Source: Eledone cirrhosa
Lineage: Eukaryota
NCBI GenBank assembly: GCA_964016885.1
Contig: OZ024742.1
Coordinates: 237,274,001 to 237,338,000 of the forward strand
DNA length: 64,000 nucleotides
Direction of reading: 5' to 3'
The translations under genes and the position numbers were made by a program. Below are positions 1 to 64,000 of the stretch, one piece after another. Position 1 is the first letter of the stretch. Every line of letters begins with the position of its first letter. The notes beneath the pieces are model-generated. The model worked only from the letters and a program-made list of their open reading frames with translations, was not told where the DNA came from and did no database searches.

Positions 1-400
1 CTCTATAAAGTTCAACCATTAATTAATGTATTATCTAAAAAGTTGAAAACTGTATATACCTGGAAAATATCTGTGTTGATGAAGCAATGATTGGGTATAA
101 TGGTAGGGTACATTTCAGATGGTATATGTCAGCTAAACCCACCAAATGGGGCATTAAGGTGTGGGAACTCTGTGAATCGAACAGAGGCTACTGTGCAAAC
201 TTCGATATTTACACAGGGAAAAAACATAACGGACAGAGAAAAAATGGATTGGCATACAATGTTGTGTGGTCTCTGACTGAACCCTTCCACTCTCAACACA
301 GACACACATATTTTGACCATTTTTTTCTTCGGTGCTTCTAGCAGAGGATCTTGCCCTCGAAAATACGTATACCTGTGGGACAATAATGTGTCACACCTGT
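1..400 (+). mobile_element. piggyBac (DDE_Tnp_1_7/PGBD-like) transposase relic
   Basis: VDEAMIGYNGRVHFRWYMSAKPTKWGIKVWELCES..YCANFDIYTGK...YFDHFF motifs; frameshifted. Confidence 0.85.
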
Positions 401-875
401 AATGAACTTATATATTAGGCACATTCTGTTGTGTAAATCTACCCAGTACATTGTGTAAGAGTACATTACCAATATTATTTTGACTGGTAAAAGAATTTTA
501 TACTTTTTTTTTCAATGAAAATATTTGCATAGAATTTAGAAAAGACTAAAACATTGTACCGATTATACTAGAATTTTAAAGTAATTCACTTGTTCGTGAA
601 AAGTGGTATTATTGTTGGAAGTCAATATCTAGGTCATTGTTGGATAATTTTTGTAACAAACCTAACAAGTAAAGCACATAAAGTTTAAATTTTTGTGTTT
701 ATCCCAAAAATTATTACTTATACTTACACCTGTTAATTAATTTCACTTGCCTATAAAAGTCAAATTTAACAAAAAAAATCAGGTAAAAATAGATAATTGT
801 AAATTATTGATATTTAAGCATCTACTGAAAACATTTCCAGTCTTCACATAGAAAATTATCAAAATTACAAACAAA

Positions 876-2080
876 TCATCATCATCATCATCATCACCGT
901 TTTACATCCGTTCTTCCACACTAGCATGGGTTCGACGGGTTGTCCTGTTGTGGGCAGTAGCCGGTTGGCTGACCATGTCTTGCTCATACGGGAACTGATT
1001 CTGGCTTGATTTCTACAGCTGGATGCCCATCCTAGCACCAACCTCATTTACAGTGAGTGCTGGGTGCTTTTTTCCGTGGTGCCTACACGTCCACTTTACA
1101 GTGTGGGCTGGGTGCTTTTTTGCCGTGGCACCTCCATGACCACTTTGTGGCAGTAGCTCCCTGAACTTCTTCCATCTCGTTCTTACCCTAGTTATTGTAC
1201 TTTCCAAACACTCACCTCCGCTGCTAATTCAGCCACCTAGGTAGCAGAAGCTGTCTACTGTTTCTACAGAGCCCTCCCAGAGTTTGGTGGTGCTTGTTTC
1301 CTGTGGCTGTTTGCTTGCTGCTTGCTCTCCCAGCACAGATGCTACATGTGAAGCCTACATTCTTAGTTAAGCTTCCTGAAATCCCACTACATCTCTTGTG
1401 TAACCATTGTTTGTATTTGCGGCAGAGGATGGAGTTCCTACCTACACCATTCCTACATACTGAGCAAGGCCATTTCCCTGGGGGGATCTGTTTTCTCGTC
1501 TACTTACAAGGACCTTAGTCTTTGTCAGGTTGACTTTGAGACCCTTTCTTTCTAGTCCCTTTTTCCATGTTTGGAATTTCTTCTCTAGTTCTACCATAGA
1601 TTCAGCTATAAGTGCGAGGTCATGTGCATACAGGAGTTCCCATGGACATCCGGTCTTAAACTCCTTCGTTATTGCCTGCAAAACTATAATGAACAGGAGA
1701 GGGCTAAGAACAGAGCCCTGGTGGACACCGACCTGTATGCTAAATTCCTAGTTATAGTCATTGCTAATCCTAACTTTGCTAACTGCTCCCCTATACATGG
1801 CTTGTACAGCTTTCACAAGCCATTCATCTACTCCTAGTTTCTAAGAACCCACCAGATTATAGCATGGGGAACTCTGTCAAAGGCTTTCTCCAGATCGACG
1901 AATGCTAGGTAGAGTGGCTTGCTTTTAGCTAGGTACTTTTCCTGTAACTGCCTCACAAGGAAGAGGGCATCAGTGGTGCCTTTTCCTGGCACAAACCCAA
2001 ATTACATCTCATCTAGTTTCACTCGGTCCCTAATCAACTGTGCTATAACTCTTTGTTACTTTCATGACCTGGTCCATATA
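876..2080 (-). mobile_element. RTE LINE (subfamily A) fragment with internal deletion
   Basis: (CAT)n tail at ~876-895; GCPWELLYAxDL RT motif. The 3' UTR is joined directly to RT C-terminal sequence near 1148. Confidence 0.9.
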
Positions 2081-2169
2081 GTTGATAACCCTTGTGAGTA
2101 TGATTAACTCAAAATGATGTAGAGATAAACATGACATTTGACAGAGTAATGCAAATGCTAAAAGCTTAG

Positions 2170-2400
2170 CCCTTTAGCATTTACATAAAACAGTGATGAT
2201 AATGATGATGATTACTCTATATTTACTATTATATTTTCATGGTAAATGCTTTATCTCACATAATATCGAAACTATGAAATTTTGATATTTATTTTGAGAA
2301 CAATACCTTAACATCAGTATGAGTAGCAAGTTATGGCCAATCTGAACAAAAAGAGGTGAGAGACTTCTGGCCAGATATGGCCGGCTTAAATGCTAAAGGG
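2170..2400. mobile_element. TTAA-type (piggyBac-like) MITE family A
   Basis: TIRs CCCTTTAGCATTTA / TAAATGCTAAAGGG; TTAA on the right, TTAG on the left; homologous copies at 26625 and 55909. Confidence 0.8.
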
Positions 2401-2519
2401 TTAAGCAGCTTGCTTTACCAGGGGCTACCTCATGATACACTAAGTGGGAAGTCCTGATATTCAACAATAAAGAAATACAGGGCAGAGAAGACTTTTATTT
2501 TCTTGTGAGTACATGACAG

Positions 2520-2892
2520 TTCCTCTAGTGTTGGTGACTCAAGAAAATGCTCCAAGAATACTCTGAAAAGCGCTGGTGTTACGATAAAATGCACCCAATG
2601 TACTCTCCATGGTGTTCATACTGGTGACAATAAAATGCTTACTGTACACTCTGTAATGTGTTAAGGCTGCTGCTAAAATGCATCCAGTAGTCTCTGTATG
2701 ATGGTAGTACTCAGTGCCACCCAGTAAAGTGCCATGTGGTTGGCATTAAAAAGGCACCCACTCATAGAAACCAAACCAAATATAGAATGTATGAGCAAGG
2801 CAAGATTCTCCAAACAGTTTTATCTTTGACCATGACAACCTGTCCAACCCATACCAGCATGGAAAACAGATGTGAATTAAATAATGATGATA
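2520..2892 (+). mobile_element. Non-autonomous RTE-3'-UTR-derived repeat
   Basis: Reiterated GGTG..AAAATGCACCCAGTACAC units, then CCCAT..AGCATGGAAA and a (TGA)n tail. Similar copies at ~4340, 19620, 20780, 23880, 25020, 26180, 28770, 60440 and 62380. Confidence 0.6.
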
Positions 2893-3728
2893 ACAGAGTG
2901 TCATTTTGAATAATTGACAATTTTTATCATTGTAGAATTGTAACTATGGGCACTTTATTGCAAAATAATCAATAGTAACATAGTCATTATCATCAATTCT
3001 TAATCATTAATATTAGCAATCATTAAAAATAAATTTGAGAAACCTACATATAAACAGAAAAGTATGAAAACACACACACTTAGATTGTGGCCTGAGACTA
3101 AAGTACGAAAGTTTGAAAAATATTTTAATTAATTTAACCTTCAGTTGAACTGAATTGATTTAACACTTTCGATATATTTCTAAGAGACATTGAAAAACTT
3201 CATTTTTATATTTGCTTTGCAAGATTCTAGATGTGAAATCGTGTGTTAAAATAGATATTGTTATACTTTGGGAGGGTCATGCTACCAACAAAAACACAGG
3301 CACCATTAAACTTTCACTTCCATTTTATTATTAGTTAGGTAACTAGGCCAGTGAATTAGCAGTGTTAGTAAAATGTAAAACAAAATGATTTATGGTATTC
3401 ACAAACTCTATGTTTCATTCTGCCTTTCATCCCACAGGAGTCAATAACATACCAGTTAAGTATTGGGGTTGATATTACCAACTTTCCCCTTCCCCAAAAT
3501 TGCTGGCCTTGTTAAGAATAATTATTAATTAGGTAACTAATCTATTCCTTGGTTAGTTTTGTCATGCTTTCTGCGACCTCCTCAATGACTGTTCTTGCTC
3601 CTCTGTGTCTCCTTTTCATTTCAATTTTGTTTTATTTACTCCATTAAAAATCATAACTTTCTAATTGTTTTGAAAATAATCAAGAATTTGAAAGGACTTA
3701 ATAATATAACTAATGTTCTTGTTATTAA

Positions 3729-3955
3729 CCCTTTTATGACTGCATTCCTAATGAAATCCACTTTATTTCAATTAATTAATGAAGAATTTTGAGGGATTTA
3801 CCAACATTATTATTTCATTACTAAGATAATAACTTAACATATGGTGTCTTATATAAAATTATGCTGGAAGATCTAATCTAAATAGAAAACTTTTAAATGG
3901 CTGGTATTGTTTCATAGATCAAGAGCTGGTTTTGGCCAAATTGGTAATGAAAGGG
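3729..3955. mobile_element. TTAA-type MITE family B
   Basis: TTAA-CCCTTT...AAAGGG-TTAA; related copies at 9108, 22730, ~25270, ~26485 and ~55330. Confidence 0.75.
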
Positions 3956-4703
3956 TTAAACTGGTATCTGTAACATAACTTATCACAGGTTCTTCCATAA
4001 GATCATGATGGACATTTTAGAGAAAACAAACGGTTTTGTATCATAGAACCAGAGGTGGCTTCAGGTAGTTTGGTATCAAAAGTGTTAAGTGATACAAAAT
4101 ATGTTTGTCTCCATAATAAATTCAATCTGGGAACATTTGTGAAGCAAAATCTGGATAAAAACCATCATATGACTAATCTACTGGACCTACAAAACCTTAT
4201 TGGTGACTCAAGGACTCAACAAAGAACTACTATCATCATCATCAGTACCATAAATGGTTGGATATATTGTCACAGTATGTGACTAAATGGGTTAAAATGA
4301 CTTCATGTTAGTCCTACATTCCATATTTAGCATAGTTTTAATAGCTGCATGCACTTTATCATGGCACCAGTAGTAACATTTTACAGAGTGTACTGGCTGC
4401 ATTTTCTTGACACCAGCAATACTACTTTATTGAGTGTATTGGGTGCATTTTATGGTGTCACAAACACAAAAGAGGTTGCAAAATGTCCAGCCAGACTAGT
4501 GAGCCCTCTCTACTTTATATTGTTTCTGCTTGATCACCAACCATTTTACAGAATGTATTGTATATAAAACAAGGGTGCAACTTATCTACCGGCATGATAT
4601 AAACATGAGTATACATGTACAGGAGGGAAGGTTGTGCTTGTATAGACATGTAATGCATTTGGGTGATGACTGATGGATGAAAGAGTGCCAAGAGTTTCAA
4701 GGG

Positions 4704-5490
4704 AAAATGTACACAATGCAGATCTTGGATACACAAGGGATGTAGTGGGATAGCAAGCAAACTAACAGGTAGGGAGAAATACGTATGCAGTAGATATACA
4801 GGGAAATTTGACAGTAGAAGTCGCATCGATAGACACATTTTTCAAATGCAGGTGGGTGCTATAGAAGTGGTTGATAGCTTCCGGTACCTAGGTGATCAGA
4901 TTAGCATGGGAGGGGGGGGGGGGGGGGGTTCCGCAGCCATAGTATCTAGAATAAGGACAGTTTGGAAGATGTTTAGGGAGCTGCTTCCTCTGCTGACAAA
5001 GAAGGGTTTCTCCATGCGTACGAAAGGCCAGTTATATGATACATGTGTGAGGAGCGCAATGCTGCATGGTAGTGAGATATGGGCAGCAACTGCAGAGGAT
5101 ATGCGACGGCTGGAGAGAAATAAGGCAAGCTTGCTCCGTTGGATGTGGAATGTCAATGTGCGTGACGACCAAGCATGGATGTGTTGAGAGAGAAACTGTG
5201 TCTGAAGGGGATAATTGTAGTGTGCGGGAGAGGAGACTGCGATGGTATGGACATGTGATGTGCATGGGGGATGACCGATGGGAGAAGTGCCAAGAAATGC
5301 CAGTTGAAGGAAGACATAGTAGAGGAAGACCACAAAAAACATGGGTGGAGGTGGTGAGAACAGACCTCAGATCGCTGAAGCTCACGGTAGAGATGATGAA
5401 GGACCGTGACAAGTGGATAGATGCTGAGCTGAATAGGACCCATCGCACCATTCCAAGTAGGGAAAAGCGGACGTAAAATGATGATGATGA
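4704..5490 (+). mobile_element. RTE LINE (subfamily B) 3' fragment
   Basis: DSFRYLGD, MLHGSEIW and RRLRWYGHV motifs; (TGA)n tail. Confidence 0.9.
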
Positions 5491-5801
5491 TGTGGTTGGG
5501 GAAAACCAAGAAGTATGTCAACAGAAGTGATGAAAGCTGATCTCAGGAAAGTGAAGCTCACAAAAGAGAAGATGACAAAGAAAAGAAATAAGTAGATAGA
5601 AGAAGACATGTCTAACCCATGCAGGCACTGAAAAAAGTCGTAAAAACAATGATAATGATGAGGATGATGGTGGTGGTGGTGATGTTGATGATGCTAGTGG
5701 TGATGATGATGATGCTAATGGTGATGATAATATATATAGAGTATTATAAAATGGATATAGAATATAACAAAATAGGTAGATAAGTAATGAGAAATACTTA
5801 C

Positions 5802-5909
5802 AGTGAGAACACAACCACTTATAGTTGGGGAGGAAATCAAATTTAGGAAATGGTCTGTCACAGCTTGATGTTTTTCAGAAACCATTAACTCTGCAAGTTC
5901 CATTGCCAC
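5802..5909 (-). CDS. STK36: STK36-like exon, VAMELAELMVSEKHQAVTDHFLNLISSPTISGCVLT
   Basis: Acceptor TTATACTTTAG, donor GTAAGT; 108 nt, phase 0 to 0. Resembles recalled human VCWHLANQL...LISGLQHPILCLHLLK. Confidence 0.8.
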
Positions 5910-6733
5910 CTAAAGTATAACAATATATATATATGTATGTAAAAGGTAAACAAAAATAACACAATCGGTACAGTATATGGAAGGTATATATTAGGTTAAC
6001 GTTTGATATACATTTTATAATTAATAATTTACAAAACCAATCATTATTTTTAACATTGCCACAAGGCCAGCAATTTTGAGGAAATGGAAAATCAATTATA
6101 TTGACCCCCCTTACTTGTTCTGATTATCATTTCTTTTCTGATTATTGATGACAAAAACCAAGCTAATTCAGCAAATGAAAAAGCATGCTGTACTCATTGC
6201 CTTAAAGCCAGAGCCTATAGATTGCTTGCTTCCTGAAAATTGTGTGGGTATTCAATAGTAATAGCCAAACGTCAAACACCTGCTAAGGGTCCTAATACCA
6301 TCAGAACAACCAAATTTGCATGAAACGTGCAGAAATTATGGATGAGAATCCCAGAAAATCAATTAGCAACATTTTTAAGGTACTCAAGGTTTCAAGGAGC
6401 ACTATTGGAAGAATTGAGAATGAGGACCTTCTTTCATACAAGTCATATATGATGCAAAAGGCCAATTCATGTCTGCAAAGACAAGGCAACCGTCTGAACC
6501 ACATAAAGTACTTGTTGAGCAGGCTGAAATATCAAAAGCCTGGAATGTTTTGATGAGAAAAACTTTGACCGGGACTAAAAGGTCAACCGAGGGAATGACA
6601 AATGGTTATGCAGTGACCCTAAAGATATTCTAACAGTCGTGCATACAAAGTTTCCGGCAACTATGATGATTCTGTGAGTTGTGAACAATGAGGAAGATGT
6701 CATGACCCCTCATTTTTTCCTCATGGATTAAGG

Positions 6734-7907
6734 TTAAGCAATAATATATGTTGGTGATAATAGCATAAATGTTATTAAATTGTAGTATCAAGAAATGTAA
6801 CATTTTGTTAAGTGTGAGGCAATGTTAGCCGAAAGTGAATGTTGTTAGTAGTAAATGTGAATATTGTTAGTAGTAAATGTTGTTAGTAGTAAATGTGAAT
6901 GTTGTTAGTAGTAAATGTTGTTAGTAGTAAATGTGAATGTTGTTAGTAGTAAATGTTGTTAGTAGTAAATGTGAATGTTGTTAGTAGTAAATGTGAATAT
7001 TGTTAGCAGTAAAAGTGAATGTTGTTAGTAGTAAATGTGAATGTTGTTAGTAGTAAATGTTGTTAGTAGTAAATGTGAATGTTGTTAGTAGTAAATGTGA
7101 ATGTTGTTAGTAGTAAAAGTGAATGTTGTTAGTAGTAAATGTTGTTAGTAGTAAATGTGAATGTTGTTAGTAGTAAATGTGAATGTTGTTAGTAGTAAAT
7201 GTGAATGTTGTTAGTAGTAAATGTGAATGTTGTTAGTAGTAAATGTGAATGTTGTTAGTAGTAAATGTGAATGTTGTTAGTAGTAAATGTGAATGTTGTT
7301 GGTAGTAAATGTGAATGTTGTTAGTAGTAAATGTGAATGTTGTTAGTAGTAAAAGTGAATGTTGTTAGTAGTAAAAGTGAATATTGTTAGTAGTAAAAGT
7401 GAATGTAATGTAGAAGTTGTTCGATTGTAGGGTTGTCACCATGAAAGAAGAGAATTTGTTGTTGTAGTGATAAGACCTTGGGAAAAGATTTTTTTCCCAT
7501 ATCATGTCCAAGGTGACGGTAGTGGTAAAAGTATTATAACACTTTATAATATTTTACATAATTTATTTAAAAACCGAAAGGATTACAAAAGTTGAGCTGG
7601 CATGCCAAACAATGTGAACAAACAAATTAAGAGTTATATGTTAAGAAGGCACGGTCGCTAGCTGACGTGTCACCGACCAGGCCGAAGTTGAGTTTTACCG
7701 TTACATATTGGCTAGTGGTTGAACAACAAAGAAAAATGGATGTTTACCTTCCGATGTCAAAGCAGCAACTGGTTTTTAGTGAAAACAAAAGCACAAAAAT
7801 CTTTGGGCAGAAGTTGATATTCCTGCGCGACTCATGATTGATCAACCAGTGACCAAATCACGCATGAATAGATTATTGTTACACACCATGAAAATAACTC
7901 CGCTACA
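6734..7907. mobile_element. Unclassified non-coding insertion with AAGG target duplication (possible solo LTR)
   Basis: Removing it restores GGA TTA AGG GTC AAT (GLRVN) in the transposase. AAGG occurs at 6730-6733 and 7908-7911; the insertion ends ...GCTACA. Confidence 0.6.
6835..7405. repeat. Minisatellite, 22-bp unit GTTGTTAGTAGTAAATGTGAAT with 16-bp variants
   Basis: Head-to-tail units read directly, no spacers. Confidence 0.95.
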
Positions 7908-8933
7908 AAGGGTCAATACTGTTGACTATAAGGAAGTGTTGCAGAGGGTTGTGAAGCCTTGGATAGAGAGTGAGAGCAAAGGAAAACCATACATTTACCA
8001 ATAAAACTTTGTGCCATCTCATAAGGTCAAGATGATCCAAGAATGGATGAGTTACAATCTCCATGATCACATCACCCCCAAACATATGACCTCCTAGCTC
8101 TCCCACCTGAATCCTGTGGACTGCTATGTTTGAGGAATAAATCAATATGAAGTCTGTCATAACTAACACTATGTCCAAAATAGACAGAGTGTCTGATTCA
8201 GGCATGTCAACATCTCAGACCTCGTATTGAAGCAGTCATGCTAACAGTGCATTCATTGAGTAGATGCATCAAGAAGCATCTCAAGATTATTCATTCCAAT
8301 CTTTTCTCAAATAAAGCTCTTTTTCATGATTTATGCATATTTTACTAAGTTCATGAAAATGTACTCAAAGAACTGAGCAGCCCTGTATTTTATTGACTCC
8401 AGAAGGATGAGAGGCAAAGTTGACAGGATTTGAATTCAGAATCTAAAACACCAGAACAAATACTACAAATGCTCTCCCAATTCAGCCAATCTACCACCCT
8501 AATTTATATGATAATGATGAATTCTCCATCAGTTTCAATGATAAGCATTCAGTTGTTTGATCAACTGAGTGTTGAACACATGAATCAAAATGTATGTGGA
8601 TGAATCTTCCGCAAACACGTGTACTCTTAACCTAATTTTCAGCCAGAATCTACATGACACAATATGTGAGAAGGTTGGACTTTAAATTACATGTGCAATC
8701 TATCCAATGGGTCTTCACACAGTTTCCATTTACCCAATATCACTCATAAGGAGTGCCTGTATTGGAGTCAACTCTGTTGCAAGCATTCAAATAAAGCCTC
8801 CAGTTTGCAGATACCTCCTTCCTTCATGCTACTAGTCTCAAAGGTCCAGGAAAGAGTCCTGACCGCTGACCTTCTTTTCCTCACTAAAGACAGTAAAAGA
8901 AAGATGACAATGTTATAATAAAGTAGTACTTAC

Positions 8934-9055
8934 CCTCCTCTTACTCTGATCTTCAGGAGAATTAGCAAGGGATAGATGAACCATGAGTGACAGGCAAACT
9001 ACACAAAGATAGGCTTCATTTTCACCATTTTCATGTGAAGTACCTTCAGGTTTTT
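8934..9055 (-). CDS. STK36: STK36-like exon, (K)KPEGTSHENGENEAYLCVVCLSLMVHLSLANSPEDQSKRR
   Basis: Acceptor TTTTCTAATATTTCAAG, donor GTAAGT; 122 nt, phase 1 to 0, in frame with both neighbouring exons. Confidence 0.8.
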
Positions 9056-9107
9056 CTTGAAATATTAGAAAACAAAAACAATTATCAATAATCTATTTTA
9101 TAATTAA

Positions 9108-9321
9108 CTCTTTTCATACCAGCCTGATCAAAAGCAGCTCTGGTTCTATGGATCAAAACCACCCACTATAATGGGTTCTTATTTAAATTAAATCTTCCAC
9201 CATAATTTTATATAAGAACCATATGTTAAATTGTAAAATAAATGATAATTTCAGTAAAATCCTCAAAATTCTTCATTAATTGAAATAGAGTGTATTTCAT
9301 TAAAAATTCAGTCACAAAACG
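9108..9321. mobile_element. MITE family B copy
   Basis: TTAA-flanked; reverse orientation relative to the 3729 copy. Confidence 0.65.
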
Positions 9322-9529
9322 TTAAGTTTCATGAAAATGAATTGTAAGATATGACAACTTCTCTGCACTTGATATGACTGTACATAAGTGGAATACATAA
9401 CCCTTACCCCATTCTGTGAGGTCAGTAGCCCCACATCAATCCTGACTTAGTCTATCTAGACCCATCCAACCCTTGCTAGCAGGGTAAGTGGACATTAAAT
9501 GATGATAATGATGATTTATATATTATATA

Positions 9530-10465
9530 TATTAAATGGAAACCTTAGTTATGTTAGCTACTTCTTCAATCACCCTAGGAATGTAATGAAGGCCATTAAT
9601 CAATAGTGTAGCACAGAGGATCTCTCGACTTTCAATTAATAGGGATATCTTCAATAACAAAGCTAGTTACAACAATGACGCATTAGCTAGAGCTGGAGAT
9701 GGATACTACAATAAAATAAAATTCATAGGAAGCGATAGAATTAATGACACACGCATACATAAACAAACTCATAATACAAACACTAGTTGGAACATGCTAA
9801 CAGAAAATAAACCCAGAGGTATCCAAAGCAAACATAATAGAAATAGAACAAACTCAGCATGTCCTAAATATAGTATCAATACTACCACGAGATTAACGAG
9901 GCGGCATACAAATAAACAAGCCCAGGGACACAGAAACCCCACCACGAATAGCTACAATACTAAATCTAACTCCCCACCCCATGGCACACAACAGACAGAC
10001 ATATAATAGAAACATAACACACGATAACAACAATGACATGAACTGTAACTGCCAAATTCCAGCCAACTGCCCTATGCAGAATAAATGCCTCCATAGAAAC
10101 ATAGTATATGAATGTAGAGGTACTACTAGGTACGAAACATATAACTACATCGGAGTAACATCGACTAGTTTTAAGGATAGGTGGTACAATCATTGCCACT
10201 CATTTAACCAGATAGATGAAAGATGACGCACGGCACTATCCAAACTCATATGGAAGCTAAAACAGAACTGTGTACATTACTTGTCTTGGCACATGCTCAC
10301 AAAAGTATTTATGCATAAGTGAATCTTTTTCACATGGCTGTGATCTTTGCACAACGGAAACTCTACACATTATCAATAGGGGAGACCAGGTGATTAACAA
10401 AGGCTCTGATCAATCTAATACTTGTATACATAAAATAGACTTTCCTTTCTTGGGCAGAGAAAAGT
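9530..10465 (+). mobile_element. Penelope-like element 3' fragment (RT thumb plus GIY-YIG)
   Basis: NHP..VMKA..RISRLS.N.DIF; CNC..CP..KCL..NIVYEC...YIGVT..SFKDRWYNH; CDLC. Confidence 0.85.
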
Positions 10466-10467
10466 GA

Positions 10468-11805
10468 CTTGCATAACATGTCAAATTATAGGGGCATATC
10501 CAAGCTGTACAACCGATTACTACTAAATAGAATAAGGGGAAGCCTCGAAAGTGACATTGGCAACACTCAAAGTGAGTTTAGACCATTTCACAGCTGCACT
10601 GAACAAATACATACTTTAAAACATTTACTTGAAATGGATGAAGAATGGTACCCTCCGTAGTTGCTGCATTCATCGATTTCTGAAAGGCTTTTGACTGTGT
10701 GAACAGAACTGCAATCTTAAAAATCTTGTGAGGCACCAGCCTCCTAGAAAAAATCATTGCCATAATTGAATACCTATACATTAATCAAATGGCTGGAGTA
10801 AGTATCAATGGAAAACAATCTCCCAAATTTAATATAACGAAAGATACTTTAGCACCGTATATATTTGTCACGTTATCGACCACATTCTAAATCCAGAAGC
10901 CCATCCCGAAGACGGCACTAAGCTCACATATCAATTGATCAAACCTGGCATTCACAGATGACATTGTTTTAATTACACCTCAACACAGAAAGCACAAGAT
11001 CATTTAAATCACATAACATACGAAGCACAAACTGTTGGCCTGGAACTAAATGTCACAAAAATTGAGTACGTGTGTTTAAATGTTGATAACGATAATGGAA
11101 CATTTGCAGAATAATGCTAAACTCAGAAGAACCGCTAGCTTTATCTACTTAGGCTTAAACGTTGTCAGCTCTAATCGCACTGGTGAGGAAGACATACTTC
11201 AAGAAGAGCCTATAAGGCAATGAATGATCTTCGACAGATTTGGAACGCGACCATCATTATTCATCTGAAGTTACGGATGTATAATACACTATGTCTGCCA
11301 GTATTTCTTTATGGCTGCGAGACACGGATTGTGCATTCACAAAAACAAAAATGAGGAGTGAACACATTTCACACAAATTGTCTTCGCATTATTTGTGGTG
11401 TAACATACCAAGATCACATAATAAATGCAGAAATTTTCACATGCACAGAGCAGTCACATCTCTATGCTCAGGTTCGAAACCAGCGATTGACATGGATTGG
11501 TCATCAAATCCGGCATCCAATTAGTAACTTCCATGCTGAGTGTCTTCTGATACATCAACTACAAGGAGGTCGCCACAAGAGACAGAGACCGAAGACCACA
11601 TTCCAAAGAATAGTCACAAAAGAACTGAATGCAAATGTCACTGATTCGGAAAAATGCCAATGATAAAAAAACTTGGGCAGCTTTCATTTTATATCCCTCA
11701 TGACATTATGACATTATTTTAATATGTTTTATATGTATGTGCACATATTTCTGTGTACTATTATTTCATTTGAAATAATAAATATTGATTGATTGATTGA
11801 TTGAT
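10468..11805 (+). mobile_element. Degenerate RTE-like LINE (distinct family) with (TTGA)n tail
   Basis: NYRGIS, FIDF.KAFD, AF.DDI, YGCET and RL.WIGH motifs; AATAAA followed by (TTGA)n. Confidence 0.8.
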
Positions 11806-11809
11806 GCAT

Positions 11810-12749
11810 AAAATATCAAAATCTTTCCTGGGATTATATTGTTAGCACATTCCGTAGACATTAACCTTCACCTAAACCTGAACATAATCACTAAACCTAT
11901 ATATTCAGAGCATAATTACATAGTTACAGATGAATCTCCTTCTCTCATAACACATAGCCTGGAAATATAAATACATAGCCTTAAGATAAAACAAATAAAT
12001 AAGTAGATTATTCGAACCAATTCTTTAACATATATGAACTGGAGTGACTGACCACTCTGGTAATTTGATACTTAACCTATTTACCATCCCAAGAATGTCA
12101 GCAAGAATAGCGCCTCCTGCATCCTATCTGCCTACTATAATAACAATCCGAATCATATAACTACTGGAGGGGAATGCCAACACAATGCTAACCCCAGTAG
12201 CATATCAAAAACAAAAACATCACAACTTTCAACTTGTCTGAAGAGAACACATCAAAGGGCTATTATGCAACCACTCTTTAGTATAAAATATTGTATTAGG
12301 GAAAACAACAGGCAAGGAGTGGGGAGAAATTTGAAGAGAGATTTATTTGATTAATTAATCTAACATGTGTTTCATTGCCAATTGCATAATCATCTATGAG
12401 AGCTGCACAGGAATATTTTTTTCTATTCGCTCACTCACATTATGTTTGTAAATAATTATGCATTTGGTAATGAAACACATGTTAGATTATCTAATCAAAT
12501 GTCCCAAGGCTCAGATACCATCAACACTATAAACACAGAGCTGGCATATCTAAGAACTGACTAATTGCCTGATGAGGTCATAGCCATTCAATGGCTATCA
12601 TCGAAATATATATAGCAGTAAATAAAGGATTATGAGTTCATGCAATTGACTTATGTTTCGTCACTATTATAACTCCGGAACTTATATCTTCATTGAGTGC
12701 TCCCTATCCGCATACTGAAGTACTGGATTTTACCAACACTTACTTTCTT

Positions 12750-12752
<3 letters not shown>
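11810..12752 (+). mobile_element. Probable PLE 3' end / pLTR remnant
   Basis: Contains a hammerhead motif and ends at (TA)n; coding similarity is weak. Confidence 0.5.
12564..12619 (+). ncRNA. Type I minimal hammerhead ribozyme
   Basis: ATTGC-CTGATGA-stem II (ATAGCCATT/AATGGCTAT)-GAAA-TATATATA-GCAGT. Confidence 0.75.
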
Positions 12753-12794
<42 letters not shown>

Positions 12795-12815
12795 GTGACA
12801 ACAGTGATATGTACT

Positions 12816-12865
12816 ACAGGTGCTTAAGTTTCGTTGGGTCATATATCCCAACTCATTCAGCCTGT
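12816..12865 (-). ncRNA. Hammerhead-like ribozyme with CUGAAUGA core
   Basis: ACAGG-CTGAATGA-GTTGGG..CCCAAC-GAAAC-TTAA-GCA-CCTGT. Confidence 0.6.
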
Positions 12866-15343
12866 CAGAAAATGAAAAATGGCTTCCCACCATGGAGATA
12901 TTATAAATGATAGGAGAATTCTAAGGGTAGTTAATTCCAAAATTATTTATAAAAAGACAAATACTTTAAATAATGTAATTGAAAAGGGAGGTAACAATGT
13001 AGGCAACTTGTGTTTTACAGGGAACCAAGGGGTTAAGTTGAAAAGTCGAAGAAAATAAATTCAATTAATCTGGTCTAGACCATTTTTTCATAAAAAAATG
13101 TTGCTTCATAAGGACAGCGACTGAAGCAGTCAAGGTGCATATTTAATCAGCACTTTCCTGAAGCCAGTTGTGAGAGTATATTCCACTTCTCCGAATTACA
13201 CAGCTGGCAAAATTTTGTCCCATTGATGTAAGGGCTGGATTTTTCCAGTATACGCTATTTAATGGAGAACACTATGCAACTATTTTTGAGGTTCCACACA
13301 TAGTTCACGAGCTGAGTGTTATGTTTTTTTTGTCAATGGTCATTTCGTGACCATTTTTTTTGTCAATGATCATTTCGTGATTCAGGAAATAGCTTTTGAA
13401 CTGGCTCTCAGACATTCCTAAGTCCAGGCTTCAGTTTGGTGGTTCTCGTTGGTGGAGATCATATCTGCTTCATATATCATCCCTGTAGTGTTGCACTCTT
13501 GAACCTAGGGGCATGCCTCTGGCCTTCTGCATGAGCATCCGTAAGATGGAAGGTTTTTGCATTTGTTGGTGATGTAGGATTTTATGTTGTTGGCATAGAG
13601 TAACCTATTTTCACTGTATGGTGGTTGAATATTTTCCAGTATTTATGGCCTACAGGAAAGTGAAAATCTAAGAGGGCTAATAATTTCCTAGCTACACCAG
13701 TTTTCACACTGAGTGTGAATGGTGGCGTGAACCACATGACGGTTTTACATCTTGATTTTTTCTTGCTATATATAGAGCAGTGATCCGAGGAGTAAGAGAT
13801 TCAATTGTTGCTTAGGGCTGAGTTGTAGTAGGGGGCTGCCCTGTCAAAGATGGCTTTGTTAGAAGACAGGTTGGATACCCTCTTGCTAATGTTATTAATG
13901 AGATTTTCAAAAACTATAGATGGGTGACTAGAGTCCTTATGAATGTACCTAAGTTTTCCACTGAGTTTGTGAAAGGGTCTGTATGTGCGTGTATGTAGGC
14001 ATAAATTAATGCTAAGAAGTTAACACTGTTGAGGTTGATAGAGATGGTTACTTTTAGTACTAGGTTGTAATCAGATTTTTTTCTAAAAGTGTTGAGGTCA
14101 TGGCTCGATAATGCCAGACTATCATTACGATATAGGCCGCTATGGAAGTCAGGGAATTTCTTATGTAATCGGCACTGTCAAATGATCCCATCAGCACATC
14201 AAATAGGTCATTGTTAGTGGATTTCTTTCTCCAGGGGTACTCATTATTAAAGAGAAGGGCTTTCTTACAGTAGGATATTACTAAATGGTCTAACTCGTAT
14301 ATATTTGTGAAATTGTTAGCTAGTGAAATCTAAAGTCTTATCAAGTAAAGTCCTGGATATCAAACGGTAAAAGTCAACTACATCAAATTGTGTAAACCTT
14401 TTGAGTGTTTGAGGACGTTAAACCAATCTATGATTACTTGACTATTATCCCACTGATTAAGGTTGAACTATTGTCTAATAGCTATATTAATGTTTTGACG
14501 TATGACCTTACTAACAAGTTCTAATTCAGTTTTGGCAGAGTTTATGAGTCTGCAAGTTGGTTTATTAGTGAAGTACACCATATGATCCTTAAGTGTAACA
14601 TAAGCCTCTCTCCTAGCTAAGTATTCTAACTTGTTGTCTACTTTGAGGGTGGTGGCAATATGCTTTGCCTCATCATTGATGGCATGGGTCAGTTATTTTA
14701 TATTTAGACTGTATGGTATTGTTCAGAAGCTGGTTGGAGGTAGAATGATCAAGTTCATAAAGATTGTTAGGTTTATCTGATAGGACAATGGTTTTATTAG
14801 AGGATCTGAAGTTTTTTATGTCTCTACTTAGATTATTCTGACTGTTTGCGGAGAGATATGTTAGCAACTAGATTAAGAAGATCAGCTTCAAAAAAAGTGA
14901 GGTAATTTACCTTAGGTCGGTAATTTCTAGACTTCAGGTTGAAAACATTGGCTGAACTAGATAGTTTCCTGCCGAAGGCTAGTGGCCTCCATCTCAATCA
15001 CCTGACCATATCTTCAACTTTTTGAAGGAAGAGCTTAGAATAAGTCCTGTTGGATGAGGTCAGTATATTTTAAGGGAGTAGTCAATCTCTCCGATGTCCA
15101 TTTTCACATTGTGAGTGTACTCGAATATATAGAGTGCTCAACAGATTATTTGCTGATCTTACACTCATTTACTGGTCACAATAAGTTTCTGGAGCTGTAC
15201 AATTTTTTTTATAGTTACCTCCCTTTTACTTTATATTATTTAAGGTATTTGTCGATTTATAGATAATTTCAGGATTACCTACCCTTAGAATTCTCCTGTA
15301 CTTTCTAAAATCTCCATGGTGGGAAGCCATTTTTTATTTTCTG

Positions 15344-15393
15344 ACGGGTTGAATGAGTTCGGATATATAACCCAAAGAAACTTAAGTACCTGT
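15344..15393 (+). ncRNA. Second, decayed copy of the CUGAAUGA hammerhead-like motif
   Basis: ACGGG-TTGAATGA-GTTCGG..CCCAAA-GAAAC-TTAA-GTA-CCTGT. Confidence 0.5.
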
Positions 15394-15713
15394 ACATGTC
15401 GCTGCTGTAACTAATTATACTTATCTCATCCTATGGACATTCAGACCAAATTTGGTCTGAATGACCATAGGATATTCAGACCAAATACAACAGATCTTTT
15501 ATAGGCAGTCCCCAAATTGAATTTTCAATTTTCAGTTTTCTATTTTCTTTCCCTATCTTCGTAACCTTGTTAAGTAATTCTGTGGATGTTGCCTGATGAG
15601 AGCGTCCTGTCTTGCAACATAATTGGATGACAGGGCTGGGCCATTAAAATATGTCTAGTGAATTCATGGAATTTTTAAGCAAATTTTCCAGTCCAGCCTC
15701 TGTTGTTGTTTAA

Positions 15714-18116
15714 TCATCATCATCATCATCACCGTTTTACGTCCGTTCTTCCACACTAGCATGGGTTAGACGGGTTGTCCTGTTGTGGGCAGTGTCTGGT
15801 CGGCTGACCATGCCTTGCTCATACAGGAACTGATTTGGCTTGATTTCTACAGCTGGATGCCCTTCTTAACACCAACCTCATTTACAGTGTGGGCTGGGTG
15901 CTTTTTTGCCGTGGCACCTCCACGACCACCTTGCAGTGGGGGGTGTGGGGGCATATTGTCTATATGCTTCAGCTTGTACCCATGGGAGGTCGGGTACTCT
16001 GTATTACTGCGTGACGCCAGAGGTCACGGTCGTGTGTCATTGCCTTTGAGAGGTGTAATTGGGTAAGGTCGGCTTTTATCACCTCATCCCAGGTCATCCT
16101 GGGTCTCTCCACTCCGCGGTTTCCATCGACTTCTAGTGCTCTGCACATTTTTATGCAGCTGTCATCCTTCATACACATCACATGTCCATACCAGCGCAAC
16201 CGCCTCTCCTGCACACAGCATTTGATTCCTCTTATGCTCAGTCTCTCTCTCAATTCATTTATGCTTTGTTGTTCACGTATATTACTGTTACACATCCATC
16301 GGAGCATGCAGGCTTCGTTTCTCTCTAATCTACGTAAGTCTTCCACCTTCAGCGCCCAGGTCTCACTACCATGCAACATTGCTGTTCGGATACACGCATC
16401 ATACAGTCTGCCTTTCATTCTGAGGGAAAAGCCTTTTGCAGCTAGCAGTGGTAGTAGTTCCCTAAACTTCTTCCATCCCGTTCTTACCCTAGTTATTGTA
16501 CTTTCTGAACACCCACCTCCGCTGCTAATTTGGTCACCTAGGTAGCAGAAGCTGTCTACTGTTTCTACAGAGCCCTGCCAGAGATTGGTGGTACTTGTTT
16601 CCTGTGGTTGTTTGCTGCTTGCTGTCCCAGCACAGCTGCTGCATGTGAAGCCTACATTCTTAATTAAGCTTCCTGAGATCTCGCTACATCTCTTGTGTAC
16701 CCATTGTTTGCATTTGGGGCAGAGAATGGAGTTCCTATCTACACCATTCCTACATACTAAGCAAGGCCATTTCCCTAAGGGGATCTGGGTTCTGTTTTCT
16801 CGTCTACTTACAAGGACCTTAGTCTTTGTCATGTTGACTTTGCGACCCTTTCTTTCTAGTCCCTGCTTCCAAGTTTGGAATTTCTTCTCTAGTTCTACCA
16901 TAGATTCAGCTATAAGTGCGAGATCATCAGCATACAGGAGTTCCCATGGGCATCCGGTCTTAAACTCCTCCGTTATTGCCTGCAGGACTATGATGAACAG
17001 GAGGGGGCTAAGAACAGAGCCCTGGTGGACCCCAACCTGTACGCTAAATTCCTCGCTATACTCATTGCTAATCCTAACTTTGCTGACTGCTCCCCTATAC
17101 ATGGCTTGTACCGCTTTCACAAGCCATTCATCTACTCCTAGTTTTCTAAGAGCCCACCAGATTACAGCACGTGGAACTCTGTCAAAGGCTTTCTCAAGGT
17201 CGACAAATGCCAAGTAGAGTGGCTTACTTTTAGCTAGGTACTTTTCCTGTAGCTGCCTCACAAGGAAGAGGGCATCAGTGGTGCCTCTTCCTGGTACAAA
17301 CCCAAATTGCATCTCGTCTATTTTCACCCGGTCCCTAATCAACTGTGCTATAACTCTTTCTGTTACTTTCATGACCTGGTCCATCAACTTTATACCTCTA
17401 TAGTTTCCTCTATCTAGTGCATCACCTTTACCTTTGTAACAGTTGACAATGATGCTACTGCACCAATCTTTTGGTATGACACCTTCTAGTATTACCTGGT
17501 TAAAAATACGTGTGGTTATAGTGTGACCTACAGACCCAGATGCCTTCAGCATCTCGGCAGCTATACCCGATGGACCGGTTGCCTTCCCCATCTTCATATC
17601 TTTGATTGCCTTACTTATTACGTTGCTGCTGACTTGTACTGCTGGCCCCTCTATAGGGTCTACTTGGGGTAGGGTATCTTCTTCCCATGCATTCTCCTCA
17701 TTTAGTAATCTATCATAATGACTCTTCCATGCATCTTTCTTCTCAGCACTTGTGAGGGCAAGCTCACCTTTATCATTCCGGATACACTTCTCTCCAATGA
17801 CATCACAACTATCTCTGACACACTGCCTCGCAATCTTGAACACCTCCTGTTTCTGGTCCTCACGTTGCAAAACATGCTTGAATTTTCTACCCTCTGCTTC
17901 CCTCCTAGCTAAGTATACTTGTCGCCAGGGTACATTACATAGAGACCTCTTGGTCTCTATGTAATGTACCCTGCTCCCCCCATTTTTCCATTCTTTCCAT
18001 GCCTGTCTCTTGGCCTTAACTGCTTCATCTACCTTATTGTTCCACCACCAAGTCACTCTCCTCCTGCTTGAGGTCTTACTCCAGCCACAGACCTCATCCG
18101 TCGCCTCTAGTAAATT
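15714..18116 (-). mobile_element. Young 5'-truncated RTE LINE (subfamily A), open RT ORF 15969-18140
   Basis: 723-aa ORF with NYRGIKL, FVDLEKAFD, HQGSVLSP and YADD; no APE domain; (CAT)n tail. Confidence 0.95.
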
Positions 18117-18503
18117 ATGGCTATTCATCCAGCCATCCATACAAATTTTTCGAAGGTATTTAGCTCTTATGACGCTATTATTATTAATATTATTGTTGCT
18201 GTATTATATCGGCTATTTGCCATGCGGTATCCTATCGGTTAGTTTGTTAGCCTTGACAGCGACCCCCCCCCTCTCTATCTCTCTCTCTATGATGGCTACC
18301 CTCTCCCTATCTATCTCTAAGCCACCCATTACCTCCCGTTCCCCTTTCGCCCATTCCACCTCACTCATCTTGAAGCTATTGAAGAGATAAGGCACTCTAT
18401 TCTATCGGCTAAAATGAATCACTAGAGTTGATTTGGATTCGTTCCAGCCATCCATCCATACAAATTTTTCGAAGGTATTTAGCTCTTATGACGCTATTAT
18501 TAT

Positions 18504-18540
<37 letters not shown>

Positions 18541-18920
18541 TGAAGATATTCGAAAGTTTCTTGGAATAAAATAAGAGCCTAAATATAAAGAATGAAAGTA
18601 AAAAATGAAGATATGCACATCACGTAAGATGGCTGTGTTATTGATGGCTGAATCATGGCACTCTCTTCAGGCAGCTATTGATTAAGACCAGATGCTTTCA
18701 AGAATTCTCTCAAATATTAATTGTGCTAATTTTACTGAATCTTCACCTGACACTACAACTAAAGAAGACATTTTGGAAAGTTTGCTTTAACAAGATTTAT
18801 TTCTGACATTTTTAAATACTGCCTTTAACAAAAATAAAATAAATATATAAATACATGCAACAACAATAATAGTAATAGTAATAATATTAGTTATAATAAT
18901 AGTCATAAAAACAATAATAA

Positions 18921-18951
<31 letters not shown>

Positions 18952-18964
18952 AAATAAAAAGTGC

Positions 18965-19555
18965 ATTCTTCTTCTTCTCCTACTCCTCCTCCTCCTTCTT
19001 TGCCCACATATTCCTGAGAGGGTCATGGGGGCACAATCTTCAAACACTCCTTCCAGTGGGCCCTGTCAGAAGCAACCATCTCCAACTGATCCGATTAGAT
19101 TCCCAAGCAAGACCAACCAAGCTCATGGATATTATCCAACTATCTTGCTCAAGGTCCACCCTTGGATCATATGTCCTTTCAAGGTCGACAAGACAAGAAT
19201 ATACGTCTTGGCAATATGCTCATGATTTCTCGAAGACCTGCTGCAGTGTGAATATTTGGTTAGCTGAGCTGCATCCAGGGCGAAAACCGCACTGTTCATC
19301 AGCTAGCTTGGACTCGACAATCTCCCTCGTCTCTTTACCAGACACTAAGCATAGACTTTACCAAAGAGGCTTAACAAGGAGATCTCTTTGTAATTGGAGC
19401 AATCTCTCTTGTCTCCTTTTTTGAAAATTGGGATTATCACTCCCGATTGCCATTGCTTAAGTATCTTTCCAGAAATCCAGGCCACTCAGCACACATAAGT
19501 CAGCCAGATAATACCGTCTCTATTTAAGGATTTTAACATCTTGGACCAGGTTGTA
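18965..19555 (-). mobile_element. Degenerate RTE (Expander/REX3-like) fragment
   Basis: IIPIFKKGDKRDCSNY.EISLLS..GKVYA on the minus strand; (AAG)n-type tail. Confidence 0.65.
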
Positions 19556-21279
19556 AAGATGTAAACATAATCATCCTCATTAACATCCTCCTCCTCGTCA
19601 CCATCATCACCATCATTATCAAGATTTAGTATCTGCTTTTTCATGCTAGCATAGGTTGGATAGGTCATGTCAGCACTCAATTGGAGCCATAATCCTCACA
19701 AATAAACAGGGAGCACATCTCACACATGTATTTTTCGACATTTCACAGAGTGTAATGGGTGCATTTTATCATGGCACCATCACTAGGGAGGTTTGTCCTC
19801 ATGAACCAATTAAAGAATCTCTTCCCTATGGTTGGCAAGATTTTGATAGCTGGATGCCTTTTACAAGGTGTACTGAGTGGCATCTGGTTAAAATTATATG
19901 TTGTTGTTTTTTTTAGTTATTATTGTAGAAATGTAAATAAGGCTATGTGGTTAAGAAATGTTCTTTGTAATCATGCCATTTCAGGTTCAGTCCCTCTGTG
20001 ACACCTTGGGAAAGTGTCTTCCACTATAACCACTGACTGGTGAATGACTTGGGATTTAAATTCAGCTGAAGTTAAATATATATTATGATAGCAATGATAT
20101 AGTAGGTATAGATATACAAAAAAGTTGTACGAAACAGATTGAACAGTTGCACGAACAGATTGAAAATATATTAGTCATAATGCTAATGGAAAATAGTAGA
20201 TGGAGATGTCTGTGGGAATCAAACCACAGAAGAGATGACAAAAGAAAGAAACAAATGAAGAAACACTGTATTGAAGAGGACTCAAATGACCAATGCAAGC
20301 AGAGAAAAATAAATATAAAAATAGTAAAGCTGATGATGATAGCAATGATATATTAGGTATAACTATACAAAAAGTTTTATATGTAAAGAAGTAAGAAACA
20401 GATCTACTGCTATAAATTTCATTGACAAATATATCTATAAGGTAACTGTGTAAAAAGCAACATTTGAAAAAAAACTTAGTGAAATAAATAAATCTTAGAT
20501 ATATATCAATGTTGTGAGAGAAATATTTAGACAGTATATCATGGTTATTGCATGCAAAAGTCAACACATCAATGAAGAATATTGTCTGAAATAGCAGCAG
20601 TTATAATTACTTGTATGTTTTATCTCTAAGATCTTACATCAAAAGTTTTAATAAATCTTTAAAAAAAAGTTTGAGCTGCAAAATGTCTCATACATGGAAT
20701 ACAGAAATCTTTATAAATAAAATATATAAGAGACTATAGAGGAGTCTTTGACCTTGTCAGAGGCAAGACTACCTCTTTAGAGTTACTGCCATGATAAAAT
20801 GCACTCAATACACTATGTAAAGTGGTTGGTGATCAAATTGAGACAACATAGGGAAGAGAGAACTCTTCAATCATGATAATTTCTCTAGTGTTGGTGCCAC
20901 AATAAAATACACCCAGTACACTGGAAAAAAACTGGCGCAAACCATGATGACCCATCCAGCAAATACCAGTGTACATAAAATGGTGGAATATGATGATAAT
21001 GAAATTTGAAAAGTAAAAATAAGCTGAGATCACTTAATTAAAAAATATACCAACAATAACAAGCATTTTAAGAAGGTTTTCCCTGCTAAAGCAGGGATTA
21101 GCCTTGTGGGCCCATGTGACACTTCTTCATTTTACCCATTTCTCTGCACCCATCTCATCAACTCCCTTGGTCTTCCCCTTCCTCTAATTCCCTCCACATT
21201 TCCCTCAACCAGTATGATTACACTTAAAGATACACTATATTAAAATAATAAAGGTATATATGGAGCCATATACAATATG

Positions 21280-22605
21280 TTTATCATCAACATTATCATC
21301 ATTGTCTTTCCATCCATTTTTCCATGCTTGCATTGGATGGACATGTCCTTTTCAGCACACCATCTCTACACTTGCATTCTTTCGTCATCCCCTCTGTGAG
21401 TTTCAGGGATTTGAGATCAGCTCTCACCACCTCTGCCCAGTTCTTCCTTGGTCTACCTGTACTGTAGCTTCCTTTCACTGGCATTTCCTGGCATGTTTTC
21501 ACCCAGCAATCATCATCCATGCACTTCACATGTCCATGCAACACAGTCTTTTTTCTTGCACATCACTTCGGATTCCTCTTAAACCCAGTTTCTCCTTTTG
21601 TTCATCCAAGCTCTGCATTTCTCTCACATTTACATTGCACGTCCAATAAAGCATGATTGCGTCATTTCTCTCCAGCCTATGCATGTCTTCTGCAGTCACT
21701 GCCCATGTTTCACTACCATACAGCATCACACTTCACACACAAACATTATACAGTCATTTTTTTGTATATAGGGAGAAAGCTTTTGTTGTCAACAGTGGGA
21801 GTAACTCTTTAAACTTCTTCCATCCTGTCCTTAATCTAGCTATTATACTCTCAGAGCACTCTCCTCTGCTGCTAATTAAATCACCTAGATAGCAAAAGCT
21901 ATCAAGCACTTCTATGGATCTTTCATGTGATTGGAAAAGGTTTATATCATTGACACTTTCCCCTTGATTATGCCTGGGTAAATTATACATATAAAATCTT
22001 CCATTCCTGTTAGTCTACCTGGTATCTCACTACATCTCTTGTGAATCCAAGATTTACATTGTGCACATCGTATTGAGTTTATGCCTACCTCTTTCCTACA
22101 TTTTGAGCAGGGCCATTCCCTGAGGGAATCAGGCTCTTATTGTCTTTCCTACTTACTAGCACTTTAATCTTGGTTAAGTTTACTCTCAGACCTTTTGATT
22201 CCAACTTCTGTTTCCATAGTCAGAACTTAATCTCTAGTTTTTTTTATGGATTCGGCTATAAGAGCCAGATCATCCACATAGGGATGTTCCCATGGACAGC
22301 CAGTTTTAAACTTCTCTGTTATAGCCTGGAGAACTATAATGAATAGCAGTGTGCTGAGAACCAAACCCTGATAAACTCATACCTGTAGCTTGAATTCCTC
22401 ACTAAACTCACTTCCTACTCTCAATTTACTAACAGCTTTCTGCACATGGTATGCATTGCTCTCACAAGCCATTCTTCTACACCTAATTTCCTTAAGGACC
22501 ACCAGATAACAGAATGAGTAATTTTGTTAAAGGCTTTTTCTAGATCAACAAAATTTAAATATAGGGGCTTATTCTTGGCTAGGAACTTATCTTGTAGTTG
22601 CCTTG
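21280..22605 (-). mobile_element. Older RTE LINE (subfamily D) fragment
   Basis: DSFCYLGD, GWKKFKELLP and YGSETW motifs; many frameshifts. Confidence 0.85.
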
Positions 22606-22729
22606 AGGGTTTATGTGTAATAAATATATATTTAACCTAATTATGACATATGTATGTATTTTTATTATATGTAAATATATTGGATATGGCTCTCTATATA
22701 TACCTTTATTCTGAAACCCACCGTGTTAA

Positions 22730-22954
22730 CCCTTTTTTGACAATATTTCTAATGCTATACATAGTATTTCAAGTAATTCATGGAGAATTTTGAGAGATTA
22801 ACTAAAATTATTAATTTGTGTGACAGTACACTACCATATAGTTCTTAAATTAAACCACGCTGGAAGATTTTTTACTTTAAAAAAGAACCCTTTAAAATGG
22901 GCAGTTTTGTTTCATAGAACCAGAACTGTTTCAGCTAGGTTGGTATGAAAAGGG
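22730..22954. mobile_element. MITE family B copy
   Basis: TTAA-CCCTTTT...AAAAGGG-TTAA. Confidence 0.75.
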
Positions 22955-22991
22955 TTAATGCTATTGTTAGTTAAAAACTGAACATACTTAC

Positions 22992-23142
22992 TTGTATTTA
23001 TGTTAGAAATTTCAAGATTTTTGTATGAAGAAATGAATATACATTGTAGAATCTGGGATGATTTTGATGATAAACTTGTGTAGAATGTTGCAGAAATTCC
23101 TGATTTACTATGACCCATAGTTTCACAAATATAGCGGAGGCA
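22992..23142 (-). CDS. STK36: STK36-like exon, CLRYICETMGHSKSGISATFYTSLSSKSSQILQCIFISSYKNLEISNINT
   Basis: Acceptor TTTTATTCCACAG, donor GTAAGT; 151 nt, phase 0 to 1. Strong resemblance to recalled human [24 protein letters not shown]. Confidence 0.85.
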
Positions 23143-24195
23143 CTGTGGAATAAAATATGATATAGAAAAATAACAATGATGTATTTAAAACTTCAAATAA
23201 ATAAATTTTGATAGTTTTAAAGTCTGTATTCAAAAGAATGTCAGTTAGCCAGCTAGACCTTTGAGCCTATAAGACCAAATGCTAGGGATTTAAACTAGAG
23301 AAAGACCACACTAGTTGCAGACATGCTGCAAACCCACAGAATGACACCAGTGCAGTGCTGACATCTTGTTGCAGATCACCAATTTCATCTCCCCCAAAAA
23401 ACTATCCTGGTAAAAGCACCCAAACTAATGTTAAAATCATTAGAACATCAAACAATATGTCTTGCAGTATATATTCCTAGAGTTTTTAATTTAAATCCTG
23501 CAACGATTAACTTTGCTTTTCATATATCTAAAGTTATTAAATGAAATACCAGTCTAGAGTGATGAAATAGTGAAATAATTCAAGTGTATGATACCCCACG
23601 GGGGTATCTGCTCCAGCTCTTTATGTTCTGAGTTAAAATCTCAATGTGGACTACTTAGCCAGTAGACTTGATCCACTGCATAGTTTAACACCACCACATG
23701 GCTCTTTGGTGTCTTTGGTAGAGTCCCATCCTATCAGTTTTCCAGTTTAAAGGGACCTTCTTTCTTCCTTTCATCCCATCAGTCTTGGAAGCCATGAAAA
23801 GGGTCACTGGTACTTTCCAAATTAACAACACAAAATATGTAAACTCTATAAAGTGGTTGGCAATCAAACAAAGATAATACAGAGTAGAGAGGGTTCTTCA
23901 GTCCTGATGACAACCACTCCAGCGCTGGTGCTATGATTAAATGCACCCAGTACACTCAGTAAAGTGTTAGTGCTGCTGCTAAGATAAACGGTATCCATCT
24001 ACTGCATAGTGGTAGTGCTTGCACCATGATAAAATGCACCCAATAGAGTGTCGTGGTTCGTATTAAGAAAAACATCCATCTGTAGAAACCATACCAAAAT
24101 ATGAAACATCTGAGCAAGGCATGCTATCCAAACTGTCTTGTCTTGGATTATAATTATCTGTTCTTCCCTTGCCAGCATGGAAAGTAACCATAAAA

Positions 24196-24420
24196 TGATG
24201 GTGGTGGTGCTGGTGGTGGTGGTGGTGGTAATGGTGGTTGTGTGGTTGTGGTGATAGTGGTGGTGGTGGTTATGGTGGTAGTGGTGGTGGTAGTGGTGGT
24301 AGTTGTGGTGGTGGTTGTTGTTGTGGTGGTGGTGGTTGTTGTTGTTGTGGTGGTGGTTGTGGTGGTGGTGGTGGTGGTGGTTGTTATGGTGATGGTTGTT
24401 GTTGTGTAAAGATGATGATG
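24196..24420. repeat. (GGT/TGT)n microsatellite extending an RTE-type (TGA)n tail
   Basis: Read directly. Confidence 0.9.
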
Positions 24421-25882
24421 AAGAAGCTATGTAACTGCTTTATACATGATTTAATTTTTCCATTAACAAACTAAATGAACAGAAAATATATGAGGAAGAA
24501 TATATAAAGTTAGCAGATCAATAAGTTGTTGAAGGTTGCAGTAAATATTTGTTTTCTGAGAACAAATCAAGATGTTAATATTGATAGTCATTTCCAATAA
24601 ATGAAACAATCAAATCTATTGTTTATTGGAGATAAATATGAAAGTTTCTTTATGGATGATATATTATTGATTACTGGGAAAGCTTTATGAGACGAAAAGT
24701 GCAATGCTGCATGGTAGTGAGACAGAGGTATTACATCAAGAGGATGTGACTCAGGATGAGATAATCTGTCCAGCCCCTGTAAACATGAAAAAGGGACATA
24801 AAATGACGATGATGACGTTGTAATACTTCATCAAATCCTAATGGGAAGGTGGAGTAATGACAAAGCCTTGGCTTCATCATAAGTTTTTTTAATGGATGCT
24901 TTATTGTAATGAGTTACCACATTTACTGCAAGCTGATACTGTCTGCCTTGGCACAACTTCTGACAGAAGGAGGTAGGACTGGATCTTAGAACACACAGAG
25001 GCCGATCAGATACTTTCTTAAGACTAACTTTACAGAATGTACTGTGTGTATTTTATCATGGCACTCCTACCATTTTACATATTGTACAAGGTGCATTTTA
25101 TCCTGTCAGCAGCTCTACCATTTTATAAAGTATACTGAGTATGTTATTATGGCACCAGTACTGCCAGTTTATAGAGTGTACTGAGAGCATTTTATCATGG
25201 TACCATCAAGTAATTTCACAATGAAATTTATCCTTTTCAATAATTCTAAATTATTCAGTACTTTAAATGTTTAAACATTTTGATACTAAACTGCCTGAAA
25301 CTACCCTTGATTCTGTGGTAGAAAACTGATTGTTTTAAAAGGTTTATATTTATCTAAAAACTTTTTATTATCATTTTATATAAGAAACTTTGTTCCAAAC
25401 ACCAGCTTAGTAATGAGAAAGATAAGTATTTTACTAAATCTCTCCAGATTCTTCATTATATTTTAAATTGTTCAAAATTATAGACAGAGCCTTTCACTAG
25501 AAATTTTGTAACAAAAAGAAAATAAGAAATCAATTGATATTGTTTTTTTCGGGGGGGGGGGGGGGGGGCGTCTGAAATAAAGATTGTGAGATAAATAAAT
25601 ACTCTTCAAATATTGTTTATTTCTTTGAATGGCTCTTCAGTTTAAAATTTTTAAAGTATAATATTTAACTGGAAAAAAATAACAATTTTCAAAATTATAC
25701 ACTTATCACAAAAAATAAAACATAGAATACAGTATTTTTACTCATTTACTGGTTTCAGTCATTAGATTGCAGCTATGCTAGGGCATTGCCTTGATGTAGT
25801 CCATCATATTGCCTCTAGTACCCATTTTTTCAAGTCTGGTACATCTTTTATCAATCTCTTTTTTGTTGAATCCAAACACAGT

Positions 25883-25913
<31 letters not shown>

Positions 25914-26624
25914 GACAGGCTTCTGCAGTTTTTGTCAAGCAAGACATTTGTCCTTTTGAAGCTACATTAAAAAAACACTTGATCAAGCTACCATGCAGCA
26001 TGACTGAACCCAAAGCCATGTGGTTGCAAAGCAAAATCCCTGACAACAACAATACCTGCACCTAAAATATACAAGTTGCACCATCTTTCATGAAAAATGC
26101 AATGAGAAAATCTAATATATGATTGATCTACTAGACCTACAAACCTCAATTCAAAGTATATAGTATAATCTCTAAAATGATTTGGATTAGGAAGGGCATC
26201 CAGCTGTAGAATTTGTATCAAAATACGGAACATATGAGTAAAACATAGTTATATGACCAAACTTGGACTGTAAAAACCTATCAAACCCATGCTAGTATGG
26301 AAAATGGACGTATGATGATGATTGTAAACTTTGTATGTAAGAGGGAGACATGACACATTTTATGGTGAGATTTATACACAAATATATACAGTATGTCAAA
26401 TAGCAGCAAATTTGTCATATCACCATCATACCAATCCTGATAATTTCTCTTTTTCAACAATTAAAAAAATATTCAGTACTTCAATCCTTTTAATACCAAA
26501 ACAGCAAAATATGAACCTGGGTTTATGAAATGAAACCATCCATTTTATAGGGTTCCTATTTAAATTAAAATTTTATAGCGTGATTTGATATAAGAATTGT
26601 TTGTTACAAATATCATCACCTTAA

Positions 26625-26865
26625 TCCTTTAGCATTTACATTACTATATATACTATTATATTGATAATTATATTTACTATTATATTTTCACAGTAAAGGC
26701 TTTTTACCTCACATAATTATCTCACATAATATCAAATCTATGAGATTTTGATATTTATTTTGAGAACAATACCTTAACATCAGTGTGAGCGACCGTTACA
26801 GCCGATTTGAACAGAAAGAGGTGAGAGAATTCTGGCTGGATACAGCCGGCTTAAATGCTAAAGGG
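26625..26865. mobile_element. MITE family A nested in a MITE family B copy
   Basis: TTAA on both sides and same TIRs as the 2170 copy; flanks resemble family B. Confidence 0.8.
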
Positions 26866-27689
26866 TTAATAATGAAATAATTAATAATTTTAATAATCCC
26901 TCCAAATTCTTCATTAGTTATTTGAAATACAGTCTATGTCATTATAAATATGGTAATGAAAAGTTTCTTTAAAAAGAAATCAATAATACATTTATTTGTA
27001 TTGAACTGTAAATGCCTAAAACAAAAATTGCACGATAAATAAATATTTTTAAAATATTATTTATTTATTTGAATAGTTCTTTAGTTTAAGATTTTTAATG
27101 TATAAATATCAATACTTTACTTGAATAACAAAGTAATTATTAAAATTAAAAACCAATGACAGAAATGAAGCAAAATGAAATATATTTTATATTTTTCTAA
27201 AAGGAAATTGAAATTTTATATTTCTGAATATTCATGCACGATATTAATTAAAGTTGAGAATTGGCTTGGCTTTTTATAAGAAAATAAACCTACATGGCAA
27301 GTTTTAATATTACTATCTATAGCATGTATGTAAAGCTGTTGTAAATACAAGCACACATGTTGTTGTCATTGGATCTCCACTGTTCTGACAATGAGAGTTC
27401 CAGGTGTTTTATCATTGGTACAGTTTACTCATGAAATTAATGTGCAAGTAACTGAACATGTACCCTTAACACAACTGAAGTGTCGCAAAGCTGGTCATTT
27501 GAATTACAGGTAAAACTCATTTTTGCCAGCTGAGTGGATTGAAGCAATGTGTAATAAAGTCTTGCTCAAGGATGCAATGGGCTGCTGAGAATCCAATTCA
27601 TGACTATTATCATGAGCAGAACACTTTGACAATTAGACCATGTGCCTTCATAGGCAAGTTTAAACACACACAATGACCCTAGCATGCTA

Positions 27690-28045
27690 TGTTGCATGTG
27701 AATTGCTAGTATGCATGAACAACAGAGCATAAATGAAATGAGGGAAAAAGTGAGTATTAGATGAATCAGGTGTCATGTACAAGAGAGTAAACTGAGCTGG
27801 TATGGACATGTCATGCTTATGAAGGACGATGACATTTAGGTGAAAAGGTTCTAATTACTCCAGGTGGAAGGAACTAGTGGAAGAGAAAGAATAAGGAAGA
27901 CATAGTGAACAATTGATGAAGTCTGATCCAAGCAGCTAAATCTCAAGAAGGAGATGACAAAGGAAAACAAAAAGTGGCAAGATGCTTAGCTGGAGATAAC
28001 CTATCCAACGCATGCAAACCTAGAAAAACATGTAAAATGATGAGA
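27690..28045 (+). mobile_element. Old RTE 3' fragment
   Basis: WYGHVM motif and CCATGC-like 3' end. Confidence 0.65.
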
Positions 28046-29625
28046 GTGTGTGTGTTTAATAGGTCACAAAATATAAGAGCACGATTTATTATGATCAATT
28101 AATTATTATTTGATAAAATTGTTGTAATCAATCAAAATGAGTAAAAAATATTTGATAAAACATATTTATTTTTTGTACCTAATGTAGAAATATTTCTTTT
28201 GTTGGATTAAAGAAAAAGACACTTTGAACATTTCCACTTATATTGTTTACCTATAATCTTCTATTAGTATGGACATTTACTCTCTTTCTTTAACTACATA
28301 CAAACACACACAGACGTCTGTATGTGTGCTTACATTTACTGTTTGTATATGTCCTGTAACTTAGTTGATCAACAAACAGAGACAGATAAAATAGGTACTG
28401 GGGTCAATATGATCAACTAAATCACTTCAAGGTGGTACCCCAGCATGGCCACAGTCCAATGACTGGAACGAGTAAAAGAAAAAAAAAAAAGAATATATAC
28501 ATGTACTCCCATTCGTATCTACAAACAACCTAACACACACAAATCAATCAGGACAAAACAATTTTTATTTTAAAAAAAAAAAAAAAAATTAGAGAATTTT
28601 CATATTAAATTTTCTTATTTCAAAATATTTCAAAACAGCATATTTTTCTCCAATCTCAATATTAACAAACAAAATAAAAAGTTCTTGAAATATTCAGAAA
28701 TTTTGTTTTTTATACTATTTGCTACTCAGACAGATCAATGCAAACATGTGTGTGTATGTATATATATATATATCATCATCATCATCATCATCGTTCAACA
28801 TCTATCTTCCATGCTAGCATGGGTTAGACGGGTTTGTCCCATTTGAGGCAAGTGTCTCGCTTGTATAGGACTCTGGCTGGTTTTCTACAGCTGGATGCCC
28901 TTCCATATTCACAGTGTGTGCTGGGTGCTTTTTGTTGTGACACCTACATAACCACTTTACAGTGTGGGCTGGATGTTTTGTGGTACAAACATAACTTTAA
29001 TTATATATATATGTATATATATGTATAATGTGGAAAGTGATGTACGTAAAAATGATTAAAAAATGTAAAATGGACTGTAAGATGAGGGCAGTGAAAAAGT
29101 TTGTTACTTGGTAATTTTTTTTTTTCATCTTAATATTTTGGGTTAGGGTTATGTATATATATATATTATGAAAAACATTTGAAAGCCTTTTGCTATGAAT
29201 TGTAACCAATGGCACACTTCTCCATATGCAAGTGAGTTTCATCAGCTCATATACATAAACGAAAAATCTATATGATTCTAGCTTATTTTAATCTCAGGAG
29301 AAACGAGGTGCATAAGTAAACTGGGCACCGACCAAAATGCAAGAAATAATGTTGTTGGTTACTTCCCCTTGCTTTTGCTGAGACAAGGATGTGTGACATT
29401 GGTCATAACCTAACATTCATAGAGAATGAATTTCAGATATTTTTCATAAACATCTCTTATATTATTCAATAGAGAACACATACATACAAGCGGATAATGC
29501 TATGTTGGAGCACCAATACTTATATATACATATGTCAACATGAATGGACCTGTTATTTTTATCTAAAGACGTTTTTTCCAATTCCACCCCACCCATCCCT
29601 TCAATCTATCTTATTTCTCATTCTT

Positions 29626-29661
29626 TCTTCCGATGAAAGACTAGCATCCGAAACGTTAAGA
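29626..29661 (+). ncRNA. Degenerate minimal hammerhead in a probable PLE end
   Basis: TCTT-CCGATGA-...-GAAACGTT-AAGA; core altered and stem II weak. Confidence 0.4.
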
Positions 29662-29749
29662 CCCTCTTCTTGCTATTTCAAGAGTTAACCTAATATATTC
29701 CTTCCATATACTGTACCGATTGTGTTGTTATTTCTGTTTGCCTTTAAAA

Positions 29750-29817
<68 letters not shown>

Positions 29818-29915
29818 TAAACATAATAATAATAGGAATAAAATATGAAATTTAACACATTATGAAAATATATAAAAATGAAGTATATTGACTTATCTGA
29901 ATACAAGTCATTATG

Positions 29916-30600
29916 TTGGATTAGCAGTATCGGGAGAGGGTCGGATGCCATGCTTTGCAGCAAAGAGTTACGACCCTTTATGGTCTGAGTTCAAATCCCG
30001 TCGAGGTTAACTTTGCCTTTCATCCTTACGGGGTCGATAAAATAAAGTACCAGTAATACACTTGGATAATTGCTGGCCTTGTACCAAAAGTAGAAACAAT
30101 TATTATTAATACTAAGGCAGTGGATTGGCAGTATTGGTAGAAGGTTGGACGCCATGCTTTGCAGTATAGAGTTACGGGCCTTTATGATCTGAGTTCAAAT
30201 CCCACCGAAGTTAACTTTGCCTTTTATCCTTACGGGGGTCGATGAAATAAAGCACCAGTAATGCACTGGGATAATTGCTGGCCTTGTGCCAAAAATAGAA
30301 ACAATTATGTTAATATATATATATATATATTCAGTGCATTACCGATATTTTATTTTATCAACCCAGTGAGGATAAAAGGCAAAGTTCACCTCGGTGGGAT
30401 TTGAACTCAGACCATAAAGGGGTGTAACTCTATGATGCTGCAAAGCATGGCATCTGACCCTCTACCGATATTAACATAATTGTTTCTACTTTAGGCACAA
30501 GGCCAGCAATTACCCAGTTCATTACTGGTACTTTATTTTATCAACCCCGTAAGGATGAAAGGCAAAGTCAACCTCGGCGGGATTTGAACTCAGATCGTAA
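29916..30600. mobile_element. Four tRNA-derived SINEs (two forward, two reverse)
   Basis: A-box TGGCAGTATCGG, B-box GAGTTCAAATCCC and a Meta/MESC-like core GCCTTTCATCCTTACGGGGTCGATAAAATAAAGTACCAG. Confidence 0.85.
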
Positions 30601-30685
30601 ATTACCGATATTAACATAATGACTCGTATTCAGATAAGTGAATATTCTTCTTTTATATATATATATATATATATGCAGTATATAT

Positions 30686-31321
30686 ATCATCATCATCATC
30701 ATCATTTTACGTCCGCTTTTCCCTGCTTGCAAGGGTAGGACGGGTCTTATTCAGCACAGCATCTCTCCACTTGTCACGGTCCTTCGTCATCTCCACCGTG
30801 AGCTTCAGCGATCTGAGGTCTGTTCTCACCACCTCCACCCGCGTCTTCCTTCAACTGGCATTTCCTAGTACTTCTTCACCCATCGGTCATCCTCCATGCG
30901 CATCACATGTCCATACCACCAGTCTCCTCTCTCGTACACTACATTCTATCCCTCTCAGACACATTTTCTCTCTCAACACATTTATGCTGGGTCGTCACGC
31001 ACATTGACATTGCACATCCAACGGAGCATGCTTGCCTCATTTCTCTCCAGCCGTCGCATATCCTCTGCAGTTGCTGCCCATATCTCACTACCATGCAGCA
31101 TTGCGCTCCTCACACAGCCCTCATATAACCGGCCTTTCGTACGCAGGGAGAAACCCTTCTTCATCAGCAGAGGAAGCAGCTCCCTAAACTTCTTCCAACC
31201 CGTCCTTATTCTAGATACTATGGCCTCGGAACACCCCCCTCCCATGCTAATCTGATCACCTAGGTACCGGAAGCTATCCACCACTTCTATAGCACCCGCC
31301 TGCATTTGAAAAATGTGTCTA
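30686..31321 (-). mobile_element. RTE subfamily B 3' fragment
   Basis: ORF 30982-31305; (CAT)n tail abuts (TA)n. Confidence 0.9.
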
Positions 31322-31332
31322 TATATATATAT

Positions 31333-32813
31333 ATCATCATCATCATCATCATACGTCCATATTCCACGCTTGCATGGGTTTGGACGGGAGTTTTCCCACT
31401 AGAGGCAAGAGTGGTTGTCTTGATCGCATAGGACTGTCTGGCTGGTTTTCTACGGCTGGATGCCCTTCCTAACACCACATTTACAGTGTGGAACTGGGAG
31501 TTTTTACCGTGTTACCTACACGGCCACATTACAGCGTGGACTGTGTGTTTTTTTGTCGTGACACCTACACGACCTCATTTGTTTCGGGCTGGATGTTGTG
31601 ACACCAACATAACTTTACATTGAAAGGGGTGGTGTGGATGGGGTGTGGGTAGTGGGACGGGGGTGTATTTTGTTAGAGGTGCCTACTGACTGTAGTAGGT
31701 TTCACTTTGTACTTAGGTAAGGTGGGTCTTCTCTATTACTGTGTAGCGCCAAAGCTCTCGGTCCAGTGACATTGTCTTGGAGAGGTGTAAGTGTGTGAGG
31801 TCGGAATTTATCAAGTCGTCCCAGGTTTTTCTGGGTCTGCCTACTCCGTGGCTACCGTCTATTTTTATTGCCCTGCACTTTTTTATACAGCTGTCGTCTT
31901 TCATGCGCATCACGTGACCATACCAACGTAGTCTTCTCTCGAGTAAACAACATCTGATCCCTCTTATTTCTAATTTCTCCCTTAATTCGTTTATGCTTTG
32001 CCGTTCACGTATATTACTATTACACATCCAGTGGAGCATGCAAGCTTCGTTTCTCTCCAGTCTGCGTATATCCTCTGCACACAATGCCCAGGTCTCACTG
32101 CCATGTAACATTGCTGTTCGTATGCAGGCATCATACAGCCTGCCTTTCATTTTTAGAGAGAACCCTTTAGCGGCCAATAGTGGTATAAGCTCTCTGAACT
32201 TTTTCCATCCCGTTCTGACTCTAGCTACTGTACTTTCAGAGCACCCTCCGCCACTGCTGATTTTATCATCCAGGTAACGGAAGCTGTCCACTATTTCTAT
32301 AGAACCATCTGTGCAATGGAATGAGTTAGTATTCTGTGGGCACTTATTACACCAGAGCACCGGCCACATATAAAATCTATATTCTTAGTTAGCTTACCTG
32401 TGATCCCACTACATCTTTTATGTACCCATACTTTGCATTTGGGACATAAAATGGAGTTTCTACCTACTCCTTTCCTACACACTGACCATGGCCATTTCCC
32501 AGATGGGCCGGTGCCCTATTTTCCTTCCTACAAACTAGAACTTTAGTCTTAGACAGGTTAATTTTAAGGCCTTTTGATTCTAGGCCATGCTTCCATGTTT
32601 GGAATTTCTTCTCTAGTTCAGCCATTGATTCAGCTATGAGCGTTAGATCATCTTCATATAGGAGTTCCCATGGGCAGCCAGTCTTGAACTCCTCTGTTAT
32701 AGCCTGAAGGGCAATAATAAATAGTAGGGGGCTAAGGACGGAGCCCTGATGAACACCAACTTTTATGCTAAACTCTTCACTATATTCGTTGTTAATTCTA
32801 ACCTTGCTGACTG
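31333..32813 (-). mobile_element. RTE subfamily C 3' fragment
   Basis: ORFs 31713-32369 and 32297-32482; (CAT)n tail. Confidence 0.9.
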
Positions 32814-32974
32814 ATATATATATATATATAAGTAGAAGGGGTATTTAATTTGTTGGAAATCCGATAAATATAGATATAAATGTTTATAACTGATTTAGAG
32901 CACTCAACAAGTTCCTGGAGTAAATATTCAATGATATTAAATAAATGGAAACTATATTTATAAAACCATATTTA

Positions 32975-33033
32975 TTTTATTATATATATTTCAAGGGTAC
33001 CAAAGGACTTTGGTACGCTTTCTTCAGATAAAA
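32975..33033 (-). ncRNA. Type I hammerhead ribozyme (mirror copy)
   Basis: Reverse complement of the 33131-33191 motif. Confidence 0.8.
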
Positions 33034-33130
33034 TACAAAGTTTGTTTTATAAATAGAGACATACCCAGGAAGAGCATACCTTATCAGTTGGATACTCTCT
33101 ATCCAGAGAGTATCCAACTGATAAGGGATG

Positions 33131-33191
33131 ATTTTATCTGAAGAAAGCGTACCAAAGTCCTTTGGTACCCTTGAAATATATATAATAAAAT
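33131..33191 (+). ncRNA. Type I hammerhead ribozyme
   Basis: ATTTTAT-CTGAAGA-AAG.GTACCAAAG/CTTTGGTAC.CTT-GAAA-TATATATA-ATAAAAT. Confidence 0.8.
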
Positions 33192-33242
33192 AAATATGGT
33201 TTTATAAATATAGTTTCCATTTATTTAATATCATTGAATATA

Positions 33243-34592
33243 TATGTGTGGGAAGAGTACAACAGATACCCTCTTCTTGGTGAGACAATTGCAAGAGAGG
33301 TTCTTAGAGAAAAATAAACCACTATACTTAGCCTTTGTTGACCTAGAGAAGGCCTTTGATAGGATACCCCAATCTGTCATCTGGTGGTCCCTAAGGAAGC
33401 TAGGTGTTGAGGAATGGTTTGTGAGGACAGTGCAAACTTTGTACAGAGGTACTCTCAGTAAAGTCAGGGTAGGAATGGAGTTTAGTGAGGAATTCTAGAT
33501 ACAAGTAGGAGTACATCAAGGTTCGGTCCTCAGCCCACTCTTATTCATTATAGTCCTCTAAGCCATAACAGAGGAGTTTAAGACTGGCTGTCCATGGGAA
33601 CTTCTCTATGCTGACGATCTGGTTCTTATAGCAGAATCAGTAGAGGAGCTAGAGAATAAATTCTGGCTATGGGAACAGCAGTTGGAATCAAGAGGACTGA
33701 GAGTGAACCTAGCTAAGACAAAAGCGTTGATGAGTAGAAAAGAGGACAAAACTCTGATTCCGTCAGGGAAATGGCCATGTTTGATATGCAGAAAAGGAAC
33801 TGGCATAAATTCTATAAAATGTACACAATGCAGATCCTGGGTACACAAGAGATGTAGCGGGATAGCAGGCAAACTAACAGGTAGGGAGAAATATGTATGC
33901 AGTAGATGTACAGGGAAATTAGACAGTAGAAGTCGCATTGATAGACACATTTTTCAAATGCAGGAGGGCGCTATAGAAGTGGTGGACAGCTTCCGGTACC
34001 TAGGAGATCAGATTAGGAGGAGGGTATTCCGAGGTCATAGTATCTAGAATAAGGACAGGTTGGAAGAAGTTTAGGGAGCTGCTTCCTCTGCTGATGAAAG
34101 GTTTCTCCTTGCGTACGAAAGGCTGGTTGTATGATGCCTGTGTGAGGAGCGCGATGCTGCATGGTAGTGAGACATGGGCAGCAACTGCAGAGGATATGCG
34201 ATGGCTGGAGAGAAATGAGGCAAGCATACTTCGTTGGATGTGCAGTGTAAATGTGCGCGAACGACCCAGCATAAATGTGTTGAGAGAGAAACTGTGTCTG
34301 AGAGGGATAGAATGTAGGGTACGGGAGAGGAGACTGAGGTGGTATGGACATGTGATGCGCATGGAGGATGACTGATGGGTGAAGAAGTGCCAGGAAATGC
34401 CAGTTGAAGGAAGACGTGGTAGAGGTAGACCACGAAAAACATGGGCGGAGGTGGTGAGAACAGACCTCAGATCATTGAAGCTCACGGTGGAGATGACGAA
34501 GGACCGTGACATGTGGAGAGATGGTGTGCTGAATAAGACCCGTCCCACCCTTGCAAGCAGGGAAAAGCGGACGTAAAATGATGATGATGATG

Positions 34593-34594
<2 letters not shown>
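33243..34594 (+). mobile_element. RTE subfamily B fragment
   Basis: FVDLEKAFD, YADD, PHD-type insert and (TGA)n tail; contains stops. Confidence 0.9.
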
Positions 34595-34637
<43 letters not shown>

Positions 34638-34817
34638 TAATTGTTTCTATTTTAGGCACAAGGCCAGCAATTACCCAGCACTTTATTTTATCGACCCCGT
34701 AAGGATGAAAGGCAAAGTTAATCTCGGCGGGATTTGAACTCAGATCATAAAGGGACGTAACTCTATGCTTCAAAGCATGGTGTCCGACTCTCTACCGATA
34801 CTGCCAATCCACCGCCC
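34638..34817 (-). mobile_element. tRNA-derived SINE
   Basis: Same A/B boxes and core as the 29916 cluster. Confidence 0.85.
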
Positions 34818-35149
34818 TCTATATATTGACACCGCCCTATATATTGACATAATGACTCGTATTCAGATAAGTCAATATTCTTCATTTTTATATATTTCCA
34901 TAATGTGTTAAATTTCAAATTTTATTCCCATTATTATTATGTTTGACAGTTGTATTCCTATTACATATTATATTTAACAGCCAAATTAACTCTATTTAAC
35001 TTTCCAAGATAGCATCTCCACACCCCTCATAATGGACTGTAATAAATACTAAGGCCTTCCCTGGGGAGGAATACACCACTCAACAAAATTAGTTATTAGT
35101 GACATCAAAATAAACATGAAACAGAATAAAACACACAGGAAAATATGGA

Positions 35150-35840
35150 GACGGAAGGTCTGGAAGCTGAGCATAAGTTAGTCAGTGTGTCAGTGTGAAT
35201 CGTGACGTTCTTCAGGAAAAGTGTGTTACAAATGACACCAGTGTCTTTAGCACCACTTGATGCTCAAAAGAAAGAGACCTGAAAATGTTACTATGAGAGA
35301 CTGATGAATGTAGAGAATGAATGGGAGGAAGAGAAATTACCCCCAACCCACCCAGCCACTGAAGTTGACATTTAAAGCTGCAGGGCCATCAAAGATAACT
35401 GCTGAGATGCTAAAAGCATCGGCAGAAGTAGGAGTCAAACTAGTGACCCGCATAGTCAATCAGGTGTCATACCCAATGACTGGTGCATCCGTACAATCAT
35501 AAATTACTAGAAGGGCAAAGGTAATGCCATAGAGTGGGGCAACTATATAGGAATAAAACCAATGGACTAAGTTATGAAAGTGATGAAAAGAGTTATAGCA
35601 CAACAAATTAGAGAAAGAGTCAAATTAGACAAGATGCAGTTTGGTTTCATACCTGGGAAAAGTACTACAGACCCTCTCTTTTTAGTGAGGTAACTATAAG
35701 AAAAATTCTTAGTCAAAAATAAGCAACTATACCTAGCTTTCATTGACCTAGAAAAAACATTTGACAGAGTACCCCAATCTATTATCTGGTGATCCATAAG
35801 GAAATTAGGTGTAGAAGAATGGTTGGATAAATATACATGG
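35150..35840 (+). mobile_element. Old RTE RT fragment
   Basis: AEMLKAS, MQFGF.PGKST and LAFIDLEK motifs. Confidence 0.8.
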
Positions 35841-36369
35841 TGTAAAGGGATACAAGAACAGAGATCAGCTGTCAACTGATCAAATTATAGAATATACAGT
35901 TTATTTTCTTACACTGGAATATATCTCCTATAAGTACAACAACCACAACAGCAAGCATTTTAAGGCCATTTCACCCTACTAAAGCAGGGGTTAGCCTTGC
36001 AGGCCCCATGATAAACACTTTCTAAATTGCTCCATCCTCACTCTCCAACACTGACTTACATTTCCTCCTTCAACAGCTTTAGTCATGTCTTTCTAGGGAT
36101 TCTTCTTCCGCTACTTTCCACAATAATTTTTATTTCATAAGTGGATACAATATATCTACTACTACAACAACTAGGGTTTAAAGTTAATTTCCCTACTAAA
36201 ACAGGGGTTAGCTTTATTGTCCCCATGACAGACTTCATACTCATCATAGGGTCCTTTTTGAAGACATATTTTATAACTGGATGTTATTCCTGGTGCTAAC
36301 CATTTTAATCACTTCTTACAATAGACAGGAACAAAGAGCACCTATTATATACTGTATACACAGAGAAAT

Positions 36370-36610
36370 GTCATATTTAAATATCCATTATTTCTCTTGC
36401 ATCACAGAATTCCAAGTGTCTCAATCCCTCTTCATTTCTTGAGCCATAAGTATAGCCACCATGAACTCCACTGAATCCGTCCTGGTACTGCCCCACATGT
36501 CCCTTGAAGTCTCCTGCCAAGATGATGAGATCATTTTTATAGGTACCTGAAGTCATCTGTAAAAGTTCTTCATAGAACCTGTCTTTTTGTTCTTTACTCT
36601 ATCCAGCACA
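36370..36610 (-). mobile_element. RTE-type APE endonuclease fragment
   Basis: KDRFYEEL..IILAGDFKGHVG..VHGGY.YG.RNEEG...LEFC. Confidence 0.85.
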
Positions 36611-37341
36611 CATTCTTAATGTATCTTTACTAACAGTAAAAAAAAGTAATTAGTATTCAAAAATGAAATTTTTCTATTGTTATTTCACAAATATAAATGA
36701 TAAAAACATTACTCTGTTTACCACAAGAGAGAAAATATCGATTTTGATTCTGAAATTAGTTGAGAAATATAATTAACTATTATCGAAGCAGTTACTAAAG
36801 TCAATATTTTGAATATTATATCATTAATTAATTGATATTGATCACAAAATATACAGTTTTGACTACTCAGTAGTTTATCATTTTATATTAATCACAAATC
36901 AAATTTTTCAAGAATAAACTGTACTTTTCATAGTTTTAGCATGATTTTACAGGCTGGATACCCTTCCTAATACCAACCACTTTACAGCATTGACTGAGTG
37001 CATTTTATTATACTAGTAGTACTAGAGAAGCTGTGTGTCAGGCCTAAAATACCTCCGCTACACTGTATCGTCAGAGTGACTGCTCTCATAGATGGGATGA
37101 CTTCACAATAGCTTGTGAAGTCCATGTCTACCTAATGCAGTTTTTAGATGGAATTAATGCCCTAGATGGATTGTCTAATATGCAAGAACTTATTCAGAGT
37201 CAATGCTATCTAAGATGGGATGCATTCACTGTATCTAGTAGAGCCTATATCCCCTCGAATATATAGATCTTGAGCTGGCATGAAGAAATCTGTCATGGTT
37301 ATCATAAATATCATCATAGTTTTTATACCCTTTTTTCCATA

Positions 37342-37381
<40 letters not shown>

Positions 37382-37560
37382 TAAGTATGTATACGTACAT
37401 ACATATATGTATACATACATACATGCACACATATATATATGTGTGCATGTATGTATGTATATACATACTAGTGTACGTCTGTATACATATATGTATGTAT
37501 ACATACTTATATTTAAGTATAAGCCGTACTAAGAGTGAGAAATGAAATTTCATTTTTTCC

Positions 37561-37615
<55 letters not shown>

Positions 37616-37620
37616 CATAA

Positions 37621-37689
37621 CAGATTAAAGTTTAAGCAAAGAATCGCTGCTTTCACCCTTAACGGGATCTTCTGAAAAAAATCAATCTG
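37621..37689 (-). ncRNA. Hammerhead-like motif with CAGAAGA core
   Basis: CAGATTGA..TTT-CAGAAGA-TCCC..GGGT-GAAA-GCA..TGC-TT-AAAC.TTAATCTG; copies at 42251-42322 (+) and 49594-49668 (+). Confidence 0.45.
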
Positions 37690-38073
37690 TGAACGCTGAA
37701 GTAAATATTTCGAGAAACGTTGCAACCGAAGGAAGACAGGAAGATGATACTTTGGTTCGTGGAAACGTTCCCTGGCAAAGAACGGAAAAAAACGATGATA
37801 ATACGTCAGTATTTGGAGCGATGAAAACAATTACATGCAAAGACAAAACCACGTTTATGGTATAAATGAAGTCGTAGACTAATATTCTATTAGGTGGTTC
37901 GTTGAGACGTTCTCTGACAATGAATGGAAAAAACAAAGATAATACGTCATTATATGGAGTAATGAGAACAATTACACGCAAAGACAAAACCACGTTTATG
38001 GTATAACTGAAGTCGTAGACTAAAATTCTATTTAGGAAACCGAATGATTCTCGGCTTCAGAGTTAAGAATAAT

Positions 38074-38258
38074 TATTTCTATTTTGGAACAAAGCCAGCA
38101 ATTACACAGTACATTACTGGTACTTTATTTTATCAACACCGTAAGGATGAAAGGCAAAGTTAACCTCAGCTGGATTTGAACTCAGATCGTAAAGAGACGT
38201 AACTCTTTGCATCAAAGCATGGCGTCCGACCCTCTATTGATACTACCAATCCACCGCC
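38074..38258 (-). mobile_element. tRNA-derived SINE with long TSD
   Basis: CTTCAGAGTTAAGAATAAT duplicated on both sides; absent from the equivalent site in the other PLE arm. Confidence 0.9.
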
Positions 38259-41200
38259 CTTCAGAGTTAAGAATAATGTAAATAAGTTACAGAGGTAATT
38301 GAAATCAACAAAAATTAAATATATACATGCACGCATCCATATACGTAGATACACATGCATACGCAAAAACACCCGCCATGGGTATGCAAAATCAAGCACG
38401 TACACAAAAAACACGCACATACAGAACCCACGCAACGCCTATAGCCACACACATACGAATGTATTCACCAAATACACATAAAAATATATATATATATGTG
38501 TGTGCGTGTATACATATAATTATATAAACATATATAAATATACACACATAAATACGTATATAACGCGCGCACACACAAACCTAGATGTAAATACACATAT
38601 GTTCGCTAAACGTACATCAACCAAAACACAAAGTACACAGATACACACACCCTACATACGTACGAACCCGCATACACACACAAACGCAAAACTCACGTTT
38701 ACACATAACAATATGCACATGTACCAGTATATATAATATAATATATATCCCTATAACAAATACAAGCAAATATACGTACGAGAAAGTATACGTACCTTCA
38801 TAATACATTCAGGTAATATATACTTACCTATACAAATAAGTAATGGTATAAACATAACATACACTTAGCTACCACATCAAGACGTAATATATAGCGTACA
38901 GTTCGTACTATCCGTTAGGGTATAATGTGGGGCTGTAATACAGGAAAGTTTTGTGCAATTAATTTTTACAAGCCGAAATTGCCTCAGATTTTTTGTTTAA
39001 GATGTGATCTTTGGCGTAGAGTATTTCCAGGGCTTTAGCGGCACAGAGGTCACATGGTCTTTTATTTCTGTTATACGATCAAGCCTTAGCTAGGATCTCC
39101 CAGTGTAACTTATATTGGGTGTGGTTGTCTTTTAAACTCCAGATATAAGCTGAAAGTGACGTCATATTCCTTCTTAAAGGGTTAAGAAAAGAATGGGTAT
39201 GCATGTAAAGACGCTGTTTGAATCTATTGCCGGATAACCCTATGTAGGCCCTACGGGACGTGGGTGTTTCAACCTTACATTTGTAGACAATGTTACTAGA
39301 GAGGCATTTCCCGGATAGGGGGCAGTCAACCCAATTCCTACAATTAAGGTTAGTACTAGCTACAGGGTTGCACATGTTCCTACGGCTAGATAATTTAGCT
39401 AAATTTGAAGCTGTGATGTTATGTGCAAGGTTAGGAGTTGAAGAGTAAGAAATTTTAATGGTATTTCTATTAAAAATTTTCTATATTTATGTGATGAGGG
39501 GAAATGCTTCATAATAAGGGAGAGAAAGATCTTAGCTAATGGTGTGGCCACCTCCATATTATATGGTGGGTTATACCATATAATGCCTCAGGATCTATTT
39601 TTCCTAGGTCTATTCTCATACTCTGTATATGCAACCTTATCGACAAATCCACTCCGAGCAAGAGCTTCATTGTAATATGTGGAATGGTCGCTGAAAATAT
39701 GCTCATTTGTAGATAGACGGGAAAGCCTCAAAGAAACGTTTCTTACCAGGTTCTTGGTTATGCTGGCAGGATGGTTAGAATGCTTACTTTTGTAATTAAG
39801 CGTATCATTCGGCTTTCTATATGGGTAGTGCAAGCCATTCGACAAATTGTGGGTAACGTCAAGGTAATTAATGACCGAGAGGTTGGCCTCAACCTGTACG
39901 GAGAGGTTGAAGCCTTTAAAGAAGGCTGTGAGTACTTTTCTGAACCTGTCGCAAGCACGTGGGCCGCACTTTGTCATGGTCAAAAGACCGTTGTCACGGT
40001 ACTAACCGTCGCCCACGTTGGGGAATTCGTCCTTGATAGAGAAAAGAAGGAAAAGGCCGATAAGATCAGTAACCTCCGCAGAATCGCTGGCGGCCATACT
40101 CACGTCAAATGGGGTACTATTAGATTTTTTAATCCAAATAGAGTCATCGAAATTAATTACCGACTTACGGGCATTGAGGATGACATCAACTTCGAAATCC
40201 TTAACCACTGTGAGTGTTTTAGCGAAATTGATAGCTCTAAGAAGAAGTGGTAAAGTGATGGAGGGGTAGTAATTATTGATGTCGAATTGGATAAAATGGC
40301 TATGTTCCTTGTTGCATATGCCATTGAACCAATCAATCACCACGAAAGAATTGTTCCACAGTGCAAGAGGGGACAAACTTCTAATTTCAGGTATAATTCT
40401 ATCTAAAATCCTTTTTACTAAGTCTACCTAAATCAGACTTCGTAGGGTTAATAAGCCGAATAGAGGGGTTGTTCGGGGAAATTGGATTTGTGATCCTTCA
40501 GGATAAAATGGGGAGAAATAGGGTCCAGAGGTTCAGAGGTAATTTTAAACCCAGCATCGTTGATGTCATTAATGACGCTCCGATTAGTTTTACGGTAATC
40601 CTTAGTTACAGCATTATGTAGCAGTTTATGGTAAGTACTCCGCTCCACTTGATATATATTGCCAGTTTTGTCAGAGTGGACATGCACAGCATTAGAATCC
40701 TTAACCGCCAATAGAACCAAGCAGCGTCTTTACATGCATACCCATTCTTTTCTTAACCCCTTAAGAAGGAATATGACGTCACTTTCAGCTTATATCTGGA
40801 GTCTAAAAGACAACCACACCCAATATAAGTTACACTGGGAGATCCTAGCTGAGGCTAGATCGTATAACAGAAATAAAAGACCATGTGACCTCTGCTCTGC
40901 CCTGCTGAAACCCTGGAAAAACCACATCTTAAACAAAAAATCTGAGGCAATTTCGGCTTGTAAACATAAATTGCACAACACTTTCCTATATTGCAGCCCC
41001 ACATTATACCCTGATGGATACTACGAACTATACGCGGATATTTTACGTCTTGATGTGGTAGCTACGTATATGTTATGTTTATACCATTACTTATTTGTAT
41101 AGGTAAGTATATATTACCTGTATGTTTTGTGAAGGTACGTATACTTTCTCGTACGTATATTTGCTTGTATTTGTTATAGGTGTATATATTATATTATATA

Positions 41201-41934
41201 TACTGGTACATGTGCATATAGTTATGTTGTATACATGAGTCGTGCATCTGTGTGAGTATGCGGGTTCGTACGTATGTAGGGTGTGTGTATATGTGTACTT
41301 TGTGTTTTGGTTGACGTACGTTTAGCAAACATATGTGTATTTACATGTAGGTATGTGTGTGCACGCGTTATATACGTATTTATGTGTGTATATTTATATA
41401 CGTTTATATAATTATATGTATACACGCACACACACATATATATATATATATTTTTTTGTATATATTTTTATGTGTATTTGGTGTATACGTTCGTATGTGT
41501 GCGGGTAAAGGAGTTGCGTGGGTTCTGTATGTGCGTGCGTGTTTTTTTGTGTACGTGCTTGATATTGCATACCCATGGCGGGTGTTTCCACGTATGCTTG
41601 TGTATGTACGTATATTGATGCGTCCATGTATATATTTAATTTTTGTTGATTTCAATTACCTCTGTAATTTATTTACATTATTCTCAACTCTGAAGCCGAG
41701 AATCATTTGGTTTCCTAAATAGAACTTTAGTCTACGACTTCAGTTATGCCATAAACGTAGTCTTTGCATGTAATTGTTCTCATCGCTCCACATAAGGACG
41801 TATTATCTTCGTTTTTTCCGTTCATTGCCAGAGAACGTCTCCACGAACCACCTAATAGAATATTAGTCTACGACTTCATTTATACCATAAACGTGGTTTT
41901 CTCTTTTGCGTCTAATTGTTTTCACCGCTCCAAA

Positions 41935-42122
41935 TAATTGTTTCTACTTTTGGCACAAGGCCAGCAAATTACCCAGTACATTACTGGTACTTTATTTTAT
42001 CGACCCCGTAAGGATGAACGGCAAAGTTAACCTCGGCGGGATTTGAACTCAGACCGTAAAGGGATGTAACTATACTGGAAAGCATGGCGTCCAACTCGCT
42101 ACTGAAACAGCCAATCCACCGC
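41935..42122 (-). mobile_element. tRNA-derived SINE
   Basis: Same family; inserted at a different position of the right PLE arm, with CACCGCTCCAAA on both sides. Confidence 0.88.
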
Positions 42123-42585
42123 TCCAAAGAATGACGTATTATTTTCATTTTTTTCCGTTCTTTGCCAGGGAACGTTTCTACGAATGAAAGTATCGTCTTC
42201 CTGTCTTCCTTCAGTTGCAACGTTTTTCAAAATATTTACTTCTGCGTTCACAGATTGATTTTTTGAGTTTCAGAAGATCCCGTTAAGGGTGAAAGCACCG
42301 ATTCTTTGCTTAAACTTTAATCTTTTAAAAAATATTTGCTCTACGGTTCTTATATATTTGATATATATTTATCCTTATCGAGCCCTCTTTGGATTTTAGT
42401 CTTCAAATTTATTATTATTACTATATATATATACATATATGTAGGAATCAGGAAAACTGCCTTCTATCCAGGAAATGCCTATCCAGTAATATTGTCTACA
42501 AATGTAGGGTCGACATCTAGTAGGGCCTGCATACGGTTTGCATAAAACTTTCCTGTATTACAGCCCTACATTATATCCTAATAGA

Positions 42586-45080
42586 TAAATGAAGAACAGA
42601 TAGAGACATTTAACGTAGAAGAGAACTGGGAGTTCCTAAAAAATAACTTACTAGAGGCGACGGATGAGGTTTGTGGCTGGAGTAAGACCTCAAGCAGGAG
42701 GAGAGTGACTTGGTGGTGGAACAATAAGGTAGATGAAGCAGTCAAGGCCAAGAGACAGGCATGGAAAGAATGGAAGAACGGGGGGAGCAGGTTACATTAC
42801 ATAGAGACCAAGAGGGAAGCTAGGCGACAAGTATACTTAGCTAGGAGGGAAGCAGAGGATAGAAAATTCAAGCATGTTTTACAACGTGAGGACCAGAAAC
42901 AGGAGGTATTCAAGATTGCGAGGCAGTGTGTCAGAGATAGTTGTGATGTCATTGGAGAGAAGTGTATCCGGAATGATAAAGGTGAGCTTGCCCTCACAAG
43001 TGCTGAGAAGAAAGATGCATGGAAGAGTCATTATGATAGATTACTAAATGAGGAGAATGCATGGGAAGAAGAGACCCTACCCCACGTAGACCCTATAGAG
43101 GGACCAGCAGTACAAGTCAGCGGCAGCGTAGTAAGTAAGGCAATCAGAGATATGAAGATAGGGAAGGCAACCGGTCCATCGGGTATAGCTGCCGAGATGC
43201 TGAAGGCATCTGGGTCTGTAGGTCACACTATAACCACACGTATCGTTAACCAGGTAATACTAGAGGGGGCCATACCAAAAGATTGGTGCAGTAGCATCAT
43301 TGTCAACTGCTACAAAGGTAAAGGCGATGCACTAGATAGAGGAAACTATAGAGGTATAAAGTTGATGGACCAGGTCATGAAAGTAACAGAAAGAGTTATA
43401 GCACAGCTGATTAGGGACCGGGTGAATATAGACGAGATGCAATTTGGGTTTGTACCAGGGAAAGGCACCACTGATGCCCTCTTCCTTGTGAGGCAATTAC
43501 AGGAAAAGTACCTAGCTAAAAGTAAGCCACTCTACTTGGCATTTGTCGACCTTGAGAAAGCCTTTGACAGAGTTCCACGTGCAGTAATCTGGTGGGCTCT
43601 TAGAAAACTAGGAGTAGATGAATGGCTTGTGAAAGCGGTACAAGCCATGTATAGGGGAGCAGTCAGCAAAGTTAGGATTGGCAATGAGTATAGCGAGGAA
43701 TTTAGCGTACAGGTTGGGGTCCACCAGGGCTCTGTTCTTAGCCCTCTCCTGTTCATCATAGTCCTGCAGGCAATAACGGAGGAGTTTAAGACCGGATGCC
43801 CATGGGAACTCCTGTATGCTGATGACCTCGCACTCATAGCTGAATCTATGGTAGAACTAGAGAATAAATTCCAAACCTGGAAGCAGGGACTAGAGAGAAA
43901 GGGCCTCAAAGTCAACATGACAAAGACTAAGGTCCTTATAAGTAGACGAGAAAACAGAACCCAGATCCCCTCAGGGAAATGGCCTTGCTCAGTATGTAGG
44001 AAAGGTGTAAGTAGGAACTCCATTCTTTGCCCCAAATGCAAACAATGGGTACACAAGAGATGTAGCGGGATCTCAGGAAGCTTAATTAAGAATGTAGGAT
44101 TCACATGCAGCAGCTGTGCTGAAACAGCAAGCAAACAGCCACAGGAAACAAGTACCACCAATCTCTGGGAGGGCCCTGTAGAAACAGTAGACAGCTTCTG
44201 CTACCTAGGTGACCGAATTAGCAACGGAGGTGGGTGCTCAGAAAGTACAATAACTAGGGTAAGAACGGGATGGAAGAAGTTTAGGGAACTACTACCACTG
44301 CTAGCTGCAAAAGGCTTCTCCCTCAGAATGAAAGGCAGACTGTATGATGCGTGTATCCGAACAGCGATGTTGCATGGTAGTGAGACCTGGGCGCTGAAGG
44401 TGGAAGACTTACGTAGATTAGAGAGAAACGAAGCCTGCATGCTCCGATGGATGTGTAACAGTAATATACGTGAACGACAAAGCATAAATGAATTGAGAGA
44501 GAGACTGAGCATAAGAGGAATCAAATGCTGCGTGCAGGAGAGGCGGTTACGCTGGTATGGACATGTGATGCGTATGAAGGATGACAGCTGCATAAAAAGG
44601 TGCAGAGCACTAGAAGTTGATGGAAACCGCGGAGTGGGGAGACCCAAGATGACTTGGGATGAGGTGATAAAAGCCGACCTTACCCAACTACACCTCTCAA
44701 AGTCAATGACACACGACCGTGACTTCTGGCGTCACGCAGTAATACAGGGTACCCGACCTCCCATGGGTACATGCTGAAGCATATAAACAATATGCCCCCC
44801 CCCCCCACCGCAAGGTGGTCGTGGAGGTGCCACGGCAAAAAAGCACCCAGCCCACACTGTAAAGTGGACGTGTAGGCGCCACGAAAAAGCACCCAGCACT
44901 CACTGTAAATGAGGTTGGTGTTAGGAAGGGCATCCAGCTGTAGAAATCAAGCCAGATCAGTTCCTGTATGAGCAAGGCATGGTCAGCCGACCAGACACTG
45001 CCCACAACAGGACAACCCGTCTAACCCATGCTAGCGTGGAAGAACGGACGTAAAACGGTGATGATGATGATGATGATGAT
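42586..45080 (+). mobile_element. Young 5'-truncated RTE LINE (subfamily A), open RT ORF 42705-44777
   Basis: 690-aa ORF with a full set of RT motifs; (GAT)n tail. Confidence 0.95.
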
Positions 45081-45232
45081 ACTACGGACAATGCTGATAA
45101 TATATGTTATGATGTGGTAGCTATGTATATTTTATGTTTAAACCATTATTTATTTCTATATGTATATCCACCTTATCCATATGTTTGTGTAAGTGTGTAT
45201 ATTTTAGGTGTATATATATGTGTGTATGTGTT

Positions 45233-45266
<34 letters not shown>

Positions 45267-45299
45267 CGTGTGTATATATGTATGTGTGTGTGTATTTAT

Positions 45300-47930
45300 A
45301 TAGGACTATCCTCAGGAGAAAAATATGGAAGCTAAAGGACCCCACAACCAGTAATAAATTTAAAAGCATATTACTTGATGCATTTGACAGTAAGGAAGAG
45401 CAATTAGAGTCGTACAATATAGAGGAACAGTGGGATTTCCTGAAAGCTAACCTGCTGAAGGTGGCAGATGAAGTCTGTGGCTGGAGCAGACCTATAGGCA
45501 GGGGGAGAGTAATGTGGTAGTGGAACAGTAAGGTGGAGAAGTCAATCAAGGCCAAACAGCAAGCTTGGAAAGTATGGTGGGATGGGGGAAGTAGAGAAGA
45601 CTATCAAGTGGCCAGGAGGGAAGCTAGGAGACAAGTGTACTTCGCAAGAAGGAAAGCAGAGGAAAGAAAGTTCAAGCATGTTCTACAACGCAAGGACCAA
45701 AAACGTGAGGTGTTCAGGATTGCTAGGCAATGTGTCAAGGAAAACCGTGATATTGTCAGGGAGAAGTGTGTCCTTAATGATGATGGTGTACTTGCCATCA
45801 CTGACGCTGATAAGAAGGTAGCTTGGAAGTGTCACTACGAAAGGCTACTAAATGAGGAGAATAAATAGGAGAAAGAGTCTCCCCCACATCGATCCAATAG
45901 AGGGACCAGCAGTGCAAGTTGAAGGTAGTATAATAAGTAAGGCAACCAAAGATATGAAGACGGGTAAGGCGGCTGGGCCTTTGGAAATAGTTGCTGAAAT
46001 GCTGAAAGCATCTGGAACGGTGGGACACACTATGGTTACCCGGATAGTAAACCAAGTCATACAGTATGGGGTCGTTCCGAAGGACTGGCGTAGCAGCATC
46101 ATCATTAACTGCTACAAGGGTAAAGGAGATGCCCTAGATAGGGGTAACTATAGAGGCATTAAATTAATCGACCAGGTCATAAAGGTCACAGAAAAAGTAA
46201 TAGCGCAACTAATCAGAGAGCGAATTGATATAGATGAAATGCAGTTCGGGTTTGTGTCAGGTAAAAGTACCACAGACGCTCTTTTCATTGTACGACAACT
46301 ACAGGAGAAGTACCTAGCTAAAAGTAAACCCCTATACTTAGCTTTTGTTGACTTGGAGAAAGCCTTTGACAGAGTCCCCCGCTCCATTATCTGGTGGGCT
46401 CTTAGAAAACTAGGTGTTGATGAATGGCTTGTGAGAGCTATACAAGCCATGTATAAAGAAACAGTCAGCAAGGTTAGAATTAACAACGAATATAGTGAAG
46501 AGTTTAGCGTAAAAATTGGTGTTCATCAGGGCTCCATTCTTAGCCCCCTACTATTTATTATTGCCCTTCAGGCTATAACAGAGGAGTTCAAGACCAGCTG
46601 CCTATGGGAACTCCTATACGCAGATGATCTAACACTCATAGCTGAATCAATAGCTGAACTAGAGAAGAAATTCCAAACATGGAAGCATGGCCTAGAATCA
46701 AAAGGCCTTAAAATTAACCTGTCTAAGACTAAAGTTCTAGTTTGTAGGAAGGAAAATAGGGCACCGGTCCCATCTGGGAAATGGCCATGCTTATGTCCCA
46801 AATGCAAAGAATGGGTGCATAAAAGATGTAGTGGGATCACAGGTAAGCTAACTAAGAATATAGATTTTATATGTGGCCGGTGCTCTGGTGCAATAAGTAG
46901 CAGCAAGTGCCCACAGAATACTAGCTCATTCCATTGCACAGATGGTTCTATAGAAATAGTGGACACCTTCCGTTACCTGAGTGACAAAATCAGCAGTGGT
47001 GGAGGGTGCTCTGAAAGTACAGTAGCTAGAGTCAGAACAGGATGGAAAAAGTTCAGAGAGCTTATACCGCTATTGGCCGCTATAGGGTTCTCTCTAAAAA
47101 TGAAAGGCAGGCTGTATGATGCCTGCATACGAACAGCAATGTTACATGGCAGTGAGACCTGGGCATTGTGTGCAGAGGATATACGCAGACTGGAGAGGAA
47201 CGAAGCTTACATGCTCTGCTGGATATGTAATAGTAATATACGTGAACGGCAAAGCATAAACGAATTAAGGGAGAAATTAGGAATAAGAGGATCAGATGTT
47301 GTTTACTCGAGAGAAGACTACGTTGGTACGGTCACGTGATGTGCATGAAAGACGACAGCTGTATAAAAAAGTGCAGGGCGATAAAAATAGACGGTAGCCA
47401 CAGAGTAGGCAGACCCAGAAAAACCTGGGACGACTTGATAAATTCAGACCTCACACACTTACACCTCTCCAAGACAATGTCACTGGACCAAGATCTTTGG
47501 CGCTACACAGTAATACAGAAGACCCGCCTTGCCTAAGTACAAAGCGAAACCTACAGTCAGTAGGCACCTCTAACAAAAATACACCCCCGTCCCACCACCC
47601 ACACCCTATCCACACCGCCCCTTTCAATGTAAAGTTATGTTGGTACCACAACATCCAGTCCGAAATAAATGAGGTCGTGTAGGTGTCACGACAAAAAAAC
47701 ACACAGTCCATGCTGTAATGTGCCCGTGTAGGTAACATGGTAAAAACCTCCCAGTCCACACTGTAAATGTGGTTGGTGTTAGGAAGGGCATCCAACTGTA
47801 GAAAACCCGCCAGACAGTCCTATATGAGCAAGACAACCACTCTTGCCTCAAGTGGGACAATTCTCATCTAAACCCATGCTAGCGTGGAAGATGGACTTTA
47901 AACGATGATGAGGATGATGATGATGATGAT
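45300..47930 (+). mobile_element. 5'-truncated RTE LINE (subfamily C)
   Basis: ORFs 45533-45868 and 45852-47339; (GAT)n tail. Confidence 0.93.
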
Positions 47931-48142
47931 ATATATAAACACACCTATACACAACCATGTATACATATATACACGCAATATATACACACATATATTTATT
48001 ACCTTTGCAACTAGGAGTGTGCACATGTTCATGTATGTGAATGCACTTACTGAACATCTATGAGTGGGTATTTGCATATATACACGTGCATGCGTATTCG
48101 TGTGTATATGTATGCATACGTGTATATGTATGTGTGTATATG

Positions 48143-48195
<53 letters not shown>

Positions 48196-48207
48196 ATATG
48201 TATATAT

Positions 48208-48850
48208 GTCATCATCATCATCACCGTTTTACGTCCGTTCTTCCACGCTAGCATGGGTTAGACGGGTTGTCCTGTTGTGGGCAGTGTCTGGTCGGCTGAC
48301 CATGCCTTGCTCATACAGGAACTGATCTGGCTTGATTTCTACAGCTGGATGCCCTTCCTAACACCAACCTCATTTACAGTGAGTGCTGGGTGCTTTTTCG
48401 TGGCGCCTACACGTCCACTTTACAGTGTGGGCTGGGTGCTTTTTTGCCGTGGCACCTCCACGACCACCTTGCGGTGGGGGGGGGGGGCATATTGTTTATA
48501 TGCTTCAGCATGTACCCATGGGAGGTCGGGTACCCTGTATTACTGCGTGACGCCAGAGGTCACGGTCGTGTGTCATTGACTTTGAGAGGTGTAGTTGGGT
48601 AAGGTCGGCTTTTATCACCTCATCCCAGGTCATCTTGGGTCTCCCCACTCCGCGGTTTCCATCGACTTCTAGTGCTCTGCACCTTTTTATGCAGCTGTCA
48701 TCCTTCATACGCATCACATGTCCATACCAGCGTAACCGCCTCTCCTGCACGCAGCATTTGATTCCTCTTATGCTCAGTCTCTCTCTCAATTCCTTTATGC
48801 TTTGTCGTTCACGTATATTACTATTACACATCCATCGGAGCATGCAGGCT
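48208..48850 (-). mobile_element. RTE subfamily A 3' fragment
   Basis: Near-identical reverse complement of ~44432-45070. Confidence 0.93.
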
Positions 48851-48964
48851 TGTGTATATGTGTATATGTGTATATGTATATATGTGTATATATGTGCATA
48901 TATATGTGTATATGTATGTGTGTATATATATATATATGTATATAAGTATATGTATGTATATGTA

Positions 48965-49190
48965 TGTGATGCACATGGGGGATGAAAGCTGGGGAAAGAA
49001 GTGCCAAGACGCAGTAGAGGAAGACAACGAAAAACATGGGCGGAGGTGGTGAGAGCAGACCTCAGATCGCTGCAGCTCACAGAGGAGATGACGAAGGACC
49101 GTGACAAGTGGAGAGATGCTATGCTGAATAGGACCTGTCCTACCCTTGCAAGCAGGGAAAAGCAGACGTAAAATGATGATGATGATGATG
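48965..49190 (+). mobile_element. RTE subfamily B 3' end
   Basis: KTWAEVVRADL motif and (TGA)n tail. Confidence 0.85.
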
Positions 49191-49299
49191 TGTATGTATG
49201 TGTGTAAATGTGCACATATATATATGTATGCGTAAGCACATACTTATGCACGTGCCTAAATCTTATAACAATACTTTAATGTTCTAATCATTATTTACT

Positions 49300-49675
49300 T
49301 TTACTATTATTAGTAACCTCTGTCATTTTCATTTAATAATTTTATTTACATTATTCTCAAACTCCGGAACTGGAAATCATTCGGTTAGTCTAAATAGAAT
49401 TTTAATCTAATGATTTCTTTTATAGCATAAATGTGGTTTTGTCTTTGCAAGAAATTGTTCTTCTCGCTCATAACGACATAATTATCCTCGCTTTTTTCCA
49501 TTCATTGCCAGGGGATGTCTTCACGAATCAACGTATCATCTTCCTGTTTTCCTCCGGCTGTAACGTTTTTTGAAATATTTACTTCTGCGTCAACACATTG
49601 ATTTTTTTCACTTTCAGAAGATCCTGTTATGGGTGAAAGCAGCGATTCTTTGCTTAAACGTTAATCTGTTCTTAT
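49300..49675 (+). mobile_element. pLTR of the 37612-42322 PLE family (older copy)
   Basis: Colinear with ~41640-42322; ends at (TA)n(GA)n. Confidence 0.8.
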
Positions 49676-49676
49676 A

Positions 49677-49751
<75 letters not shown>

Positions 49752-49964
49752 ATTACATTTTAAAGAAGATGCTCTACATAGTTTCAGTTGATGGCATCAA
49801 ATGGTGTCCAATGTTCATTGGATATTTCAATCCTTAATTATTGCATCCTCTGATACTTTATTTTATCGACCCCATAAGGATGAAAAGCAAAGTCAACCTC
49901 GGCAGGATTTGGTAGTTAAGACGGGGTTAAATCACCATAATTGTTTAGTGCATTATATATATTT

Positions 49965-51347
49965 ATGTTTGGTTGTCCGATTCAACCGAGCACCTGTACA
50001 CTAGGTTTGAATGCAAACATTCGTTATTCAATGGACAAGTCTCTGGAAGGTGGCAATTACAATTTCCGTTATGGGCAGTGGTGGAGTTATTCCACTGCAC
50101 CAAACCTAGACGCACACATTAAGATGCTCAATGCCAAAAAACTCCGTAACAACAACACCCCAATCACTCAACACAATAATACACCTAATACACAACCACC
50201 CACTAACAAACAGTATGCACAAAACACACTCACACACACATCCCAGCCCACCTATAACTCCACCACTGCCCATAACAGAAATTGTAATTGCCACCTTCCA
50301 GAGACTTGTCCATTGAATAACGAATGTTTGCATTCAAACCTAGTGTACAGGTGCTCGGTTGAATCGGACAACCAAACCTGGCACTACATAGGCAGCACTG
50401 CAAACACCTTCAAAACTCGTTGGTACACGCATCGTTATGCAATAAAGCACCCCCAACACCGTTACGTAACGACCCTCGCCGACAAAATTTGGCACTTAAA
50501 AGGGAGTAACCGACAATACACCCTTAAATGGACCAAACTCTCACATGCCCCTCCATACCGGAGTGGGATGAAAACGTGCCCGTTGTGTAATAATGAGCTC
50601 TTCCATATCCTAAGCTCAGGCCACCAACTACTCAACAACAAAATTGAAAGGTCAATCTTTTGCTAGCATAAACTGAAAGCGAAATTCTCACACTTCAAAC
50701 CTTCAACTAAACCTTAACACTACTTTTCTACCCTAAATAACAATTCTACACTCCTAAAAATAGACTATATATGAAATTTAATACTTTCTTCCTTCATCTA
50801 TTCTCTGGTAAAACTTTTGCCTGTCCACTACCAACTGCCACTTAAAATTCTATCTTCCTTATCTCTCCCTCTACTCATCACAACTTTTAGCACACAATCC
50901 TCCTCCCCCTCCCTTCTTGTAACTTAACTATATTCTATACAAATCCTCTCACACCACCCTATCTCTTTCTCTTTCTCTCCCTACCTTCGTCCCTTTTCTC
51001 TCTCTCTCTCCCTCTTTTTTGCCCCTCTCTCTCTCTGTTCCTCTATCTTACACTTCATTTCCTAAGGTCATTTCAACTTTGTATTTTGAAAATTCGGATG
51101 TCACAGTATCTTTCTTGATTGCCTATTATGACATAGTGTAGCAATAATGGACTGAAATTCTGATGAAACAATTGTTAATGCGTGGATTAAATCCTTTTGT
51201 AACTGTTTACATTCGTCCTATTTCTCTTTTTTGATTACACTCCTCGTTTGTTTCCACAGAATCCCTACCAACCTGTAGTCACCTTAACATATGTTGATAA
51301 CTTTCCTCACAACTTGTTCTACAAAGCTTTGGAATATTCCTAATTAC

Positions 51348-51350
<3 letters not shown>
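49965..51350 (+). mobile_element. PLE 3' fragment (GIY-YIG) with 5' inverted duplication
   Basis: CNC..CPL..ECL..LVYRC..YIGST..FKTRW..H..CPLC motifs; ~49966-50090 is inverted relative to ~50254-50378. Confidence 0.88.
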
Positions 51351-51424
<74 letters not shown>

Positions 51425-51426
<2 letters not shown>

Positions 51427-53415
51427 CATCATCATCATCATCATCAGCGTTTAACGTCCGTGTTCCACGCTTGCATGGGTTTGGACGGGGGTAGTCCCAC
51501 TTGAGGCAAGAGTGATTGTCTTGCTCGCATAGGACTGTCTGGCAGGTTTTCTACAGTTGGATGCCCTTCCTAACACCAACCACATTTACAGTGTGGGTCT
51601 GGGAGGTTTTTACCGTGTTGCCTACACGGCCACATTACAGCGTGGACTGTGTGTTTTTTTGTCGTGACACCTACACGATCTCATTTGTTTCGGCCTCGAT
51701 GGCGCGGCACCAACATAACTTTACATAGAACGGGGTGGTGTGGATCGGGTGGGGGTGGTGGGACGGGGTGTATTTGTTAGAGATGCCTACTGGCTGGAGT
51801 AGGTTTTACTATATATTTAGGTAAGGCGGGTCTTCTCTGTTACTGAGTACCGCCAAAGGTCTCGGTCCAGTGACATTGTCTTGGAGAGGTGTAAGTGTGT
51901 GATGTCGGAGTTTATCAGCTCGTCCCAGGTTTTTCTAGGTCTGCCTATTCCGTGACTACCGTCTATCTTTATTGCCCTGCACTTTGTTATACAGCTATCG
52001 ACTTTCATGCGCATCACGTGTCCATACCAACGTAGCCTTCTCTCGAGTAAACAACATCTGATCCCTCTTATCTCTAATTTATTCCTTAGTTCGTTTATGC
52101 TTTGCCGTTCACGTATATTACTGTTACACATCCAGCGGAGCATGCAAGCTTCGTTCCTCTCTAGTCTGCGTATATCCTCTGCACACAATGCCCAGGTCTC
52201 ACTGCCATGCAGCATTGCTGTTCGTATGCAGGCATCGTACAACCTGCCTTTCATTTTTAGTGAGAACCCTTTAGCAGCTAATAGTGGTATAAGCTCTCTG
52301 AACTTTTTCCAACCAGTTCTGACTCTAGCTACAGTACTTTCAGAGCACCCTCCCCCACTGCTGATTTTATCGCCCAGGTAACGGAAGCTGTCCACTATTT
52401 CTATAGAACCCTCTGCGCAATTGAAAGAGCTAGTAGTTTGTGGGCACTTGCTGCTACTTATTGCACCAGAGCACCGGCCACATGTAAAATCTATGTTCTT
52501 AGTTAGCCTACCTGTGATCCCACTACATCTTTTATGCACCCATACTTTGCATTTAGGACATAAAATGGAGTTTCTACCTACGCCTTTCCTACACACCGAG
52601 CACGACCATTTCCCAGAAGGGACCGCCGCCTTGTTTTCTTTCCTACAAACTAGTACTTTGGTCTTAGCCAGGTTAATTTTAAGTCCTTTTGACTCTAGGC
52701 CGTGCTTCCATGTTTGGAATTTCTTCTCTAGCTCGGCCATTGATTCCGCTATGAGTGTCAGGTCGTCTGCGTATAGGAGTTCCCATGGGCAGCCTGTCTT
52801 GAACTCCTCTGTTATGGCCTGAAGGGCAATAATAAATAGTAGTGGACTGAGAACAGAGCCCTGATGGACGCCGACTTTTACGCTAAACTCTTCACTATAT
52901 TCGTTGTTAATTCTAACCTTGCTGACTGTTTCTTTATACATGGCTTGTATAGCCCTCACAAGCCATTCGTCAACGCCTAGTTTTCTAAGAGCCCACCAGA
53001 TAATGGAGCGAGGGACTCTGTCGAAGGCTTTCTCCAAGTCGACAAAAGCTAAGTAGAGGGGTTTACCTTTAGCTAGGTACTTCTCTTGTAGTTGTCGTAC
53101 TATGAAAAGAGCGTCTGTGGTACTTTTGCCTGACACAAACCCGAACTGCATTTCATCTAGGTCAATTCTCTCTCTGATTAGTTGCGCTATTACTCTTTCC
53201 GTGACCTTCATGACCTGGTCGATTAATTTAATGCCTCTATAGTTACTCCTATCTAGGGCGTCTCCTTTACCCTTATAACAGTTAACGATGATGCTGCTAT
53301 GCCAGTCCTTCGGAACAACCCCGTTTTGTACGACTTGGTTAACTATGCGGGTGACCATGGTGTGTCCCACCGTGCCAGATGCCTTCAGCATCTCAGCAAC
53401 TATTTCCGAAGGCCC
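51425..53415 (-). mobile_element. 5'-truncated RTE LINE (subfamily C), open RT ORF 51817-53442
   Basis: 541-aa ORF; (CAT)n tail next to a long (TA)n. Confidence 0.95.
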
Positions 53416-53553
53416 ATACATACCCATGCAAGCGTGGAACATGGACGTTAAACGATGATGATGATGTAAGTATGTATGGTCCCATAACTCCTGATAGAAT
53501 CGTCAGGGCGCCATGTGCTAATTGAGCATTTTAATTGAGCCCATCCCTCTCCA

Positions 53554-53591
<38 letters not shown>

Positions 53592-53600
53592 GTATATATA

Positions 53601-53800
53601 TATCATCATCATCATCATTTTTATGTCCTCTTTTCCATGCTTGCATGGGTTGGATGGGTCCTTCTCAGTACGGCATCTCTCCATATGTCGCGATCCTTTG
53701 TCATTGTCTCTGTGATTTGAGGTCAGCTCTCACAACCTCTGTCCGGGTCTTTCTTGGTCTACCTCTACAGCAATTTCCTTCTACTGGCATTTCCTGGCTA
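53601..53800 (-). mobile_element. RTE 3' end fragment
   Basis: (CAT)n tail next to (TA)n; MPVEG..RGRPRKT on the minus strand. Confidence 0.8.
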
Positions 53801-54579
53801 TTCTAGCCACCCCACTACTGTGCACAGCACTAACCTATATAATAATAGTATTAGCCCTCTATAAGCAATTTGTGGGAGTTATGTTTGTTGTACTGTTCAT
53901 ATTTTGGCAGAGTTTTTCTATCACCAACCACATTACAGTGTGGACTGAGTGTATTATTCGGGCCATCAGAACATAAGAGATTGTCTTACTGAACTCAAGA
54001 GCCCTGTGTTAGTTTTTAATTGGAGTTACTGCTCTCTTAGATGGGTTACCTTAACTACAACTTACAGGAACAACATCTACCCCGTGCAGTAAGTCTTTAG
54101 TCGGAGTTACAGCCCTCCTAGATGGGCTGCTTTCACTACAACTTACGCAGCCCATGTTTACTCCATGCAATCGTTTTTAATCTGCTCTATTGATCATAAC
54201 ATTAATCCTTAATTTTCTTGGTGGAATGGGGGGAGGGGGCATTGATGTAGGTAGGGGAAGTAAGTGATGTAGGAGAGGGAAATGGGGTGGTATGAAGAAC
54301 AACAGGCAAGAAGGCGTTGGGAAGGAGGGGGGTGGTGCAAGGTCATGTCAGCAAAATAACGAGCTAGCAGGTGGTGGATAGGGTGTAGGCATGAGGGGTG
54401 TGGAGATGCTATCATGGAAAGTTAAATAGAGTTAATTTGGCTGTTAAATATAATATTATGTAATAGGAATACAACTGCCAAACATAATAATAATAGGAAT
54501 AAAATTTGAAATTTAACACATTATGGAAATATATAAAAATGAAGAATATTGACTTATCTGAATACAAATCATTATGTTA

Positions 54580-54626
<47 letters not shown>

Positions 54627-55698
54627 CAAAGATGTGGGTTTGACTCTCATCTACATCAATACTCATCCTTTTCCAGGCTAAAATTTCTTAAGTCAAAAAT
54701 ACAATAAAAGCTTCTATTTCTACTAAATTTCAAACTTCGCTAGCTGTTTCAAAACAAACTTACTTGTCATATACATATACATATATATATAAGTATTGGT
54801 GCTCCAACATAGCATTATACACTTGTATGTACGTCTTCTATATCAAATAATATATGAAAAACATTTGAAAGCCTTTCACTATGAGGTTCTAGTAAAGGAC
54901 ACTTCCCCAAGATGCTATGGATTGGGGCAGAACCCGAAACCATGTGGGGGCAAAATGAGCATCTTAACCATGTAGGTATGCTTGAGCTATATACACTGTC
55001 TAAAGTAAAGGTGAGATGATCATGGTTGGGATGCCTTTGATCATATATCATCTGAATCAGGGTTGATTTGGGATAAAACAAGATAAAAACAAGTAAATAG
55101 ATATAACAATTATTTTCAGGCCATTTTTCCCAGCTAAAGCAGAGGTTAGCCTTTCAGATCCTATGATAGACTTCATATTCATAAAAGGGTCCTTTATATG
55201 ACAATATTTTATGGCTGGATGTCCTTCTTGCTGCCAACCTATTTAGCTGCCTCTTATGATAAGCAGATAAGCAGGGATACTACACAAGTTAACCCATACT
55301 TCTAATGAAGTACACTTCGCTAGCTGTTTTCTATTTAAGTAATGATAAATTTGGAGGAATTTACTAAAACGTTGTTTCATTAAGATGGTAGTTATAACAT
55401 AACTTCACAAAAGGTTCTTAAGTTGGAATATTTAAATTTAAATATAGATATCAAAATGGATATTTTTGTTTCATAGGCTCAGAGGCAGCTTTGGCAAGCT
55501 GGTATGAAAAGTATGAACAGGTAGATGGATAAAATAATAAAAATTATCAAAAAATAAAAATTATAACAAATTAAAATTTCTCAATGAAGATAAATTAATT
55601 ACAGAATTACAAAAGAATGAAAATCTAATTAACAATTTATTAATTTTATCAAATATAAAACTTGTTTCTTATTTATTTCAATAAAAAAAATTTCTTAC

Positions 55699-55804
55699 TA
55701 TATATGTCTGTATTTGTAATTTCCTTGCATCATCAAATTGTAGATTTATTAACTTTGGTATCAACTTCACAAACTGTATGGAACACATCAGTAATTCATC
55801 AGAA
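55699..55804 (-). CDS. STK36: STK36-like exon, (F)SDELLMCSIQFVKLIPKLINLQFDDARKLQIQTYI
   Basis: Acceptor TTTATTTCTAG, donor GTAAGA; 106 nt, phase 2 to 0. Resembles recalled human [25 protein letters not shown]. Confidence 0.82.
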
Positions 55805-55908
55805 CTAGAAATAAATATACACATATTAGTTTCGTATAAGCTGGTCTCTCAACGTAGTTTTCTTCGCTCAGAAAGAACCCTCATTAAAACAGTAATTTCC
55901 TTGTTTAA

Positions 55909-56129
55909 CCATTTAGCATTTACATTACTCTATATTTACTATTGTATTTTCACGGTAAAGACTTTATCTCACATACTTAACTTACGTAATATCGAATCTA
56001 TGAGATTTTGATATAATTTATTTTGAGAACAATACCTTAACATCAGTATGAGTGGCCGGTTACAGGCGGTTTGAACAGAAAGAGGTGAGAGAATTCTGGC
56101 CGGATATGGCCAGTTTAAATGCTGAAGAG
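55909..56129. mobile_element. MITE family A copy
   Basis: TTAA flanks, degenerate TIRs, internal similarity to the 2170 and 26625 copies. Confidence 0.75.
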
Positions 56130-56649
56130 TTAAAAACCAGTTTGAAAACATTGTAAAGTAAAAATAAATGCATAATAATATTACCCATATCTGAATTTCT
56201 GAAAAAAATAGTCTGTATTCTCTAAAGATTTCTGTCTTTTCATCGATATTTGTAAAGCTTGAACATGTTCTGCAGTTAGTCAATTTACTATATTTATTCT
56301 AAACTCGTAAGCCTTGCATATTTATTTTATATTTGATACATCATTATGTTTTCACTTTACATACTGGGTAAATAATATTTGTATTCAATTCCTCTCTTCC
56401 TTTTCTTTTTTTCATTCCTATTTTCAGTAATTGTTACACCGTAAAAAGTTTTATTTTTAAATTTTTTGCCACAGGCGGAAGATACAACAATCAGTTTTGT
56501 TTATCTTATTTCTCGTACACTAAAGACTTTGCTTAGTTCTGATATCTTTCGCGGATTTGTTTTATTTTCTGAAATAGCAATTGTATTTCATTGTATATTT
56601 AATTGATTGATTACTGAAATATTGTAATTGGTGCTCTATTGCTATCTTT

Positions 56650-57820
56650 AACTAAGGTAAGGTATTATATTTGTAGAGTACTATATTTTTAACATATCTT
56701 ATTTTCTGAGATACTAGGTAGCACTGCCAGGTCAGGGTTTTCTGGAAATTATCCATGGGCCCCGGACCAAAAGTCCTCCCGAAAAGAGTGGCTAGTTGAT
56801 TTTCATCGATGTCTAGCATTTCCCCCAAGAATATCATCGCTTTCATCCACCACTAACCCTCTATAGAATGCCAAGGTGTTTCCCGCGATAATATTGCCCA
56901 AATGGCGGAGTGCTGTAAGTGTCTAAAGACATTCTAGTTTCCAAGCGCTCCCCCTTGGTGTCCGCTTGACCAATGACTGCAGCTCTGTTAAGGATAGGAG
57001 TTGGGGGACCGTGCATCTAGTGAATGGTGACAAGGAAAAGATGGAGATGTCGTAATTTCAGTGCATGTCTGCGCATCATTAGCCAAGGCATTCCCAGTCC
57101 TCCACACAGAGGGTGTTGACAGCAGATGGACCACCTGACTATTGGAACGTGTCCCTTCCACAAGAAGCAGAAGAGCAAATGCTCCAGTGCAATCAGACAG
57201 GATTTGGGACAAGGCACAATGGTCAGGGGGTAGTAGATGACAGATGCAATGTATGCGTTCGCCACCTCTGCCCTACTTTTCAAGGACAGCTTTCTCTCGG
57301 CCCATTTCTGGGTGTGATTGGCCACTCTGATCGTCACCTTGTCCCAGTTTCTATACATCTGGACGTCAAAACCAAACCAGACCCCAAGCAATTTAACCAG
57401 CTCATTTGTCCAGCATCCGACCACACTGTTGGATGGCGTGGACCTGCCTCTCTATGTGCCAAGTTGCAGGCCTACGCACTTTTCCTGATTGATATTCGCT
57501 CCCGTCATTGATTGGTATTCCCTCAGAGAAATGCCAATCACCTCAATGTGTTTGGTGTACAACACTACAACTGTGAGGTCGTCAGCATAAGCCGACACTG
57601 ATCTTCCGTGTCCTAGTTTCCCCAGGATGCCCCTCAACGTCTCCATTTTGTGTAGTAATGGCTCGAAAGCCAATACATACAACAGGGATGAGAGGGGACA
57701 GGCTTCCCATGCCAGGTTCTTTAGCCATCGCATGAGATGGAGGTTGTCGTGGATGGATCTCTTGGGAATGGCGCATGCATGTGCCTCCCCTACCAGACCA
57801 CCGACAACAAGCACCAACTA
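56650..57820 (-). mobile_element. L1/Tx1-clade LINE RT fragment
   Basis: CPLSSLLYVL.FEPLL, AYADDL, KLLGVWF, LSLKSR, F.FLW.G and GGLGMP motifs. Confidence 0.85.
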
Positions 57821-57842
57821 ATAATAATAATAATAATAATAA

Positions 57843-59040
57843 TAATGTTTCTACTTTTGTCACAAGACCAGCAATTACCCCAGTGCATTACTGGTGCTTT
57901 ATTTTATCAACCCTGTAAGGATGACAGGCAAAGTTAAACTGGTGGGATTTGAAATTTGAACGTAAAGGGCCATAACTCTATGTTGCAAAGCATGGTGTGT
58001 GATGCTCTACTGATACTGCCTAATAATGTTTTCTTTATTAGCCACAAGGGTTGACACAAAGTATAACATTAAGGACAGCACAAGACGGTACAAATGGGCG
58101 TTTCTGTGTGTAAAAACAAATACATAAAACAAAAACAAAGGATGTAACAAAAATAATAATAATTGTTTCTACTTTTGGCACAAGGCCAGCAATTACCCAG
58201 TGCATTACTGGTACTTTATTTTATCGACCCCGTAAGGATGAAAGGCAAAGTTAACCTCGGCGGGATTTGAACTCAGATCATAAAGGGACATAACTCTATG
58301 TGTCAAAGCATGGTGTCCGACTCTCTACCGATACTGCCAATCCACTAATAATGATTTCTAATTTAAGTACAGCCAACAATAGATAGGGAGGGGGGAAATC
58401 AATTACAACAGTTCCATCATGATGCTTTATTTTATTGACCTTAAAAGGATGAAAGGCATAGTTGACTTTGGTGGGATTTGAACTCAGAATGTAATGAGCT
58501 GGAACAGAGATCATAATGATGTTTTATCCAACACTGCCAATTCTGCTAATTCACAGTCCTAAAGATGTGACACAACCATCTACATGCATCTGTTGTAGAC
58601 TTGACAACTGCAAAGACCACTAGGCTCAGATGATTATAATAATTGTTTCTACTTTTGGCACCAGGCCAGAAATTACCCAGTGCATTACTGGTACTTTATT
58701 TTATTGATCCCCGTAAGGATGAAAGGCAAAGTTAACCTTGGCGGGATTTGAACTCAAACCATAAAGGGACGTAACTATGCTGGAAAGCATGGCGTCCGAC
58801 CCTCTACCGATACTGCCAATTCACCGCCCTCGGATGATTATAATAATAATTTCTAATTTGGGCACAAGGACAGCAAATTTGGGGGAAGAGTAAAGTTGGC
58901 TATATTGACCCCAGTATATGGCTGGTTTTGACACTGAAAGGATGAAAAAGGAAGTTGACCTTGGCAGGATTTGAACTCAGAGCACAGAGAGCCAGAACAA
59001 ATACCTAACACTTTAACAACTCTGCCAAGTCATCACATTG
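57843..59040 (-). mobile_element. Cluster of five co-oriented tRNA-derived SINEs
   Basis: Repeated AAGGATGAAAGGCAAAGTTAACCTCGGCGGGATTTGAACTC; GATGATTATAATAAT duplicated around the ~58640-58830 copy. Confidence 0.85.
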
Positions 59041-60198
59041 TAATAGAAATTACATAATATGCAACATTGAAGGAAAGCAATATGTAATATTTTGGTAAGG
59101 GGGGAGGGGAGAAGTGAAAAATGCTTCAAATATTGAACATAGATTTATTGATTAGGGTTATATTGATTTTTACAAATTAAATCAATCTAGATAAGTGTTA
59201 GCAAAAAGAAAATATCTGTGCTATAGTGTGTCTAAAGAATAAACTGAAAGAATCAGACTGCATGAACTCATCTTGATTTTACTGTAAAAATTAAACAAAA
59301 AAAAATTGGAGATCAGAAGGATAAAAATAGCAAAAGATTTTAACTTACAATTTAATGTGTCAGGGAAAAAAAACACTGCATGCAAGACAAATCTAAAGAC
59401 ACGGCACTATCTAAAGAACACGTGCATGCACATACACATATCATCATCATTATTATCATATCATTACCATCATCACCGATGTCATAATCATTAACATCAT
59501 CATCATCATCATCATTATTATCACCATTGCCATCCTCATCATTGCCATTTTCAGTCAGTTTTTCATACTGTCATGAATTACAGTACAATGTATAATAAAC
59601 ATATATTTAGTTTGACTGTGAATATTTTAAGCTGTGTAATCATATTCATCCAAACACAGTATGATTCAGAATAAACATGTGTATGGCCCTGTATACAATA
59701 TATTTATGTATAATAAATATACATTTAGTTTTGAAGTGAGTATTTTAAGATACATAAACAATATATTTCATTTTTGTTATCAGCCACATCATCATTTAAT
59801 GTTTGTTTTCCCTGCTAACATGTGTTGAACAGGTCTTCACTGACTGAGTTAGTACTCAAGCAGGGCTACTGACCTCTTAGATGGGCTGATGAGGGGAGCA
59901 ACATCTTGCTTACATATGATCCTATACTCTACAAAGTACATTTTATCATGACACTAGCACTATGGAGGTTGCTATGTCTTTGACACATCTGAAGGGTCCT
60001 CCTGACCCTTTGTTTGGCAGGTTTACATTTAGTGTTGTGAGTATTTTAAATTGTGATTATATCACAGCTTAAAATACAATATATTTATGTGTAATAAACA
60101 TATATTCAGTCTTATTGCAAGTATTTAAAACCATGGTAATATCGCAGCTATGTCAGTATCAGTGTGAGAGTAAATTGGAATTTTAGGAATCTACTTAC

Positions 60199-60296
60199 AA
60201 ATTTTTATCCAGATGTTCAATCCATCCAATCTTGGAATCAAAGAAGCAGTTTACAACAACCACAAGGTCTATAAGAATCTGTTGACACCACGGTTG
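60199..60296 (-). CDS. STK36: Internal exon of STK36/Fused-like gene (first exon in window), QPWCQQILIDLVVVVNCFFDSKIGWIEHLDKN
   Basis: Minus-strand acceptor TTCTATCCTTCTCTAG and donor GTAAGT; 98 nt, phase 0 to 2, joins the next exon in frame. Resembles the recalled human STK36 segment QAWHGTFLQDLMAVIQAYF. Confidence 0.8.
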
Positions 60297-61027
60297 CTAG
60301 AGAAGGATAGAAATATTTGATATATACATAGGTATAGAAATACATATACATAGGTATATAGCTTGCAGCTCTCTCATTTTTTTTAACACACACACACACA
60401 CATACTTCCATAAATGCCTCTGCAGCCTGACCAAGGTCACATAGAGCACCATTAGTGTTGAAATGAGGTAGTGTTGGTGCCAAAATAAAATGTAACCAGT
60501 CCACCCAGAAAAGTGGTTGTGCTTGTACAACAATAAAATGCACCAAGCCCACCATGTCAAGTTGTAATACTGGTGCCATGACATAATACATCTAGTCTGA
60601 ACTGTAAGGCAGTAGTGCTGGTGTCACAACAACAACAAAAAAAACCTAGTTCACCCTGTAAGGTAGTAGCACTAGAGTCACAATAAAATGTTCCCAGTAC
60701 ATACTATAAAGTGGTTGGCCTTAGGAAGGGCATCCAGCCATAGAAACCAAGTCAAAAACGGAGCATGACCAAGACATAGTCCAGTCTAGCCTCAGTACAT
60801 GACAGCCCATCTAACCCATGAAAGCATGAAAAATAGATGTTAAACAGGGATGATGATGATGATGATACATAAGTGTACATCTATATATCTCAGAAGGCTG
60901 CTGACAACACACTGTCTATTTCACTTTTTGCTTTGTCTTCTCAAGGACTAACATCCAGAAATACATAACATTTTCCCCTACATTTCCTCCTGGCTAAATT
61001 GTTGCACACTCATTCTATCTTTTGTGT

Positions 61028-61305
61028 ATTACTGGTGCTTTATTTTATCGACCCTGTAAGGATGAAAGGCAAAGTTAACCTGGCGGGATTTGAACTCAGA
61101 ACGTAAAGGGTCATAACTCTATGTTACAAAGCATGGTGTGTGACGTTCTACTGATACTGCTTAATAATGTTTTCTTTATTAACCACAAGGCTTGACACAA
61201 AGTATAACGATAAGGACAGCACAAGACGGTACAAATGGGTGTTTCTGTGTGTAAAAACAAATACGTAAAACAAAAACAAAGGATGTAACAAAAATAATAA
61301 TAATA
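61028..61305 (-). repeat. SINE plus 140-bp flank duplicated from ~57886-58162
   Basis: Same SINE variant joined to the same TAATAATGTTTTCTTTATT..AAAAATAATAATAAT segment. Confidence 0.85.
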
Positions 61306-61339
61306 ACCCCAGCATACATATAGTCCTAATTTGTGCAAG

Positions 61340-62145
61340 GTATCGTGCGGCTATCTGGTCAGACATATCTCATAACAGGTCCGCCCAGCTCCACACTGTA
61401 AACATGGTCGGTCTTAGGAAGGACATCCAACTGTAAAAATCCCAGCCAAAATACAACCCTGTTTGAGGAAGGTACAATGCAGCCAGCTGGCCAGACTTGT
61501 CTCACAATGGTGCCACCCAGTTCCACACTGTAAACGTGGTTGCTGGTCAGAAGAACATCTAGTAACTGTAAAAACCCAGCTCAAACACGGCGCCCACTAA
61601 CCAGCTAGATCTCCCTACCCATATCCCTAGATATAGTAACAGTCCCGATGTGTGGACAAGGTATGGTATGGCCATCTGTCCAGACTTGGCTCATAACAGG
61701 ACCTCCCAGTAACACGGCTCCGCTATGAGTAAAGCTCGATTCACCCAACTGGCTTGACCTCCCTCATAATAGGACCACCCAGATCCCAAATTATGGTTCC
61801 AATATGATCAGGCTACAGCACAGCCAATTGGCCAGACACCCCCCTATAATGGTTCCACCTAGAGCTCCACTATAAGTATGGCTTGGTGTGGCCAACTGGC
61901 CTGACCTCCCTCATAATGGGACCACCCAGCTCCCAAATTATGGTTCCGATGTGAGCAGGGTACACTGTGGCCAACTGGCCTGACCCTTCTCATAATGGTG
62001 CCATCCAGTTCCACACTATAAACGTGGTTAGTGTTAGAAATGGCATCCAGCTGGAAAAATCCCAATCAAAATACAGTTCCCACTGAGCGGCCAGCTACCC
62101 AGACTTGTCTCATGACATGAGTGACCTTTCTAACCCAAGCAAGCA
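61340..62145 (+). repeat. Degenerate array of RTE-3'-UTR-like units
   Basis: Reiterated GGCCAGACTT..CTCATAA..CCAG.TCCACACTGTAAA..GG units. Confidence 0.55.
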
Positions 62146-62680
62146 TACCTGCAACATACAATGTCACCTGACCTACCAACCCCTCTATTAGCACACCCTG
62201 ACAGTTATTCTCAACGCACTATTTCACCCTGCCATACACACGCGCATTCCTTGCACCCCCACCCCCCACACTATTCCGTGAAGTGGTTGATAACAGAGGA
62301 TGGACTTTCAGCCATGGAGAGCTTGCCAAGCAGCCAAACAAAGGGTCATGAGGACCCTTCAGCCATGTCAAGGACATGACAACCTTCATGGTGTTGGTGA
62401 TTTACATGATAAATGCACCCAGTACACACTATGAAGGGGTTGGTGATAGGAAGGGCATCTAGCCATAGAAATCTTGCTAAACCAAAGATTCGGTGGTTCC
62501 CCAGTTGTGTCAAAAGCATGACAACTTCTCCTGAGCACTCAATGGAATGTGAGACTGTACATAAGCGAGGCACAGATTGCTTGGGAGATCTGTGACTCCA
62601 CTTCTGTATGGACTTGCTAGCAGGGAAAGTGGACATTAAAATGACAATGATGGTGATGATGATATATATATATCTATATA

Positions 62681-63495
62681 TCATCATCATCATCATTATC
62701 ACCATTTTACGTCCATTTTCCACACGAGCATGGGTTAGATGAGTTGTCCTGTTGTGAGCAATGCTAGGTCAGCTGACCACGTTTTGCTCATACAGAACTG
62801 ATTTTGGCTGGGTTTCTACAGCTGGATGCCCTTCCTAATGCCAACCTCATTTACAGTGAGTACTGGGTGCTTTTTGTCATCACGCCTACACGACCACTTT
62901 ACAGTGTAAACTGCGTGCTTTTTGTCACGACACCTACACGACCAATTTATAGTGTGGGCTGAGTGCTTTTTGTCATGGCACCTACACATGCGAGGGTGGG
63001 GAGGGGTGGGAGCATACTGTATATATATATGTGCTTCAGCTATGGCGTATGTCCGTGGAAAATCGGGTCTTCTATATCACTGCGTAATGCCAGAGTTCTC
63101 GGTCCTATGTCATCACCTTTGAGAGATGCATCCCAAGTCTTTCTGAGTCTTGCAACCAAGGTTCCCATCGACTTTTAGTGCTCTGCACCTTTTTACACAG
63201 CATCATATACAGTCATCCTTCAAAGGCATCACATGTCCATACCAACACAGTCTCCTCTCTTGTACACAATATTTGATTCCTCTTATGCCTAGTTTCTCTC
63301 TTAGTTCGTTTATGCTTCTCTGTTCTCGTGTATTACTATTACACATCCATCGGAGCATGCAAGCTTCATTTCTTTCCAATCTACGCAAGTCTTCTGCAAA
63401 CAATACCCATGTCCCTCTACTATACAGTATTGCTGTTTGTAAGCATGCATCATAGAGTATACCTTTCATTTTGAGGGAAAAGCCTTTTGTAGCTC
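62681..63495 (-). mobile_element. Older RTE subfamily A-like 3' fragment
   Basis: ORF 63203-63550 (LERNEACMLRWMC); (CAT)n tail. Confidence 0.88.
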
Positions 63496-63499
63496 TCTG

Positions 63500-64000
63500 T
63501 GCACAATAAAATAGTGACTCAAAATGTGTTTGCTGTGTCTGTCGTATCATTGGAAATACTTGATTGAATGATAGATGAAATCTGAGCTATCGATGTTAAA
63601 AACTGAAAAATCCTAAACACCACCAGAAATTTCCACATCAACAGTCATATCAACTGTCTCTACTTGAAATGTAAGCAGAGAGGTAGAGGCTAACATCAGT
63701 CCAGACAGCATTTGAGTGTTGCATCATATCCCTCTGACAACATTTACGAACTACCAAGCGTAGGAGCCCATCTATTGAGTAAGTCTGTCTACATGAGAGA
63801 GATAAGATCATGAAAGTTGGGAAGGAACTTGAGAATTACTCTCTGCATGATAATAAAAAAACTCACGCCCAGGGAAATTGCCCAGCAATACCACAGTGAA
63901 TCCATAGATGAAAAACCGCATGCTTATCAGCAAAAAATCATGCATGGATATGTTGTCAGGAGGCTCCAAAGTGAGAGTAATATAGAAAAGCAAGGTAGTC
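63500..64000 (+). mobile_element. R4/Dong-like non-LTR RT C-terminal fragment
   Basis: EI*AIDVKN*KILNTTRNFHINSHINCLYLKCKQRGRG matches the recalled pattern ..IDxKTRKxL..FH..SDxxRLYLxRxxGGRGL; followed by K.MHG. Confidence 0.65.

What the first reader, a model, noticed from the sequence alone, without database searches (positions are those of the whole stretch)
32924..33241. Compact non-coding palindrome with an intact hammerhead on each strand
Seen: ~111-bp inverted arms (32924-33034 / 33131-33241) that look perfect by eye. Each arm holds a canonical CUGAAGA/GAAA type I hammerhead with a palindromic UAUAUAUA stem III. Between them is a second perfect 22-bp hairpin (33079-33126). The unit lies between (TA)n tracts and has no ORF. 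Known: minimal, dimer-cleaving hammerheads mark PLE pLTRs and retrozymes. Inference: this is a very recent non-autonomous PLE derivative or retrozyme-like unit whose RNA would be rod-shaped and could self-cleave in either polarity. The minus copy lies in the host pre-mRNA.
Basis: partly seen in the sequence, partly recalled or inferred. Interest (0 to 1): 0.75.

Follow-up and report, generated by a model that had tools for sequence, protein, structure and literature searches.

The report
Head-to-head Penelope retrotransposon stub pair
The palindrome is real and is two short front-end pieces of a common Penelope-type jumping gene joined head to head, likely laid down in one insertion by two reverse transcriptions of the same RNA, with both ribozyme motifs predicted to be shut off by the long hairpin rather than driving a self-copying circular RNA.

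Summary
Observation confirmed: perfect 111-bp arms, a 22-bp inner hairpin, and one type I hammerhead motif per strand. The unit is larger than flagged (32831-33241). It is two 5'-truncated ends (pLTRs) of a Hydra-clade Penelope-like element (PLE); longer copies in this genome run into an RT/GIY-YIG frame. It is not a retrozyme: the hammerheads are on opposite strands, centres differ between loci, and both ribozymes are predicted to be buried in the arm duplex in either direction. Across loci the two outer ends are unequal and fixed: one at +180, one at +277 with a 98-nt tail (27 of 28 pairs, no tail/tail pair; 20 of 20 in sister families). The arms share lineage alleles (37 of 50 versus 19% shuffled), 7 of 28 pairs do not overlap, and 5' ends pile up at +1..+15. 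Best model: twin priming from both target strands on one RNA, running off its 5' end. The architecture is textbook PLE; the mechanism is inferred, testable, and was already noted at other loci of this genome.

The parts
32814..32830 (.). (TA)n target tract at the tailed end
   Evidence: sequence; the same junction is seen at other copies
32831..33100 (-). Long ('B') arm: PLE pLTR, element positions +277 down to +9 (+1 = usual 5' stop point)
   Evidence: 94% identical over 278 nt to the upstream pLTR of copy L049
32831..32928 (-). One-sided tail (+181..+277); in tandem copies it runs on to the ORF start at +332
32973..33035 (-). Type I hammerhead motif, minus strand; core 33027-33021, predicted cut after 32981; outer stem I helix retained (to about 33058 and 32952)
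   Evidence: cleavage not tested
33035..33078 (-). Unpaired stretch: 40 nt kept in the long arm and deleted from the short arm, plus 3 arm-to-arm differences next to it
33079..33126 (.). Inner 22-bp hairpin = head-to-head joint of the two 5' ends (+9 and +3, 2-nt overlap at 33099-33100)
33099..33241 (+). Short ('A') arm: pLTR +3..+39 and +75..+180, tail-less end at 33236-33241
33131..33191 (+). Type I hammerhead motif, plus strand; core 33138-33144, predicted cut after 33184; only a 7-bp A-U stem I left
   Evidence: cleavage not tested
33237..33245 (.). Short TA remnant of the target at the tail-less end
   Evidence: sequence
31314..32813 (-). Flanking 5'-truncated non-LTR retrotransposon fragment (RTE-like; name recalled, not from a call); separate insertion
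   Evidence: RT-like frames; 91% to another window copy
33246..34590 (+). Flanking 5'-truncated non-LTR retrotransposon fragment (RTE-like; name recalled); separate insertion

Best explanation
The unit is a single insertion of two 5'-truncated pLTR ends of a Hydra-clade Penelope-like retrotransposon, joined head to head in a (TA)n tract, likely made by twin priming on one RNA. Inferred steps: the element's RT-endonuclease cuts both strands of (TA)n. One DNA end primes at +277 and the other at +180 of the same RNA. Both cDNAs run to the RNA's likely 5' end (about +1) and are joined there by microhomology or filler bases. The 40-nt loss in the short arm came from a slip between ATTTT repeats, during copying or later. 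The hammerheads are passengers of the pLTR. In any read-through RNA they are predicted to be locked in a 111-bp duplex, so the locus would give dsRNA, not a self-cleaving circle.
For: Shown. (1) Parent: copies L026, L028 and L030 continue about 1.1 kb upstream, and L028 and L030 reach the end of a reading frame. L049 has pLTR+tail, ORF start and a second, tail-less pLTR. L033 holds an open RT-to-endonuclease stretch, with 64 homologues at E<=1e-20 and Hydra motifs. (2) Fixed unequal ends: of 47 tail-motif matches on contigs C1 and C2, 28 had a partner arm; 27 partners end at +175..+188, 1 at +156, and none carries a tail (hand tally). All 20 of 20 sister-family pairs picked are tail/no-tail. 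(3) One template: arms agree at common minor alleles in 37 of 50 cases; shuffled mean 0.19, maximum 0.36 in 2000 shuffles (33 pairs). (4) In 7 of the 28 pairs the tailed arm stops at +199..+245 and shares no sequence with its partner, which fold-back copying cannot give without a later deletion. (5) 20 of 47 arm 5' ends between -130 and +180 fall in +1..+15 (p about 1e-14). Copies joined to (TA)n at the ribozyme cut site number only 100 against 17,265 intact. (6) Stem II probability is 0.0 in all 12 growing transcripts tested. Literature: a PLE protein cuts and extends both strands and starts at two internal sites that bound the tail, and uncleaved RNA is its main substrate (PMC11167929, parts 1-2 of 4 read).
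Against: No RNA data, so +1 as the RNA start is inferred; a strong RT stall would look the same. Twin priming is read from genomic products only. 16 of 47 tail ends had no partner arm within about 5 kb, 2 were internal and 1 ran into an N gap. 13 of 50 allele comparisons disagree. The sister pairs were picked by eye as opposite-strand neighbours in the first 100 of 14,203 matches. No read or contig bridged this locus's centre. No tree was built for the Hydra placement, and Pfam gave no direct hit on two parent frames.
Confidence: 0.72

Rival explanations
1. Same PLE origin, but the second arm is a fold-back (self-primed) copy of the first cDNA, trimmed at +180 by the endonuclease when the intermediate is resolved.
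For: It explains shared alleles and centres with microhomology. Self-priming was proposed for head-to-head Penelope palindromes (PMC3846280 passages), and endonuclease resolution for the tail (PMC8557442 passages).
Against: 7 of 28 pairs have non-overlapping arms. Many centres carry filler bases or unequal losses on both sides. Two start sites bounding the tail were mapped in vitro for another PLE.
Confidence: 0.17
2. The palindrome is a non-autonomous unit transcribed whole and re-inserted by the PLE enzyme, with later central deletions hiding a shared centre.
For: Compact palindromes are common: 18 of 47 tail ends, about 75 or more loci for this family by extrapolation from 199 exact matches. 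One other locus (L007) shares the +9/+3 turn-around. Long palindromes are prone to central deletion (recalled, not tested).
Against: L007 carries other lineage alleles and another deletion. Arm lengths form a continuum up to kilobases with the same end rule. There is one ribozyme per strand, and it is predicted to be masked.
Confidence: 0.07
3. The perfect arms are an assembly or library fold-back artefact at this locus.
For: No contig or read bridged 33096-33157 with this locus's sequence; that is inconclusive, since the runs may be other individuals.
Against: The arms are unequal (98-nt tail, 40-nt deletion, 3 differences), have unique flanks, and follow the same end rule as dozens of loci whose arms differ by 2.4%.
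Confidence: 0.04

Closest known systems
Hydra clade of endonuclease-bearing PLEs (Craig et al. 2021, PMC8557442; passages and supplement rows seen)
   Same: C-terminal endonuclease, DKT, CxCx5C linker, CxxC and CxH around the conserved E and N, canonical hammerhead, (TA)n target.
   Different: RWR in place of RWK; unit estimated at about 3.6 kb, not under 3 kb; protein and hammerhead differ by eye from Hydra-1_Obim, so a different family; no tree built.
Typical PLE insertion: inverted 5'-truncated pLTR with a one-sided 30-40-bp tail (PMC8557442 Fig. 2 legend; PMC3846280 passages)
   Same: Head-to-head inverted pLTRs, palindromic joint, tail at one end only.
   Different: No body between the arms; the tail is 98 nt; the tail/no-tail pairing is near-strict and is counted here.
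Poseidon element PAc with two internal RT start sites (Frangieh et al. 2024, PMC11167929; parts 1-2 of 4 read)
   Same: Two fixed 3' ends bounding a tail; AT-rich target; hammerhead close upstream.
   Different: Different clade; both start sites here lie upstream of the ORF start (+332); pairing of the two sites within one insertion is not stated in the parts read.
Animal non-LTR retrozymes (Cervera and de la Pena 2020, PMC7229834 passages; Li et al. 2026 preprint 10.64898/2026.07.22.740005, part 1 of 5)
   Same: Short, AT-rich, non-coding, type I hammerhead, PLE-related.
   Different: Retrozymes are direct tandem repeats with same-strand ribozymes that release circles; here there is one ribozyme per strand in inverted arms.
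LINE-1 twin priming (recalled; no paper read)
   Same: Both target strands prime on one RNA and give a 5' inversion; non-overlapping pairs look the same.
   Different: Here both start sites are fixed and the arms usually overlap, giving a palindrome.

Membership tests
Endonuclease-bearing PLE | Single ORF with RT and C-terminal GIY-YIG-type endonuclease linked to this sequence | tested here: met
   Seen in pieces in different copies (L049 start, L033 RT to end); homologues up to 759 aa, one with PF01541. No intact full copy was found among the 20 loci fetched; direct Pfam scan blank.
Endonuclease-bearing PLE | Partial tandem forming pLTRs | tested here: met
   L049: upstream partial copy of 820 nt at 94% to the 3' end
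Endonuclease-bearing PLE | Hammerhead in the pLTR | tested here: met
   Motif at +82..+136; core and stem III conserved while stem II varies across sister families
Endonuclease-bearing PLE | Inverted 5'-truncated copy and one-sided tail | tested here: met
   tail 98 nt rather than 30-40
Endonuclease-bearing PLE | Target-site duplication | tested here: inconclusive
   Both flanks are TA repeats
Hydra clade | DKG motif changed to DKT | tested here: met
   L049 translation; definition
Hydra clade | RWK motif near the N terminus | tested here: inconclusive
   RWR in L049; homologues show RWR and RWK
Hydra clade | CxCx5C linker; CxxC and CxH around the conserved E and N | tested here: met
   L033 translation and alignment
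Hydra clade | (TA)n insertion preference | tested here: met
Hydra clade | Generally under 3 kb | tested here: not met
   About 3.6 kb, estimated from a 0.33-kb leader, an ORF the size of the homologues and a 1.05-kb 3' region; the paper says 'generally'
Hydra clade | Phylogenetic placement of RT and EN | not tested
   Reference sequences were seen only as supplement text; compared by eye
Non-LTR retrozyme | Two or more direct tandem units, each with a same-strand hammerhead | tested here: not met
   One motif per strand
Non-LTR retrozyme | The same unit amplified to many loci | tested here: not met
   9 of 9 exact-pattern centres differ; of 27 printed centres only L007 shares the window's turn-around, with another deletion
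Non-LTR retrozyme | Expressed, self-cleaved linear and circular RNA | not testable with these tools
   Needs RNA data or bench work

The most novel reading that the evidence does not exclude
Every Hydra-PLE insertion is an obligate asymmetric twin-priming event: an RT-endonuclease dimer starts at two fixed sites (+180, +277) on one RNA, one per target strand, and these compact palindromes are the products in which both runs reach the RNA's 5' end. At that end the RT can realign and re-copy the last 33-35 nt in telomerase fashion, which seeded a satellite array of more than 100 kb in this genome.
Probability: 0.35. Interest if true: 0.62.

Novelty: new member of a known kind. Interest (0 to 1): 0.3.

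Why it matters
As a locus it is ordinary: one of at least dozens of such stubs in its family, among more than 17,000 related hammerhead-bearing pLTR ends in this genome. Its value is as a fossil record of PLE insertion. How the inverted copies and the one-sided tail arise is named as an open question (PMC8557442, PMC3846280 passages). The near-strict tail/no-tail pairing, shared alleles and non-overlapping pairs give a concrete, testable twin-priming model. Such perfect hairpins would also be sources of dsRNA if read through (inference). One full-text search for 'Penelope', 'twin priming' and 'inverted' returned 2 papers, neither about PLE mechanism by title (listing only); the library lacks most subscription papers.

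Tried and rejected
Rfam scan: no family at gathering threshold. Pfam on two parent frames: blank. One search queried the wrong strand of L028 and hit an unrelated repeat, and one search was in the wrong frame; both were discarded. Sequencing runs: no RNA holder listed. Contigs of 4 runs left 33096-33126 uncovered, and no listed piece from 1 contig set or 3 reduced-representation read sets spanned the locus centre; this is no evidence either way. Arm-to-arm gene conversion after insertion: not shown. In 27 short pairs, 52 variant sites were shared by both arms (8 private to the locus) and 86 differed in 3579 columns; in 6 long pairs, 10 (2) and 34 in 905; too few to tell. Twenty duplicate loci were dropped before that count. 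Ribozyme-cut RNA as main template: rejected (100 versus 17,265; a control at another TA-like site gave 8 with a longer, stricter pattern). Apparent exceptions to the end rule were checked: L146 is a tail/no-tail pair plus a separate fragment, and L104 is interrupted by LINE DNA. Neptune or Naiad parent: rejected on motifs and domain order. Host gene around the site: none found. Earlier scan notes near the locus or by sequence: none. Supplements of the bioRxiv preprint were not seen.

Full report
Observation. The two arms at 32924-33034 and 33131-33241 are exact reverse complements over 111 nt, and the inner hairpin 33079-33126 has 22 perfect pairs. The region folds at -217 kcal/mol, z = -30. 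A type I hammerhead descriptor finds one motif on each strand, with predicted cuts after 33184 and 32981, and only one other motif in the window, at 12569. Rfam lists nothing.

True extent and parent. A search of the window's own 3.0-Gb genome gave 3458 candidates, 40 scored. The copies share a sharp end at window 32831 against (TA)n, so the insert is 32831-33241 and its sense strand is the window's minus strand. Three copies continue about 1.1 kb upstream, two of them into the end of a reading frame. That stretch had 1513 candidates. Among 20 loci fetched, L049 shows an 820-nt upstream partial copy, a pLTR running on to an ORF start, and a second pLTR at the 3' end; L033 holds an open RT-to-endonuclease stretch. 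No intact full copy was among the 20. The protein has 64 homologues at E<=1e-20, up to 759 aa long; the two that carry names are from cephalopods, so the host is likely an octopus (inference). Its motifs (DKT, RWR, CxCx5C, CxxC and CxH around E and N) fit the Hydra clade as defined in PMC8557442 (passages; supplement alignment read by eye; alignment). It differs from Hydra-1_Obim. No tree was built.

Anatomy. With +1 set at the usual 5' stop point, the hammerhead core is at +82, the cut at +128, the two 3' ends at +180 (A) and +277 (B), and the ORF start at +332. The window's left arm is +277 to +9 on the minus strand; the right arm is +3 to +39 and +75 to +180 on the plus strand. The inner hairpin is simply the joint of the two 5' ends. 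The 96-nt 'spacer' is that hairpin plus 40 nt lost from the right arm between ATTTT repeats. That loss removes the 5' strand of the outer stem I helix from the plus hammerhead; the minus one keeps it. Both flanks beyond the TA tracts are separate truncated LINE fragments.

Population. An exact 22-mer of the tail occurs 199 times. A 24-mer at the A end occurs 14,203 times and the 3' half of the hammerhead 17,265 times, because several sister families share them. I examined all 47 tail matches on contigs C1 and C2: 28 have an inverted partner arm, 16 have none within about 5 kb, 2 are internal and 1 runs into a gap. Of the 28 partners, 27 end at A and 1 at +156; none is a second tailed end (hand tally; odd cases checked). 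In 18 of the 47, both arms lie within the pLTR, as in the window. Twenty opposite-strand pairs picked from the first 100 matches were all tail/no-tail. In 7 of the 28 pairs the tailed arm stops at +199..+245 and does not overlap its partner. Of 47 arm 5' ends between -130 and +180, 20 lie in +1..+15 (p about 1e-14; list read into). Arms of one locus agree at common minor alleles in 37 of 50 cases, against 0.19 when shuffled. Centres differ between loci: 9 of 9; of 27, only L007 shares the window's turn-around, and it has other alleles and another deletion.

Ribozyme. The core and stem III are conserved while stem II varies across sister families, so the motif is likely maintained in source elements. 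In this locus, a transcript entering from either side makes the antisense arm first. The arm duplex is -165 kcal/mol, and stem II probability is 0.0 in all 12 growing transcripts, against 0.85 for the motif alone. These are equilibrium predictions. Such motifs are reported to need a same-strand partner and to cleave weakly in vitro (PMC4209133 passages). Only an RNA starting at the centre would carry a free motif, and one motif cannot release a circle. Copies joined to (TA)n at the cut site are under 1% of intact ones, in line with uncleaved RNA being the main template for another PLE (PMC11167929).

Mechanism. Shown: PLE origin, fixed unequal ends, shared lineage of arms, non-overlapping pairs, a 5' hot spot, unique centres. 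Inferred: both target strands prime on one RNA, at +277 and +180, run off its 5' end and are joined. This agrees with both-strand cutting and two internal start sites shown in vitro for PAc. The published alternative is self-priming (PMC3846280 passages); it fits shared alleles but not non-overlapping pairs unless later deletion is invoked. Arm-to-arm conversion could not be shown. Public contigs and reads did not bridge this locus's centre, which decides nothing. No host exon was found in the window.

Comparison and novelty. The layout, an inverted truncated pLTR with a one-sided tail, is the described PLE insertion form. It fails the retrozyme definition of direct tandem units. Searches for this family in print found only the Craig paper, and one for PLE twin priming found nothing on the point; all were limited to the open library. 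Earlier notes of this scan on other loci of the same genome reach the same reading. They are unchecked AI notes, not support, but they show the finding is one of many. Verdict: a new family member of a known kind; interest 0.3, carried by the testable insertion model and the satellite noted in passing.

Noticed in passing
G000:C2:232249500-232351000 (L128, L150-L159): A tail-less arm of this family starts at a (TA)n tract, reaches +2, and then its first 35 nt repeat head to tail for more than 100 kb; the far end was not reached. It likely accounts for most of the 1643 reverse matches. It looks like a satellite seeded by re-copying at the RNA 5' end and expanded later.
   Followed up: partly
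L022 (G000:C2:399886076-399886659): Five to six tandem 33-nt repeats of the pLTR head at the centre of a head-to-head pair, restarting at a short microhomology; a small version of the same reiteration.
   Followed up: partly
window 12560-12760 (+): A third type I hammerhead motif (core at 12569) of another family, followed by about 140 nt and a TA run; likely a solo pLTR of a different PLE family.
   Followed up: no
L130-L149 (G000:C1): At least four sister pLTR families share the A-end and stem III sequence, differ in stem II, and follow the same tail/no-tail pairing; over 17,000 ends genome-wide.
   Followed up: partly
L049:4480-4522; L028 and L030, about 100 nt upstream of +1: A long pyrimidine tract ending in AG, like a 3' splice site; several 5' ends map at -82 to -100 (L070, L091, L117). 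It could mark an intron end or a second start.
   Followed up: no
L001, L005, L007, L011, L014, L018, L020: The tail-less arm repeatedly lacks sequence up to +70..+87, just upstream of the hammerhead core, while the tailed arm reaches +1..+9.
   Followed up: no
window 31314-32813 (-) and 33246-34590 (+): Two truncated LINE fragments point their 5' ends at the same TA tract as the PLE stub; 53% of the window is self-repeated.
   Followed up: no
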